The position numbers were made by a program, and so were the translations under genes. A stretch of DNA of 64,000 nt from an uncultured Planctomycetota bacterium (GTDB lineage Bacteria; Planctomycetota; Planctomycetia; Gemmatales; Gemmataceae). How positions within the stretch are numbered: position 1 is the first letter of the stretch; each line of letters starts with the position of its first letter. Below the pieces are notes generated by a model. The model saw only the letters and a list, made by a program, of their open reading frames with translations. It did not search any database and was not told the origin of the DNA. Positions 1 to 64,000 of the stretch are shown here, one piece after another. Where the stretch lies: the NCBI GenBank assembly GCA_963849325.1, contig CAWKHF010000004.1, positions 384,001-448,000 of the forward strand, in the 5' to 3' direction.

Positions 1-3000
1 GGCTTCGCCGTCGCTGAAGCCGGTGCGCACGACGCCGCGGATGTTCGCGGCGCCGTAGAGATTGTAGCGCGTGACGGCGATGGGGCCGCCGGTCTCGCGC
101 ACGTGGACCAACGTACCCAGCGGCACCATCTCGCCCGCTTTGTTGCGGACCTTGAAACGGTTGAGGCTGTCGGGCTGACGACGGTAAGGGCCGTCTGCCT
201 GGATGGTGACCTGCCAGTGACGGCCGAAATTGCTGTAGCTGGTGACGTACAACGAACCCATGTACATGTCGAGCGTCTGGTTGACGTCGTTGAGCGATAC
301 GCCCAGGGAAGCGGCCTTGGCCCGGTCGATGTCGAGGAAGAGCTGAGGCATGTTGGAGCGGATCTGCGTGCTGACGCCGGTCAGGCCGGGGTGCTGTTGC
401 AGTTTGCGGACCAGGGCGTCGGTCTGGTGGTGCAGGGCGGCGACGCCGAGGTCGCCGCGATCCTCGATCATGAGCTTGAAGCCGCCGGCGGACCCCAGGC
501 CCGGTATGGGCGAGCCTCCGTACACCGTCACCTGAGCGTCCGGGACTTTCCGCTTCCACTCCCGCCGAAGCCGAGCCATGATGGCCGTGTCGCGCAGCTC
601 GGGACTTCGTCGCTCGTCGAACGGTTTGAGGATGACGAACATCGAGCCGAAGTTGGAGCTATTGGCTTGCAGCAGGAACGACATGCCGGCGAAAGCGACC
701 GTGTTTTGAATGCCCGGCGTCTCGTGGGCAACCTTGGCGACCTCCGCCAGCACCTCCTTGGTGCGTTGCAGGGCGGTGGAATCGGGCAGCTGGACGTTGA
801 CGATGAGGCGGCCCTGGTCCTGTTGCGGGAAGAAGCCGGCGGGCGCTCGTCGAAATTCCCAGTAGGTCAGGGCGACCAGTCCGCCGTAGACTGCCAGCAC
901 GACGAGGCTGAGGCGCAACATACGGCCGACCGTCCAGCCGTACACCGCCGTCAGGCCGTCGAAGAGGCGATTGAAGCCGCGGAACAGCCAGCCCAGCACG
1001 GCATTGATCGGCCGGATCGTCACCCAGCCGAACACGCCGCCGACCAGGGCGCCAGGTGTGAAGTAAAGGGCCGTCACCGTCCACGTCAGCCAGCGCGGCA
1101 CTTCGGCGAGCGGGGTTGCGTCCGCGCCGCGAGCGCCGAGCAGGGCATACGGATCGAATCGGCCGTGCAGCAGGTCCGGCCCTAGCCAGGCGGTGGCGAT
1201 ACCGAAAGCCACGGCGAAGATCCACCACGGCAGCGCTTCGCGGCGATGTCCGTGGCCGCCCGCCTCCGCCTTGAAGATCAGCACCGCCCGCGACGGCGTC
1301 ATGGTGATGGCGTTGATGGCCGAGATCACCGTCGAGACCGAGATGGTCAGGGCGAACTGACGGAAGAACTGGCCGGTGATGCCGCTGATGAAGGCGCACG
1401 GCACGAACACGGCGCACAGCACTAGGCCGACCGCGACGATGGGGCCGGTCACCTCTTCCATGGCCTTGATCGTGGCGGTGCGCGGCTCGTAGCCGCGGGC
1501 GATCATGCGCTCGATGTTTTCCAGCACGACGATGGCGTCGTCCACGACGATGCCGATGGCCAACACCAGGCCGAACAACGAGATGTTGTTGAGGCTGAAA
1601 TTCATCAGGGCCATGATGGCGAAGGTGCCGATGATGGACACGGGCACGTCGATCATCGGCAGGACCATGGCCCGCCAATCCTGCAGGAAAACCAGCACCA
1701 CCAGGCCGACCAGGGCGACGGCCTCCAGAAGGGTGTGGAACACCTCCCGGATCGATTCCCGAATGTAGGGCGTGGTGTCGTAGCCGATGGCGTAGTCCAC
1801 GCCGTCGGGAAAGCGCGTCTTCAGCTCGTCCATTTTCTTGCGCACGGACTCGGCGACGTCGAGGGCGTTGGTGCCGGGGAGCTGGTAGAGGCCGAGTCCC
1901 ACGGTCGGCTTGCCGTTGAAGAGGCAAGACATGTTGTAATTTTGAGCGCCCAACTCGATGCGAGCGACGTCGCGGAGGCGGACGATGGCGGCGGAGGGTC
2001 GGCCGGGCCCACGGCCCATCGTCTCGCCGCTGACGGCGCCGTTGGCCGACGCCGTGTTGCTGTTGATGGACAGGCCGGACATGGCGGCGCTCGACGCCAC
2101 GCTGCCGGTCATGCTGCTGCCGGACATGGCGCCGCCGACGGTCGTGCCGCCGCCGCCGCTGCCGGCGCCGGTCGTCGCGTCGCTGGTCGTCGCCGCACCG
2201 CCGGTCGTGCCGCCGCCGGCCAAGGGTGCCGTGCTCGTCGCGGTGCCGCTGCTGATGGCGACGCTGGTTATCGCATTGGCACTGGTCGGAGGAGGGGTCG
2301 TCGTGGCGGTGGCGCCGCTCGTCCGGCGAAGGGTGCTTTGGGCCACCAAGGAGTTCGTGGCCGTCCCCGCGCTTCCACCACGGCGCGGAGACGCCATCTT
2401 GGGCGCCGACAACGCGGCCGAGCGCGGCTGGCCGACCTTGACGATGATGTCGCCGAACTGTTCGCGGGTGACGAGCCGGCCGAGGGTGAGGATCGGCAGC
2501 TGGAAGAACTGTCCGTCCGGAGCGGGCGATCGGCCGGTCTGCCCGGCGGCGCGTCCAGGCTCTGGCTGCGGATGGCCTGGGCCACGTCGGGTGCGGTCAG
2601 GTTGAGCGCCGCCATTTTATCGGCGTCCAGCCAGGCGCGGATGCTGTAATCGCGCTGGCCCAGGTAGCTGATGTCCGAGACGCCCGGCACGCGCAGCAAC
2701 TCGTCCTTGAGGTGGATGGTGGCGTAATTGCTCAGGTAGATGTCGTCGTAGCGATTGTCGGGCGAGAACAGGTTGACGATCATGAGCAGGTCGGGCGTGC
2801 GCTTGCGGATGGTGATGCCCTGGTTCTGCACCTCGATCGGCAGCTGCGGCATGGCCAGGGTGACGCGGTTTTGCACCATGACCAGGGCCGTTTTCAAGTC
2901 GGTGCCGATGTCGAAGGTGACGGTCAGCGTATAGGTGCCGTCGTTGCCACACTGCGACGACATGTACAACATGCCGGGTACGCCGTTGACCTGCTGCTCG

Positions 3001-3197
3001 ATCGGCGCCGCCAAGGTGTCCGCCACCACTTGCGCGTTGGCCCCCGGATAACTAATGGATACCGACACGCCCGGCGGCGTGATGCGCGGATACTGCGCCA
3101 CCGGCAGCGACAACAACGCCAGTCCGCCGATCAAGGTGATGACCAGCGACAGGACCGTGGCGAAAATCGGTCGGTCGATGAAAAAGTTGGAGATCAT
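1..3197 (-). CDS. RND efflux permease (AcrB/HAE1 family); runs off window start; frameshift near 2545; long low-complexity insertion at ~1990-2435
   Basis: N-terminus MISNFFIDRPIFATVLS..LPVAQYP.ITPP; IGIVVDDAIVVLENIER motif at ~1510-1560. Confidence 0.93.
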
Positions 3198-3360
3198 GGT
3201 GACAAGGTGACAAGGTGACAAGGTGACAAGGTGACAAGGTGACGAATCAATCTCTTGGTTCTGCCGAGATGTAGCCTGTTCCGTGTACCCATATCAATCC
3301 TCTCAGTCACCTTGTCACCTTGTCACCTTGTCACCTTGTCACCTTGTCACCTTGTCACCT
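3198..3360. repeat. Inverted pair of (TGACAAGG)n / (CCTTGTCA)n octamer arrays
   Basis: Tandem arrays at 3198-3243 and 3307-3360 in opposite orientation. Confidence 0.9.
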
Positions 3361-4563
3361 GCCGGCGGCGGCGCCGTGTTTGGGACCGACGTCTGGGTGA
3401 GCAACGTCGGCATGGCGATCCGATCCGGCCGTACCTCCATACGCGCGGATTTGCGGAAGGCCGCCGACGACGACCCAGTCGTCCGCCTTCAACCCTTCCT
3501 TGATGACGCGCAGGCCGTCCGCCTGCAAAGCCCCCGTGCTGACGCGGCGATACTGCACCTTGTTTTCGGCGTCGAGGACGTAGACGTACTTCAACCCCTG
3601 GTCGGAGCCGATGGCCCGGTCGATGACCAGCAGGGCGGAGTAGGGTTGGCCCATGGGCAGACGAATCCGCACGAACATCCCCGGCGAGAACAACTGTTCG
3701 CCGCCCGACGGCTTGGGGTTGGCGAAGACGCCGCGCATCGGAAATGCTGCCGGTGGTGGGATTGACCTGGTTGTTGACGAAATTAATCGTGCCCTGATGC
3801 GGATAGCCTTCCTCTCCTTGCAGTCCCATAATCACCGGCATGGAGCCGTCGCGCAACCGCTTCAGCCTGCCCTCGTTGACGGCCTTGCGGATGCGGATCA
3901 GCGTCGGCTCGTCCAGGTCGAAGTAGACGTAGATGGGGTCCAGCGTCACGATACTGGTCAGCAGCGTCTGGTCCTGGTTGATCAGGTTGCCGGGGCTCAG
4001 GTAGGAGCGGCTGATTTGGCCGTCGATCGGGCGCGGTGATCTTGGTGAAGCCGAGGTTGAGCTTGTAGACTTCGGTGCTGGCCTCGGCGGCCTTGACGCG
4101 GGCGACGGCCTCGTCCACCGCCGCTCGGTCCTCGGCGAGCTGCTGCGTGCTGACGGCGCCCGGCGTCGCCTGGGCGATGGCCTTGTCGCGGTCGATAGGT
4201 CGTCCGTGCCAGCTTGAGAGACGCTTCGTAGAGCTTGACCTGGCTCAGGGCTTGATCGAGCTGGGCCTGGTACGGCCGCGGATCGATCTCGAACAGCAGG
4301 TCTCCCGCTTTGACGTCCGAGCCGTCCTTGAACGGCCTGCGAATCAGGTAGCCGGTGACGCGGGCGCGGACATCCACGGATTGTACCGAGTCGGTTCGGC
4401 CGGTGAAGTCCACGTAATCGGTGACTTCGCGCTGTACCGGATGGCTGACCGGCACCGCCTGCATCTCGGCCGGAGCGGCGCGGCGCGCCGACTCCCACTG
4501 GCATCCGCCCACGGCGGCCAGCAACAGGCAACCCATTGCTCCCCAACAACCTCCGCGCTGCAT
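3355..4563 (-). CDS. RND periplasmic adaptor (membrane fusion protein), frameshifted
   Basis: VDVRARVTGYL, GDLLFEIDPRPYQA, GTINFVNNQVNPTTGSI and PGMFVRIRL motifs spread over several frames; lipobox-like VGGC. Confidence 0.9.
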
Positions 4564-4778
4564 AACACTCTCCCAGGCCAGGCCCAATTACAGATCCATG
4601 AGAGTTATTGGCCGGTAAGGCCGAAAACCTTACACGCCGCGATGTTTTTCCCCAGCGAGCCGCCGCAGCAGCCGGCGAGGAAGCACTCGTGTTCGTCACG
4701 GCGGGGGCCGTTGGACCCTACTGACTTGTTTTCCCCATCAGACAGTTTATTCTGAGTAAGGAACAACGGCCCGGAATC

Positions 4779-4908
4779 CTGAGTTCTGAGTTCTGAGTTC
4801 TGAGTTCTGAGTGGTCCTGGTGGATCATCCTGCTCCCCTCAGAGAATCAGCCTTCTTCCGCCGAATTTGCCTTCCACTCAGAACTCAGAACTCAGAACTC
4901 AGAACTCA
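4779..4908. repeat. Inverted pair of (CTGAGTT)n / (AACTCAG)n heptamer arrays
   Basis: Arrays at 4779-4812 and 4876-4908; a further copy at 5670-5695. Confidence 0.85.
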
Positions 4909-4927
4909 CCAAGGCCAGGTCGCGAGA

Positions 4928-5543
4928 ATGAGTGGCGCTCTGCTTACTCGTGCGAGTTTACTAGCTCGACTGGGCGATCCCTCCGATGGCGCGGCCTGGC
5001 AGCAGTTCGTGGAGTTGTACGGCAGTCTGGTCTACGGCTTCGCCCGTCAGCGCGGCTTGCAGGATGCCGACGCGGCGGATTTAACGCAGGAAGTCTTTCT
5101 GGCGATCGCGCAGACGGCCGGCCGTTGGCACTACGATCGCCGGCAAGGCTCCTTCCGCGGTTGGCTCTACGGTCTCACGCACAACAAGATCGCCAAATTC
5201 TTTCAGCGACGGCGCGGCCAGGCAATCGGCACGGGGCGACAGCAACGCCCAGCAGCGGCTGGCCGAGGAGCCTGGCCCGGAGCCGGACCTGGAAGCGGCC
5301 TGGGAACAGGAGTATCGGCAACAGCTCTTCCGTCTGGCCGCCGCTCAGGTCCAGAAGCACTTCGCTCCGACGACCTGGCTGGCCTTCTGGCGGACCGCCG
5401 TCGAGGGCCAGAGCGGCGCTGCCGTCGCCGAGGAGCTGGGGCTTTCCGTCGGCGCCGTTTACGTGGCCCGCAGTCGCGTCCTGGCACGGCTGAGCGAGCA
5501 GGTTCGGCAAATGCAATCCTCGCTTTCCAGTTCGGAGTTCTGA
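4928..5543 (+). CDS. ECF RNA polymerase sigma factor (frameshift near 5235)
   Basis: TRASLLARL, AWQQFVELYG, DAADLTQEV, GSFRGWL, VAEELGLSVGAVYVARSRVLARL. Confidence 0.88.
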
Positions 5544-5568
5544 TACGTGTTGCGGGTGATGATGTCTC

Positions 5569-5630
5569 GTTTAGCCGCGATGCGCAGCGGAGCCGGCAGA
5601 CCCGCGCTCCGCTGTGCGTCGCGGCTAAAC
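5569..5630. repeat. REP-like palindrome, family A (GTTTAGCCGCGA.GCGCAGCGGAG...CTCCGCTG.GCGTCGCGGCTAAAC)
   Basis: Related copies at 21305-21367, 39426-39490, 40380-40446 and 43533-43598. Confidence 0.85.
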
Positions 5631-5658
5631 GGAGAAGAAATAGCGAGAACAATCGACC

Positions 5659-7930
5659 ATGTGTACTCCGAACTCAGAACTCAGAACTCAGAACTTCGGT
5701 TGTCCTTCCGCGAGTCGCTTGCAGCGGCTGCTCGCGGAGACGCCCCCGGCGGAAGACCAGGCTCCACTTGTGATCCATCTGGAAAACTGTCCTTCCTGCC
5801 AGCGACGGCTGGACGAGTTGGCCGGGGCCGACCCCGCCCTCCTCGACGCCGCCCGGGCCTTGCAACAGCAGCACGGATACGGAAGAAACCTCCCTGCGGC
5901 GTGTTCTGGACAAGGTTAGCGGCGATGCGAAGTTGATGACCCTGTACCGCTCGCACCACGGAGGATCGTGGCAATCGTCGCCTCTTCAGCCGGCGGCATC
6001 TCTCGATCTCCTCGGCACGCTGGAGGGCTACGAGATCACCGAGGTGCTCGGCCAGGGCGGCATGGGACAGGTGTTCAAGGCCTACGAGCACGCCCTCAAG
6101 CGCTGGGTGGCGATCAAGGTGATGGCTCCGTACCTGGCCGGCGAGGAGGTGGCGCGGCGGCGGTTCGCGCGGGAGGCTCAGGCCGCCGCGGCCGTGCGTC
6201 ACGAAAACGTCATCACCATCCACGCTGTCCGCGAGGCCAACGGATTGCCTTTCTTCGTCATGGAGTACGTCGCCGGCGGCTCGCTGCAGGATTACCTCGA
6301 CCGTCAGACGCCGCCCGACTGGAGCACGGTCGCCCGCCTGGGCGCCGAGGTCGCCTCGGGCCTGGCGGCGGCCCACGCCAAGGGACTGATCCACCGCGAC
6401 ATCAAACCCTCGAACATCCTGCTGCGAACCGACGAGTCCGCCGCCGAGCCGGGCCTGGCCAAGATCAGCGATTTCGGCCTGGCCCGCATCGCCGACGAGT
6501 CGCGTCTGACGCAGACGGGCCTGATCGCGGGCACGCCGATGTACATGGCCCCCGAGCAAGTCCTGGGCGAGGCGCTCGACCACCGTGCCGATCTGTTTAG
6601 CCTCGGCAGCGTCCTGTATACCCTGTGTACCGGCCGCGAGCCGTTCGTCGGCGACGGTGCGATGGCCGTCATCCGCCAGGTATGCGAGGTGACGCCGCCG
6701 CCGGTCGCGGAAGTCAACCCGGCCATCCCTCCCTGGTTGGCCGCGGTCATCGAACGGCTGCACGCCAAGCGCCCCGAGGATCGCTTCGCCTCGGCCAGCG
6801 AGGTGGCGGACTTGCTGCGTTACAACCTGGAGCATCCCCAACAACCGCGCGCCGTGTCGCGGCCTGTGGGCGAGGAGCGAAGGCGTCGGAAAAGAACTCG
6901 GCGCCGGCTCCTGGCCCTGGCCAGCGCACTCCTGTTGCTGAGTGTCCTGATGCTGGGCACTCCCCTCTGGAAGACGTACTGGCTCAGCCCTTCGGCTCCG
7001 GACAGCAGCGCCGTCCTCACCGCTGGGGGCGCGGGCGATTCTGCGCGGCCACAGTGGGCCGGTCTGGTCGGTGTCGTTTTCGCCGGATGGCCAGTCGTTG
7101 GCCAGCGGCAGCGACGATACCACCTTACGCCTCTGGGATACCGCGAGCGGCCGGGAGAGAAACGTCCTGTCCGGCCACAGCACGGCCGTCCTGGCCGTGG
7201 CTTTCGCTCACTCGGGCCGGTTCCTCCTCAGCAGCAGCGGCGACGGCGCCATCCGTCTCTGGGACGTGGCGACGGGCCAGGAGCAACCACCTCCTCTGAC
7301 GCACCACAACAGCAATGCACGCCGCATCGCCCTTTCTCCCGACGACCAGACGGTGGCAATGGGCAACAACACGCAGGGCGTCGATCTGTGGGATCTCCGG
7401 CGCGCCAGCTCCGCCAGTCGCTGCCAGGAGACCACGGCACCATCCTGGCCCTTGCATTCGCGCCGGACGGCCACACCTTGGCGACCGGAGACGCTCGCGG
7501 CCGCATCCGCTTGTGGGAGCCGGCGACCGGAAAGGAACGAGTCCGTTTCTCCGGCGATCCGCTGGGCGTCCGCGCCCTGGCCTTCGCTCCGGATAGCCGC
7601 ACCCTCGCCTCGGCCGGCACCGGCGACCGCGACGTGAAACTGTGGGACGTGACCGACCACCGCCACGTCCGGACGTTTTCCGGATCGGTGAGCGCTCCTC
7701 TGTGTCTGACCTTTTCGCCCGACGGCACGATTCTCGCCGCCGGTACGCGCGATGGCGCCGCGCTCCTCTGGGACGTGGCTTCCGCGCAAACCCGTGCGAC
7801 CCTCTCCGCTCATCAGGGGGCCGTCTGGGCCTTGACCTTCCATCCCAACGGACGCCTCTTTGCCACGGGCGGGGAAGACCGACTCGTCAAGTTGTGGGAC
7901 ACGGTTGAGCGAACCGCCCCGCAGCCCTGA
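5659..7930 (+). CDS. Ser/Thr protein kinase with N-terminal anti-sigma-like zinc finger, a TM helix and WD40 repeats (frameshifted)
   Basis: HLENCPSC; LGQGGMGQV, HRDIKPSN, DFG, GTPMYMAPE; WD repeats such as SGSDDTTLRLWD. Confidence 0.9.
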
Positions 7931-7944
7931 CCATTCTCCGCATA

Positions 7945-9474
7945 TTACCCCGGCCCGGAAGTTGCGCATGTAGGACGGCATGCGCCTTCGCGGCGCACAA
8001 AGAGGACGGCATCCCCGCGTTGCTCCACCTGACGCCATGCCGGCGAACGCTCCACCAACGGCAACAGGTCGTGGTGATAGCCGCTGGCGTCGAGAAGAAG
8101 ACAATTCACACCGTAATTCGTCAGAATGTCTTCCCAGTCAGCCCGGCCGCGGGTGACGGCGCTGTACTGCAACCAGATCTCGTCGGGGATGATTTCGATG
8201 CGACCGTCCATGAAAACGGTGTAGCGCGGGGCGAGACTCCAGCCGAGGTACTCGCCCCAGGCGAAGCGCGTGAAGATCCGTCCGCCGCCCTCGGCGCTCA
8301 GTCGATCGGCGATCAATTGCAGGTCGGTCTCGGTACGATGGGCCCGGCCCGGTCGTGCCAGGACGGGATTGAATGCTTCCAGCCACGGCAGACTCAGGAC
8401 CATCGCCGCGACGAGGACGCCACAGGCGAGGGCGTTGCCGGGAGAGGGGTGGTCGTCGGTGACATCGAGTTGTTGCAGGCGTGGCCAGAGATCGGTCAAG
8501 CGGGCGGCGAGGATGGGAGCACAAATCAACAGCCACCAGGCGACCATGCGAACGGAGCCGCAGGCCAGCGGCAGGAAACCACAGATCAGACAAATCTCCG
8601 ACCAACTCGGCCGCCGACGCGACCAGGCGAATAGGACCAGCAACAGGAGCAGCGACAGCACCCAGACCTTGCCGGTCAGCAGATGCATTCCCGGCGGAAG
8701 CCACTCGTCGATGGGCCGTCCCGACGCCCTGTCCGAAGTCAGTCCGACATAGTGGTAAACGCGCCAGCCGTAGGGATTGACCAGCGTGGCCGCCACGCTC
8801 GCGGTCAGACACAACAGCCATGCCATCGGGCGAGCGGGGGGCGTAAGCCCCCTGTTCCGAGGCAACAGGGGGCTTACGCCCCCCGCTCGCCCAAAGCCCT
8901 CAATGACGGCAGCCAGGACGTAACAACCGATCAGCACCAGGCCGATGGGAAAGCCGCCGTGGACGTTCACCCATACGGTCAGGATCAGCGGCGGCAGAAA
9001 CAACAAGCCACGGCGGCGCGGCGCGGCCTCCAGGGTAGCGTAAAGGACGACGAACAAGAGCAGCGACAGCGTTTGCGGCCGGATGATGAGCAGCTGCCAC
9101 AGACCGAAGAAGGCGAAGATGCAAACGGCAACGGACACGAGCAGCGAGCCGGAACGTCGCCACGTCAAGCCCACGAGTACCGCCATCATCATCGCCAGAA
9201 TGGCGGAGTTCACCACCTGCACGAGGGGGAGACCGCCGACCGTGTACAGCCGATAGAACACCACCTGCCAGCCCCAGTTGACATCCTGCAAGGGCTGGCC
9301 GTGTACGGTGTAGGTGAAACGATCGACGTCGAGGAGGCGGCCCTCCGTGACGATGGCCCGACCGCGAGCGAGATGGTGCCAGAGATCGGTCTGGTAGTTG
9401 CGATCGATGGCGGTGGCGATGAAGACCAGGGCCGGCGCCAACAAAGCCCGCGTCCAGCGATCCGTGGGAAGCAT
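7945..9474 (-). CDS. Polytopic membrane protein, possibly GT-C glycosyltransferase-like
   Basis: DLWHHLARGR, RPQ, WVNVHGGF, DEWLPP and FMDGR motifs; many TM segments. Confidence 0.7.
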   Translation of the reverse strand: MLPTDRWTRALLAPALVFIATAIDRNYQTDLWHHLARGRAIVTEGRLLDVDRFTYTVHGQPLQDVNWGWQVVFYRLYTVGGLPLVQVVNSAILAMMMAVLVGLTWRRSGSLLVSVAVCIFAFFGLWQLLIIRPQTLSLLLFVVLYATLEAAPRRRGLLFLPPLILTVWVNVHGGFPIGLVLIGCYVLAAVIEGFGRAGGVSPLLPRNRGLTPPARPMAWLLCLTASVAATLVNPYGWRVYHYVGLTSDRASGRPIDEWLPPGMHLLTGKVWVLSLLLLLVLFAWSRRRPSWSEICLICGFLPLACGSVRMVAWWLLICAPILAARLTDLWPRLQQLDVTDDHPSPGNALACGVLVAAMVLSLPWLEAFNPVLARPGRAHRTETDLQLIADRLSAEGGGRIFTRFAWGEYLGWSLAPRYTVFMDGRIEIIPDEIWLQYSAVTRGRADWEDILTNYGVNCLLLDASGYHHDLLPLVERSPAWRQVEQRGDAVLFVRREGACRPTCATSGPG

Positions 9475-9571
9475 ATCCGCTCTCCGCTTTCCGCTTTCCG
9501 CTTTCCACTATCCAACTATAGGTCCGAATCTCTCGGATGGCAGACAACGAGAGCGGAGAGCGGAAAGCGGA

Positions 9572-11059
9572 TTATTTGAGGTGCGCCTCGCGGAGATCGC
9601 GGAGCTTTTGCAAGGCGGGTTTGGGATGGTCGTGGGGATCGAGGAGGCCGCTGTGCGGGAATTGATGTGGCTCAGCGTCGCGGAAGTGTACCCACTGCAC
9701 GCCCTGCACGTAGGGTTTGCACAGGGCCAGGGCGGCGACGTCGGCCGCCCAGTCGGCCTGCACCTCCGGAGTGAAGCCGCTGCCCCAGTGGCCGCCCTCG
9801 ACCTGCAAATCGGGGTCGGCGTCGGCGTCGGGTTCGGCCGACGACGGATAGCCGAGCGTGACGCGCAAGTGTACGCCCAGCAGGGCGTATAAATCGAGCA
9901 CGCGCGACACTTCCAGGAGATCGCGGCAATAACTGCCGCGCGGCGTCACGCCCATGACCAGCTCCACGTTCAGGGCGGACAGGTTCAACCCGGAGCGAAT
10001 GAGCGTGTCGGCGAAGATGAACGGCGAATGAGTGCGGTCGGCCAGGGCCATATACTCGCCCCAGGGCTGGGCCACGCCGACGGTCAACTCCAGCGCCGGA
10101 TCGACCTGGCGGGCCGACTCGGCCAGGCGGTAGGTCAGTCCGAGCAAGTCGTCTTCCGACAGCGACAGGACGTTGCCGCAGTTGCTCGCCGCCGTCAGCT
10201 GCCAGCGACGGATGCGGCCGCGATAGCGGCGCACCGTCGTCTCGACGAAACGGCACATGAACGTCGCCAGGCCGGGCAGATCGCGCTCCCACTGCCACAG
10301 CCAGGCCGGCAGCCGGGCCGACGAGAAGTCGAGCAGCGGACCCGCCGAAACGTCCAGCTTTTGCGCCAGCGCCCAGTCCAGAAGCGCATCGCACTCCTGC
10401 CAGCGGAAATTCCCTTCCTCCGTCTCGATGGTGTCCCACGAGAACGGCAGGACCACGGTGTTGAACGCCGGCACGAACTGGTCCGTCACCTCGGGCGGCG
10501 GCACGGTCATGCTCAGGCGGCAAGCCAGGGCCGTGTCGAGTCGGGCTTGCCGTTGGTGGCGGATGTGAAAGACTTGCTGGACGTAGGCGCGAACGAGCCG
10601 CTCGGCGGCCTGGTAGGCCAGATCGAGGGTCGTCTGCGCCTGCTGGCTGGCTTCGTCGGCCGGGACGCCGGTGATGGCGTGGGCGAACGCCAGGCTGGTG
10701 TCGCGGATCTGCTGCTCCAACTCTGGCCCCAGCTGCAGGCCGCCGGCGCGCCAGTCGAACGCCTGACAGCGGAGCTGATTGACCTTGCCGCGAGCCAGCT
10801 CGACGAGCAGGTTGTAGGGACGGGAGCGTTCGATGAGCGTGGCGGAGGTGCCCATCATCCGGCCGCGTCCATCGATGGTCCACGGCACGATCAGATAGCC
10901 GCTCTCGTCCACGACCCGGCTGACGGTGAGCTGATTGGCGGTGAAACGTAGTTCGGTCGGCCAGGGCATGTTGTCCGGCCCGCCGGCCATGCAAGTACGT
11001 TTCAGCTCGCGCAAGGCGTCCGCCGTGGAGGACGGCAGCTGAAACGTCATCGTGCCCAT
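9572..11059 (-). CDS. Glycoside hydrolase family 10-like TIM barrel protein (degenerate)
   Basis: FNTVVLPFSWDTIETEEGNFRWQECDALLDWA, VRRYRGRIRRWQ, GLLDPHDHPKPA. Confidence 0.7.
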   Translation of the reverse strand: MGTMTFQLPSSTADALRELKRTCMAGGPDNMPWPTELRFTANQLTVSRVVDESGYLIVPWTIDGRGRMMGTSATLIERSRPYNLLVELARGKVNQLRCQAFDWRAGGLQLGPELEQQIRDTSLAFAHAITGVPADEASQQAQTTLDLAYQAAERLVRAYVQQVFHIRHQRQARLDTALACRLSMTVPPPEVTDQFVPAFNTVVLPFSWDTIETEEGNFRWQECDALLDWALAQKLDVSAGPLLDFSSARLPAWLWQWERDLPGLATFMCRFVETTVRRYRGRIRRWQLTAASNCGNVLSLSEDDLLGLTYRLAESARQVDPALELTVGVAQPWGEYMALADRTHSPFIFADTLIRSGLNLSALNVELVMGVTPRGSYCRDLLEVSRVLDLYALLGVHLRVTLGYPSSAEPDADADPDLQVEGGHWGSGFTPEVQADWAADVAALALCKPYVQGVQWVHFRDAEPHQFPHSGLLDPHDHPKPALQKLRDLREAHLK

Positions 11060-11164
11060 AAGGGGTCAGGGGTCAGGGGTCAGGGGTCAGCCGTTGTCGA
11101 TCGACCTTTTGTATCCAGCCTACCGGAGAATCCTTCCAGTAAACTATACACGAAGCTTTTCGCG

Positions 11165-12124
11165 TCAGCTACCATTCTGTTCCCCGACCCCTGACCCCTC
11201 GGATAAAGCGAGGATCGTCAGCCCGAAGTGGTCGGCCAGGGCGATGGTCTCGGCCTGATCGAGCACAATGGTCTTGTCGGCTTCGATGGCGAGGACGCGG
11301 CCGCCGGCGCGATGCAGGCTCTCGACGGTGGTTCGGCCCACGGTCGGCACGTCGAAGCGCATGTCCTGCCGCGGCTTGGCCACCTTGACGACGACGAAAC
11401 CGCCGGCCCGGCATAGTTGGCCGGCGCGAAGGATGGCCTGATCGGTGCCCTCGATGGCCTCGACGGCGAGCACGGCTCGCTCTTTGACGGCGACACTTTG
11501 GCCGACATCCAGACGGCCCATCTCCTTGGCCATTTCCCAACCGAAGGCGATGTCGCGCTCTTCGCGTGCCGTCGGCGGACGGCGGGTCAGGACTCCGGGA
11601 GGCACGAGCAACTCCGGGCAAAGGGTCAGGGCGCTTTCAAATTGCAGACCATCGCGGGCGAATTCGTCGATGACCGACAGCAGCACCGTATCATCGCGGT
11701 TGTCGCGCCGTTGGCGAAAGTACCACCAGCGCACCGTCCGCCAGTCGGGCAGCAGGGTGAACAGCTTCCAGGGCCGGTGCAGGACGTTGGCCTTGTGTAC
11801 CTTGCCGGCCATGACGACTTGCTGGACGCCTTCGCGCTTGAATAGGCGGATCGTGCGGCCGAGCTGGGCCGGCCCGGTCCAGTGGAAGCGCCGTACCAGC
11901 CAGGCCAACTCCGGCGACGCTTCGCCGCGGATGCCCACGCACACGACCGGCAACCCCAGGCTGCGCGCCTTCTCGGCAAAGGCGATGGGGAATCGTCCCC
12001 AGCCGGCCAGCAGCCCGATCGGCCTTTGACAAGGTGACAAGGTGACAAGGTGACAAGGTGACAAGGAGAAGGAATGACCCGATTTATCCGTGAGCGAGTC
12101 CCCGTCATTCATTTCCATGCCCAT
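11165..12124 (-). CDS. lpxI: UDP-2,3-diacylglucosamine diphosphatase LpxI (start uncertain)
   Basis: IGLLAGWGRFP, DVGQSV, AVEAIEGTD, KPRQDMRFDVPTVG; adjacent to lpxD. Confidence 0.9.
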   Translation of the reverse strand: MGMEMNDGDSLTDKSGHSFSLSPCHLVTLSPCQRPIGLLAGWGRFPIAFAEKARSLGLPVVCVGIRGEASPELAWLVRRFHWTGPAQLGRTIRLFKREGVQQVVMAGKVHKANVLHRPWKLFTLLPDWRTVRWWYFRQRRDNRDDTVLLSVIDEFARDGLQFESALTLCPELLVPPGVLTRRPPTAREERDIAFGWEMAKEMGRLDVGQSVAVKERAVLAVEAIEGTDQAILRAGQLCRAGGFVVVKVAKPRQDMRFDVPTVGRTTVESLHRAGGRVLAIEADKTIVLDQAETIALADHFGLTILALSEGSGVGEQNGS

Positions 12125-12176
12125 ATCGCCAACTCGACCCTTCTTCACCTTGTCACCTTGTCACCTTGTCACCTTG

Positions 12177-13223
12177 TCATCCGGCGAGACCGAGTTGCTG
12201 CTTCACCTGGCGGACGTCGCGGCACAATTCGGGCAGGCGTCCGAGGCTGAGCAGAATACGTTTTTCCTCGCTCTCCGGCCGGGCGGGCGCGCCGAGCATG
12301 CGCTCGCCGGCCGGCACGTCGCGGACGACGCCGGAACGCGCGCCGATGACGGCCTGATCGTCGATGTGGACGTGGTCGGCGACGCCGACCTGCCCGGCCA
12401 GGACGACGTAATCGCCGCTGCTGCACGAGCCGGCGATGCCCACCTGGCTGACGAACAGATTGTGTTTGCCGATCTGGCAGTTGTGGCCGATCTGCACGAG
12501 GTTGTCGATCTTGGTCCCCGCGCCGATGCGCGTGGCCTGGAAGGTGCCGCGGTCGATGGTCGTGCCGGCGCCGATCTCGACATCGTCGCCGACCTCGACG
12601 CTGCCGAACTGCGGCATCTTGACGTGCCGGCCGTTCTGGAAACGATAGCCGAAGCCATCGGCCCCGAGGACGGCGTTGGCATGGATGATGACGCGATCGC
12701 CGAGCACGGTACCATCGTACAGGACCGCGTGCGGATGCAGGACGACGTCGTCGCCGAGCCGGCAGTTTCGTCCGACGACCGCGCCGCTGAGGAGACGACA
12801 GCGGGCGCCGATGACGCTGTCCTCGCCGACCGAGGCGAACGGATGCAGGGTGGCGTCCGGCCCGATCCGGGCCGTGGGGTGGATGGCGGCGCGGGGGTCG
12901 ATGCTCGGCGGCGGCAGCGCCGGCTGACCGTGCAGGTGGTGAACGATGGCGACGAAGGCCGTCAGCGGATCGCTCACTTCGATGAAGGTGAGGGCCATCC
13001 CGTCGGCGCCGGGCAGTTCGTGCCGGCGGACGACCAGCGACGCAGGCACGACCGCAGTGCGGGCCTTGCACGTTTTCAGATGCCGGGCGTTGCGATCGCT
13101 TTCGACGAAGGTGATGTCGTCGGGTCCGGCTTCGTTCATCGGCCGAGCGGCGTGAAGGATACGCTCCTCGCCGTGAACGCGCCCCTGAACCAGGGCCGCC
13201 AGCTGTGAAACGGTGACAGGCAC
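12177..13223 (-). CDS. lpxD: UDP-3-O-(3-hydroxymyristoyl)glucosamine N-acyltransferase
   Basis: [25 protein letters not shown] and hexapeptide repeats. Confidence 0.95.
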
Positions 13224-13377
13224 TTGTCTGCGCCCCTTTCTGCCGTGAAAGGCGCACTCCGCCCGTCCGTGGGCTGGAGTGAAGCGGCGCGATCATAACT
13301 CGCCGCTCCGTCCGCGTCCATGCGAATTCAGCCCACCAGCTTCTTGGACTTTGATCCGACCTAGCGGGCCGCGGTAA

Positions 13378-14325
13378 TCAGGTGAGTAGCGGCTTGATGA
13401 AGATGTTTCGCCAGCGGCAGACCGCGCCGGGGGCCCAACGGTCTTTACCCAGCTTGTCGTTGGGACCGTTGCTATGCACCTCCAACGACAAGTGTCCGCG
13501 CCGGCCCAGGCGCTCCAGAACGGCTTTCTTGTCGTAGCCAGGCCATTCAATCTTCGCGGTGTCCATCGCGCAGATCTTCGTGCCGTTGATCCAGGTCGTC
13601 AGGCGGGGAAGTTCCCCTTCACTGCGAATCTTGAATGTATTCCACGTGCCAAACTTCCAGGTCTTCAAGAACTCTTCCACCGGGGCCGCATACGTCAAGA
13701 GACGACGCTTGTCCTCCGTTACCGGCCGAAACGCCTTCTTGGGGTCCGACTCTTTCAAGCCAAAGGGTCGCCCTTGGTCATCGCGCACGGCCGTGAAACA
13801 GTACGGAAGAGCGTGAAAGTTTCCCAACCCATTGCCGTAGAAGCCGCCGATGCCACCGTCCTTGCGATGGTCGATCAGGATCTGAAAGCCGACATTTCCG
13901 GCGGGCGTGGTACGAACCAACACCCCCGTGTCTACGGACCAATCGGGGTTGGCATCAATCAGCAACTCAAAGTCGTCGAAGGCTTCGTCGGACACGAGAT
14001 AGCCGCCCAGCCCGGAAGCGGGCGGATCTTGCTCACCGATCAGGATGCCGTCTTGGACGGTCCAATGGCCACGGCTGTGCAGGGTTTTTTCGTAAAGAGC
14101 AACCTTCTCCGCCGGGGCGTTTTTCGGCGGCTTGGGGCTGGGTCGCGGCATAGCCTGCCAACCCGTAAGGGTCTTGCCGTCAAACAGACTGCGAAAGCCT
14201 TCGGGGATCCCTGGGGACGAGTCAGCGCCGACAGAGCTTTTGTCGCGGCACCCCAACACCAACCCCGAGACAACCAGAGCAGAACTGGTTTGCAGAAACC
14301 GACGACGCGACGTTTTCCCGTTCAT
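13378..14325 (-). CDS. DUF1080 (3-keto-disaccharide hydrolase-like) protein with Tat signal
   Basis: SRRRFL; FRSLFDGKTLTGW; WNTFKI; WRNIFIKPL. Confidence 0.85.
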   Translation of the reverse strand: MNGKTSRRRFLQTSSALVVSGLVLGCRDKSSVGADSSPGIPEGFRSLFDGKTLTGWQAMPRPSPKPPKNAPAEKVALYEKTLHSRGHWTVQDGILIGEQDPPASGLGGYLVSDEAFDDFELLIDANPDWSVDTGVLVRTTPAGNVGFQILIDHRKDGGIGGFYGNGLGNFHALPYCFTAVRDDQGRPFGLKESDPKKAFRPVTEDKRRLLTYAAPVEEFLKTWKFGTWNTFKIRSEGELPRLTTWINGTKICAMDTAKIEWPGYDKKAVLERLGRRGHLSLEVHSNGPNDKLGKDRWAPGAVCRWRNIFIKPLLT

Positions 14326-14383
14326 GGTCGTTCTCCCCTCCTGTATTCGAGAGGCTGGGATCCGCCACCCAAACTCCCAGAAA

Positions 14384-15298
14384 CTATTCGCGCACCAGCT
14401 TCTTGAGGGCGTCGATGTGGCGCGGCACCGCCGTGCGGGCGTCCTCGGCGGCTTCGTACTCCAGGGCGACGTAACCGCGATACTCGACCTGGCGCAGGAT
14501 GTCGATCAGGCGTTTCAGGTCCGCGTCTTCCGGCTTCTTCATGCCGGCCCGATGGATCTCGGTCTTGAGCTGCACCGTTACGGCGTAAGGGGCCAGCTTC
14601 GCCAGGTCGGCGTAGGGATCGGCGGTGTGGAAGTTGCCCGTGTCGAGGTTGACGCCGAACCAGTCATGCTTGACCGCCCTGACCAGCGCCAGAACCTGCT
14701 CGGCCGTTCCCGTGATGCCACCGTGATTCTCCAGAGCGAGGAAGACACCATGGCGGGCGGCGTGATCGCACGCTTCCTGGATGGCCGCGATACAGCGCTG
14801 GCGGGCCTTGTCTTCGCTGTCGCCCTTGACCACGTTGCCGGCGAAAATGCGCATGGTCTTGGCGCCGAGGCGGGCGCTGTGCTCGATCCATTGCTTGACG
14901 GAATCGATCTGCTCCTTGAGCTTATCGGCGTCGGCCACGCAGAAATTGTTGCCGACCGCCGTTCCGCTCACGTCCAGACCGAGGCGTGTGCAATGCCCCT
15001 TGAGGTGCGCTAGGTAGTCCGGCGTCGTTTGCGGGAAGTAGTAGGCGGTCAGCTCGACAGCGTCGAGGTCCATACCGGCGGCAAGGTCGATGAAGTCGTC
15101 GAGCGTCATCGCCGGTTTCGGCTTGCGCTTGAGATCGAGCGCCTGCCGGAAGCTATAGGCGGCAAGGCTGAGACGGATGCGAGATGGTCCACTGCGGCGG
15201 ATCGGCTCGATGGCCCCGGCGGAACCGGCGCCGAGGGCCAATCCGGTGCCGGCGAACAGCGACGAATGCAGGAACTGGCGGCGTGTCGTGGTGTTCAT
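14384..15298 (-). CDS. Sugar phosphate isomerase/epimerase (xylose isomerase-like TIM barrel) with Tat signal
   Basis: TRRQFL; LALENHGG, NLDTGNF, YRGYVALEYE. Confidence 0.88.
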   Translation of the reverse strand: MNTTTRRQFLHSSLFAGTGLALGAGSAGAIEPIRRSGPSRIRLSLAAYSFRQALDLKRKPKPAMTLDDFIDLAAGMDLDAVELTAYYFPQTTPDYLAHLKGHCTRLGLDVSGTAVGNNFCVADADKLKEQIDSVKQWIEHSARLGAKTMRIFAGNVVKGDSEDKARQRCIAAIQEACDHAARHGVFLALENHGGITGTAEQVLALVRAVKHDWFGVNLDTGNFHTADPYADLAKLAPYAVTVQLKTEIHRAGMKKPEDADLKRLIDILRQVEYRGYVALEYEAAEDARTAVPRHIDALKKLVRE

Positions 15299-15472
15299 GG
15301 GGATGGAGACTCCTGGTGGGGGATCGCAGGCGAGCAGACAGGGAGAGTATATATCGATTCCGGCGAACGGGGACGGCGGCTGGCGGACAAAACGAGCCGC
15401 GACCGTCAGGGAGCGGAGAAAGCCTCGCTCCCTGATGGTCGCGGCTCGGACAGCGTCACGCCGTTCCCCCGG

Positions 15473-17059
15473 TCAGTGGCGGACGTCCGCTTCGATAGCC
15501 CAGAGGAGTTCGTACCAGTCGGCGCTCTCGTCGCCGGCATCCAGCCCCGTCAGCTCACGCAGGGCAAACAGGACGGCGTCGCGCTGCGGATAGGACGCGG
15601 GGCCGGATTTGCGGGACTTTTTCTCCTGTGCCGCTTGCTCCTCGGCCGTCAACTCGCGGGTGCGCACCATGTAATCGAAGCGCTGCCATCGGGGCCAGCG
15701 GTCGGGTTTGGATACCTCCTCAATCATGGAAAAATCCTGACGCAGGTAGGTTACATCCGCCCGCACGAAATCGCCCCTTCGGTCTTCATAGTACAAGCGC
15801 GGCAGGGGTTTGCCTGGTACAGGCACCACCCCACGCAGCGGATCGCCCCGCGCCGTCGAGGGGGCGTGACACAGCAGACAGTTCCGCAGATGATTGACGC
15901 GCACCAACTCCCGAACCATCCATTTCCCGCTCCTGTCTCGAAGCGGCGCGCACGGATCGGGTTCGTCGAGCAGGTCCACCAGGGGATAGAGCGTTTCTCG
16001 ATCGTCCAGTGCCACCAACGCCTCGGCGGCGTGAGCGGCGACGGGAGGCCACGGGTAACGGAACCCGCCCAGCAGCACCTCGCGGTACTCCTCACGCGGC
16101 CGCCCTTTTAGGGCGTCGATGGCTTTCTCACGGACTTCCCAGGTGACATCGAATAAAGCTTGACGTGCGAGAAGTTTGCTGGCCTTGACCCCGTTGACCT
16201 TCTCGATAAGCTCGACCAATCCTCGCCGGACGTCCGGTTGTTCCGCCTGAATCATTTGCACCATCGTGGACAGGGCGTCATCCTGGAACCATTCCTTCCG
16301 CTCGGCCAGAGATGGCGCCAGGTGCATGACGTTGTAATAACCATCGTGAGCGAAGCTAAGCGAGCGAGGTTGGATGAATTTCTGCAGCCCGCGTGAGATC
16401 GCCTCCCTTTTCCGGGCCGTCTTCGCCCCGGCCTGGCAATCGGCCTCTCCGATCAAGGGCAGTCCTTTCAAGTCTGCGCACTGGCGGCACAAGGCCAGAA
16501 TCGGGGAAAAGACTGTCTTGTCCTTGCCAGCCTCGGCCAGCAATTTCTCGCGCGTCCCTTTAACGCTCTCCAGGTCCACCTCGTTCGCGTGTTTGGGGAG
16601 GCTTCGCAGGAGGACTTCTTCAGACAAATCGAATCGCTTGACCGACGGAGGCGTCGGCCCTTCCACCCTCGGACCTTGGGGTATCGGCTCTGGCGCGGGC
16701 GTCGGCTTGGCCGCGACAGGGGTGGGAGCGACGATGGCGGCCGGCTTGTTGCGAGGCTGACCCTCCGCATAGACCGGAAGAGGAGTGACGGCCTCTTTGG
16801 GCGGCACGTAGCTTGCGATGCGCCGCATGGGCACAGCCACGGGGGCGACGTTCACCGGCTCCGCGGCCGCTGGGATTGGCCGCGCCGCGACCGTGTCTTT
16901 GGCGGCATCCCCTTTCATCCCGGCGACGCAGGCCAGCACGAGCGGCACGGCCAACAGTAGAAACGACAGTCCCGCCACGGTTACGAGCAGCGGCCAGTTC
17001 ACCACGGTCTCCAGATCGGTCTTCGCCGAAGCGGACGGGGAGCGACAGGACATCGACAT
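15473..17059 (-). CDS. Membrane-anchored HEAT-repeat protein with a CxxCH motif
   Basis: N-terminal TM helix, Pro-rich linker, HEAT-like helices, RVNHLRNCLLCH. Confidence 0.65.
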   Translation of the reverse strand: MSMSCRSPSASAKTDLETVVNWPLLVTVAGLSFLLLAVPLVLACVAGMKGDAAKDTVAARPIPAAAEPVNVAPVAVPMRRIASYVPPKEAVTPLPVYAEGQPRNKPAAIVAPTPVAAKPTPAPEPIPQGPRVEGPTPPSVKRFDLSEEVLLRSLPKHANEVDLESVKGTREKLLAEAGKDKTVFSPILALCRQCADLKGLPLIGEADCQAGAKTARKREAISRGLQKFIQPRSLSFAHDGYYNVMHLAPSLAERKEWFQDDALSTMVQMIQAEQPDVRRGLVELIEKVNGVKASKLLARQALFDVTWEVREKAIDALKGRPREEYREVLLGGFRYPWPPVAAHAAEALVALDDRETLYPLVDLLDEPDPCAPLRDRSGKWMVRELVRVNHLRNCLLCHAPSTARGDPLRGVVPVPGKPLPRLYYEDRRGDFVRADVTYLRQDFSMIEEVSKPDRWPRWQRFDYMVRTRELTAEEQAAQEKKSRKSGPASYPQRDAVLFALRELTGLDAGDESADWYELLWAIEADVRH

Positions 17060-17278
17060 GGGGCTGCCTCCTTGATCGAAGTGGGGCGAAGGGATCGCCG
17101 CAACAAGAGACTCTTCCCCGAGAAGACGTTACCTTTCGTCCAGCGTACCCGCCGCCGGCGCGGAAGGATAGAAAAATCGGCAGCGATTCCGGCGGCGAGG
17201 GGCTTGCGGTCTTCCGGCGGGTTTCAGTACACTTCTGTCAGTCGTCGTCTGCCGGAGCTGATGCAAGGAAGAACGTCC

Positions 17279-17791
17279 ATGTCCTTTACGCCGTTCCACC
17301 TGTATTTTGATGACGTGGAAGTCGGGCAGGAGTGGGAATCGCTCGGCCGCACCCTCACCGAGGCGGACATCGTCAACTTCGCCGGACTGAGTGGAGATTT
17401 CAACCCCATCCACATCGATCACGAATTCGCCGTCACGACGCCGTTCCGCCGACCGATCGCGCACGGCCTGCTGGTCCTGTCGGTGGCCAGCGGCCTGGGG
17501 CTGTACAGTCCGCCCATGCGGACGCTGGCATTTCTCGCCATCCGCGAATGGCACTTCCGGGGCCCCGTTTTCGTCGGCGACACGCTCCGCGTCCGCGTCA
17601 AGGTGATCGGCAAGGAGGTTCGCTCGCGCGGACGGCGCGGCGAGATCACCTGGCAGCGGCAGGTACACAACCAGCAACGTCAGGTCGTTCAGGAGGGGAT
17701 TACCGTCACCCTCGTCGAAGGCCGGGCCGCCCGCGGCGCGTCCTGCACCGGCGAGGAATCGTCCGAGGCGGCGACCCCGAGTCCGCCATGA
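17279..17791 (+). CDS. MaoC-like dehydratase
   Basis: FAGLSGDFNPIHID, IAHGLL, PVFVGDTL. Confidence 0.9.
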   Translation: MSFTPFHLYFDDVEVGQEWESLGRTLTEADIVNFAGLSGDFNPIHIDHEFAVTTPFRRPIAHGLLVLSVASGLGLYSPPMRTLAFLAIREWHFRGPVFVGDTLRVRVKVIGKEVRSRGRRGEITWQRQVHNQQRQVVQEGITVTLVEGRAARGASCTGEESSEAATPSPP

Positions 17792-17846
17792 ACGAGTGCT
17801 TGCTCGCCCGCTCCCTGGTTTCTCGCCCCCAAGGAAGGTGACTATC

Positions 17847-18749
17847 GTGTCCTTGCTCGTGGTTGGTTCCATCGCCTTCGATTCCATTGAAACGCCCGGC
17901 GGCACCGTGGACGACATCCTCGGCGGCTCTGCGTCACACTTCGCGGTGGCGGCGAGTTTCTTCACCCCACCGCGCCTGGTGGGCGTCGTCGGCGAGGACT
18001 TTCCCGACGAGCACCGTCGCCTCTTCGCCGCGCGCGGCATCGACACGACCGGCCTGGTGACGGCTAAGGGACAGACCTTCCGCTGGAAGGGCCGTTACCA
18101 CGACGACATGAACACGCGCGACACGCTGGAAGTCCACCTGAACGTCTTTGGTACGTTCGAGCCGGTGCTGCCGCCGAGCTTCCGCGATAGCACACACGTC
18201 TTCCTGGCCAACGGCAGTCCGACCTTGCAGGCGCGCGTTCTCGAACAGGTGCCTCGGCCGCGGGCCGTCTTCGCCGACACGATGGACCTGTGGATCGACA
18301 CGCAGCGCAAGGACCTGCTCGCCCTGCTGCCGCGCCTGGACGGCCTGCTGCTCAACGATAGCGAGGCCCGGCAACTGACAGGCGAAACGAACCTGGTGCG
18401 TGCCGGCCATGCCGTGCGCCGGCTCGGGCCGAAGTTCGTCATCCTCAAGAAAGGCGAGCACGGGGCCATGCTTTTCGGCGAGGACGGCACCTTCGTCGCC
18501 CCGGCCTATCCGTCAGCCAACGTCGTCGATCCGACCGGCGCTGGCGACGCCTTCGCCGGCGGCGTGCTCGGCCACCTGGCCGAGACGCAGGCGGCGCCGA
18601 CGCCGGCCGTCCTGCGCCGCGCCATGGCCTATGGCACCGTGATCGGCAGCCTGATTGTCGAGGGCTTCGGGCTGGATCGCCTCAAGGGTAGCGACCGCCG
18701 CGAGATCGACGGTCGGCTGGACGAATACCGCAAGATGCTCTCATTTTGA
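17847..18749 (+). CDS. PfkB family carbohydrate kinase
   Basis: LGGSA, KKGEHGA, DPTGAGDAFAGG. Confidence 0.92.
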   Translation: MSLLVVGSIAFDSIETPGGTVDDILGGSASHFAVAASFFTPPRLVGVVGEDFPDEHRRLFAARGIDTTGLVTAKGQTFRWKGRYHDDMNTRDTLEVHLNVFGTFEPVLPPSFRDSTHVFLANGSPTLQARVLEQVPRPRAVFADTMDLWIDTQRKDLLALLPRLDGLLLNDSEARQLTGETNLVRAGHAVRRLGPKFVILKKGEHGAMLFGEDGTFVAPAYPSANVVDPTGAGDAFAGGVLGHLAETQAAPTPAVLRRAMAYGTVIGSLIVEGFGLDRLKGSDRREIDGRLDEYRKMLSF

Positions 18750-18761
18750 GCCGGAGAGATC

Positions 18762-19337
18762 ATGGCGCGTCTGCGAACCTTCCTGGCGGTCGATGTGGGC
18801 AAGGCCATCCGCGACCGCTGCGTCGCCCTACAAGAGACGCTGGCCCGTTCCGGCACGGACGTCAAGTGGGTTGAGGAAGAGAACTTGCACGTCACGCTGC
18901 TGTTTCTCGGTGAGGTCGTGGACCGCGACGTACCAGCCCTGTGCCGTGCCGTTGCCGATTGCTGCGCCGAACACGATGAGTTCGCCTTGTGCGTGGAGAC
19001 GGTCGGCTGTTTCCCCAATCCGCGCCGGCCGCGCGTCGTCTGGGCCGGCGTCGGCGCGGGCGGCGCCGAGCTGATCGCGCTGCACGACGCCCTGGAGTCG
19101 CCGCTGCTGGAACTGGGTTGCTATCGCCGCGAAGCCCGCCAGTACACGCCCCACATCACCCTGGGGCGCGTCAAGAGCGATCGGCCGACGGACGCCCTGG
19201 CCGCCGCGCTGGCCCGGCAGGCGAAGTGGCACGGCGGCGAGACGACGGTGCGCGAGCTTCACGTCCTCAGTAGCGAACTGAGGCCGCAAGGCCCGGTGTA
19301 CACCGTGCTTAGTCGGGCCAAGCTGCGGAATCGCTAA
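18762..19337 (+). CDS. thpR: RNA 2',3'-cyclic phosphodiesterase (2H family)
   Basis: RTFLAV, HVTL and PHITLGR 2H motifs. Confidence 0.9.
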   Translation: MARLRTFLAVDVGKAIRDRCVALQETLARSGTDVKWVEEENLHVTLLFLGEVVDRDVPALCRAVADCCAEHDEFALCVETVGCFPNPRRPRVVWAGVGAGGAELIALHDALESPLLELGCYRREARQYTPHITLGRVKSDRPTDALAAALARQAKWHGGETTVRELHVLSSELRPQGPVYTVLSRAKLRNR

Positions 19338-19357
19338 GGTCCAACGGCGGAGACGGC

Positions 19358-20714
19358 ATGAAGCGCGTGCGCATCGGCAATGGCTGTGGCTTCTGGGGCG
19401 ACAACCTCGACGCCCCGCGCGAGCTGGCCGAACACGGCCGGCTCGACTACCTCACCCTGGAATATCTCGCCGAACTGACCATGTCCATCCTGGCGCTGCA
19501 GAAGCAGCGCCATCCCGAGTCCGGCTACGCCAGCGATTTTCTCGATGTTTTGCAACAGCTCGCGCCCGTCCTTTCGCGCCAGCCCGAATTGAAGATCGTC
19601 ACCAATGCCGGCGGCATGAATCCGCACGGCTGCGCCGTTCGCGCCCGTGCCATCCTCGATCGAGCCGGTTTGTCCGGGCGGCGCATCGCTGTCGTCCACG
19701 GCGACGATCTGCTGCCGCGCATCGACGAGTTGATGGCGCAGGGGCATGTGTTCAGCAACCTCGACACCGGCGAGCCGCTGAGCGCCATCCGCGACCGTCT
19801 CGTCAGTGTCAACGCCTATCTTGGATGTCAACCGATTGTCAGTGCCTTGCGTCAAGGGGCGGACGTGGTCATCACCGGCCGCGTCGCCGATGCCTCGTTG
19901 ACGCTGGGTCCGGCCGTGCATGAGTTCGGCTGGGCGGCGGACGACTGGGACCGTCTATCGGCGGGCACGGTGGCCGGTCATCTCATCGAGTGCGGCGCAC
20001 AAGTCCACCGGCGGCTTGTGGTGTAACTGGCAGGAAACCGACCTCGCCCTGGTCGGCTACCCTATCGCCGATGTCGAGGAGAGCGGCGCGTTCACGATCA
20101 CCAAGCCGCCAGGCAGCGGCGGCGCGGTCAATCCCGAGACGATTGCCGAGCAGCTGCTGTACGAGGTCGGCGATCCGGCCGCGTATCTGACGCCCGACGT
20201 GGTCGCCGACTTCACCAGCGTCCGCCTGACGGAAACCGGACCCGATGAGGTGCGCGTCACCGGGGCGCACGGCAAGCCGGCCACCGATAGTTACAAGGTG
20301 TCGATCGCCTACCGCGATGGCTGGACCGCCAGCGGTACGCTCGTCCTCGCCGGACCCGACGCGGTGACGAAGGCTCGTCGCTGTGGCGACATCCTCTTCG
20401 AGCGCCTGCGCCGCGCCGGCACCCTGCCGCAACATCGCAACATCGAATGCCTGGGCGCCGGCGCTTGTGTACCGGGCGGTCCCCCTGTCACGGACGCTCC
20501 CGAGGTGGTGCTGCGCGTTACGGTGCGCGATGCCGACCGCGCTGTCGTCGAGCGCTTCACCAAGGAGTTCGCCCCACTGGTCACCTCGGGTCCGCCGGGC
20601 GTGACCGGCTACACGACCGGCCGGCCGCCGGTGCGGGAGGTGTTCGCCTACTGGCCGGCGCTGGTGAACAAGAGCGCCGTCGAGCCGAAAATGCAGATGA
20701 TCGGAGGCGACTAA
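19358..20714 (+). CDS. Acyclic terpene utilisation AtuA family protein (DUF1446); frameshift near 20005
   Basis: RIGNGCGFWGD, EYLAELTM, TGRVADAS, GHLIECGAQ, EQLLYEVGDP. Confidence 0.9.
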
Positions 20715-20720
20715 ATCGTC

Positions 20721-21293
20721 ATGTCCTCCGGCGTGGATCAAACTCCGGTCAGTCTGCTCGTTCGCCTGAAGCAACCTGGCGCGGCGGAAGCGTGGACGCG
20801 CTTCGTCTACCTGTTCACGCCGCTGCTCGATCGCTGGGCGCACGCGCTAGGCTTGCAAGACGCCGACGCCGAGGACGTGGTGCAAGACGTTTTCTGCATC
20901 CTGGTCAAACGTCTGCCCGAGTTCGTCTACGATCCCCAGCGCAGCTTCCGCGCCTGGCTGTGGACCATCCTGCGCAATGCCTGGCGCGATCGCCAGCAGC
21001 GACAAAAAATCCCTCTTCTGTCCGCCGCGACGATCGATCGCCGTGCCGCCCCCGATGACATCGACGGGATAACGGAGGAGGAATATCGCCATTTCCTGGC
21101 CGGTCGCGCGCTGCAGATCATGCAGGCCGATTTCGCGCCGACGACATGGCGAGCGTTCTGGGGCGTGGTCGTCGAGGGGCGGCCCGGCGCTGAGGTGGCG
21201 CGGGAACTCGGTGTGTCGGTCAACGCCGTTTACCAGGCCCGTTCGCGCGTTCTCAGTCGGCTGCGTCAAGAACTCGCCGGTCTCGTGTCGTGA
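20721..21293 (+). CDS. ECF RNA polymerase sigma factor
   Basis: TPVSLLVRL, DAEDVVQDV, SFRAWL, VARELGVSVNAVYQARSRVL. Confidence 0.92.
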   Translation: MSSGVDQTPVSLLVRLKQPGAAEAWTRFVYLFTPLLDRWAHALGLQDADAEDVVQDVFCILVKRLPEFVYDPQRSFRAWLWTILRNAWRDRQQRQKIPLLSAATIDRRAAPDDIDGITEEEYRHFLAGRALQIMQADFAPTTWRAFWGVVVEGRPGAEVARELGVSVNAVYQARSRVLSRLRQELAGLVS

Positions 21294-21454
21294 CAAGACA
21301 TTTCGTTTAGCCGCGACGCGCAGCGGAGCGCGTCTCTCCCGCGCTCCGCTGCGCGTCGCGGCTAAACTTTTTCTCGACAGGTTTCGGCCTCGCGGGGGGT
21401 ATAAGGGGTGAAAGTGCCGTGATGTCGCGGTATATACCTCTTCGGAGACTCGCC

Positions 21455-23985
21455 ATGTCCACGCCTCATCCGCCACCAGACGCCGCCCTGCTGGAGAAAC
21501 TGCTGCTGGGCCAACTGCCGCCCGCCGAGGCGGAGTCGCTGTGCGAACAACTCCACAACAGCGAGCAATTCGCCGCCCTGGCCCAAACACTCATCGCCTC
21601 GGACACGCTTATCGAGGCGCTCCGCGCTCAGGCCGGCCATCCGACGCCGCGCCCCGATGCGCGCCTGGAGGCACTGATGGCCCGCCTGAGCAAATTGCGG
21701 CCGGACCTGTCCGGCGTGGACGCCGATCGCACGGCGGCGATCGGATCTGCGGCCGGCGGCACGCCGATCGCATTTCTCAGTCCCGCTCGGCAGCCCGATG
21801 AGATGGGCCGGCTCGGCGATTATCGCATCTTGAAGGTGCTCGGCCAGGGCGGCATGGGCGTCGTCTTTCTGGCCGAGGACGTGCGCCTGGGCCGGCGCGT
21901 CGCGCTGAAGACGATGCGGCCGGAAGCGGCGCAGCTGGCCAACGCCAAGCAGCGCTTCCTCCGCGAAGGCGCGGCACGGCGGCCATCGAGCACGATCACA
22001 TCATCTCCATCTTCCAGGTCGGCGAGGAGAACGGCGTACCCTTTTTGGCCATGCCGTTCTTGCGCGGCGAACCGCTCGACGAACGGCTCAAGCGTGCCGG
22101 CGGCGCGCCGCTGCCGCTGCGCGAGATCGTCCGCATCGGCCGCGAGGTTGCCGAGGGCCTGGCGGCAGCCCACGAACAAGGGCTGATCCACCGCGACATC
22201 AAGCCGACCAACGTCTGGCTGGAGGGCGAGCGCGGCCGCGTCAAGGTGCTCGATTTCGGCCTGGCCCGCGCCGCTCGCGAGGACACGCAGTTGACGCAGA
22301 CGGGCGCCATCGTCGGCACACCGGCGTACATGGCCCCCGAGCAGGCGCGCGGCGAGGCCGTCGATGCCCGCTGCGACCTGTTCAGTCTCGGCTGTCTGCT
22401 CTATCAGATGAGCACCGGCCAACGGCCGTTCAACGGCCCGGATACCATGTCCATCCTGATGAGCCTCGCCCTCGATCAGCCGACGCCGCCCAACCAGCGT
22501 AACGCGGAATTGCCGGCCGAATTGTCCGACCTCATCACGCGCTTGCTGGCCAAGGCGCCGGAAGATCGGCCGGCGTCGGCCCGCGCCGTCGCCAACGTCC
22601 TGGCCGCCATCGAACGGGGATTGCCGGACGCCACGATGGTTCCGTCGGCGAGCCGGGGTCCGGCCGTCGCCGTGTCCCAATCGGCGCGACCGCGGCGACG
22701 CTTGGCCGTGGCCGTCGCCGCGGCGCTGCTGCTGACCGGGGGACTGATCGCCGCCGTGGTCATCATTCGCGACAGGACGGGCAAGGAGGTGGCCCGCGTC
22801 AACGTGCCCGCTGGCGGCAGCGTCGTGGTTGAGACCGACGACAAGCAAAAACGGCCGGTGTCCGCTCCCTCGAAGCAACCCGACAAGGATACGCTGCTCC
22901 GCGAGAACAAGGCGGAAGGGAAGATCGAGGAGGCCTGGATCAAGCGAGTGGCCGCCTTGGAGCCGAAGAAGCAGGCTGCGGAAGTGGAGGCCGAACTCAA
23001 ACGGCGGAATGGCGGTTTTCTCGACAATTTTAGTTATCGAGCCGAGAAGGGAAATGTGGTCGAGGTCGGTATGTTCACGGACCATGTGACCGATCTGACA
23101 CCGCTACGGGCCTTGCCGCATTTGTCGCAGATAGGCTGTGCTGGCCGCCACCAGGGAAGCCTGAAGGATCTGTCGCCGCTGGCGGGGATGAAACTGAAAA
23201 AACTCTATTGCTACGGCAACCAAATCTCGGATCTATCGCCCCTGAAGGGAATGCCGCTCATCGTGCTTCATTGTGGGAATAACCCCATCACCAGTACGAG
23301 TCTGGCGTCTCTCGAAGGAATGCCGCTGGAGGATTTGGAACTCAGCAGTACTGGCGTCGAGAGTTTGTCTCCCTTGCGAGGCATGAAGTTAACCAAGTTT
23401 TCTTGCCGGGGGTGTGGTCGAGTGTCCGACCTTTCACCGCTGGAGGAGATGCCGTTGGAAGAATTGACTTGTTCATTCACACCGATCCGCAGTCTGGCTC
23501 CCTTAAAGGGGATGAAGCTCAAATGGCTCAACTGCGGTTGCACGAAGGTTCGCGATCTGTCGCCGCTGGCAGGAATGCCGCTGGAATTCTTGGATTGTGG
23601 GGCAACCAACGTGGTCAGTCTGGCACCGCTAAAAGGCATGAAGCTCAAAAATCTTCGTTGCGGTGCTACTCGAATCTCCGACTTGGCGCCGTTGGCCGGA
23701 ATGCCGCTGGAAACCTTGGCCTGCGAAGATACGCTGATTTCCAGTCTCGCCCCCCTGAAGGGAATGCTTCTGGAGTCATTGGTATGCGTCAACACGAACG
23801 TCTCGGACCTGTCGCCGTTGGCGGGCATGCCGCTCCTGGAAATCCGCTGCGACTTTAGGCCGGAGCGCGATGCTGCCGTCCTGCGCTCCCTCAAGACGCT
23901 CCAGAAGATCAACGGCAAGCCGGCGCCGGACTTTTGGAAGGAAGTGGAGGCCAAGGCGGCGAATGAGCCGGCCCGGACCAAGTAA
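21455..23985 (+). CDS. Ser/Thr kinase with a TM helix and C-terminal leucine-rich repeats (frameshift near 21970)
   Basis: [23 protein letters not shown]; ~21-aa LRR units ([13 protein letters not shown]). Confidence 0.92.
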
Positions 23986-24165
23986 GGCGTCGCGCCGTCA
24001 GAGCCCGCAGCGTTAGCGAGGGACAACGGTCAATCTTCGCGGACGCTGCGGACTCATGACTCGCTGACGCGCGGGTGATTCGACTGTCGCCGCGCCGCGC
24101 GGACAGCTACAATCGGGAGATATTGCAGGCGCTTCATTCCCTCTCGCCTGTCCGAAGGAGGCAGC

Positions 24166-24933
24166 GTGGAAAGCGAAACCGTCAATCCCGTGCAGCCGGC
24201 GCCCTTCGTTCCGCCCGCTGAGGAGGTCCATCCGCATTGGATACTGTCGCCGGAAGACATCCCCAACGTCGAGGATTTGGTCATCGAGGATGGCAAGCCT
24301 GTGGACAACCTGTTTGTCGAGAAGGAATATCGTCTGCTCACCGAGCCGTTGTACAGTTCGTGGACCTCGCCGAGCGGTGAGTTCTTGGCGGTGGCCAACG
24401 TCGGTCTGTTTTACGCTTACCGCGAGCCGCCGCTGGTGCCGGACATGATGCTCAGCCTGGGAGTGCCCGCTGGCCGCGATTTGACGCTGAAGGAAAATCG
24501 CTCTTACTTTACCTGGGTCATCGGCAAGCCGCCGGATGTGGTGATTGAGATTGTCTCCGACCTTCGCGGCGGCGAAGAGACGGACAAGATGATGGCCTAC
24601 GCGCGCATCGGCGTTACTTATTATGTCATTCACGATCCGCGAAATCGCTTGCACCATGGTCTCTTGCGAGCATTCAGTTTGCGCGACGGAGCGTATCAGC
24701 CGGTTGAAGCCTCGTGGTTGGAGCACGTTGGCCTCGGGTTGACGTTTTGGGAGGGCGAATTCCAAAGTCAACAACACCCGCGTTGGCTGCGCTGGTGCGA
24801 CCGCGATGGCGTGGTCCTCCCTACCGGCCAGGAACGCGCCGAACAGGCGGACCAACGCGCCGAACAAGAAAAACAACGCGCCGAGCGTTTGGCCGCTCAA
24901 CTCCGCGCCTTGGGAATCGAACCGGGTCCGTGA
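24166..24933 (+). CDS. Uma2 family (PD-(D/E)xK) endonuclease-like protein
   Basis: LVPDMML, PPDVVIEIVS, YYVIHDP; coiled-coil tail ERAEQ..LRALGIEP. Confidence 0.85.
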   Translation: MESETVNPVQPAPFVPPAEEVHPHWILSPEDIPNVEDLVIEDGKPVDNLFVEKEYRLLTEPLYSSWTSPSGEFLAVANVGLFYAYREPPLVPDMMLSLGVPAGRDLTLKENRSYFTWVIGKPPDVVIEIVSDLRGGEETDKMMAYARIGVTYYVIHDPRNRLHHGLLRAFSLRDGAYQPVEASWLEHVGLGLTFWEGEFQSQQHPRWLRWCDRDGVVLPTGQERAEQADQRAEQEKQRAERLAAQLRALGIEPGP

Positions 24934-24935
24934 AC

Positions 24936-25298
24936 ATGGAATCGCTTCATCTCTCGGACATCGCCCACGGCCGCAGTGGCGACAAGGGCAATCACGCCAA
25001 CATCGCCGTCATTGCCTACACGTCGCCGGGCTTCGCCTGGCTGCGCCAACACCTCACCGCCGATGTGGTCGGACAGTATTTCCACGCCCTGAATCCGTCG
25101 CGCATCGTTCGCTATGAGGCGGCGAACCTCCTCGCCTTGAACTTCCTGCTGTACGATGTGCTGGCGGGCGGCGCCAGCCGATCGCTGCGCATCGACACGC
25201 AGGGCAAGACGCTGGCCGTGACGCTGCTGCGCATGCCGCTGCCGCCCATCGACGACGTTGGCCCCATGCTTCGCCCCAAGGCGAGTATCCTTCCATGA
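24936..25298 (+). CDS. AtuA-related small protein
   Basis: AHGRSGDKGN, SLRIDTQGK. Confidence 0.85.
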   Translation: MESLHLSDIAHGRSGDKGNHANIAVIAYTSPGFAWLRQHLTADVVGQYFHALNPSRIVRYEAANLLALNFLLYDVLAGGASRSLRIDTQGKTLAVTLLRMPLPPIDDVGPMLRPKASILP

Positions 25299-26082
25299 GC
25301 GATGAACTGGTCCGCTACGAGACGCGATCTCCCGCCGTGCTCGTCACCCTCAACCGTCCCGATCGCCGCAACGCTCTCAGCCGCGGCCTGATCGCCGCGC
25401 TGACCGAGGCGTTCAGCCGAGCGCGCGAGGACACCGCGGCGCGCTGCGTCATCCTCACCGGGTCCGGCAACGCCTTCTGCGCCGGCATGGATCTGGCCGA
25501 GTTGCAAGAATCGTTGACGGCGGGAGGCGGTGAAGGTCCGGTCTGGGACGATGCCCTGCGGCTGGCGACGCTGTACGACCTGATTTACACGTTGCCCAAG
25601 CCGACCATCGCGGCGATCAACGGGGCGGCGGTGGCCGGCGGTGCGGGGTTGGTGTCCGTGTGCGATTTGGCCGTGGCGGTGCCGGAGGCGCGCTTCGGCT
25701 ACCCCGAGGTGCGCCGCGGTCTCGTGGCGGCGATGGTCATGCCGCACCTGCTACGCCACGTCGGCGAACGCACGGCTCGCCATCTGCTGCTGACCGGCGA
25801 ACTGATCGACGCCGAGGAAGCGTACCGGGTCGGTTTGGTCAACGCGGTGGCGCCGGCGGAGCAACTGCTGCCGCGCGCCTGGCGTGGGCGCATTCCATGG
25901 CCGAGGGTGGGCCGATCGCCCTGGCGCGTACCAAGGATTTACTACATCTATTTACTCGTCAATCACTGTCGCTGCAAGAAGCGGCGAAGGCCAGTGCCGC
26001 GCCGCGCTTGACCGACGAGTGCCGTCAGGGACTGGAAGCGTTCTTCCACAAGCGGCCGGCACCGTGGGCGCCGGGGTACTAA
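25295..26082 (+). CDS. Enoyl-CoA hydratase/isomerase (frameshift near 25880)
   Basis: LNRPDRRNALS, FCAGMDL, PKPTIAAINGAAVAGG, PEVRRG. Confidence 0.9.
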
Positions 26083-26110
26083 ACGCCCCGCTTGCCTTTC
26101 CCCAAGCCGT

Positions 26111-27757
26111 TCATGGGCACAGTGTCCGTTCGGTTTGAGCCAGACGGAACACCTTCCCCCAACGATTCACCAGAAATCGTCCGTCCGGAGTGAGGAAAAA
26201 CTCACCCCGCACGGGTCCGTTGGCATCGGACAGGGCCATGCTGACGTGGGGTGGGATGCTCCACTTGTGGCCGCGCAGGAGCAGGACGTCGAGGTGATTG
26301 GAGATCACCGAAGACGTGCCGACGTAAAGACGCGACTGGTCCGGGGCCATGCGCAGGTAAATCCGGCCGTGCAGTTTGGCGCTCCATCTCTGGACCGCCA
26401 TCCGCGGATGGTTCAGTTCCAATCGAGTCAGATAGGTCCACTGTCCCTGTTCGCCCAGGTACACGCGCCCGTGGTTGTCGGCCACGACCGAGGAAAAGTC
26501 CGCCTTCATGTCCACACGCCGGCGCACGCTCAGGGTCGCCGGATCGATGTCGAATAGCTCGGTGCCGCCCGCCGCGTAAAGCGTGCGGCCGTCCGGCGTC
26601 AGACACAGGGCGCGGGTCGGGGCCGGCAACGAGAGCCTGCCGTCCTCGGCCTGCCGTTCGGCGTCGATGCGGCCGAGGTGGACGTGCGAACCCACACGAG
26701 CCAGGTAGAACAGCCAACGGCGATCGGGCGTGGCGAGGAGTTCCTTGACCTCGGCTTGCAAGGGCAGCACACGGCAAGGATGCAGGCGTTCCTCCGCCCG
26801 GTATTGGCCGAGCCGGGCGGGGTCGATGTCGTAGACGTGCAGGTCGCCACGGCCCGAAGGCCGGTCGCCGCCGCGATTGACGCCGAGGGTGTGCGGCTCG
26901 CAGACCGCCAGCCACAACCGGCCGCGCCGGCCATCCGCGACGGCCCGATACGCCGGCCGATCGAGCCGGTAGGTCGCTTGTAGGCGGAAATCGGGATAGG
27001 AGAATGCTTCAAGGAGCCCGATGCCGTAGTGACGAATGCGGCTCGCGTCTCGCCCGCAACGCCCAACGACAGCATGTCGCCCAGGCCCGTGACATATCGC
27101 AACTCGGCGGGGGGCGGATAACCCGATGCAGTCGTCACAGGCCCGGGGCGCGACCATGCCCCCGCGCGAGCCTGCGAATTGGGCGACGATGGAGGATGGG
27201 AGGTCGGCCCCGCCCAGGACGCGGGCTGGCTGGCGACCACCGCTGTGGGCGAGGGAGACTCGCCCGCATTCAACAGAGGAATAGTCAGGGCCAAGCCGTG
27301 GCCGAGGAGGGCCAGGGAAAGGGATGTGGCCACGCGGGCCGACAGCGACCACCGGCCGCGCTGGGCCAGAAGCAGACACACGGCGCCCAGCCCGACACCC
27401 AGGCCGGCCCAGAGGACGCTGTGGCCGATCCACAGCAGCAGACCGAGGGCCAGGACCATCGGCGCCAGCAGCAACCAGGGAAGCAGGAAACGGCCGGACG
27501 ACGACCCCGAGGAAGATGGCGTCTCCAGGGCGCGGCATGGCTTCCGGCTCGATGGGACGGCGGCGCACGCAGCGCCGGACGCGAACCCGTCGGGGGACGC
27601 AAGGGTCGGACAGCACGGGGCTGGCCGGCTCCGCGGTATGCGCCTCGGGGACAACCAGCGCGGCGTCACAGGCCGGACACCGAACCGTCCGGCCCTGGTA
27701 ACATCCCCGCACGCGCAACGAACACTGACAGCGAGCGCAGCTGAAGGTGGAAAGCAT
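26111..27757 (-). CDS. Hypothetical protein with N-terminal Zn ribbon, TM helices and a beta-propeller-like C-terminus (frameshifted)
   Basis: CARC..CPAC; hydrophobic segments in an alternate frame; TPDG-type blade motifs. Confidence 0.55.
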   Translation of the reverse strand: MLSTFSCARCQCSLRVRGCYQGRTVRCPACDAALVVPEAHTAEPASPVLSDPCVPRRVRVRRCVRRRPIEPEAMPRPGDAIFLGVVVRPFPASLVAAGADGPGPRSAAVDRPQRPLGRPGCRAGRRVSASGPARPVVAVGPRGHIPFPGPPRPRLGPDYSSVECGRVSLAHSGGRQPARVLGGADLPSSIVAQFAGSRGGMVAPRACDDCIGLSAPRRVAICHGPGRHAVVGRCGRDASRIRHYGIGLLEAFSYPDFRLQATYRLDRPAYRAVADGRRGRLWLAVCEPHTLGVNRGGDRPSGRGDLHVYDIDPARLGQYRAEERLHPCRVLPLQAEVKELLATPDRRWLFYLARVGSHVHLGRIDAERQAEDGRLSLPAPTRALCLTPDGRTLYAAGGTELFDIDPATLSVRRRVDMKADFSSVVADNHGRVYLGEQGQWTYLTRLELNHPRMAVQRWSAKLHGRIYLRMAPDQSRLYVGTSSVISNHLDVLLLRGHKWSIPPHVSMALSDANGPVRGEFFLTPDGRFLVNRWGKVFRLAQTERTLCP

Positions 27758-28078
27758 ACCGTTCTTCCTCGAACGGAGTTCGCGGTGGACTTCCCGAGAT
27801 CAAAACACAATCTGACGTCACCGCCAGGGCTGGGACGACCGCAGGCGGAGGGCGCGAGTCTCGCCGGTCAATTGTGAGTTTGATACTACAGCACTCTCTC
27901 CGCTGGGTCCAGCATTATTTTGATCCGGGTTAGTAAATTGGGGTCCGAGGCGAAAGCGTCCGCGAAGGTGGCCATGCCTTCTTCCGGCTCGGAGGAAGGT
28001 GGTCCGCTGAACGACGCCGAGGCCGCTTCATATGAAAACAAGGTGGCCCCGCAAACGGTCGCCCCCAGAGGAAATGTC

Positions 28079-28450
28079 GTGCCCTCGCTTGATGCCCCCT
28101 CGGCCGAGCAACTCGAGACCTTCGCCAATCCCCAGCCCGGCCGGGATTACACCATCGAAATCGTCTGTCCCGAATTCACCAGCCTGTGTCCCAAGACCGG
28201 CCAACCGGACTTCGGCACCATCACCTTCACCTATACGCCCGGCCCGCTGTGCGTCGAGCTGAAATCGCTGAAGCTCTACTTGCAGTGCTACCGCAACCAG
28301 GGCGCTTTCTACGAAACGGTCGTCAATCGTCTGCTCGACGATTTTGTGACGGCGTGCCGGCCGGCGAGCTGCCGCGTGGTCGGCGCCTTCACGCCGCGCG
28401 GCGGCATCACCACCACGGTCACTTGCCAATATGAAGCGAAGAAAGGTTAA
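28079..28450 (+). CDS. queF: NADPH-dependent 7-cyano-7-deazaguanine reductase (preQ1 synthase)
   Basis: EFTSLCPKTGQPDF, VELKSLKLYL, PRGGI. Confidence 0.95.
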   Translation: MPSLDAPSAEQLETFANPQPGRDYTIEIVCPEFTSLCPKTGQPDFGTITFTYTPGPLCVELKSLKLYLQCYRNQGAFYETVVNRLLDDFVTACRPASCRVVGAFTPRGGITTTVTCQYEAKKG

Positions 28451-28576
28451 CCCAATGGCGAACGGCCGGCGTTAGCCGGCTGGTTGGCGGCCCCAACCAG
28501 CCGGCTACGCCGGCCGTTCGCCCAAAAGGTTAGGGGCTCGAAGCCGCAAGTAGCTGCGGGACAGCCTCGGTGAGCG

Positions 28577-28822
28577 TCATGCTTTTTTCTGGAGTCGGGC
28601 GCCGACCGTCTTGAGCATCGACGACTCGTCGGGAAACTCTTTGGTCTTGAGTTTCGAGTAGATCAGCTCGCCATTGACGGTCAACTCAAAGCATCCGCCG
28701 CTGGAGGGAATCAGCTTCAAGTCCTTGATCTGTTGCTTGAAGGTGGTCAGCAACTTGGTCGTCAGACTGACGGCCTGCGGCTCGTAGTTTCACATGGCGC
28801 AGTAGCGCAACTCCAGGTGCAT
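28577..28822 (-). CDS. SelW/SelT/SelH (Rdx) family selenoprotein, 81 aa, with in-frame UGA at codon 11
   Basis: Manual translation MHLELRYCAM-U-NYEPQAVSL...LIPSSGGCFELTVNGELIYSKLKTKEFPD; AAGGAG RBS; hairpin downstream of the UGA. Confidence 0.88.
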
Positions 28823-28962
28823 GACATTCTCCTTTCCGATCCGTGTGGCGTCCCGGCCCGCTCCGGCGGCGCCGGTTGACGCGGAATCATTCGTTCACTG
28901 GTATTATTATAGTAGATCGCGTTCCGAACATTGTCGAATGCGGCAGGTCCATCAACCGGAGG

Positions 28963-29613
28963 GTGGAGAACATTCCATGCCGCCGACCGTTTCCGCCGAC
29001 CGTCATCGTCCGCCATACGCACGAGAACCCGCGGAAGTGCTCGGTACTACCGTTGCGCGGCCGGCCCGATGTGGTGTTTTTGACCTACCCGGTCCCGGAG
29101 CGGCCCGCCCTGGATGATTACGTCCGCCTGGCCGCGGAAGGGCCGCCGCTATCGCTAGCCGACGCCGGCCGGGGCTTGCTGCTGCTGGACGGCAGCTGGC
29201 GCTGGGCCGCCGCCATGACGCGCGACTTCCTCGACGTTCCGCCGCGTTCGCTGCACGGCTGGCGCACCGCTTACCCGCGCGTGTCCAAGCTCGGCACCGA
29301 TCCGGACAACGGACTGGCCTCCATCGAGGCTCTCTTCGTCGCCTATCACCTGCTCGGCCGGCCCACGGCGGGATTGCTCGATCACTACTACTGGGCGGAG
29401 GCGTTTCGGGAAGCCAACGGGCTTGTAGCAGACGTTCTGAAAAAAAGAAGGACATTTCCCGGGCGAAATAGTGCCGTTAACCGTGCTTGCCGTGACCGGA
29501 GCCTCGGCCCCCGCCATGAGCCACACCGTGGCCTCCGCCGCCATTGCCCGAACCCTTCGCTGAGCCTTTACTTTTGCCCTGTCCTCCGCCATTGCCGTTC
29601 TCAGCCAGCCTGA
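28963..29613 (+). CDS. DUF367/Tsr3-like aminocarboxypropyltransferase homologue (both ends uncertain)
   Basis: ENPRKCSV, LLDGSW, RSL..TAYPR, LASIEAL resemble Tsr3 motifs. Confidence 0.7.
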   Translation: MENIPCRRPFPPTVIVRHTHENPRKCSVLPLRGRPDVVFLTYPVPERPALDDYVRLAAEGPPLSLADAGRGLLLLDGSWRWAAAMTRDFLDVPPRSLHGWRTAYPRVSKLGTDPDNGLASIEALFVAYHLLGRPTAGLLDHYYWAEAFREANGLVADVLKKRRTFPGRNSAVNRACRDRSLGPRHEPHRGLRRHCPNPSLSLYFCPVLRHCRSQPA

Positions 29614-29816
29614 GCCGCTGCCCGAACTGGAACCGTTGCCGCGGGCGACGAAGGCGGAGTCGGCCTGAGTGACGGTGTTGTTGGCGTTGGTGCCGAGGTT
29701 TTGGACCGAGGCGAAAACAACGGCGACGATCAGCGACAGCAGGACGGCATATTCGACTGAGCTGACGCCGTTTCGGTGCGAAGAAATCGGAACAGGGCGG
29801 TGCGGCACGCGGTCAT
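29477..29816 (-). CDS. Flp-type (type IVb/c) pilin with a Gly/His-rich tail (two apparent frameshifts)
   Basis: MTACRTALFRFLRTE / GVSSVEYAVLLSLIVAVVFASVQNLG; GGAGAG RBS. Confidence 0.75.
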
Positions 29817-29933
29817 GATTCTCTCCCTTTTCCGTTGACGGGTTCTGCCTGCGCAGGGGATCACCCGGAAAAAGAAAGACCCCTACACGTCGGTTGACGT
29901 ATACGGGTCCGAGAATGCGTGCAGTGCCGATCT

Positions 29934-30035
29934 GATCCGTTCGGTAACCTGGCGACCCCCGCGAGCCATCGTCGACTCGCCCGGGCCCATGGCTTTGCGT
30001 CCCCGCCTCACGACGGGTTTGCCTTTGTCGAGGAA
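29934..30035 (-). promoter_or_regulatory. c-di-GMP-I (GEMM) riboswitch
   Basis: Minus strand AAAGGCAAACCCGTC-GTGA-GGCGGGGACGCAAAGCCATGGGCCC...GTCGCCAGGTTACCGAA matches the GEMM consensus. Confidence 0.85.
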
Positions 30036-30272
30036 AAGAGGTTACTCGCCTCTCTGCCGGCGGGAGCGTTGTCTCGGTCCCGCGAGCGATCCCCGTGAAC
30101 GCTAACGACACAACCCTAGGTCCGGATGCCCAGCGCGTCAAACGCACACCGCGCTTTTTCCGCACGATGGAAACGATGGCTACCTTCCTCGTGGTCCCGA
30201 CCTTTCGCCACAACGGCGAAATCGGCATAGAACATCCAGGCCGTCTGTGTCCTGCGCCGGAGTGTCCCTGTC

Positions 30273-30833
30273 ATGTCACCGCCGCGGTTCGTGCCGGATG
30301 TCCCCTTCCCGCCGTACACGTTCGTGCCGGGCCGTTCGCCGCATCCGATCCGCGACCCGGAGGGCCATCTCTTCGGCAAACCTCCCGACGCGCCGCCGCC
30401 CCTCGACCCGGCACACTGGGGCGAGAGCCAGGCCTATCTGCGCGGCGTGGACCTGTTCAACCACGGCTATTACTGGGAGGCGCATGAGGTGTGGGAGGGA
30501 CTGTGGCACGCGGCGGGGCGGGCCGGAGTCACCGGCGACTTCCTGCGGGGACTGATCAAGTTGGCTGCCGCCGGCGTCAAGGTGCGCCAGGGCCAGCCGC
30601 GCGGCGTCGCCAGCCATGCCGGTGGAGCGGCCGTCCACTTCCGCGACATCGCCCGGCAGCTCGGCGGCGAAGAGACTTGCCACCTCGGACTCCGCCTGAC
30701 CGATCTCGTTGCGTTCGCGGAGCGAATCGAACAGCGCGCGGCATCCGTCCGTACGGACGAGGACGACGGCGTCAAGGTAGTCTTTGACTTCGTCTTGCAC
30801 CCTTCCGCCCCGGCGCAACCGTTGCCGGATTGA
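30273..30833 (+). CDS. DUF309 family protein
   Basis: GVDLFNHGYYWEAHEVWEGLW, LRGLIKLAAA. Confidence 0.88.
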   Translation: MSPPRFVPDVPFPPYTFVPGRSPHPIRDPEGHLFGKPPDAPPPLDPAHWGESQAYLRGVDLFNHGYYWEAHEVWEGLWHAAGRAGVTGDFLRGLIKLAAAGVKVRQGQPRGVASHAGGAAVHFRDIARQLGGEETCHLGLRLTDLVAFAERIEQRAASVRTDEDDGVKVVFDFVLHPSAPAQPLPD

Positions 30834-30925
30834 TACACTCTAACCAGATGCCCACGCGGCCGGGCGCGGTGGTTGCCCTGGACCGCCGGCCGAAAACAAC
30901 CTACCGCCGCAGGAGTATTCTCGAC

Positions 30926-31802
30926 ATGAAGCAGACCGCCATCGTTCTCCTCACTACCCTCGTCCTGACCCATGCCGGGGCGGCGGCCGAGCCGGCCAAG
31001 CTCGTCAAGCCGACCAACCTGTCCATCAACACCAAGGCCGACGAAGTCGATCCGTTCCTGTCCAGCAGCGGGCTAACGCTGTGGTACGCCTCCAACGCCG
31101 CAGGCAAGTTCGACATCATGCTGGCCCAGCGAAAAAGTGCCGTGAGCGCCTGGAGCAAGGGTCGGCCGCTCGAAGATTACGTTCAGACCAAGGTGGATGA
31201 CCGCGGCGTGTGTCTCACCCGCGACGGTTCCTATCCTCAATACCTCTATTACGCCACCAAGAAGGACGAGCAGACCAAGAACTTCGACCTTTACGTGGCG
31301 GTCAAGCAAAGCCGCACCGGCTCCTTCACGGAGCCGACGCCGGTCAACGCGGCGGACTCGGAAGCCGACGAGATGAACCCCTTCCTGACGCGAGACGGCA
31401 AGCAACTCTACTTCAGCCGCAAGACCGAGGCCGGTTGGCGCGTCTTCGTCACCCAACGGACGCAAGCGACCGGCGCAAGGATTCGGCGAGCCGGCCCGGA
31501 TCGAGGATCTGCCGCCCGATTTTCACCACGTCTCCCTGACGACCGACGGCAAGACCATGTACTTGCAAGGGCCGCTCGACAAGGGCCGCGTCGGCCTGTT
31601 CACGGCGACGAAGACCGTCAAAGGCTGGAGCACGCCGGAACCGCTGACCATGCTCAACCACCCCGAGGCGCCCAAGGGCGATGGCGCGCCGGCGCTGAGC
31701 GCGGATGGCAACCTGCTGTACTTCGCCTCCGACCGTCCCGGCGGCAAAGGCGGCTTCGATATCTGGGCGGTGCCGACGGCACTGCTGAAGAGAAAGAAGT
31801 GA
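30926..31802 (+). CDS. Secreted PD40/TolB-like beta-propeller protein (frameshift near 31478)
   Basis: Signal peptide; PFLSSSGLTLWYASN, PALSADGNLLYFASDRPGGKGGFDIW. Confidence 0.85.
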
Positions 31803-32018
31803 ATGGGTTTCGCCGCGCAGGGGAGCACGAACGCACTCTCCTGCGCGGCGCGGCGGAACAAAGTTGGTTTAGGACAAGCCCCCTGCGGAACGCGATGCCT
31901 CCAGATTATTTATTTTCCCTATTGACAACTCTCCATGCGCGCGTGACAAAAGAAGGTGAACTAACTCGCTCTCTCTCCGGTCTTTGTCGTTTCTTTGTCC
32001 CCCCTCAGGAGAGTCTCC

Positions 32019-32942
32019 ATGCCAAGGTTCGTCAACCGGAAGTGCTGGCGTGGTTTCACGCTGATCGAGTTGCTGGTGGTGATTGCGATCATCGCCATCC
32101 TGATCGGCTTGCTGCTGCCGGCCGTCCAGAAGGTGCGGGAAGCCGCCGCACGCAGCCAGTGCGTCAACAACCTCAAGCAGATGGGCCTGGCTTTGCAGAA
32201 CCACCACGACACGTACAACCTCCTGCCCGCCGGTGGCATCAACACCGGCAACGTCGTGATGACCGGCGGATCGCCGGCGATCGGACAGGCCCAGACTTTC
32301 AGCTGGGCCTATCAGATTCTGCCCTTCATGGAACAGCAAAACACTTACATCCTGGGCAATGCCGCGGCCAAAATCCTGATCAAACCCTACTTTTGCCCCT
32401 CGCGTCGCAGCCCGACCCTCCTGGCCAGCACCGGCTTCGCGGGGTTCGACTATTACGCCAGCGGCGTTGCCCCGACCGGAGGGGCGGCCTCGGGCACCTT
32501 CACGATTCCCGGCACGGGCACCACGACGCGCGGCATCATCTCTCCGAACAACATGGCTTGCGTCACCCTGGTGCAGATCTCGGACGGAACCAGCAACACC
32601 CTCGCCGTCGGCGAGAAAAGCCTCTGCCCGACCCTGTTGAGCAGCGGCAATGACCACTGCGATAACGAGGGATACACCTGGGGGGCCGATTGCGGCACGA
32701 CCACCTGCTGGGATAATAGCGTGGGCTGCCCGACTACCCAACCGGCGCAGGACCAAATGACCGCGCAGACTTGCATTGCAGGCCATTCCAACAGCGGCTT
32801 CGGCTCCTCGCACCCCGCCAAGTTCAACGCCGCCTTCTGCGATGGCTCCGTCCAGAACATCAGTTACAGCGTGAGCACGACAGTCCTCGCGGAACTGGCC
32901 GGCATCAATGACGGATATGTCATCGCCGCAGGCAGCTTCTGA
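32019..32942 (+). CDS. DUF1559 prepilin-type N-terminal cleavage/methylation protein
   Basis: [49 protein letters not shown]...NAAFCDGSV. Confidence 0.95.
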
Positions 32943-33031
32943 ATTTCGTCTCGGCCGAGCCTGAAGCGTAAGCGAAGAGTGCCGTTCTTCGCTTACGCTT
33001 CAGGCTCGGATCGGTTTCGTCCGCCAACGTT

Positions 33032-34213
33032 TTATTTCTCGAATTGAAGCGCTTCCTCAACCTCCTTGACCAACTCCGGCTCGGTGCGGCGGCGTTCGTC
33101 GAGGAAGGCGCGGGTGCTGCTGTCGTCCTTGCCGGACAGTGCATAGCGGACGATGGTGCGCTGCATGAGCGGAGCGTCATAGCCCTTCTTGCCGTACAGG
33201 GCGAGGATGTCGCGTGTGCGGTCGCGGACCTCCCAGCGGCGCATGTCCTCGACGGCGATGTCCGCCAGCTCGCCCTGACCGATCATGGCGTCCAGGCACT
33301 TGAGCACGTTGTCGCGGCTCTCGCGCGGCTGAGCACCGTGGAAGAAACTGACGGTGCGGGCCACGGCCAGGCGAACCGGCAACGGCTTGCGGCCGTCGCG
33401 CAGCAGCGAAGAAGCCAGCTCCCAACCCTCGCGCGGCCGCAGATGGATATAGCCGCCGAGGAGGCCGTCGTAGGCATTGACGGTTCGCTCGCTCGGGTCG
33501 TTCAGCAGCGAATGCAGGAAGCGTGCGTCGGCGTCGCTGCCGCAGGCGCCCAGGAGCAGAGCGTAAACGCTCAGGCGCTCCGCCGGCGTGTGCGTGTCCT
33601 TGAGCCAGCCACGCAGCTTTTCGGGGTCCAGCTTGCGGGCCAGGCGGGCGATGTCCTGGTCGCTGGCCTTGGCGAACTCCAGGAAGGCATCGCGGGCGAT
33701 CTCGGTGTCGGCGTTCTCCAAATAGCGGAAGAAGAAGAGCAGGTTGCCGGTTATGTCCTTCGGGTCGAGCTTCATGACCTGGCGGGCGTAGGCGACGGCG
33801 TCGGCGTTCTGGAGCGGCACGCCGCGGAACGGATCGAACTTGCCCTTGAAAATGTCGCAGAAGACGAGAAAGCGCGGCGGATTTTTGGGATCGCTGATGG
33901 GCAAATAGCGCTCGACGGTGATGACTTTCTTGCCTTCGAGCGCCGGGTCGGAGCGGAGGACGTCGGTGATGCGCAGGTCGGTGGTGCCGGTGCTGCCGCC
34001 GAGGCCCAGCCGTGGGTTTTCGGCGGTACCGATGAGGATGACGCGAGCCGTCTCCAGAGCGGCCTCCTGTCGGAAGGTCGGCGCCTGCCGCAGCGCCGCA
34101 CCGCACAGGCTGCATGCCCGAACCGAGGATGACAAGGTGACAAGGTGACAAGGTGACAAGGTGACAAGGTAAAGGATCGCCAAGGCAAACAGCGAAGAAA
34201 CGGCACGACGCAT
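33032..34213 (-). CDS. Secreted hypothetical protein (CxxC after the signal peptide; helical repeats)
   Basis: Signal peptide then ACSLCG; paralogous to the upstream gene. Confidence 0.75.
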   Translation of the reverse strand: MRRAVSSLFALAILYLVTLSPCHLVTLSSSVRACSLCGAALRQAPTFRQEAALETARVILIGTAENPRLGLGGSTGTTDLRITDVLRSDPALEGKKVITVERYLPISDPKNPPRFLVFCDIFKGKFDPFRGVPLQNADAVAYARQVMKLDPKDITGNLLFFFRYLENADTEIARDAFLEFAKASDQDIARLARKLDPEKLRGWLKDTHTPAERLSVYALLLGACGSDADARFLHSLLNDPSERTVNAYDGLLGGYIHLRPREGWELASSLLRDGRKPLPVRLAVARTVSFFHGAQPRESRDNVLKCLDAMIGQGELADIAVEDMRRWEVRDRTRDILALYGKKGYDAPLMQRTIVRYALSGKDDSSTRAFLDERRRTEPELVKEVEEALQFEK

Positions 34214-34255
34214 AGTCGAATTCTCCTTGTCACCTTGTCACCTTGTCATCCGCAG

Positions 34256-35452
34256 TCACTTCGCGGCGGCAGCGGGCGGCGTCTGCTCCAACTTCAGCAG
34301 TTCCTCGGCGTCGGCGACCATCTGGGCGTCCTTCTTGCGTTGTTCCCGTACATAGGCAGCGGCGGCCTCGTTGTTCTTGCAGCTCAGGGCGAAGCGCAGG
34401 ACGGCGCGACGCACGATCGGGATTTCGTAAGCCTTCGTCCGTCGCAGACCCAGGACGCGGTCGGTCATGTCCCAGCACTCGCGCTTGCGCAGGTCGTCCA
34501 CGGCCAGGTCGGCGATGTCGCTCTGGTCCAGCAGCACGGCCATGCCCGCCGTCCGTTCCTTCTTGTTCACCAGGTCCGGCCGCGAGTCCCACAGGAAGCG
34601 CACCGTCCGCAGGGCGGCGTAGCGGACCATGAATTCTTTCTTCTCATCCTTGAGGATGTCGCGCGTGTACTGCCAGCCCTCCTTGGGCTTGAGCATGACA
34701 TAGCCGGCCAGCATCCCATCGACACCGCTGCCGAGGCGCTTGCTGGGATCGTCGAGCATCTTGCGGAGCACCGCGGCATGTTTCTCCGTGCCGCAATGGC
34801 CGAGCATCGACGCATACAGGCCGTAGCGGAAGGCCGGCGTCTTCTCGTTCTCCAGCCACTTCACGATGCGCTCGGCCGGCAGACTTTTGGCCATATCGCG
34901 GTAGTCCTTGTAGTCGGCGTTGCCGAATTCCTTGTAGGCATCGTTGGAGATTTCCAGATCGGCGTTATCCAGGTAGTCGAAGAAGAAGCGCAGCCGTTTG
35001 CCGATGTTCTCGTCCTTGTGGGCCAGGGCGCCGAGCAGATACTTGGCCATGTCGCTGTCCTTGAGGGCCGGCTGCACGCGATAGGGATCAATCTTGCCCT
35101 TGAAGACGTCGCAGTAAACCAGGTAGCGATATTTATCGCCCTCCTGCGGCGGCAGATAGCGGTCCAACCGGACGACCTTGTTGCCGGCGGCGAGCGGGTC
35201 GCCCTTCTTGCCGACCAATTCGTTCTTGATGGCGGTTTCGACGACGAGGTTGGTGCTACCGTCGCCGTTATTGGCCTGCTGGTTCGGATTGGTCAGGGCG
35301 CCGTAGAGGACCATTTTGGCTTGACCCACCTCGCCCGTCAGCGTCGGGCCTTGCATGCCGCAGAAGGGGCAGGCACTCCCCGGTGCGGTCAGCAGCACCC
35401 CGGCGAGAAAGACGATCGGCAGGAGAAGAACACGTCGCGGCAGGCCAGCCAT
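34256..35452 (-). CDS. Secreted hypothetical protein, paralogue of 33032-34213
   Basis: ACPFCG; shared LVxCDxFKGKxDP, FFFxYLxNAD, DAxxEF and DIADLAVDDLR-type motifs. Confidence 0.75.
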   Translation of the reverse strand: MAGLPRRVLLLPIVFLAGVLLTAPGSACPFCGMQGPTLTGEVGQAKMVLYGALTNPNQQANNGDGSTNLVVETAIKNELVGKKGDPLAAGNKVVRLDRYLPPQEGDKYRYLVYCDVFKGKIDPYRVQPALKDSDMAKYLLGALAHKDENIGKRLRFFFDYLDNADLEISNDAYKEFGNADYKDYRDMAKSLPAERIVKWLENEKTPAFRYGLYASMLGHCGTEKHAAVLRKMLDDPSKRLGSGVDGMLAGYVMLKPKEGWQYTRDILKDEKKEFMVRYAALRTVRFLWDSRPDLVNKKERTAGMAVLLDQSDIADLAVDDLRKRECWDMTDRVLGLRRTKAYEIPIVRRAVLRFALSCKNNEAAAAYVREQRKKDAQMVADAEELLKLEQTPPAAAAK

Positions 35453-35710
35453 GTGCGGAAACTCCTTGCGCAAGGGACCCGAGCAGGAACCTTCTGTATT
35501 ATGTCGTCCAGGACGAGTCGAGAGCAAGGCAAACCCGCGGTGCTGCGATCGGCCGCTAAACACCTCGCCCTTCGCGTTGGTAGGGTTGGGCGAGTCGTCG
35601 GCGTCGGTGAACGCCGTACTGGAGACGAAAGTGTTGCCGTCTTGTGCCAGCGAGTCGCCGTCTTTGGTACCGAATAGGGTACCGTCGAAAGCCCTCTCGT
35701 CGTAAGTCAG

Positions 35711-35783
<73 letters not shown>

Positions 35784-35929
35784 TGCCCTGCCCTCTGAAT
35801 CCGGAGCGGACATCCACGAACACTCTCCGAGGAGTCCGCGAAGTCACCATGCGTAAGCGTACCGTATCCACGCTGCCCGACAAGCCCAGCCCCCCGATGC
35901 CCCAACTATGGACAACGATTCGTCTTTGC

Positions 35930-39288
<3,359 letters not shown>

Positions 39289-39381
39289 GGACCATTCTTT
39301 CCGTGACGCGACAGCCCTGCGTCGGGTCGTCTGCGGACAGACCCAATCGCCGCCCCGATCGACGTGCGGGGGTGGGGCCAG

Positions 39382-40361
39382 TCACGTCTTATCAGTTTGC
39401 GGTCTGCCCGCGTGGAACGCAAGAGGTTTAGCCGCGACGCGCAGCGGAGCGCGGGACGGTTCCGCGCTCCGCTGCGCGTCGCGGCTAAACGAAGAGTAGA
39501 TGCGCTTTAATTGCCGCGTTTGAGTGAGACTGGGGGGAGGATGTTCGCGGCGGGCGCGGTGCGCGCTCGTTTCGCGCAGCCCGGCCGAGAAGGGCGCGGG
39601 GATGTTGCCCGCCGGCGCGGGCTTCTCGTTCTTACCCGGATCGATCGTGCGAGGAGGCGGCAGCAGCAGCGGCCCGCCTTCCTCGGTCGGGCGCGGTGTG
39701 GGAGGGAAGCCGGGTGTGGGGTTTGTGCCCGGCGCGGCGGCGGGACGGCGGTTGGTGGGCGTTACGCGAACGGTGACGTCGCGGTCGGCCCCGAAGACGC
39801 GGCCATCGGGGAGCTGGAACTGAGCGCTGACGTGCAATCGCTCCGTGGACGGCCACACCTTCCACGGCAGGTTCACGACATAGGCGGTCGTCAGCATGCC
39901 ACTACGCCAGGACCGGCGCAGTTGATCGGGCGAGATCTCCCAGGACGATAGAGGGCGCTTGAGGCCTTCCGGCGTGATTTCCTCGGCCAGCACCAACAGC
40001 GCCCCGGCGCCTTGATGCTCTGGTTATCCGGGTCGCGCGGCTCGACCTGGACCTGGAGGGAGTCGTCGCCGGGACAGCTATAGCTACTGCGTCCGCCGGT
40101 CTGTCTTCCCAGCACAAGCGATTTCACCGGATAGGCAGCCGGTGGCGGGCCATCGGAAGGGAAACCGAGTTCGCCGCGGAGGGAACGAACTTCCTGCTGC
40201 AAGGTCTGGTTGTAAATGGAGGCGTGGTCCAACTCGTCGCGCAGCTCGCGCACGTCTTGCTCGCGGGCCCGCAGTTCGCGCTCAACCTGATGACAGCTAC
40301 GGCAACCACTGACCGCCGCAAGCAGCGCCAGGCCGACGTAGAATGCCACGAGGCGACGCAT
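39382..40361 (-). CDS. Hypothetical lipoprotein (frameshift near 40005; 3' end uncertain)
   Basis: Lipobox AVSGC followed by a coiled coil; Pro-rich tail. Confidence 0.6.
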
Positions 40362-40450
40362 TTCTTCGTTCCGAGTTTTGTTTCGCCGCGACGCGCAGCG
40401 GAGTGCGGGTTTGTCCCGCGCTCCGCTGCGCAGTCGCGGCGAAACTTTGG

Positions 40451-41068
40451 CTAACTGGTTGGCGGCTTGGCGGCGACCTGTCCGGGCGGCAGACGCTCCA
40501 GGACGTGATCGACCAGGCCGTATTCCTGGGCTTCGCGGGCCGTCATGAAGTTGTCGCGGTCAGTGTCGCGCTCGATCCGCTCCAGCGGTTGGCCGGTCAT
40601 CTTGTGCAGCATCTCGTTCATGATCTTCTTGGTGCGGAGCAGGTGGCGCGTGCGGATCTCGATGTCCGTGGCCGGGCCGCGCGCTCCGCCGAGCACCTGA
40701 TGGATCATGACCTCGGCGTGCGGCAGGGCGTTGCGTTTGCCCTTGGTGCCGGCGGCCAGCAGCGTCGCCCCCATGCTGGCGGCCATGCCGATGCAGTAGG
40801 TCGCCACGTCGCAGGTGACGTAATGCATGGTGTCGTAAATGCTCATGCCGGCCGTCACCGAGCCGCCCGGCGAGTTGATGTACAGGTGGATGTCCGCCTT
40901 GGGATCATCGAACTGCAAGAACAGCATCTGCGCCACGATCAGGTTGGCGCTGTAGTCGTCGACCTCGCCTTGCAGGAAGATGATCCGGTCCTTGAGCAGA
41001 CGGCTGTAGATGTCGAAGACGCGCTCTTCACGACCGCTGCGCTCCACGACATACGGGACGAGTGGCAT
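40451..41068 (-). CDS. clpP: ATP-dependent Clp protease proteolytic subunit
   Basis: [39 protein letters not shown]. Confidence 0.95.
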
Positions 41069-41245
41069 GGCACCAATCTCCAGGCCAACCCGGCTCGCCC
41101 GATTCTTGATCGGCAGCCGGGTTGAGGAAAGATAAGTAATTTCCGTAACTCGATGACTGCGGATGACCAGGTGACAAGGTGACAGGGTGACAAGGTGACA
41201 AAGGTCTGTTTTGTCACCTTGTCACCTTGTCACCCTGTCACCTGG

Positions 41246-41896
41246 TCATGATTTCTTCTCGCTGCTGATCTTGGCCAGCACGTCATCGACCAGGCCGAAC
41301 TCCTTGGCCTCCGGGGCCGTGAAGTAGCGGTTGCGCTCGGTCTCGGCCTCGATCTGTTCCATCGGCCGGCCGGTGTGCTGGGCCAGGATCTCGTTGAGGC
41401 GCTTCTTCTCCTTGACGATCTCGTTCATCTCGATTTCCACGTCGGAAGCCTGACCGCCGATGCCCTGGCTCCAGGGCTGGTGGATCATGACCTTGGCGTG
41501 CGGCAGGGCGAAGCGTTTGCCCTTGGTGCCGGCCGCCAGCAGGATGGCGGCGCCGCTGGCGGCCATGCCCATGCAGTAGGTGGCGATGGGGCATTCGAGG
41601 AACTGCATGGTGTCGTAGATGGCCAGCGTGGCCGTCACCGAGCCGCCCGGCGAGTTGATGTAAAAGTGGATCTCCTGATTGCGATTCTCGTATTGCAGAT
41701 AGAGCATCTGCTGAATGACGAGGTTGGCCGTCATGTCGGTGATGATCGGCTCGTAGACGTTGCCGCTGGAGCAGCCGAAGAAGATGATGCGGTTGTCCAG
41801 CAGAATATCGTTGGTCCCGTACTGCCGCTGCCGCGTATATTCGCGGTAGCGCTGGCCGAGCGGACCCGGCGGGATGGGCTGGTCGAAGTTCAACAT
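41246..41896 (-). CDS. clpP: Second Clp protease proteolytic subunit
   Basis: [25 protein letters not shown]. Confidence 0.92.
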   Translation of the reverse strand: MLNFDQPIPPGPLGQRYREYTRQRQYGTNDILLDNRIIFFGCSSGNVYEPIITDMTANLVIQQMLYLQYENRNQEIHFYINSPGGSVTATLAIYDTMQFLECPIATYCMGMAASGAAILLAAGTKGKRFALPHAKVMIHQPWSQGIGGQASDVEIEMNEIVKEKKRLNEILAQHTGRPMEQIEAETERNRYFTAPEAKEFGLVDDVLAKISSEKKS

Positions 41897-41906
41897 CGCA
41901 TATTCC

Positions 41907-43514
41907 TCAATGCCTGGCGAGCGAGGGGCGTAAGCCCCCTGTTGAGCGCCTCAACAGGGGGCTTACGCCCCCGGCTCGCCGAAATACTACGCATTCGGAG
42001 AGGCGGAGGACTCTTCCGCCTTCGGCGGCTCGGCCGTCGGGATCCTGCATCTCGCCGGGCACGGCCTGGGCCTCGACGGTCGAGACGGCCGGCTGATCCT
42101 CCTGGCCCAGCGACTCGTCCTCGTACTCGGCGCTGTCGAGGATCAGGTCGAGCGCCTTGCGCTCGATCATCTCGGCGGCCAGGGCGTCGATCAGGTCCTC
42201 GCGCTCCAGGCGAGCGCGAACGCGGCGCGGCGATTCGCCGTCCTGCTCGGCCATGCGCTCGATCTCGTCGTTCAGATCGTCCTCGCTGACGTCGATCTTC
42301 TCGACCTCGGCGATCTTCTGCAGGACGAAATGTTCCTTCAGCGCCAGGGCGGTGCTCTGCAAGATGTCCTGTTCGAGCAGGCGGCGGCGACCCTGGATCT
42401 CCTCGTCGGAGATGCCGTCGGACTTCATCTCCATGATCTTGCGGGCCATCGCCTTGTGGGCCTGGCGGCGCAGCAGGTCGGTGGGCAGCTCCCACGTCGC
42501 GGCGGCGTTGATGTGCTCGATCACCTGCTGGCGGGCCGACTGCCGCTGCTGATACTCCAGGCGGCGTTGCAGAACGACGCGGATCAGCTCGCGCAACTGC
42601 TCCGGCGAGTGGACGCCGAAGGTGTGCAGGAACTCGTGCGTCAACTCCGGCAACTGGACGGTCTTGACGTCCTTGACGGTCAGGATGCCCTTGACGGTCT
42701 TGCCGCGCAGGTCGGCGTCGGCGGCGGCGCTGGACAGCATGATGTCCACCTCGCGCGTGTCGCCGGCCTTGGCGCCCTTGACCTGCTCGGCGAAGTTCTC
42801 GGCCACGCCGTCCTTGAAGGCCAGCTGCTTGTTGACGCGGAACGTCACCTCGTCGAGCTTGCCGATCTGGCGGTCGCCGTCGCGGACGACCATGTCGGCG
42901 ACGAGCAGGTCGCCAAGCTGGGCGTCGCCCTCGGGCTTGGGCACGACCTGGCCGTAAGGCGTCAGCAGCCGCCGCTCCTCCTGGGCCACCTCGTCGTCGG
43001 TGAAGGTGTGGACGGACGGCGCAGCTTCAGACCCTTGTAGTTGGGCAGGTCGAACTGCGGCCGGACCTCGACCTCGAACTCGTAGACGAGCGGCGCCTTG
43101 CCGCGGCAGCTCGATGTTGGCCGGATCGATGTCGGGAGCGCTGAGCGGGGCGATGTCGTGGTCCTCGGCCAGCTGTTCCAGGCTGGCCAGCAGGACCTCG
43201 CTCTTGACCTGATCGCCGACTTCCTTCTGGAAGCGGCGCTCGACGATCTTGCGCGGCGCCTTGCCGGGCCGGAAGCCGGCGACGTTGGCGTCGGCGACCA
43301 GTTCGCTGAACTTCTCGCCGAAGCGATCGTCGATGTCCTTGCGCTCGACGGTGACCTTGATGTGCTTCTTGCACGGCCCAACGTCGCGGATCTCGACGGT
43401 CTGATGCAGCTTGGCCGGCTCCTCCGCGGTGGCGGTGCCCGTCTCCGCGCCGTGCTCCTCGGCGTGTTCGTGCGCGGTCGAGGGAGTGTCTTCCGATGGT
43501 TTTTCGTCAGCCAT
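41907..43514 (-). CDS. tig: Trigger factor (frameshifted; 3' end uncertain)
   Basis: GFRPGKAP; lies upstream of the clpP genes. Confidence 0.93.
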   Translation of the reverse strand: MADEKPSEDTPSTAHEHAEEHGAETGTATAEEPAKLHQTVEIRDVGPCKKHIKVTVERKDIDDRFGEKFSELVADANVAGFRPGKAPRKIVERRFQKEVGDQVKSEVLLASLEQLAEDHDIAPLSAPDIDPANIELPRQGAARLRVRGRGPAAVRPAQLQGSEAAPSVHTFTDDEVAQEERRLLTPYGQVVPKPEGDAQLGDLLVADMVVRDGDRQIGKLDEVTFRVNKQLAFKDGVAENFAEQVKGAKAGDTREVDIMLSSAAADADLRGKTVKGILTVKDVKTVQLPELTHEFLHTFGVHSPEQLRELIRVVLQRRLEYQQRQSARQQVIEHINAAATWELPTDLLRRQAHKAMARKIMEMKSDGISDEEIQGRRRLLEQDILQSTALALKEHFVLQKIAEVEKIDVSEDDLNDEIERMAEQDGESPRRVRARLEREDLIDALAAEMIERKALDLILDSAEYEDESLGQEDQPAVSTVEAQAVPGEMQDPDGRAAEGGRVLRLSECVVFRRAGGVSPLLRRSTGGLRPSLARH

Positions 43515-43872
43515 GATTTCCTGCTTTCCTCTCGTTTAGCCGCGAGGCGCAGCGAAGCACGCGACAGACTCGCGCTCCGCTGCGCGTCGCGGCTAAACCG
43601 GGAACTTGTTCTTGGGACAAGTCCTTAGCCGAAACAATTCCCCGAACGGAGGCACGCCCGGATGGGATTCATCCGAGGGCCGTGCGTCAAGGGATTGATG
43701 TATTCTAGGCGTCGGCGAGCAAGAAAGAAGGCCCGAAAGAGAACGCCGGACGAAGCCGGCGCCGTCGGCCCTACGGACACTTCCTTGACCGCCTCCGCTG
43801 CCGATGCTAGGGTTTGGCCGCGGACCCGTCTGCCGCTCAGCGGGCCCCCAACCTCCTCCGAGGGCCGCGAGC

Positions 43873-44562
43873 ATGGCCGGAAAAAAGCCGATCCTTATCG
43901 TGGGCACCGGCGAGTTCGCCGAGATCGCCTACGAGTATTTTACCGTCGATTCTCCCTACGAAGTCGTCGCCTTCACGGTCGAGCGCGGCTACCTGCGCGA
44001 GGATCGACTGTTCGAGTTGCCGGTCGTGCCCTTCGACGAGGTTGAAAGTCGCTACGACCCCGCGACACATGGAATGTTCGCCGCCTTCCTGTTCAGCCAG
44101 CTCAACCGCGTGCGCACGCGCCTTTACCGTGCCGTCAAGGCCAAGGGCTACACACCCGTTTCTTACGTCAGCTCGCACGCCTTCGTCTGGCGGAACGCGA
44201 AGATCGGCGAAAACTGCTTCGTCTTCGAGAACAACGTGATCCAGTATCACGTCGAGATCGGCAACAATGTCGTGCTTTGGAGCGGCAACCACATCGGCCA
44301 CCGCACCGTCATCCGCGACAACTGCTTCGTGTCGTCGCACGTCGTCATCTCCGGCTATTGCGACGTGGACGAGAACTGCTTTTTCGGCGTCAACAGCTGC
44401 ATCGGCGATAAGGTGAAGATCGTGCGCGACAGCGTCATCGGCGCCGGCGCGGTGGTAGTGCGGGACACGGAGGAAGGGAAAGTTTACAAGGGCGACCGGC
44501 AGCCGCCGGCCCGCATCGGCAGTCTCGACCTGTTCAAGGTCAAGGAGGAGACGGCCGGATGA
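43873..44562 (+). CDS. Hexapeptide-repeat sugar O-acetyltransferase (NeuD/PglD-like)
   Basis: N-terminal Rossmann-like IVGTG; left-handed beta-helix repeats (IGENCF, IGNNV). Confidence 0.85.
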   Translation: MAGKKPILIVGTGEFAEIAYEYFTVDSPYEVVAFTVERGYLREDRLFELPVVPFDEVESRYDPATHGMFAAFLFSQLNRVRTRLYRAVKAKGYTPVSYVSSHAFVWRNAKIGENCFVFENNVIQYHVEIGNNVVLWSGNHIGHRTVIRDNCFVSSHVVISGYCDVDENCFFGVNSCIGDKVKIVRDSVIGAGAVVVRDTEEGKVYKGDRQPPARIGSLDLFKVKEETAG

Positions 44563-44687
44563 AGCCGCCCCTCTACGGATCGTTGCGAAAAAACTAAACT
44601 GACGGAAGCAGGATGCGGCGGGCAAGCCCGGTACGGATCGCCCGTTGTCTTGTCTTCATTTGCGCAACGATCCGTAAGGAGCCCTTC

Positions 44688-46010
44688 ATGAGTGTGAACC
44701 TCGACGATACGGTGGACGTTGTCGTCATCGGCGGCGGGCCGGCCGGCAGCACGGTCTCGACCCTGCTCGCCCAGCGCGGCCGCAAGGTCCAACTCTTCGA
44801 GCGCGACCGCTTCCCGCGCTTCCACATCGGCGAATCGCTCATCCCGGAGACGTACTGGGTTTTCCAGCGTCTGAAGATGCTCGACAAGATGAAGGCCAGC
44901 CCCTTCGTCAAGAAGTACAGCGTCCAGTTCGTCAACGCCCGCGGCAAGGAGTCGGCCCCGTTCTATTTCCACGACAACAAGCCGCACGAGTGCTCGCAGA
45001 CGTGGCAGGTGATCCGCAGCGAGTTCGACACGATGATGCTCGACAACGCCCGCGAGCAGGGCGTCGAGGTCCATCAACCGGCCCGCGTGCTGGAAGTCCT
45101 CTTCGACGGCGACCGGGCCGTCGGCGTGCGCGTGCAGGCGGAGGACGGTACGACGCGCGAGGTGCGGGCGAAGGTGGTGGTGGATGCCAGCGGCCAAAGC
45201 ACGATGCTGCAAAATCGCTTCAAGCTGCGGCTGTGGGATCCGGTGCTGAACAAGGGGGCCATCTGGACGTACTGGCAGGGCGCCTACCGCGACAGCGGCC
45301 GCGATGAAGGCGCCACCGTCGTCATCCAAACGACCAACAAGAAAGGCTGGTGGTGGTACATCCCGCAACACGACGACACGATCAGCGTCGGCGTGGTGGC
45401 ACCGTTTGAGTATCTGTTCAAAGGCCGCGGCGGCCACGAGCAGACCTACGAGGAGGAGGTCGCCGCCTGCCCGGCCGTGCAGAAGCGCATCGCGGAGGCC
45501 CGCCGCGCCACCGGCTACTATGCGACCAAGGACTACTCGTATCGCTCCAAACAGGTGGCCGGCGACGGCTGGGTGCTGATCGGCGACGCCTTCGGCTTCC
45601 TCGATCCGCTGTACTCCTCCGGCGTCCTGCTGGCGCTGAAGTCGGGGGAGTTGGCCGCCGACGCCATTGCCGACGGGCTGGCCAAGGGCGACGTCTCCGC
45701 CGCCCAACTCGGACGCTGGGGCGACCTGTTCAACAAGGGCATCGATCGCATGCGCCGTCTGGTCTGCGAATACTACGATGGCTTCAGCTTCGGCCGGTTC
45801 GTCAAGGAATACCCGCACCTGCGCGGCAAGATCACCGATCTGCTCATCGGCGACCTGTTCACCGACAAGGTCGATGAGGTGTGGGGACCGATGGAATCGC
45901 TCTATCCGCCCCAGAAGAAGGCCATCCCGACCTGGGAGCAGGGAATTGCGGCCGAAGCCGCCGGCGACAAGGTGAACGAACTGTACCTCCCGCCGGGGGA
46001 ATCGCGATGA
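44688..46010 (+). CDS. FAD-dependent oxidoreductase, flavin-dependent halogenase-like
   Basis: GGGPAG, RFHIGESL, WWWYIP, GDAFGFLDPLYSSGV. Confidence 0.85.
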   Translation: MSVNLDDTVDVVVIGGGPAGSTVSTLLAQRGRKVQLFERDRFPRFHIGESLIPETYWVFQRLKMLDKMKASPFVKKYSVQFVNARGKESAPFYFHDNKPHECSQTWQVIRSEFDTMMLDNAREQGVEVHQPARVLEVLFDGDRAVGVRVQAEDGTTREVRAKVVVDASGQSTMLQNRFKLRLWDPVLNKGAIWTYWQGAYRDSGRDEGATVVIQTTNKKGWWWYIPQHDDTISVGVVAPFEYLFKGRGGHEQTYEEEVAACPAVQKRIAEARRATGYYATKDYSYRSKQVAGDGWVLIGDAFGFLDPLYSSGVLLALKSGELAADAIADGLAKGDVSAAQLGRWGDLFNKGIDRMRRLVCEYYDGFSFGRFVKEYPHLRGKITDLLIGDLFTDKVDEVWGPMESLYPPQKKAIPTWEQGIAAEAAGDKVNELYLPPGESR

Positions 46011-47551
46011 GACGAAGAATCTTCATGGTGCCGTGCCCATCCAAATATATTTGTCCGAGTCTGAAGCGTAAGCGAAGGGAACCTCTTCGCTTACGCTTCC
46101 GGCTCGGAGGGGTTCGGCGCAGGCGCGCCGGGCTGCTCGGAATTGCCCTGATAACGGCGCTGTCCTTCGCTGCCCCTACTCGCGCTTCCGATTGGCCTCA
46201 GTTCCGCGGTCCCAACTGTTCCGGCCGTGCTCCCGCTAGCGAGCGGCTGCCCGACCGCATCGGGCCGTCGGTGAACGTGGTCTGGAAGACGGCACTGCCG
46301 CCGGGACACTCCTCTCCCATCGTGGTCGGCGACCGCGTTTACCTTACCGCCGTCCAGGAGAAGCGGCTGCTCACCCTCGCGCTGGACCGCAAGGATGGCC
46401 GCGTTCTCTGGCAGAGAGAGGCGCCGGCCCCTGTGCTGGAGACGGTGCATCGCATTGGCAGTCACGCCCAGTCCACGCCGGCCGCCGACGGTGCGGGCGT
46501 CGTCAGCTTCTTCGGCTCGTGCGGCCTGTTCGGTTACGACCGCGACGGCAAGCTCCTCTGGCACCGCGCCATGGGTCCGTTCAAGAACGACTTCGGGGCC
46601 GGCAGCTCGCCCGTCCTCGCCGGCGACAAGGTGCTGCTCAGTCAAGATCACGACCAGGGTTCCTTCCTCATGGCCCTCGACAAGCGTAGCGGCGAGACGC
46701 TCTGGAAGACGGATCGCTCCGAGTTCCTGCGCGGCTACTGCACGCCGGTGGTCTGGGACGTCGCCGGGCGGAAACAGGTCGTGGTGGCGGGCACGCTGCG
46801 CGTGGCGGGCTACGACCTGGACAACGGCAAGGAGATCTGGACCGTTCGCGGCATCGCCCGCACCATCTGCATGACCCCCGTGGTCGGCGACGATGGCCGG
46901 CTCTACGCGGCAGGCTGGTCGGCGGGCGGCGACGCCGGCGCGCGCATCGAGGTGGAGCCGTTCGACGCCGTCGTCAAGCGGCTGGACAAAAACGGCAACG
47001 GCAAACTCGAGTCCGAGGAGTTGAAGACCGGCCCGATCGCCGAGCGCTTTACCCAGGTGGACGTGGACAAGGACGGCTCCATCACGCGGCAGGAGTACGA
47101 GCGCTTCCGCGGGCTGTTCCGAGAGGGACGAAACGTCGTGCTGGCCATTCGTCCGGGCGGCACGGGGGATGCGACGGACTCGCACGTCGCCTGGAGGAAT
47201 ACTCGATACGTACCCTTCTGTGCCTCGCCGCTGTACCTCGACGGACTGGTGTACACGGTCAAGGACGGCGGCTTCCTGTCCAGCCTGGACGCCCGCGATG
47301 GCGAGTTGGTCCGGCGCGACCGGCTGCCGGGCGGCGGCAACTATTACAGTTCGCCGGTGGCGGGCGACGGCAAGATTTATCTGCTCAATGAACGAGGACG
47401 GCTGACGGTGGTGCAGGCCGGCCGCGACTGGCGGGTGCTCGGCGCCAGCGATTTCGAGGAGGATACCTACGCCACGCCGGCCATCGCGGGTGGACGGATC
47501 TATCTGCGCACCGCCGGTCATCTGTATTGCTTCGGGCTGCCGACGCCGTGA
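46007..47551 (+). CDS. PQQ-binding-like beta-propeller protein with an EF-hand insert
   Basis: DWPQFRGP, GHSSP, YYSSPV, ATPAI; DKNGNGKL and DVDKDGSI. Confidence 0.88.
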   Translation: MRRRIFMVPCPSKYICPSLKRKRREPLRLRFRLGGVRRRRAGLLGIALITALSFAAPTRASDWPQFRGPNCSGRAPASERLPDRIGPSVNVVWKTALPPGHSSPIVVGDRVYLTAVQEKRLLTLALDRKDGRVLWQREAPAPVLETVHRIGSHAQSTPAADGAGVVSFFGSCGLFGYDRDGKLLWHRAMGPFKNDFGAGSSPVLAGDKVLLSQDHDQGSFLMALDKRSGETLWKTDRSEFLRGYCTPVVWDVAGRKQVVVAGTLRVAGYDLDNGKEIWTVRGIARTICMTPVVGDDGRLYAAGWSAGGDAGARIEVEPFDAVVKRLDKNGNGKLESEELKTGPIAERFTQVDVDKDGSITRQEYERFRGLFREGRNVVLAIRPGGTGDATDSHVAWRNTRYVPFCASPLYLDGLVYTVKDGGFLSSLDARDGELVRRDRLPGGGNYYSSPVAGDGKIYLLNERGRLTVVQAGRDWRVLGASDFEEDTYATPAIAGGRIYLRTAGHLYCFGLPTP

Positions 47552-47871
47552 GCCGTACAAACTTCTGCCTCGGAACAGTTTGGCAAATCTGCGTACCATT
47601 CAACCGCTGCTCGCCTACTTCGGCCGCGAGTTGTCCAAGCCATGACCGTAAGAAGCTCCAAGAAGAAGAGCCTCACGCAAAGGCGCAAAGAACGCAAAGG
47701 AAAAGAGTAAAGAAAGGTCAAAACGGCTCGCGCCTATTATTTGTCTTTCTTTGCGTTCTTTGCGCCTTTGCGTGAGGCTCTTCTTCTTGTTCGTCGTCTC
47801 GGCGTTCGCTAAGTTAGGGGCGGGACCATCTCGCACCGGTCCACGCCTGCCTTCCCTGCCGAGACGCACTC

Positions 47872-49353
47872 GTGAACGACACTTCCGATTCCGTTGCGGT
47901 CCACGCGGCCCGGCCGACGCGCGTGCGGCACCTGGTCCTGGCGGCGCTGTGCGCCATTACGACCATCAACTACATCCAGCGCAACAGCCTCGGCGGCGCG
48001 GAGACGACGGTTCGCGCCGACCTCGAATTGACGAAACAAGACACCGGCGATGCGATGGGCGCCTTCTTCCTGACGTACGCCCTGTGTCAGGTGCCCAGCG
48101 GCTGGTTGGCCCAGCGCTGGGGCGGGCGACGCGCGTTGACGTGGTATGCGGCGGGCTGGTCGATCGTGATGGCGTTCACGGCCGCGGCCTCGAACTTGCC
48201 CGCCCTTATGAGTGCGCGCTGGGCGATGGGCGCCTTGCAGGCCGGCATTTTCCCCTGCTGCACGATGATCTTGGCCTCGTGGTATCCGGTCACGCGCCGC
48301 GGCTTCACCTCGGCCCTGCTCAACAGCTTCATGCTCAGCGGCGGCGTTCTCGCCTCCTGGATGACCGGCAAGCTGATCGGGCCACTGGGGTGGCGCTGGC
48401 TGTTCTTGCTGTATGCCCTGCCGGGCCTGGCGTGGGCCTACTGGTTCGCCCGATGGTTCCGCAATCGGCCCCAGGAGCATCCCTCGGTGAACCCAGCGGA
48501 GCTAGCGATCATTTCTCCGCGGACCGTCAACGTGCCGGCATCCAACGCCTTCGATTCCGGCCGGCCGGCCCAGAGCTTTGCCGACGCCGCGGAGCCAGAC
48601 GAAAGCATCGCGGCCAACCGAGAGGCGCTCTCGACCGAGCAATCCCCGAAGCCGCTCTGGGTTCGCGAGCGCGACGCCGAAGTCCGCGACCTGGTCCAGC
48701 GCAGTGCTGAAGCCGTCGATTCCCTGGGCCGCGATTTTCCTCAGTTCGGCGCTGTGGTTGATCTGCATCCAGCAATTCTGTCGATCCGGGCGCTGCGCTT
48801 CTTCGACATGTGGCTGCCAACCTACTTGCAGGAAGTGCGCGGTCAATCGGTGAAGGATGCCAATTATTTGACCAGTCTGCCGTTGTTAGCCGGCATGATC
48901 GGCGGTCCCGTCGGCGGCATTCTCTCCGATTTCGTGCTGGCGCGCACGAGAAGTCGCCGGGCCGCTCGGCAGGGCGTGGCCATCGGCGGCATCCTGGGGG
49001 GTCTGCTCGTCTACGTGCTGGCGTATCAAGTCTCGGACTTGACTGGGGCCGTGCTGCTCGCCTGCCTCGGCCTGTTCATCATGACGTTCTCCTCGCCCTG
49101 CGCGTATGCGCTGTCGATGGACATGGGCGGCCGCAATCTCGCGGTGATCTTCGCCATGATGAACATGGCCGGCAACCTGGGTTCGTGGGCCTTCACCAAG
49201 TTCGTTCCGCGCGTCGTGAACGGACGCGGCTGGGAGACTGCCCTGCTCATCTTCGCCGCCATGCACGTCGTCGCCATCGTCTGTTGGCTGCTGCTCAACC
49301 CTAACGGGATTATCGGCGAATCGGCCGACGCCATGACCGCTTCCAAGGAGTGA
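47872..49353 (+). CDS. MFS transporter (anion:cation symporter-like; internal frameshifts)
   Basis: INYIQR, QVPSGWLAQRWG, WFRNRP, WLPTYL. Confidence 0.85.
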   Translation: MNDTSDSVAVHAARPTRVRHLVLAALCAITTINYIQRNSLGGAETTVRADLELTKQDTGDAMGAFFLTYALCQVPSGWLAQRWGGRRALTWYAAGWSIVMAFTAAASNLPALMSARWAMGALQAGIFPCCTMILASWYPVTRRGFTSALLNSFMLSGGVLASWMTGKLIGPLGWRWLFLLYALPGLAWAYWFARWFRNRPQEHPSVNPAELAIISPRTVNVPASNAFDSGRPAQSFADAAEPDESIAANREALSTEQSPKPLWVRERDAEVRDLVQRSAEAVDSLGRDFPQFGAVVDLHPAILSIRALRFFDMWLPTYLQEVRGQSVKDANYLTSLPLLAGMIGGPVGGILSDFVLARTRSRRAARQGVAIGGILGGLLVYVLAYQVSDLTGAVLLACLGLFIMTFSSPCAYALSMDMGGRNLAVIFAMMNMAGNLGSWAFTKFVPRVVNGRGWETALLIFAAMHVVAIVCWLLLNPNGIIGESADAMTASKE

Positions 49354-49566
49354 ATATCAGGCTGGGCCAGTGGATCTGCTCTCTCGCGGGCGCTCTGGCC
49401 GCGATCTATCGTCTGGCCGGGGCCGCCGATCATTTGCAGCGCAAGTGATCCTCTTGCCCCGTGGAGAGAATCTTCGATTTTTGGTGAACCATTTGCCGCC
49501 GTCCGCGTCTATCCAATGTGTGAGGACGAGCGATCCCAGCAATGGATCGCGGAACCTGGTCCCGAG

Positions 49567-49671
49567 ATGACAATGCATAAGGATTGCGGATTACGAAGGA
49601 AGGACCAATCGGCCAGGCATCTGGCTGATCGATGGGCGAATGGCCTCCCCGCTCATCCTCCGCGCTGGTGA
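49567..49671 (+). CDS. Putative 34-aa leader peptide of the tRNA array
   Basis: MTMHKDCGLRRKDQSARHLADRWANGLPAHPPRW; contains a 12-nt segment complementary to the downstream terminator. Confidence 0.55.
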   Translation: MTMHKDCGLRRKDQSARHLADRWANGLPAHPPRW

Positions 49672-49701
49672 CACCAAGCTCCTTGGGAAAGGCGGCTTGC
49701 G

Positions 49702-49740
49702 AGGCCAGGTGTCACCACGAGATGCCTGGCCTTTTTGTTT
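49702..49740 (+). terminator. Intrinsic terminator immediately 5' of the first array tRNA
   Basis: AGGCCAGGTGTC-ACCACGA-GATGCCTGGCCT followed by TTTTGTTT. Confidence 0.75.
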
Positions 49741-49813
49741 GGGCTGGTAGCTGAGATGGTTGTAGCGGCGGTCTGAAGAACCGCAGACGAGGATTCGAGC
49801 GCCTCCCGGCCCA
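49741..49813 (+). tRNA. tRNA-Phe(GAA), atypical
   Basis: GGGCTGG/CCGGCCC acceptor stem; GCGGT-CTGAAGA-ACCGC anticodon arm. Confidence 0.75.
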
Positions 49814-49898
49814 CTCGGACAAATGGATTCGGTGTTCGGATCAGGAGAACAACCATGCCACAACTTTCTCGCTTCAAACGTCGCGCCCTCCCCTATTG

Positions 49899-49970
49899 GG
49901 GGTCGTGGCGTAAAGGCAGCGCACAAGTCTTTTAAACTTGGAGGTGTGGGTTCGACTCCCACCGGCCCCA
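49899..49970 (+). tRNA. tRNA-Lys(TTT)
   Basis: CAAGT-CTTTTAA-ACTTG; GGTTCGACTCC T-arm. Confidence 0.85.
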
Positions 49971-49995
49971 ATGCTCTGATGGACAGTGAATAGAC

Positions 49996-50067
49996 AAGTC
50001 CGAGGTGTTAGCGGCAGCATAACCGGCTCCAACCCGGACGGTGAGGGTTCAAGTCCCTCCGGACTTG
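49996..50067 (+). tRNA. tRNA-Trp(CCA)-like, A8
   Basis: AAGTCCG/CGGACTT acceptor stem; CCGG-CTCCAAC-CCGG. Confidence 0.7.
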
Positions 50068-50090
50068 CTGATGATTGCTTGGCGACCGAT

Positions 50091-50162
50091 GAGTCCAAGG
50101 TGTTAGCGGCAGCATTTTCGGCTCTTACCCGAACGGTGAGGGTTCAAGTCCCTCTGGGCTCA
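50091..50162 (+). tRNA. tRNA-Lys(CTT)-like, A8
   Basis: GAGTCCA/TGGGCTC acceptor stem; TTCGG-CTCTTAC-CCGAA. Confidence 0.72.
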
Positions 50163-50182
50163 CGGTTTGGATTGTCTTCGTG

Positions 50183-50255
50183 CAGCGTGTGGGGTAGCGG
50201 AGTGCCCGCCACCTCGGGAGGGTGGAGAACGCTGGTTCAAATCCAGCCACGCTGA
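50183..50255 (+). tRNA. tRNA-Pro(GGG), C33
   Basis: CAGCGTG/CACGCTG acceptor stem; CCACC-TCGGGAG-GGTGG. Confidence 0.75.
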
Positions 50256-50302
50256 CTGTAATCATTGGCCCTCCGCTTCGTATCAGAGGATGGAGAGATC
50301 GC

Positions 50303-50376
50303 CGAGGTGTGGGGTAGCGGGAGTGCCCGCCTGCTTCGGAGGCAGGAGAACGCTGGTTCAAGTCCAGCCACCTCGA
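50303..50376 (+). tRNA. tRNA-Pro(CGG)
   Basis: CGAGGTG/CACCTCG acceptor stem; CCTGC-TTCGGAG-GCAGG. Confidence 0.8.
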
Positions 50377-50428
50377 CTTCGCCGCCCGGGCCGACCGCCC
50401 ACGGCCCGGGCGGCTGGCAGGGGCGAAG

Positions 50429-50502
50429 GCCCAGCTGCGCCAAGCGGCAGAGCGACCCGGCTTAAACCCGAGTGGATGAGGGTTCGACTCCCTCGCTGGG
50501 CA
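50429..50502 (+). tRNA. tRNA-Leu(TAA)-like with a short variable region
   Basis: GCCCAGC/GCTGGGC acceptor stem; loop CTTAAAC. Confidence 0.72.
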
Positions 50503-50518
50503 ACGGCACGAATCCTAC

Positions 50519-50592
50519 GGCCTGCAAGCTCAAACAGTTCGAGCAGCCGGTTGTCAACCGGAAGGGTGCGGGTGCGAGTCCCGTGCGGGCCG
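50519..50592 (+). tRNA. tRNA-Asp(GTC), atypical T-loop
   Basis: GGCCTGC/GCGGGCC acceptor stem with G73; CCGG-TTGTCAA-CCGG; T-loop TGCGAGT. Confidence 0.72.
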
Positions 50593-50602
50593 CTGCAACG
50601 AT

Positions 50603-50678
50603 TGCGGAGTGGACTGGAGGCAGTTTCCAGCACGGTCTCATACGCCGTCCGACGCCGGTGCAACTCCGGCCTCCGCAA
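50603..50678 (+). tRNA. tRNA-Met/Ile2(CAT), atypical T-loop
   Basis: TGCGGAG/CTCCGCA acceptor stem; ACGGT-CTCATAC-GCCGT. Confidence 0.72.
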
Positions 50679-50695
50679 CTGATTTCGGGTAAGAG

Positions 50696-50774
50696 GGCCG
50701 AGTACGCAAATCCGGCAAAGCGGCCAGGTCGAGAGCCTGGTGATCGATTGCGGGTTCGACTCCCGCCTCGGCTA
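50696..50774 (+). tRNA. tRNA-Leu(GAG), C33 (the alternative register would give Ser CGA)
   Basis: GGCCGAG/CTCGGCT acceptor stem with A73; CCAGG-TCGAGAG-CCTGG. Confidence 0.7.
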
Positions 50775-50863
50775 CTGATGACAGAAGGATGTCCGCGGTC
50801 GGCAGGAAAGACAGGCCGGGCGCCCGCGCCGATTGTCGTCTGTCGCCGGCCCTTCTGCATCGT

Positions 50864-50936
50864 GGTCCCGTAGTTCAACGGCTTGAACACCCGGCCCACA
50901 TCCGGGGACGAGATGGTTCGACTCCATCCGGGATCA
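50864..50936 (+). tRNA. tRNA-Val(CAC), C33
   Basis: GGTCCCG/CGGGATC acceptor stem; CCCGG-CCCACAT-CCGGG. Confidence 0.75.
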
Positions 50937-50941
50937 CTGTC

Positions 50942-51012
50942 GGGTTGCTCGTCCAAGGGAAAGACGCCGGTATCGCAAGCCGGAAATCGGGGTTCAACTC
51001 CCCGGCGGTCCA
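50942..51012 (+). tRNA. tRNA-Ala(CGC)
   Basis: G3:U70 pair; CCGGT-ATCGCAA-GCCGG. Confidence 0.75.
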
Positions 51013-51020
51013 TTGACATG

Positions 51021-51091
51021 GGGCCTATCGTCCAACGGGAGGACGCCAGCTCGGCAGACTGAAAATCCGGGTTCAATCCCCGGTGGGTCCA
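51021..51091 (+). tRNA. tRNA-Ala(GGC), C33
   Basis: G3:U70 pair; loop TCGGCAG; weak anticodon stem. Confidence 0.68.
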
Positions 51092-51103
51092 CTCTCCCTT
51101 GTC

Positions 51104-51175
51104 ACCCCGATGGTGAAATGGACATCATCCCTCGCTTCGAACGAGACGTTCTGGGTTCGACTCCCGGTCGGGGTA
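51104..51175 (+). tRNA. tRNA-Arg(TCG)
   Basis: ACCCCGA/TCGGGGT acceptor stem; CTCG-CTTCGAA-CGAG. Confidence 0.8.
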
Positions 51176-51199
51176 ATTCCGTATTCTCCCCTCTCCTCC

Positions 51200-51672
51200 G
51201 GCCAGGAAGCCGCCCCCTGGTGGGGGAATAGCCCGCTTTGCTTCACGGCGTCCAGACCCTCCCGCAGTTCAGTCCGCAACCGACGCTCGATCTCTTCCTT
51301 GCGGGAGTCGTACCCAAAGATTGCCTCAGCGCGTGCGAGGGTCCACCACAGGGAGCGTTCCTCGGCGGATTCACCCGGATACTCGTCGAGATGAATGCGA
51401 TGGTTCGGGGGTCGCTCCTCGTTCAAGGCTCGCAAGGCGGCGGCGGCCTCCGGCAAGGACAAGCGCCCCTCGATCAAATCGACGACGACCGCTTCCATCG
51501 CCTTCGAGTTCGCCTGCACGAGTTCACCATCCTCCTGGAGACGTTCGCGGTCCTGGGCCGTCTGCCACCAGTCGGCGAAGGCTTGTCGGCCGTCAGTGGA
51601 CAAGGCGATGCCGGCGTACAGTACAATCGGCAGCGAGGCCGTGAGCGCGAGAAACCGGAATGCTACCGTCAT
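51200..51672 (-). CDS. Hypothetical protein with an N-terminal signal/TM segment (3' end uncertain)
   Basis: MTVAFRFLALTASLPIVLYAG...LIEGRLSLPEAAAALRALN. Confidence 0.55.
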
Positions 51673-52160
51673 TCTGCGTACCCCCAAAAAGGCAGCGGGG
51701 TCCGACCGTCATTCACCGCTATTCTGATAAACGGCCGAAAGAGCTGTTTGGAGACAGGGCAGGATGCGATTCTCCGCGCCGACGCGAAATGAACTCCGGA
51801 TGTCGAGCCGGTTGAGAGAGGAAGAGATGGTGAAAAAGGATGCGAGCGGAGGCGACAGAACGGCAATTGAACTTTTTATCGCCGGCATCCAGGGCTGGGA
51901 AGCCGGCTTGCGGCAGATTATCTCGGGGAAATCGAGCAGCGACACGCAATCGTAAATCATTGTGTGATCTTTGCTTCCGAACAGACTCTCGGCATGGAGG
52001 GCCGACCGCGCGGCAGTCTACCCAGAAATCGACTCTTACGAATCTCATCTCCCGCGCCGATTCCTCCAATCCGCTCATCCCCCTCTGATCGGCGTATTCG
52101 GCAGGACCATACCGCTCCTTTCCTCTTGCCGCCAGTACGAGACGGTACGAACATGAGGAT

Positions 52161-52769
52161 ATGGCCTTCCCCTGGTGGTTCCTCCTCGGTCTCAACCGCA
52201 TGAAACTCTTCTCCGCGATCCGTTGGGTTCTCCGCCTCCTCTTGCTGCCCCGCAGCCAACTCGTCCTGGAGAATCTGGCCCTGCGTCAACAACTGGCCAT
52301 CTTCAGCCGACAGCGGCCACGACCATCGCTGCGCCGCCGCGACCGACTCTTCTGGATCTGCCTATCGCGGTGGTACTCAGGGTGGCGCTCAGTATTGGTC
52401 CTCGTACAACCGGACACGGTCCTCCGCTGGCACCAGCAGGGCTTCCGTCTGTGGTGGCGCTGGAAGTCCCGGAGGAAGCGAGCGGGGCGTCCGCCGCTGG
52501 ACAAGGAAGTCCGTGACCTCATCGGCCGCATGGCTCGTGAAAACCCGACCTGGGGCGTTCCGCGTATCCGGGCCGAACTGCGCCTGCTGGGCCATGACGT
52601 CGCCGAAGCCACCGTGGCCAAGTATCGGCCGCAGCCACGTCATCCCAAGCCGCCGTCGCAGACCTGGCGGACATTCTTGAGGAACCACGCCGGCACGCTG
52701 GCTTCGATGGATTTATTCGTGGTGCCCACGATCACATTTGATCGGCTCTGCTTGCCCATCGCGTCGTAG
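52161..52769 (+). mobile_element. Truncated integrase-core (DDE) transposase remnant
   Basis: LENLALRQQL, VQPDTVLRWH, MARENPTWG.PRI, SQTWRTFLRNHA; breaks off after MDLFVVPTITF. Confidence 0.8.
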
Positions 52770-52821
52770 CCAGCGCTGCCCGTTCGAGTGGAAGTCAGCG
52801 TCATTCGCCCTGGACTCCTTC

Positions 52822-53121
52822 TTATCCTTGTCCGTCACCGTTGTAAGAATAGGTGTAGGTAGCGATCGGACCTCGCGTGTCCTCCGCGAGGGGCGCCAGC
52901 GGGAGAGGGAGGGTGGAATACTCTTCCACGCGAACGAACCCGCTCATGCCATCGTAGGTATAGCTGTAGGCGGAATCACATTCGCTCCGCTCGCGGAGGT
53001 CGGCCGCGGGGGGTCGTCGGGGAGCGGTGGCGGTTCGGGCCGGACGCGGGCAGAGCCAGGCGGTCAAGCCAGCTAACACGCTGCCCAGTAGGCGGCGGCG
53101 AGAGAGTCGATCTGTACTCAT
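52822..53121 (-). CDS. Small protein with a Tat-like leader and YxYxY(D/N) motifs
   Basis: MSTDRLSRRRLLGSVLAGLTAWL; YSYTYDG; TYTYSYNG; GGAGGA RBS. Confidence 0.55.
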   Translation of the reverse strand: MSTDRLSRRRLLGSVLAGLTAWLCPRPARTATAPRRPPAADLRERSECDSAYSYTYDGMSGFVRVEEYSTLPLPLAPLAEDTRGPIATYTYSYNGDGQG

Positions 53122-53379
53122 GGCAAATCCTCCAGAAAAGCAACGGTTCCTGAGACGAATGACGCTGACTTAAGACCTACTTTCCGTGAAAACCTAACAC
53201 GCATTGTCAATGGGCGCTCCATAGCCGTGTGGATTTCTTCGTGGAGTGATCACGCCTTGCAACGTCTTACGCTTGTCCGCAGGCGACGGCCGACGCTCCT
53301 CCCTGTCCCACGGCGAACGGCTCCGATCCACCAACTCGGCCTCGTCACGCGACGACGCCCACGCCTCCACCACTCTGTA

Positions 53380-54170
53380 CAGTACCCGGTTGGCCAGCGT
53401 GCCGGAGAACGGCGCCGGGAAGGCGGGTATGCCGCTGGTGCCGTTGGCGTCCGTGTATGTCCCCGAACCCGAGTACGACCACGAGGTGCCGCCGCTCTCC
53501 GAGCCGTCCAGGTCGTCGTCGTCCTCGCCATCGCTGCTGTCCGAATAGTTGTCTTGCAGCGTCGTCGTGCCGCTGCTGCTGGTCGTGCGTGTGTAGGCGC
53601 CGGTGGAACTGTTGCCCGATTCGGTGATGGTGCTGTTAGTGGTGCTGGTCTCGGTGTAGGAAGCGCTGCCGCTGGACGTGATGGTCGTGTCCTGGATGGT
53701 GATGCTACTGCTGCTGCTGCCGCTGCCAGAATATGCGCCGTCGAGTCGTTGCCCGACTGCTGCCACGACTGCGTCGCGCTGCTGCTGGCGCTCAGGGTCG
53801 AGGTGCCGGCGCTGTTGGTCGCCGTCTGCTGCACGCTGCTATGGGTCGTGGTCGTGGTCGTCTGGCTGTTGTCGCCGGTGGACTCGTCGTCGCTGTTGCT
53901 GCTGGTGCCGCTGGTCGTGCTGGTCTGCGTCAGGGTGAAGTTGGTGTTCGTGGCCAGGTCTTCGCCGCTCTCCGTGATGGTCGTGCCGCCGCCGCTGGTC
54001 GTGGTCAGCGCATCGCTGCCGGCGTCGTCGTCCTCAACCCAGTTGCCCGAGCTGTTGATGGTTTCGACGCTGACGGGGTTGCCTGTCGTGTCCATCCAGC
54101 CGCTCTCGATGATGGTGCCGCTGCCCGATACCGCTCCCGAGACCGTGAACGAACCGGAGCCGGAATAGCC
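53380..54170 (-). pseudogene. Third, rearranged carrier-protein fragment (no start codon, no toxin tip)
   Basis: Near-identical to 57160-57785 and 60060-60680, joined to a piece of the 130-aa repeat. Confidence 0.75.
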
Positions 54171-55885
54171 TTATTTGTTGATCTGCACAGTCTGAGCAAT
54201 TACATAATACTCTAGCTCGGAAGGCATTGATCGGTTCTCAGGGCGTAGGTGTTCAGGCAAGGAATCAGATGACGGTCCAATAGCTTTCCACTGACGTGTC
54301 ACCCTCGGCAGTGATTTCCAATTTAACGGTTTCAATCCAACGTAATCACTATATTCGTAATGTGCAATTTCTATATTTGATAAAAAAAAGTGCAAAGTAT
54401 AGCTTGGAGCCTCGCTTTTTCCGATAGGAAACACAAAGAAGAGTTTTCGGTATTTACCACCATATTCTGGTGATAAGTTCACATGATGGAATACCATCAG
54501 CCCCTTTTCATTAGAAATTGGGACAGCATCTTCTCGATAATCAGTTATTGGGTAGCCGAATGCAGTTCCTCCCTCATCATTACTCACCGAGAGCGTGACA
54601 CCACTAATAGGTTGTCCATGTTGGTCCAGAAATGTAACCTGAAACTCAGCTTGGGCAAATCCCCCCTCCCATACTTCTACAATACCGCAACAACACAAGA
54701 ACACCAAACCAATAAAAGCGGCGACGATACCCATTACTGAGTCCAGCACGAGGAAAGATTCCCCTTGTTACTGAACTTGTGTATAATACAGCATGAGACC
54801 TAAAGGAACATCTGCTGAACTCGAACGCCGCCGTCGCCGCGCCGTCGAACTCGTCGAACAGGGCGAATCCCCTACCGTGGTCGCCCGCATCCTCGGCGTC
54901 CGCACCGCCTCCGTCCACCGCTGGCGACGCATGGCCCAACAACCCCACGGCCTGGACGCCACGGCCCATCCCCGGCCCGACGCCCCGCCTCTCCGACTAC
55001 CAACTCCGCAAACTCGAACGACTCCTCCGTCAAGGCGCCAAGAACCACGGCTGGCCCAACCAACTGTGGACCGCCGACCGCGTCGCCCGCCTCATCCGCC
55101 AACGCTTCGGCGTCTCCTTCCACCCCGAACACGTCCGCAAGATCCTCAAGCAGCGCCTGGGCTGGACCAGCCAGAAACCCAAACGCAAGGCCCGCGAACG
55201 CAACGACAAGGAGGTGGAGCGCTGGAAGGGCGATGAACTGCCCCGCATCCTCCGCGAGGCCTGGAAGCGGCAGGCCCACGTCGTCTTCCTCGACGAATCG
55301 GGCTTCCAACTGACGCCCTCGGTGCGTCGGACCTTGGCCCCGCGGGGCCAGACGCCGGTGCTGGACGTGCTGGGACCGGCGCGACCGCATCTCGGCCATT
55401 AGTTGCATCACGCTCAGTCCACTGGCAGGGCCGGCCGGGGCTGTACTTCGAGTTGCTGCCGCTCAACACGACGGTCCATGCGGAGGAGGTGGTGGCCTTT
55501 TTGAAGGACGTTGCGGCGGCAGTTGCGTGGGCCGTTCACGGTGGTGTGGGACCGGCACAACATCCACAGCAAGTCGCGGGTGGTGAAGGCGTTCTTGGCC
55601 GAACATCCGGAGATCGTGGCGGAGGACTTCCCTGGGTACGTGCCGGACTTGAACCCCGACGAGTGGGTGTGGGGTTGGACGAAGTACGGCCGCTTGAGCA
55701 ACCTGGCGGCATGGAACGCCGAGGAGTTATGGGACCACATCGTCATGGCTCTGATCGATCTCAAGTTCCAACCGCGAATGCTGAATGCTTTCATCCAGGA
55801 GGCTGGGATACCTGTGGCGGCATGATAGTATCTTTACCAATGCTGGACTCAGTAGGACAACCCTATGAGTTATTATCCTCGTCAT
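54171..55885 (-). pseudogene. AT-rich putative immunity gene with an N-terminal TM, interrupted by IS630 after codon 11
   Basis: Removing the IS and one TA restores MTRIITHRVVL-MGIVAAFIGLVFLCCCG in frame; follows the toxin tip directly. Confidence 0.75.
54737..55852 (+). mobile_element. IS630-family insertion sequence (frameshifted transposase 54793-55825)
   Basis: Terminal inverted repeats CTGAGTCCAGCAnnnGnAAAGAT, TA target duplication, FLDESGF / VVWD / PDLNPDEWVW motifs. Confidence 0.92.
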
Positions 55886-55902
55886 AATATTAACTCCGCA
55901 GC

Positions 55903-57943
55903 CTATTTTCCTCGTTTCTTAGCCATAAGTTCATCATACTTTCGAGCAAGGTAGTCTATGGTGCTCTGCCATTGCTGTGCATCCTTCAAGAAATTATCGG
56001 TGTTGGTTTCGTCGAACCCTTCTCTTCTACCAAGTTCACGAACTATAACATCAACTTGGCGATACAGGAGACGATCCCAATACAATGTCGTAATATGTAT
56101 CGTTTCTCCGGTTGGACTGAACAAATACCGTATATATGCGTCCGTCTCATTTTCTGTCGGTGGCGAGGTATCTTCTTTGAAGGCAATGTGTTCGCCTTTA
56201 TTTATCTGTCGGAAAATTGACTGTATCTTTCCGATATAAAATGATCTCCCAGTATAGTGGAAGAATGTGGGCCATCCACCTTCCGCGACAGGTGGAAGAA
56301 AATCGTGGAACGTCTTGCTGAGGTTTCTATACGTTTTGTCTATACCCGGTTCAGTTGCCATCGGTTGTTTGAAAGTTGCCATACTCTTCAGTTCATCCCA
56401 GTGATCCGTTAACATTGACAGAGCTTTTTCTAGTTTCGTTGACGCTTCCCAAGTATTGTTTATGAGTTGTTTTCTTTGTGCCTCGGTAAAACCGTACCAA
56501 GTTAAGTTAATTGATGTCGGTGGGGCATCGCTGGTCGGGGGGGCATCGCTGAAAGGCTGTCCGAACGGCGAATAATCGAGATTGCCCGGACCTGAGCCCG
56601 ATACCGCGTTGGAGACATTGGCAAAACCCTGCAGCACGCAGTAACGATCCTGTCCGGTCTCGCTCTGGCGAAGGCTGCCGCTCTTCCAATCGCCACTCTC
56701 TTGCAAGCTGTAGTTGTAACTGCCGGGACCATTGGACATGGTAGCGCCGGGGCCGCTGTCGGTCAAGGTGTAACTGCCGCTGCCCGACGCCGTACGCGAG
56801 AAGGTCTGGTCGAACGAGTTGCCTGTCTCGGTCACAATGTTTGTTTCGTTGCCCTGCACCGCCTCCTCGTAGCTGCCGCCGCTGGCCTGGCCGCTCTCCG
56901 TCAGCGTGTAAATGTCGCTGCCCGACTGGCTCATGCTATAGGCGCCCGTGATCGTGTTGGCGTTCACCCAGCCGCTGCTAGTCTGACTGCCCGAGGCCGT
57001 CAACGTGTAATTGCTGCTGCCGCTGGCCGTCTGCGTCATGCTGTAGTTGTCCGTGCTGGACAGCGTGGCGGAGTCACTGCCGCTCTGGATGTTGCCCGTG
57101 TCTTGACGGCTGCTGCTTTGGCTGTCGCTCTCGCTGGTCGTCACCGTGCCGCTGCTGTCCGAATAGCTGTCTTGCAGCGTCGTCGTGCCGCTGCTGCTGG
57201 TCGTGCGGTCGTAGGCGCCGGTGGAACTGTTGCCCGATTCGGTGATGGTGCTGCTGGTGTTGCTGATCTCCGTGTAGGACGCACTGCCGCTGGACGTAAT
57301 GGTCGTGTCCTGGATGGTGATGCTACTGCTGCTGCTGCCGCTGCCGGAATACTCGCCCGTCGTGTCGTTGCCCGATTGCTGCCACGACTGCGTCGCGCTG
57401 CTGCTGGTGCTCAGGGTCGAGGTGCCGGCACTGTTGCTCGCCGTCTGCTGCACGCTGGTCTGGGTCGTGGTCGTGTTCGTCTGGCTGTTGTCGCCGGTGG
57501 ACTCGTCGTCGCTGTTGCTGTTGCTGCCGCTGGTAGTGCTGGTCTGCGTCAGGGTGAAGTTGGTGTTCGTGGCCAGGTCTTCGCCGCTCTCCGTGATCGT
57601 CGTGCCGCCACCGCTGGTGGTGGTGAGCGCGTCGCTGCCGGCGTCGTCGTCCTCAACCCAATTGTCCGAGTTGTCGATGGTTTCGACGCTGACGGGGTTA
57701 CCCTGCGTGTCCATCCAGCCGTTCTCGGTGATGGTGCCGCTGCCGGATACCGCTCCCGAGACCGTGAACGAACCGGAGCCGGCGTAGGAGGCATCGTAGC
57801 TGACGCTGAAGCTGATGGAGGCACTGCCCGAGACGCTGCCGCCGTCGCTCCAATTGCCGCCGATAATGCCGGTGATGCTGCCGGAGGCATCGGCTGTTCC
57901 CGTGACGCTGGCGCTGTCCAGAGAAGCAATGCCGCTGCCGGCG
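55903..57943 (-). CDS. Orphan toxin cassette: partial carrier C-terminal region, junction, and a different AT-rich tip
   Basis: 57943-56540 is highly similar to 60843-59440; the sequence after FSDAPP is unrelated. Confidence 0.8.
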
Positions 57944-58053
57944 ATGTTTCCGGTGCGATGATCCCTGAATCGCGCTCCTCCATCCGCCACATGACTGCCC
58001 GGATGGCATTTTCGGGAAGGACACGCTCGCGATTACCGGATTCAGGGTTGATT

Positions 58054-58533
58054 TTAATATATAATGAGCTTACCCTCAGGAAAATCTCCTTTCCAACCAC
58101 ATGGGAAATGTCCTTTGACATACCAGTAAGCCTGGCTGGCATAAAATCCAGGTGGATAAACATCTGCGTACTCTGCTTCCATGCACACGCCAACAATATC
58201 CCACTGCACCGTATCTTCAAATACTTTCGGCAGTTTATTTTTGCGAACCACGTCCTCGATCATTTTAAGGACAAGTGGCATGGAATAATGTTTTACTTCC
58301 GTGACAATGTCATTCCATTTCCTAAAACGTTCCATCGATCTTTCGCATAATCGTTCACGGTACTGGTTAGAGGCTTCCAGACAAAGCTCCTCCCATTCAG
58401 AAGATTTGCACGATTCAATCGCCTCCTGCCAAGACGATAATACGATGGCCGCATCCGTATCCTTCACGCCAACGCGTGAAAACCAACGAGCTTCTTCAAG
58501 CTCTCTTAAAGTGGCGATTGTCCTGGGATGCAT
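58054..58533 (-). CDS. Putative immunity protein
   Basis: AT-rich 159-aa gene 13 nt after the toxin stop; C-terminal GHFPCGW motif resembles toxin-adjacent immunity genes. Confidence 0.75.
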   Translation of the reverse strand: MHPRTIATLRELEEARWFSRVGVKDTDAAIVLSSWQEAIESCKSSEWEELCLEASNQYRERLCERSMERFRKWNDIVTEVKHYSMPLVLKMIEDVVRKNKLPKVFEDTVQWDIVGVCMEAEYADVYPPGFYASQAYWYVKGHFPCGWKGDFPEGKLIIY

Positions 58534-58546
58534 AAAGAATATCTCC

Positions 58547-61500
58547 TTATTTTTTTTGCCCCAAGGGGTTCGGTATCCGTGGCACCGGGCCTGTGGGTTT
58601 CAATCCATACAGTCGTTGTTGAGCAGCAGCACGATCCACGAGAATTGATGCCTCCTCAGGAGAATAACCACTATCCTCCAAGGCACGCCGTAAGGCCGCC
58701 AGGTATTCAGAATTCGTCGGTGTTTTCTGGAAACGAGAGCCGCCTTTCCGATATTGCGCCCAGAACTTCTCCATAGACTCATGGAATTTATAATGGGGGG
58801 TTCCAACATCCTTAAAAGCATTACCTCGCATACCGTTGGCCAAACCTTCTTCCTCTGGGATTACACTTTTATATGCTGCGTTTTGGTTAAGATGGTTCGC
58901 CTGCTGATTAGTATCTTTGAGTTTAGTGGTCATATTCTTATAGGAACCGGTCACCAGACCATTTATTATACGTACCGTAATAACCTTTTCTCCTGGTCGT
59001 TTAACTTCAATTAGGGCATCCTTTCCAGCCCGTTTCGCCGTAAGAACTGTGCCGTCTTGGAGCGTTACTCGCCACGTATCACGATCCACACGATCAAGAG
59101 TGGATAGAGTTCTATGCGAACGCCCAAATGACTCAATAGTGCTGACCGCATCCTCAAAACTGTCCTTGGTCCGAGCCGGCGTTGCATAATAGTTGTCCTT
59201 CACCTTTGACACGTTATTAAGAGAGTCACAGCAACATTCAGAACTTTTACTTTATGTTTTAATTTTTTCCCTTCGATGGTATCTTTCGCGGTAACTACCA
59301 GGTCGTGTATAGCAATAAAAAGCTGACCTGGTATCTTTGCTGAGTCAGCTTTGGCGTCGGCCGTTTCAGCTTTAATGGCGGCTGCAGCGTCTAACTGTGT
59401 GGCAGTTCCCAAGCGAGTAACCAACGGCGGTACACTCGGAGGTGCGTCGCTGAAAGGGGTTCCGAACGGCGCGTAGTCGAGGTTGCCCGGTCCCGCGACA
59501 GAGGCGGCGTTGGAGACATTGGCGAAGCCTTGCAGAAGGGCGTAGCGATCGTGTCCGGTCTCGCTCTGGCTCAGGCTGCCGCTCTTCCAGTCGCCACTCT
59601 CTTGCAAGCTGTAGTTGTAACTGCCCGGACCATTGGGCATGGTAGCGCCGGGACCGCTGTCCGTCAAGGTATAACTGCCGCTGCCCGAGTTGCTGCGTTG
59701 GAAGGTCTGATCGAACGAGTTGCCCGTCTCGGTCACGCTATTGGTCTCGCTGCCCTGCACCGTCTCCTCGTAGCTGCCGCCGCTGGCCTGGCCGCTCTCC
59801 GTCAGCGTGTAAATGTCGCTGCCGGTCTGGCTCATGCTGTAGGCGCCCGTGATCGTGTTGGCATTCTCCCAGCTGTTGCTGGTCTGACTGCCCGAGGCCG
59901 TCAACGTGTAATTGCTGCTGCCGCTGGCCGTCTGCGTCATGCTGTAGTTGTCCGTGCTGGACAGCGTGGCCGAGTCGCTGCCGCTCTGGGTATTACCCAC
60001 GTCCTGACGGCTGCTGCTTTGACTGTCGCTCTCGCTGGTCGTCACCGTGCCGTTACTGTCCGAGTCGGTGTCTTGCAGCGTCGTCGTGCCGCTGCTGATG
60101 GTCGTGCGGTCGTAGGCGCCGGTGATGGTGTCGCCCGATTCGGTGATGGTGCTGCTGGTGTTGCTGATCTCCGTGTAGGACGCGCTACCGCTTGCCGTGA
60201 CGGTCGTGTCCTGGATGGTGATGCTACTGCTACTGCTGCCGCTGCCGGAATACGCACCCGTGGTGTCGTTGCCCGATTGCTGCCAGGATTGCGTCGCGCT
60301 GCTGCTGGTGCTCAGAGTCGAGGTGCCGGCACTGTTGGTCGCCGTCTGCTGCACGCTGGTATGAGTCGTGGTCGTGCTCGATTGGCTATTGTCGCCGCTG
60401 GTCTTGTCGTCGCTGTTGCTGCTGCTGCCGCTGGTCGTGCTGGTCTGCGTCAGGGTGAAGCTGGTGTTCGTGGCTAGGTCTTCGCCGGTCTCGGTGATTG
60501 TCGTGCTGCCGCCGCTGGTCGTGGTCAGGGCATCACTGCCGGCGTCGTCGTCCTCAACCCAGTTGCCTGCGCTGTTGATGGTTTCGACGCTGACGGGGTT
60601 GCCGGACGTGTCCATCCAGCCGCTCTCGGTGATGGTGCCGCTGCCTGACACCGCTCCCGAGACCGCGAAGCTTCCCGAACCGGCGTAGGAGGCATCGTAG
60701 CTGACACTGTAATTGATGGAGGCGCTGCCCGAGGCGCTGACGCCATCGCTCCAGTTGCCGCCAATGACGCCGGTGATGTTGCCGGAGGCTTGGGCCGTGC
60801 CCGTGACGCTGGCGCTGTCCAGGGAGGCGATGCCGCTGCCGGCGTTGGCATCGGTATACGTCCCGGAGCCGCTGTACGACCACGAGATCGAACCGCTCTC
60901 CGAGCCGCTGCCGGAGTCGCTTTCCGAACCCGTGGCCAGGTTGTTGTCATCGTCCTCGCTGCCGCCGGCGTGCAGATGACCGCTCTCGGTGATGGTGCCG
61001 CCGCCATTCACAGCCCCTGTCGCCGTGAAGGTGCCGGAGCCGGAATAGGAGGCGTCGTTGGTGGCGGTGTTGGTGACGGAGACGCTGCCCGACATGCTGG
61101 CGGTGCCGCTGTTGCTTTCGCTGCCGCCGATGACACCCGTGATGCTGCCCGAAGCCCAGGCAGTGCCCGTCACCGTACCCGAGATGATCGCCGAGACCGA
61201 GCCGGGTACGAAGAAAAAGACGCCATTGGTGCCATTGCTGTCCGTATAGATGCCACTACCCGAGTACGACCACGAGGTGGCGCCGCTTTCGGAGCCGCTA
61301 CCGGAGTCGCTCTCCGCACCTGTGGCCAGGTTGTCGTCATCGTCCTCATTGTCGCCACTGTTCAGGAAGCCGCTCTCGGTGATCGTGCCGCCACCATTGA
61401 CGGCGCCGGTCGCCGTGAAGGTTCCGGAGCCGGAATACGAGGCGTCATTGGTGGCCGTGGTGGTGACGGAGACACTGCCCGACATGCTGGCGGTGCCGCT

Positions 61501-64000
61501 GTTGCTCTCGCTACCGCCGATGACACCATTGATACTGCCCGAGGCCCAGGCCGTTCCTCCCACGGTTCCCGTGATGATGGCCGAGGCGGAGCCAGGAACA
61601 AAAAACGAGACGCCACTGGTGCCGTTGGCGTCCGTATACGATCCTGAACCCGAGTACGACCAGAACGTCGAGCCGCTCTCGGAGCCGCTGCCGGAATCGG
61701 TCTCCGAGCCGGTGGCCAGGTTATCGTCATCGTCCTCGCTGCCGCCGGCGTGCAGATGACCGCTCTCGGTGATGGTGCCGCCGCCATTCACAGCCCCTGT
61801 CGCCGTGAAGGTGCCGGAGCCGGAATAGGAGGCGTCGTTGGTGGCGGTGTTGGTGACGGAGACGCTGCCCGACATGCTGGCGGTGCCGCTGTTGCTTTCG
61901 CTGCCGCCGATGACACCCGTGATGCTGCCCGAAGCCCAGGCAGTGCCCGTCACCGTACCCGAGATGATCGCCGAAGCAGAACCCGGCACGAAGAACGAGA
62001 CGCCGCTGGTCCCGTTGGCATCGGTGTACGTCCCCGAACCCGAATACGACCATGAGGTGGCGCCGCTCTGGGAGCCGCTGCCAGAGTCGCTCTCCGAACC
62101 CGTGGCCAGGTCGTCGTCATCGTCCTCGCTATCGCCTGTGTGTAGATGACCACTCTCCGTGATCGTGCCGCCGCCAATGACGGCGCCGCTAGCGACAAAC
62201 GTACCGGAGCCGGAGTACGAGGCATCGTTGGTGGCGGTGTTGGTGACGGAGACGCTGCCCGACATGCTGGCGGTGCCGCTGTTGCTCTCGCTGCCGCCGA
62301 TGACACCATTGATACTGCCCGAGGCCCAGGCCGTTCCTCCCACGCTCCCCATTATGACGGCCGAGGCGGAGCCAGGAACAAAAAACGAGACGCCGCTAGT
62401 CCCGTTACTGTCTGTGTACGTCCCCGAACCCGAATACGACCATGAGGTGGCGCCGCTCTGGGAGCCGCTGCCAGAGTCGCTCTCCGAACCCGTGGCCAGG
62501 TCGTCGTCATCGTCCTCGCTATCGCCTGTGTGTAGATGACCACTCTCCGTGATCGTGCCGCCGCCAATGACGGCGCCGCTAGCGACAAACGTACCGGAGC
62601 CGGAGTACGAGGCATCGTTGGTGGCGGTGTTGGTGACGGAGACGCTGCCCGACATGCTGGCGGTGCCGCTGTTGCTCTCGCTACCGCCGATGACACCATT
62701 GATACTGCCCGAGGCCCAGGCCGTTCCTCCCACGCTCCCCGTTATGACGGCCGAGGCGCTGCCAGGCACGAAGAAAGAAACGCCGCTGGTGCCGTTAGCA
62801 TCCGTGTACGTTCCCGAACCGCTGTACGACCAGGACGTGCCGCCGCTTTCGGAGCCGCTGCCGGAGTCGCTCTCCGAACCAGTGGCCAGGTCGTCGTCTT
62901 CGTCCTCGCCGCCGCCGCTGTCCAGGTGGCCGCTCTCGGTGATCGTACCGCCGCCATTGACCGCGCCCGAAGCCGTGAAGGTGCCCGAGCCGCTGTAGGA
63001 GGCGTCGTTGGTGGCGGTGTTGGTGACGGAGACGCTGCCCGACGTGCTGGCGCCGCCGCTGTCGCTCTCGTTGCCACCGATGACGCCGGTGATGCTGCCC
63101 GAAGCCCAGGCCGTCCCTCCCACCGTCCCCGAGATGATTGCCGAGGCGGAGCCAGGAACGAAGAAGGAGACGCCGCTGGTGCCGTTGCTGTCCGTATAGC
63201 TGCCACTGCCCGAGTACGACCATGACGTGCCGCCGCTCTCCGAACCGCTGCCCGAGTCGCTCTCCACACTGCTGCCCGAAGAACCTCCCAAGTCGTCGCT
63301 GCCCGACTCTCCATCGCCGGTGTGCAGGTGACCGCTCTCAGTGATCGTACCGCCGCCATTGACGGCGCCCGACGCCGTGAACGTACCCGAGCCGGAATAC
63401 GAGGCGTCATTGGTCGCCGTGGTGGTGGTGGCGACGCTACCCGACGTGCTGGGGCTGGCGCTGCCGCTGCTGCTGTCCGTATAGCTGCCGCCGATGACAC
63501 CCGTGATGCTGCCCGAAGCCCAAGCCGTCCCTCCCACCGTCCCCGTGATGATCGCCGAGGCGGAGCCAGGAACGAAGAAGGAAACGCCGCTGGTGCCGTT
63601 GGCATCCGTGTACGTCCCCGAACCGCTGTACGACCATGACGTGCCGCCGCTCTCGGAGCCGCTGCCGGAGCCGCTCTCCGCCGTCACACTGCCCGAAGAA
63701 CCCCCGATAGCACCATCGTCAACCTCGCCGCCGCCGGTGTGCAGATGACCGCTCTCGGTGATCGTACCGCCGCCATTGACGGCGCCGGTGGCCGTGAACG
63801 TACCGGAGCCGGAATACGAGGCGTCGTTGGTCGCCGTGGTGGTAGCGGACACGCTGCCCGAGGTGCTGGGGCTGGCGCTGCCGCTGCTGCTGTCCGTATA
63901 GCTACCGCCGATGACGCCCGTGATGCTGCCCGAAGCCCAGGCGCTGCCCGTCACCGTCCCCGAGATGATCGCCGAGGCGGAGCCAGGAACAAAGAAGGAG
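58547..64000 (-). CDS. Giant Ser/Gly/Thr-rich repeat protein with a C-terminal putative nuclease toxin (begins beyond the window; apparent -1 frameshift near 59220)
   Basis: About 8 repeats of ~130 aa, a ~460-aa non-repeated S/T-rich region, PGNLDYAPFGTPFSDAPP, then an AT-rich tip with NHLNQNAAY...TPHYKFHE. Confidence 0.85.
60843..64000 (-). repeat. Tandem ~390-bp coding repeats
   Basis: Matching blocks offset by 390 bp (62146 vs 62536) and 780 bp (61058 vs 61838). Confidence 0.92.

Follow-up and report, generated by a model that had tools for sequence, protein, structure and literature searches.

Leader-peptide attenuators are known from amino acid operons (trpL, hisL, leuL, and pheL) and from pheST. 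In these systems a short leader is translated, the RNA forms either an intrinsic terminator or an antiterminator that excludes it, the codons of the leader fit the product of the operon, and a delayed ribosome leads to read-through. The locus that we describe here appears to be built from the same parts, and a delayed ribosome would have the same effect. It differs in the following respects. First, the genes behind the leader are tRNA genes and not genes for enzymes. Second, the leader has no run of codons for a single amino acid but a mixed set of codons that mirrors up to about 20 tRNAs. Third, the stop codon sits inside the antiterminator strand, and there is no general 1:2 "protector" helix. 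Fourth, the C-terminal tail of the peptide is conserved.

For ermC, cat, vmlR, and other Term-seq riboregulators, the position of the ribosome on a short leader selects the fold of the RNA. There, a ribosome stalled by a drug induces a resistance gene, whereas a stall in the tail of our leader would repress the genes downstream, and nothing at our locus indicates a dependence on drugs. T-boxes share with our proposal a switch between terminator and antiterminator that reports on the status of tRNAs. However, T-boxes work without a leader peptide, by direct binding of uncharged tRNA, and the genes under their control are those for synthetases or amino acids.

Attenuators of amino acid operons are also summarized in passages of PMC10274678, which describe the uORF of mycobacterial whiB7 as well. 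Efficient translation of that uORF leads to a rho-independent terminator, translation stress leads to an antiterminator, and the composition of the uORF determines which shortages are sensed. The logic of terminator and antiterminator is the one that we propose for our locus. The gene controlled in the whiB7 system (as given in these passages) is a transcription factor, and the two leaders are not related in sequence. Moreover, the composition of our leaders tracks the set of tRNAs downstream, and the length of the ORF is fixed.

Long arrays of tRNA genes have their own described example, the L-array (trn operon) of Anabaena sp. PCC 7120, which is normally silent and is induced by impaired translation (PMC8421152, article text). 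The same text lists Planctomycetes among the phyla with long tRNA arrays. Our locus resembles the Anabaena L-array in carrying a long supernumerary tRNA array and, in our proposal, in switching it on when translation is impaired. The control differs, since the Anabaena switch acts at a sigma-70 promoter whose −10 box is covered by direct repeats, with a presumed repressor, whereas we propose a leader-peptide attenuator. A word count of the article text of PMC8421152 gives 0 for both "terminator" and "leader", and the tandem 9-nt repeat motif of Anabaena (TGTWNWWNWNNWGTANYNWA) has 0 matches in our window with up to 1 mismatch. A full-text literature search returned no attenuator or leader peptide described before tRNA genes or before planctomycete arrays. 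If confirmed, our locus would be the first attenuator controlling tRNA genes as far as this search shows, and it would link the speed of decoding directly back to the supply of tRNAs. Many phyla carry supernumerary tRNA arrays, and that of Anabaena is the one case that has been studied.

The window (the whole stretch of DNA that was analyzed) is 64,000 nucleotides long and comes from an uncultured Planctomycetota bacterium, whose genome (8.16 Mb, 65% G+C) carries four tRNA arrays. The array in the window begins with tRNA-Phe and continues with Lys, Trp, Lys, Pro, Pro, Leu, Asp, Leu, Val, Ala, Ala, and Arg. For 12 of the 13 array anticodons there are stand-alone genes elsewhere in the genome, which are only 58–73% identical to the array copies; tRNA-Leu(taa) is found in the array only. 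The array is a long supernumerary tRNA set distinct from the housekeeping set and thus an L-array in the sense of PMC8421152. Our main reading, to which we give a probability of about 0.65, is that a ribosome-dependent transcription attenuator precedes this array, that the codons of its leader are matched to the array, and that it exerts negative feedback on tRNA supply. The features on which this reading draws are collected in Table 1.

Table 1. Features of the leader region and the tRNA array; positions are counted from the first letter of the window.
Feature	Position	Strand	Source
Promoter-like motif TGAACC-N15-CGTCTA, T-run before it	49485..49511	+	motif search
5'-UTR hairpin GCGATCC...GGATCGC, just past the predicted transcription start	49530..49550	+	RNA folds
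Shine-Dalgarno-like GAGA, 6 nt 5' of ATG 49573	49564..49567	+	triplet count vs control window
Leader ORF, 32 codons + TGA, predicted peptide MHKDCGLRRKDQSARHLADRWANGLPAHPPRW	49573..49671	+	comparison with relatives
Antiterminator strand proposed in the preliminary description, GGCCAGGCATCT, within local hairpin 49608-49629	49611..49622	+	inverted repeat, folds
Putative antiterminator, 5' strand TGGTGACACC: last sense codon, TGA (49669-49671), 4 nt	49666..49675	+	inverted repeat, covariation
Spacer hairpin between both antiterminator strands	49675..49699	+	RNA folds
Putative antiterminator, 3' strand GGTGTCACCA: terminator upper 5' arm + loop	49708..49717	+	inverted repeat, covariation
Predicted intrinsic terminator: stem 49701-49733, U-tract to 49740	49701..49740	+	terminator scan, folding, covariation
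tRNA array, 13 genes head-to-tail	49741..51175	+	tRNA gene search and Rfam

The preliminary description of this locus already reported a hairpin with a U-tract that ends directly before tRNA-Phe. This holds: the stem has 13 pairs (49701-49733), 7 of them G-C, a loop of 7, and then the tract TTTTTGTTT, which ends one base before the tRNA gene. In isolation the hairpin folds with −21.9 kcal/mol; over 44 leaders the median is −23.8 kcal/mol. Across 38 aligned rows, 97.4% of the cells of the stem are paired and five pairs have changed on both sides. We would expect the hairpin to stop transcription. A generic terminator scan of 48500-52500 yields three sites where 3.1 are expected, so the count alone is what chance would give, and the fold of the whole leader reaches a z of only −1.8. 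Hence, support for the element has to come from its relatives.

A DNA search found leaders that are about 80% identical in three related genomes, and the hairpin alone also before different tRNA arrays in relatives. With a covariance model that spans the leader's 3' part (stop codon through U-tract), we find one strong copy in the genome of the window, matches in 36 of the 151 genomes of the order (30 of 60 genera), and real copies in three of six genomes from another family of the same class. When 48 of these places were searched again with longer flanks, 45 of them (in 37 genomes) were followed by an array of 1–30 tRNA genes; the other three are the weakest matches and have no TGA. All 45 share one layout: an ECF-like motif, a Shine-Dalgarno-like site, an ATG, an ORF of about 32 codons, the antiterminator, the terminator, and the array. 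In 18 of the 45 cases at most 5 nt separate the end of the model from the first tRNA, and in 33 cases at most 30 nt, too little space for another promoter. It appears that a whole class of planctomycetes places tRNA arrays under a leader-peptide attenuator whose codons mirror the tRNAs of the array. Weak matches of the model outside the class (L059-L064) turned out to be plain terminators without tRNAs and were rejected, as were L045, L128, L129, and L130.

What competes with the terminator is a perfect 10-nt inverted repeat, 49666-49675 with 49708-49717. This helix was absent from the covariance model that produced the alignment. Nevertheless, on 38 aligned leaders 90.8% of its cells are paired, and five pairs have changed on both sides, in 19 cells. 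None of 500 shuffles reaches the observed values, and sliding the partner by one to three columns lowers the pairing to 20–48%. Alignment column 78, which belongs to the 5' arm of the terminator, covaries with both of its competing partners: with the stop-side strand it forms AU in 20 leaders, GC in 12, GU in two, and other combinations in four, and with the 3' arm of the terminator CG in 12, UG in 12, and UA in 11. The A:U state (L001) and the G:C state (L033/L098) both occur within one peptide family, which implies more than one switch between the states. Judged by these alignments, the conserved competitor of the terminator is 49666-49675 with 49708-49717, stop codon included.

For the nascent RNA, we folded the segment that begins 6 nt upstream of the stop codon and ends just short of the 3' arm of the terminator, and counted the antiterminator as formed if at least six of the 10 stop-side bases were paired with the 5' half of the terminator. 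By this measure, the minimum-energy folds of all leaders examined (44 of 44) contain it. In the window it forms with −26.0 kcal/mol before the 3' arm exists. Once all of 49660-49740 is available, forcing the terminator gives −36.1 kcal/mol and forcing the antiterminator gives −27.4 kcal/mol, two states that we regard as close in energy. The spacer between the antiterminator strands measures 29–36 nt in relatives, and its hairpin possibly has a role in pausing.

The preliminary description had placed the switch elsewhere. It proposed that 49611-49622 is the antiterminator and captures the 3' arm of the terminator (49720-49731) when ribosomes stall at the rare codons GGA-TTA-CGA-AGG (49588-49599). 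Several observations behind this proposal are correct. The 12 nt are the exact reverse complement of the 3' arm and belong to a 19-nt inverted repeat of 84%; none of 300 shuffles of the leader contains a run as long. As an isolated duplex they pair better than the terminator's own 5' arm (−27.3 vs −21.9 kcal/mol). In the minimum-energy fold of 49600-49740 (−64.9 kcal/mol) the pairing is present, nested around the stop-side antiterminator. Its position, −58 from the stop, is unchanged across the five closest leaders (L001, L002, L003, L023, and L024), where the 12th pair is T:A in two leaders and C:G in two. The four codons are indeed rare, with 1.3 (TTA), 2.6 (AGG), 8.3 (GGA), and 8.7 (CGA) per 1000 among the 2301 codons of five Pfam-supported ORFs in the window, and the array does read TTA (tRNA-Leu(taa)) and CGA (tRNA-Arg(tcg)).

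Nonetheless, we consider it improbable that this helix is the switch, for the following reasons. First, those five leaders are the only ones of 37 that have the pairing, and in the other 32 it is no better than in shuffles. The covariation among relatives that the preliminary description asked for points to the stop-side helix instead. Second, the codon run is not conserved even in the closest leaders L002, L003, and L004, which speaks against its role as the sensor. Third, the change from T to C at the 12th pair is also explained by the local hairpin of the strand. Fourth, the helix abuts the U-tract and from what is known about termination should promote it; it would replace the stem of the terminator and not abolish termination. 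An oligonucleotide paired to the 3' arm of a terminator can reportedly replace the 5' arm (work of Yarnell and Roberts from 1999). One could speculate that in the clade of the window 49611-49622 is a second 5' arm that terminates untranslated transcripts, which would be the opposite of an antiterminator. Hence, of the attenuator as first proposed, the ORF of a translated leader, the terminator, and an alternative pairing are in place, and the switch helix has to be exchanged. The proposed logic, in which normal translation leads to termination and delay to read-through, would fit the conserved geometry, which is that of a different helix.

The ORF itself was first described as running from ATG 49567 to TGA 49671. 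This frame is open, and a further in-frame ATG lies at 49516, from which it would encode 51 amino acids. The conserved start, however, is ATG 49573 (32 codons), since L002 has a TAG at the position equivalent to ATG 49567. The form with 51 codons was rejected as well; relatives carry stops right behind the equivalent ATG. An ATG occurs 30–34 codons upstream of the stop in 35 of 44 leaders, and five of 44 have no ATG at 24–40 codons upstream of it. Of 45 leaders, 44 stop at TGA, and C is the next base in 41 of these 44. Among 39 leaders, 32 have a Shine-Dalgarno-like triplet at −15 to −5 of the ATG; a control window placed 30 nt further upstream contains one in 10 of the 39. The frame that ends at the stop stays open over a median of 59 codons; for the two other frames the medians are 27 and 33. 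We would conclude from this conservation that the leader ORF is probably translated. Most of the peptide evolves freely, with 36, 36, and 42 differences at the three codon positions in the closest group of leaders. Searches of Pfam and NCBIfam with the leader peptides found no family match. The form with 51 amino acids has one match at chance level, to DUF4780 (E 0.047, under its cut-off).

One could also argue that the ORF is incidental and that the RNA senses directly, by binding a tRNA or a protein in the manner of a T-box or a protein-dependent attenuator. That the genes downstream encode tRNAs would suit this idea, and so would the several hairpins that are conserved within clades. However, the Shine-Dalgarno-like site, the ATG, the length of the ORF, a codon match that is confined to one frame, and the conserved tail all favor translation. 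An Rfam scan of 48000-52500 with E up to 1 gave only tRNAs and matches at chance level: no family matches the leader (49354-49740), and the T-box model (specifier loop, T-box sequence) has no match in the scanned region. Of all alternatives, we give direct sensing the least credence.

The tail is the part of the peptide that is conserved, commonly as [H/Y]-P-L-R-L. It is conserved on the level of amino acids: proline at −4 is found in 21 of 36 leaders and encoded by CCG in six, CCT in five, CCC in five, and CCA in five; leucine at −3 in 26 of 36 uses five codons; arginine at −2 in 25 of 36 uses four. We therefore considered a second alternative, in which the leader encodes an arrest peptide that senses a ligand or drug, a stall of the tail near UGA sets termination, and the codon match is secondary. 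Conservation of amino acids with free choice among synonymous codons is what one would expect of such a peptide. The fixed length of about 32 residues is roughly that of the exit tunnel, UGA-C is a weak stop context, and some tails contain R-L-R, a known macrolide arrest motif. On the other hand, a ribosome stalled there would cover the antiterminator strand and so silence the array, which is an odd answer to a translation inhibitor. The motif, x-[PR]-L-[RH]-x, fits only 24 of 44 tails, and the lineage-specific match between codons and tRNAs in the body of the ORF is left unexplained. We think that an arrest peptide of this kind is unlikely. The conserved tail may be a new motif for pausing at termination.

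The preliminary description had noticed the codon match for single codons, and it generalizes robustly across leaders. We counted a codon as readable if an anticodon of the array pairs with it under standard wobble rules, and tested codons −31 to −6 in the 39 leaders that have a TGA stop and at least five tRNAs. By their own array, a fraction of 0.543 of these codons is readable, compared to 0.358 in frame +1 and 0.336 in frame +2. Leaders of other genomes reach 0.376 on the same array. Permuted pairs of leaders and arrays reach 0.380 (sd 0.015), and in 0 of 2000 permutations was the observed value attained. Individually, 35 of 39 leaders do better with their own array than the control, and four do not exceed it. 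In the leader of the window, 15 of 26 codons are readable by its own array.

Several controls argue against an artefact of composition. First, flanking protein-coding frames show no match (0.389 with their own array vs 0.387 permuted), and the leader lies above the flank at 21 of 25 loci. Second, the excess is confined to codons −26 to −4 (0.52–0.64 vs 0.36–0.40); there is none in the 5' UTR (0.35 vs 0.36–0.37), in the first five codons (0.38 vs 0.34), or past the stop (0.37 vs 0.34). Third, the excess persists when leaders are grouped into 25 peptide clusters, with a mean of 0.17, positive values in 23 clusters (sign test, p = 2e-5), and negative values in two. One cluster (L092, L095, L096, and L032) shows almost no excess (+0.02).

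Fourth, genomes with two pairs of leader and array allow a comparison within a genome. In eight of 10 such comparisons a leader fits its own array better than the other one, in one genome with 0.92 vs 0.0. In one leader family, MSRTLNQITERQYVVRLGGQRLCRLLVYRLRL, every amino acid encoded after the start codon has a tRNA in the array, which serves no further amino acids. The match lies mainly at the level of amino acids (0.742 vs 0.54), and the component due to codon choice is smaller (0.777 vs 0.705). Because of this, it is possible that the supply of amino acids is sensed rather than that of tRNAs.

Under our main reading, the attenuator would work as follows. Transcription would begin at the ECF-like promoter (49485-49511), and the leader ORF of 32 codons would then be translated. 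The last codon, the TGA, and the next 4 nt would pair with the 5' half of the terminator. This antiterminator would fold first, since it is transcribed before the 3' arm of the terminator. A ribosome that gets through the ORF early enough would cover 49666-49675, so that the terminator forms and transcription stops one base before tRNA-Phe. When a stop codon occupies the A site, the ribosome shields roughly 15 nt past the codon in the P site, and with a footprint of that size a ribosome at the TGA would mask the entire strand. By contrast, a ribosome held at codons −26 to −7 would leave the strand free, the antiterminator would persist, and the polymerase would enter the array. The leader would thereby gauge the decoding capacity for those codons that the array reads. 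Fresh tRNAs would speed up translation of the leader, and termination would resume. It is probable that the tail [H/Y]-P-L-R-L-UGA-C keeps the ribosome parked over the antiterminator strand; together, tail and UGA-C context would lengthen the time that the ribosome spends at the end of the ORF. With zero translation, a design of two helices predicts read-through.

A more elaborate version joins three elements, and we put it forward tentatively, at somewhat less than even odds. The first would be a circuit for tRNA homeostasis with an alternative-sigma promoter, in which the roughly 25 codons of the ORF body act as a readout panel for the tRNAs downstream. Loss of or damage to tRNAs, be it by anticodon nucleases, stress, or drugs, would be sensed codon by codon and repaired through read-through. 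The second would be the tail as a module for programmed slow termination, similar to an arrest. The third, in the clade of the window, would be 49611-49622 as a second 5' arm of the terminator, which would create a logic of three states as in trp: untranslated transcripts terminate, a stall in the body leads to read-through, and a ribosome at the stop leads to termination again.

A search of sequencing runs found only small shares of the window (0.06–0.21), in runs from soil and rhizosphere. Two raw-read RNA runs contributed 0 reads to the window. In two metatranscriptomes, four and 18 contig pieces fall on the window; they are mostly 90–95% alike and hence come from relatives. One contig from an RNA library spans the hairpin and the tRNA-Phe of a relative, where carry-over of DNA is possible and contigs show no RNA ends.

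The promoter motif leads back to the other arrays of the genome. ECF-sigma promoters have AAC in the −35 element, CGT in the −10 element, and a spacing of about 16 nt. The AAC...CGT form of our motif resembles such a promoter, and its position suggests that it may act as a promoter, with a predicted transcription start at about 49517–49520. Hairpins in the same position as the one in the 5' UTR are visible by eye in relatives. The match at 49485-49511 is the only one in the window, with 0.01 expected. Five strict matches exist in the genome, and four of them are directly upstream of tRNA arrays, so that TGAACC-N15/16-CGTCTA precedes all four arrays. At the three other arrays the motif lies 40–60 nt from the first tRNA and the leader is absent; in L007 and L009 it is joined almost directly to tRNA-Phe. 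Hence, the leader is an optional module. In five other genomes the motif is no more common than a control with the reversed pattern (24 vs 29 matches), and eight of the 24 matches have a tRNA on the + strand at most 400 nt downstream.

These observations also bear on another alternative, that there is no regulation at all. The hairpin would then either end a small gene of its own or insulate the array from the MFS transporter gene upstream, and the array would be silent or transcribed in some other way. The transporter gene does lie upstream (its end is at 49353), and the number of terminators in the region, at chance level, would agree with this. Yet the hairpin accompanies arrays at unrelated loci, downstream of a promoter motif specific to arrays, and in 18 of 45 cases the first tRNA is at most 5 nt away. 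A plain terminator has no need for a competitor helix that covaries with it, and natural variants such as L007 and L009 join the motif straight to tRNA-Phe. We consider an array without regulation very improbable.

The motif may mark a small regulon related to translation. A looser form of it has 35 matches in the genome, mostly in long open frames, and no autoregulated sigma gene is evident among them. We dropped the search for a regulon or sigma factor with this looser form because at 65% G+C its matches fall mostly inside long open frames. The fifth strict match in the genome lies upstream of the gene for ribosomal protein L1. By eye, the housekeeping tRNA cluster has a sigma-70-like sequence, TTGCAA-N17-TATACT, instead of the motif.

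The promoter motif inferred for the tRNA array (TGAACC-N15/16-CGTCTA) also occurs without the leader. At three other arrays of our own genome, G000, it stands 40–60 nt from the first tRNA gene, and these arrays lack both leader ORF and terminator. By contrast, a leader is present at orthologous arrays that begin with tRNA-Gln in three genomes of this genus (L017, L018 and L019). Two further genomes provide natural variants at the syntenic locus, 3' of the same MFS gene (L007 in G003; L009/L071, at G007:C4:15738-15764). In both, ORF and terminator are absent from the locus and tRNA-Phe is fused directly to the motif; L009 also keeps the first ~40 nt of the leader between the two.

Hairpin, U-tract and tRNA-Phe lie together on single metatranscriptome contigs from two sequencing runs, X15 and X16 (corresponding to window 49692-49817). 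These contigs are 90–95% alike to the window and hence come from relatives. They are consistent with read-through transcripts, although they may also stem from DNA carry-over.

Features of the leader, the arrays and their surroundings. C, contig of G000.
Feature	Position	Strand	Remark
8-bp hairpin	window 49631-49657		within leader ORF, codons -13 to -4 (counted back from the stop)
tRNA-Leu(taa), tRNA-Leu(caa)	window 50429-50502; C1:516042-516115		array-only genes
ORF with HTH_32 and HTH_21 matches	window 52161-52769	+	~1 kb 3' of array
Three other tRNA arrays	C1:515629-516263; C12:838476-839602; C5:1105955-1106278
Fifth strict motif copy	C1:332168-332194 (L052 1669-1695)		15 nt 5' of ATG

Within the leader ORF, the hairpin is kept in the closest relatives. 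Given this hairpin, part of the conservation of the peptide stretch ANGLPAHP could be at the RNA level. At positions -1 and -3 of the leader the most frequent codon is TTG, which is read by tRNA-Leu(caa). Both this gene and tRNA-Leu(taa) are confined to arrays in the G000 assembly (84.7% complete by markers). The Leu(taa) gene measures 74 nt and therefore lacks a long variable arm.

Ribosomal protein L1 is encoded in the region of the fifth motif copy (Pfam Ribosomal_L1, E 6e-28, L052:2076-2633). The motif may mark a small translation-related regulon.

Downstream of the window's array, the HTH matches are to transposase-like N-terminal domains and fall below the Pfam cut-offs; none of the four following ORFs matched a Pfam family.

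ARAGORN reported array members with irregular anticodon loops in L100 and L123 (both G157) and L102 (G016), possibly odd or degenerate tRNAs. Two genomes have the call '???ggta', a four-base anticodon, and one '???ac'. Outside the window, ARAGORN also called a 'tRNA-Stop (tta)' and a tRNA-SeC in G000 (C2:189639-189710; C6:239940-240031).

Follow-up and report, generated by a model that had tools for sequence, protein, structure and literature searches.

Long filaments bearing contact-dependent toxins have been noted in planctomycetes (Zhang et al. 2012, PMC3482391); where that article names the repeat types, it lists RHS, filamentous haemagglutinin, tail-fibre and ALF. It also describes a tripartite layout of trafficking region, stalk and toxin. 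In CdiA, the FHA-2 region is presented, in the part of PMC13625785 that deals with it, as a predicted large β-sheet that is positioned ahead of the pretoxin and toxin and associates with the outer membrane of the target. In Rhs proteins, a region of β-hairpins ends in a conserved junction, PxxxxDPxGL, followed by a variable toxin and its immunity gene, and orphan modules are present.

The locus reported here lies within a stretch of 64,000 nt (the window, analysed at its full length) on contig C4 of a planctomycete genome of 8.16 Mb in 14 contigs, with a completeness of 84.7%. Its architecture, the exchange of its tips and the roles given to its genes are, as a whole, best explained by a planctomycete polymorphic toxin-immunity locus, a reading that we consider likely. 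All eight elements claimed in the preliminary description of this DNA are present on the minus strand, as judged from frames, translations and the alignment of copies. The order is carrier, 468-aa pre-toxin region, junction, tip A, 159-aa gene, pre-toxin copy, tip B, 192-aa gene and third carrier fragment. The tips and small genes are AT-rich, as had been noted, with a GC content of 0.40-0.51 against 0.62-0.69 in the carrier. A paralogous toxin locus, with further pre-toxin copies, is present on contig C6.

The main carrier gene (59200..64000, minus strand) is an open frame of 1599 aa inside the window. The carrier of more than 1600 aa proposed earlier is nevertheless real, since the frame continues on contig C4, beyond the window, up to an ATG at C4:452967 (window-equivalent 68967), for a total of 3255 aa. 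Its stalk is a tandem array rich in Ser, Gly and Thr (60835..64000, minus strand), with units of 130-139 aa (390-417 nt); TRF gives a period of 390 nt, 7.8 copies in the window and 83% matches. About 8 of 17 units fall in the window; over the whole carrier the 17 units measure 130-145 aa each. Beyond this carrier, the 130-aa repeat was found in just three proteins, of which one carries PT-HINT. Fold prediction for the repeat stalk is unreliable (pLDDT 35).

Apart from chance low-complexity matches, the carrier belongs to no Pfam or NCBIfam family. Pfam and NCBIfam scans of the visible part agree with the earlier statement that it has no Rhs, haemagglutinin, VENN, LXG, PAAR or Hint match, and across the whole carrier they give no match to LXG, PAAR or the MafB N-terminal domain. 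The N-terminal region, now reached as the preliminary description had proposed, has no Sec-type hydrophobic stretch and ends in an LEDRxLLS-type motif; no dedicated exporter gene adjoins the carrier. The TPS domain (PF05860) has no match in carrier residues 1-1660, with a scan that is positive (E 1e-37) for the neighbour of a TpsB gene. The nearest ShlB-family (TpsB-type) genes are 25 kb (C4:477262-479004) and about 36 kb (C6:366586-367473) away from where the carriers start, and both adjoin their own TPS-domain gene. A search of the 84.7%-complete genome for the type VI sheath family VipB (TssC) found no member.

The carrier compares with CdiA/CdiB of contact-dependent inhibition (type Vb secretion) as a giant, repeat-built, putative surface protein with a predicted β-sheet region directly before a junction and a variable putative toxin, the place that FHA-2 has in CdiA (PMC13625785). 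The putative toxin is likewise followed by a predicted immunity gene, with orphan toxin-immunity modules downstream that share the pre-toxin sequence. Unlike CdiA, the 3255-aa carrier has neither a TPS secretion domain nor haemagglutinin repeats nor VENN, its stalk is made of 130-aa Ser/Gly/Thr repeats, and no CdiB adjoins it, the TpsB-type gene 25 kb away having a TPS-domain neighbour of its own. Neither filamentous haemagglutinin repeats nor a VENN pre-toxin motif gives a Pfam match in the carrier or in the 149 relatives scanned.

The carrier frame continues into the pre-toxin region (468 aa, 59437..60840, minus strand), which consists of a degenerate last repeat, about 15 long β-strands and a short helix. 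The strands span residues 102-429 (about window 59554-60537), and the conserved all-β module measures about 370 aa. The region closes with the junction motif PGNLDYAPFGTPFSDAPP (59437..59490, minus strand), at whose last codon homology between copies stops. At this locus it follows the pattern PGNLDYxPFGxPFSDAPP, and in the five copies of this genome the junction reads PGNLDY(A/S)PFGxPF(S/T/R)D. The genome of 8.16 Mb contains its core, DYxPFGxPF, five times, each time closing a pre-toxin copy, and the five junctions are followed by five unrelated tails. VENN is absent from the junction, and none of the five pre-toxin copies has a HINT domain.

A phmmer search among 1.84 billion cluster representatives, with the pre-toxin region of 468 aa as query, matches 223 clusters at E≤1e-3, 153 of them at E≤1e-10, and the junction consensus of the family is PG(N/H)x(D/N)(Y/F)xPxGxPFxDP. 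Among the best 150 of the 223, 131 of the 144 detected C-terminal matches align to the junction, beyond which 109 tails of at least 80 aa fall into 70 unrelated blastp groups, 64 of them singletons. Many unrelated C-termini after the same junction, the test set beforehand, are therefore what the family displays. PT-HINT lies between junction and toxin in 35 of the 149 relatives scanned (12/77, 10/11 and 13/61); GH-E, AHH, WHH, SsdA_C and DUF2380 each exceed the Pfam cut-off in one relative of the 149. In three (L014-L016) of the four MAG loci with several kb of downstream sequence, pre-toxin copies stand in tandem, and low-GC DNA comes after each.

Set against the definition of polymorphic toxins (Zhang et al. 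2012), variable tails are seen both in the family alignment and within the genome. An immunity gene directly downstream follows from conserved gene order, with protection predicted, and orphan cassettes with pre-toxin sequence exist as copies of 1412 nt and 614 nt, on C6 and at L014-L016. The toxin identity of the C-termini is a prediction from homology, through the GH-E, AHH, WHH, SsdA_C and DUF2380 domains of relatives and through tip A, a C-terminal cassette of Rhs proteins.

Tip A begins with a first piece of 78 aa after the junction (59200..59436, minus strand; stop codon 59200-59202), without a Pfam match. Its second piece, a 221-aa frame (58547..59212, minus strand), overlaps the carrier frame with an offset of one base. 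Tip A thus follows the junction as proposed, but is split over two frames, with the putative toxin domain in the offset one (residues about 88-221, window 58550-58951). This domain shares 51-57% identity with the very ends of Rhs proteins, where it comes straight behind their DPxGL motif; one of these Rhs proteins also has PAAR. The domain is encoded at 77 metagenome loci. The 159-aa gene (58054..58533, minus strand), predicted to encode the tip A immunity protein, has no Pfam or NCBIfam match; a homologue lies directly downstream of a tip A-type domain at 59 of the 67 metagenome loci with room for one. This adjacency shows that the predicted toxin-immunity pairing of tip A is conserved.

The use of PT-HINT, a described processing module, by relatives, and a tip A cassette shared with Rhs proteins, make this a new carrier family within the known polymorphic-toxin kind and not a wholly separate class. 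Of the new class announced in the preliminary description, the novelty of the carrier stands: neither carrier nor pre-toxin region finds a described Pfam, NCBIfam or Rhs profile, and for the carrier and the pre-toxin module there is no match in the protein family libraries or literature searched. The kind of system is, however, a known one. With the PT-HINT toxins of PMC3482391 the family shares the tripartite layout described there. It differs in that the RHS, filamentous haemagglutinin, tail-fibre and ALF repeats named there are not detected here, and in the absence of HINT from the five copies of this genome.

Downstream of the 159-aa gene lies orphan module 1, a 695-aa frame (55903..57990, minus strand) made of a pre-toxin copy (56535-57946) and tip B (55906-56534). 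Window 57946-56535 is 88.7% identical to 60847-59436 over 1412 nt without gaps, and the copy ends exactly at the DAPP codons. The startless copy of about 1.4 kb reported earlier does lack an ATG, but its frame opens at a GTG (57990); its 468 codons are uninterrupted. At the 5' edge of the module is an inter-module element of 82 nt (57942..58023, minus strand), which the genome contains four times, in each case separating modules of the toxin loci on C4 and C6. Three of the four are about 95% identical to one another, with unrelated flanks. The element has no Rfam match and folds no better than shuffled sequence.

Tip B has no relatives in Pfam, the PDB or longer proteins, and the sole lead is that it weakly resembles Aspzincin_M35 clusters in a feature-based comparison. 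The three complete C6 tips belong to no recognisable toxin family. Tip B and its small gene keep the order described earlier, except that an IS630-family insertion sequence (54735..55854, plus strand) intervenes. It matches HTH_23 and DDE_3, has a transposase spread over three frames, and is bounded by terminal inverted repeats of 25 nt (54735-54759 and 55830-55854; 84% complementary). A 126-aa frame at 55414-55794 was rejected as a gene, being antisense to this transposase.

The small gene, a 192-aa frame (54171..54749, minus strand; GC about 0.40), has a hydrophobic N-terminus and is predicted to encode a membrane-anchored immunity protein for tip B. Its likely start is the ATG at 54734, beside the end of the insertion sequence. 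A 64%-identical paralogue at C5:772074-772936 stands just after a C-terminal remnant of tip B. The third carrier fragment (53415..54168, minus strand) is present as claimed and is decayed: it combines a pre-toxin copy with one frame break (window 54149-53537, 90.1% identity over 614 nt, one gap) and a piece of the 130-aa repeat. Towards the distal edge of the locus, a transposase N-terminal remnant (52161..52769, plus strand) matches HTH_32 and HTH_21 below the Pfam cut-off.

Signs of decay, or of indels in the assembly, mark the C4 copy: tip A is split, an insertion sequence has entered and the third fragment is broken. Because of the split tip A, the insertion before the partner gene and the frame breaks in the C6 carriers as well, the locus may be non-functional as assembled. 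It is possible, if on the doubtful side, that the C4 locus is a decaying relic whose main gene has no working toxin and whose pseudogene modules are kept only for immunity against the toxins of relatives. The two-frame tip A, the IS630 insertion, the chimeric and frame-broken third fragment, the transposase remnant at the locus edge, and the frame breaks on C6, in the carriers and in a second tip, are as such a history would leave them. Neither the carrier frame of 3255 aa nor the orphan copy of 468 codons is interrupted, however. Furthermore, two 98%-identical copies of 6.8 kb differ by 4 one-base indels; the assembly, 84.7% complete in only 14 contigs, may contain single-base indels, so the frame breaks could be assembly errors.

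Pfam, NCBIfam, PDB sequences and Rhs profiles gave no match for the pre-toxin region, whose structure we predicted with AlphaFold2. The model is confident (pLDDT 82, pTM 0.76; at least 90 for 298 of 468 residues) and forms a meander of long β-strands, uniformly about 20 residues in length with tight turns at both ends. All 50 matches listed by VIA-align are membrane β-barrels, the best being CymA (Z 18.1, rmsd 6.7 Å over 266 residues), with FhaC and CdiB at Z about 13; the best Foldseek match is EspP (E 8e-4, TM 0.2-0.3). With these barrels the module would share the fold only, as modelled, there being no sequence relationship. The β-module is very polar, with 45% Ser and Thr and about 19% A, L, I, V, F, W, M and Y together. 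This composition does not look like that of a lipid-facing barrel, and there is no obvious hydrophobic belt. Barrel closure is a prediction of a single AlphaFold2 model.

In the hairpins of about 20 residues the pattern (Y)T(L)TE(S/T)G recurs, and the module directly precedes a conserved junction and variable tip, as in Rhs. Together with a tip A toxin-immunity cassette from a family that ends Rhs proteins, this raises the idea that the module is a highly diverged Rhs/YD-type shell enclosing the toxin, and the locus an atypical Rhs system. We regard this as improbable. Teneurin chains do appear in the Foldseek list, but low in it, at probabilities of 0.03 or less, while the 50 best VIA-align matches include no Rhs, Tc or teneurin shell, an absence from a list that does not exclude the fold. 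RHS_repeat (PF05593) matches no protein of the window and not one of the 149 relatives, yet has 23 matches elsewhere in the genome, and hhalign gives a profile-profile probability of 0.08% for the pre-toxin region against three Rhs proteins. The Rhs core motif PxxxxDPxGL is absent from the junction, in the five copies and in relatives, where PGNxDYxPxGxPFxDP stands instead; and the predicted fold is nearest to porin-like barrels.

A non-toxic reading of the carrier, as a surface adhesin or cell-wall protein with a C-terminus varied for attachment or antigenic variation and unrelated small genes, would suit the adhesin-like Ser/Thr/Gly-rich repeats, a weak ClfB-like low-complexity match and the Ig-like, cadherin-like or Calx-beta domains in the stalks of relatives, but is highly improbable given the nuclease and deaminase toxin domains and PT-HINT after the junction in relatives, and a tip A domain that is a C-terminal cassette of Rhs toxins with its partner gene next in 59/67 loci.

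As a polymorphic toxin-immunity locus, the system would work as follows. The carrier would be a surface protein, displayed on the cell, in which an N-terminal region, the repeat stalk and the all-β pre-toxin module ending in the junction are followed by an exchangeable C-terminal toxin, presumably released at or near the junction. Directly after each toxin tip would come its own immunity gene, and these small genes would protect sibling cells. The orphan modules downstream would each supply a further tip together with its immunity gene, preceded by the 3' end of a pre-toxin region, so that homologous recombination through the 1.4-kb pre-toxin repeat could replace the active tip by an orphan one. 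For the β-module itself, action at the target cell envelope, by analogy with what is proposed for CdiA FHA-2, is a tentative suggestion; that it presents or encloses the toxin seems rather unlikely.

The family was not found in 400 sampled genomes of the phylum (3 candidates scored per genome), nor in 40 relatives, and is therefore rare or patchy. Next to the C4 locus, and likewise next to its C6 paralogue, lies a copy of a conjugative-element-like region, and both loci are thus probably mobile cargo.

The carrier is encoded by a single minus-strand gene of 3255 aa, whose frame enters the window at position 64000 and reaches its stop at 59200 (positions with no contig label are those of the window, which spans C4:384001-448000; C4, C5, C6 and C12 are contigs of the same genome, an 8.16-Mb assembly with 65% GC). 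The upstream contig supplies the N-terminus missing from the preliminary description: the gene starts with an ATG at C4:452967, and its product opens with MGKIARAKAW...FEILEDRFLLS, a LEDRFLLS-type start devoid of a Sec-type hydrophobic stretch, followed by a Ser/Thr/Gly-rich region. Residues 418-2711 form a stalk of 17 tandem units of 130-145 aa each, in which TRF, run on the window, finds 7.8 copies of a 390-nt period. The last 546 aa consist of a 468-aa pre-toxin region (59437-60840, minus strand), closed by the junction PGNLDYxPFGxPFSDAPP, and a 78-aa tail.

In a six-frame translation of the whole genome, the core of the junction, DYxPFGxPF, occurs five times; each occurrence closes a copy of the pre-toxin region and is followed by a different tail. 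Within the window, main-gene DNA from 60847 down to 59436 is 88.7% identical to that from 57946 down to 56535, ungapped over 1412 nt, and the match ends at the codons for DAPP. The GC content falls there from 0.62-0.69 to 0.40-0.51. Along the minus strand, the main gene and its C-terminal toxin candidate (tip A) are followed by a 159-aa gene (58054-58533), an 82-nt element and a displaced pre-toxin copy with its own tip B, which we call an orphan (55903-57990). Next comes an IS630-family element on the plus strand, opposite to the toxin genes (54735-55854), with its transposase spread over three frames; it lies beside the start codon of a 192-aa gene (54171-54749, minus strand) with a hydrophobic N-terminus. 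Beyond this gene lies a third carrier fragment on the minus strand, aligning at 90.1% identity across 614 nt and interrupted by one frame break; a piece of the 130-aa repeat is joined to it, and a transposase remnant (52161-52769) lies distal to it. A 126-aa frame at 55414-55794 was discarded as a gene, being antisense to the IS630 transposase. The layout first proposed, with a carrier, a shared junction, unrelated tips, small genes, a copy of about 1.4 kb and a third fragment, is recovered in full; both tips are indeed present and of low GC, but tip A is split and the IS630 element is inserted between tip B and its partner.

The same diversity after the junction extends to the databases. When 1.84 billion cluster representatives were searched by phmmer with the pre-toxin region, 223 relatives came up at E<=1e-3, of which 153 pass <=1e-10 and 30 pass <=1e-30. 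Among the best 150 of the 223, 144 align with the final 110 residues, and in 131 of those the alignment extends to the junction, where the consensus reads SQSETGxDRYxLLExFxNVSNxxxGxxPG(N/H)x(D/N)(Y/F)xPxGxPFxDP before the sequences diverge. The tails that follow in these 150 measure 0-901 aa (median 201), and the 109 of at least 80 aa fall by single-linkage blastp into 70 groups: one of 34, held by PT-HINT, five of two or three members, and 64 singletons. Such unrelated C-termini are what the preliminary description had named as support for its reading. A Pfam scan covered 149 of the 150 (P0141, a database relative, was too long) and placed GH-E, AHH, DUF2380, SsdA_C and WHH above cut-off in one protein each, with EndoU, PT-TG and Deam_C just under it; two long relatives carry Big_9/cadherin or Big_3_5 domains.

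The carrier had also been described as an unrecognised scaffold with no YD/Rhs, haemagglutinin, VENN, LXG, PAAR or Hint motif. In this respect, RHS, haemagglutinin, VENN, LXG and PAAR match 0 of the 149 relatives scanned, and HINT was not found in the five copies of this genome; on the other side, PT-HINT occurs in 35 of the 149, and the domain of tip A is also found in Rhs proteins. Rhs carriers differ from this system by their repeat profile and DPxGL motif, CdiA by its TPS domain, haemagglutinin repeats, VENN motif and adjacent CdiB, and LXG and PAAR toxins by their own defining features, all absent here as far as tested. A comparison of the pre-toxin and Rhs profiles rates them as unrelated (probability 0.08%), and the pre-toxin profile has no match among PDB sequences. 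The searched passages of Zhang et al. 2012 name RHS, haemagglutinin, tail-fibre and ALF repeats and mention planctomycete filament-borne toxins; the module is not named in them (PMC3482391). We found no description of the carrier in literature on polymorphic toxins, planctomycete contact-dependent toxins, pretoxin beta-barrels or LEDRxLL. Because the tested Rhs, CdiA and LXG/PAAR features fail and no published description was found, we consider the carrier and its pre-toxin family to be probably new, within the known kind of polymorphic toxins. As judged from sequence, the system operates in the manner of CDI and Rhs loci, and it fits polymorphic toxin systems as generally defined.

Polymorphic toxins rank among the chief ways in which bacteria discriminate kin and compete with one another. 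As far as we are aware, nearly all knowledge of how they are delivered derives from Proteobacteria, Bacteroidota and Firmicutes. The present family adds a planctomycete carrier of at least 223 sequence clusters, with a module that has no Pfam or NCBIfam entry and is predicted to be barrel-like. Junction and module together offer a handle for harvesting many new toxin and immunity domains; a known family is lacking for most of the 70 groups of tails.

The carrier frame stops 78 aa past the junction, and a 221-aa frame one base off (58547-59212) overlaps its end. From about residue 88 to 221, this frame shares 51-57% identity with the very ends of three Rhs proteins at their C-termini, and one of the three has a PAAR domain as well; in the Rhs protein P0154 the match starts just past the DPxGL motif. 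Toxin cassettes are common to this carrier and to Rhs carriers of other phyla, and have probably moved on conjugative elements. A tip A-type domain is encoded at 77 loci in metagenome contigs. At two of them the match reaches further back into the 221-aa frame, as far as residue 6 in L048 and residue 35 in L026, and in L048 an open frame runs on upstream of the match to the contig end, so that this frame normally forms the end of a larger protein.

Assembly indels may account for the split. Two 6.8-kb copies, C4:472169-479003 and C6:360769-367601, are 98.3% identical and differ by four one-base indels, hence errors of this type are possible; many long genes there are frame-broken, on C6 another tip is broken as tip A is, and the genome is 84.7% complete at 14 contigs. 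This possibility bears on how each frame break reported here is read. Programmed frameshifting was rejected, as a slip at the A6 run would not be productive: in the frame of the second piece, a stop codon lies between the run and the start of the overlap, in which no canonical slippery heptamer was seen.

Both small genes are predicted immunity partners. Downstream of the tip A-type domain, 67 loci leave room of 520 nt or more; in 59 of these a homologue of the 159-aa protein follows on the same strand after about 10-130 nt, and in the other eight it is missing. Overall, it is found at 65 of the 77 loci. A structure-based binding test between tip A (residues 60-221) and the 159-aa protein scored 0.00, which counts neither way, and the protein has no usable match in the Atlas. 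A possible poly-immunity locus is the cluster of small genes at C4:87800-94500, which encodes a 35%-identical paralogue of the 159-aa protein and a number of small repeated proteins.

The partnership of tip B with the 192-aa gene is suggested by a second site. At C5:772074-772936, the last 49 aa of tip B survive as a remnant (73% identical), and about 190 nt further on comes a paralogue of the 192-aa gene, 64% identical to it. Because the two adjoin there, the IS630 element appears to have split a cognate pair in the window; the 192-aa gene looks intact, as its ATG at 54734 abuts the end of the element. The C5 pair, in a low-GC patch surrounded by housekeeping genes, resembles an orphan immunity relic. 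The membrane anchor of the 192-aa protein suggests that tip B acts outside the cytoplasm. Relatives of tip B were not found among longer proteins, and a PDB sequence search with tips A and B returned chance-level matches alone. Aspzincin_M35 resembles tip B in the Atlas at the level of features (likeness 0.92-0.93, about 160 shared features) but was not assigned, because tip B has no HExxH motif.

AlphaFold2, given a 62-row alignment of the pre-toxin region, returned a model with a mean pLDDT of 82 and a pTM of 0.76, 298 of the 468 residues having a pLDDT of at least 90. Residues 102-429 are predicted to form about 15 antiparallel strands, mostly of 20 residues and joined by tight turns, ahead of a short helix and the junction; any closure into a barrel is a prediction of this single model. 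Foldseek gave weak matches, the best to the autotransporter EspP (E 8e-4, TM 0.2-0.3). In an exhaustive VIA-align comparison with 48,161 chains, the best 50 listed are all membrane beta-barrels, with CymA at Z 18.1 (rmsd 6.7 Å over 266 residues), OccD2 at 14.5, and FhaC and CdiB at about 13. Rhs, Tc and teneurin shells are absent from these best 50, which does not show that the folds differ. The module is composed of 24.5% Ser, 20.9% Thr and 10.9% Gly. In most strands one face is nearly all Ser/Thr and the other mixes Tyr, Leu, Ile and Val with Asp, Glu and Gln, a pattern unlike that of a classical lipid-facing barrel.

By analogy with CDI and Rhs loci, the tip of the main gene would be the one deployed, the immunity genes would protect siblings, and the orphans would be a reservoir swapped by homologous recombination across the pre-toxin repeat. 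The closest working analogy for the beta module is CdiA, for which a published account describes FHA-2 as a predicted large beta sheet that precedes pretoxin and toxin and associates with the target outer membrane during delivery (PMC13625785). The beta module could tentatively be given the same role at the target outer membrane. It is a more doubtful proposition that the module is a self-inserting barrel or sheet, which on contact enters the target outer membrane and passes the C-terminal toxin through. Were this so, planctomycetes would deliver polymorphic toxins by a translocon within the toxin protein itself, their export route would be marked by the N-terminal LEDRxLLS-type region and not by types V, VI or VII secretion, and the limits of cassettes, for their exchange or expression, would be marked by the 82-nt element between modules. 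That the module presents or encloses the toxin seems quite unlikely. As for release, a candidate processing site is the near-invariant Asp that closes the junction and that most relatives follow with Pro. Release here could not rely on HINT, as the five copies of this genome lack it, though it occurs elsewhere in the genome; a tandem array of PT-HINT domains occurs at C12:241362-247450.

The family raises a testable question, that of a toxin crossing the cell envelope with no recognised secretion system. The preliminary description had proposed to look for secretion genes upstream of the carrier; its neighbours there are a sulfotransferase-family gene and a frame-broken helicase gene, and no exporter adjoins it. 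VipB (TssC), the type VI sheath family, was not found in the genome. A duplicated region of about 37-41 kb, C4:456523-493845 and C6:339560-380358, is 78-98% identical in blocks; its C4 copy lies outside the window, upstream of the carrier. The region contains a TrwC relaxase, a type IV coupling protein, two serine recombinases (one serine recombinase is at C4:492088-493896) and a TpsB-type transporter (POTRA_2 and ShlB). The transporter was set aside as exporter of the carrier because it pairs with its own TPS-domain neighbour and no TPS domain was found in the carrier. One copy of the region borders each toxin locus, so both loci probably travel as cargo on conjugative elements; the patchy distribution of the family would agree with this.

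N-termini of the LEDRxLLS type are common in planctomycete giant proteins. The pattern LE[DE]Rx[LMVF][LPM][SATN] occurs 31 times in the genome; in 23 cases it falls in an open frame of more than 300 aa, no further than 150 aa from its start. It may mark a general, uncharacterised export class in this organism. As in the carrier (C4:452760-452967), the LE[DE]RxLL(S/A)-type motif near the start of these 23 large frames comes after a basic, Trp-rich stretch and has no Sec-like hydrophobic core. The N-terminus of P0023, a distant family member, is similar.

Named genomes with the module are six MAGs: one of Gemmatales, two of Gemmataceae, one of Pirellulales and two of unclassified Planctomycetota. 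Three of their loci have two tandem pre-toxin copies with low-GC DNA after each. A search of 40 relatives that share the genus, family, order or class of this organism did not find the module, and neither did a search of 400 sampled genomes of the phylum (three candidates scored per genome).

A paralogous locus at C6:306000-331000 (L001 and L002 of our scan) comprises two frame-broken carriers, several orphans and three further unrelated complete tips. Its pre-toxin copies are 55-63% identical in protein to the C4 query over the main aligned stretches; its carriers have an N-terminus of the C4 kind and a different stalk, with a Calx-beta domain. In a collection of 5.8 billion sequences (examined length range, 8000 candidates scored), the 130-aa repeat was found in only three other proteins, of which one runs straight into PT-HINT and another into a different C-terminal domain. 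Since the C6 stalk differs and the 130-aa repeat precedes other C-termini, stalk and pre-toxin module are separable parts, with the module as the family signature. An AlphaFold2 model of two repeat units (11 paralogous or homologous rows) was unusable, at pLDDT 35. One of the three C6 tips looks ParB-like, with no support from Pfam; the C6 locus also has low-GC small genes, one of them with an S1 domain, and a weak Barstar-like match.

The 82-nt element has four copies of 82-85 nt, at 57942-58023 in the window and at C6:306629-306710, C6:318950-319031 and C6:309035-309121, three about 95% identical and one about 75%. Rfam gave one chance-level match over 52000-64000, the element folds no better than its shuffles (z 0.76), and its 25-nt core has no match in metagenome contigs. 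All copies, whose flanks are unrelated, separate modules of the C4 and C6 toxin loci: an immunity gene precedes the element and the next piece of carrier follows it. The element contains a 7-bp inverted repeat and might act as a promoter, as a recombination site or as the boundary of a cassette. Several Rhs-repeat genes are found elsewhere in the genome, at C5:345300-346900, C6:594900-606200 and C6:801500-802700.
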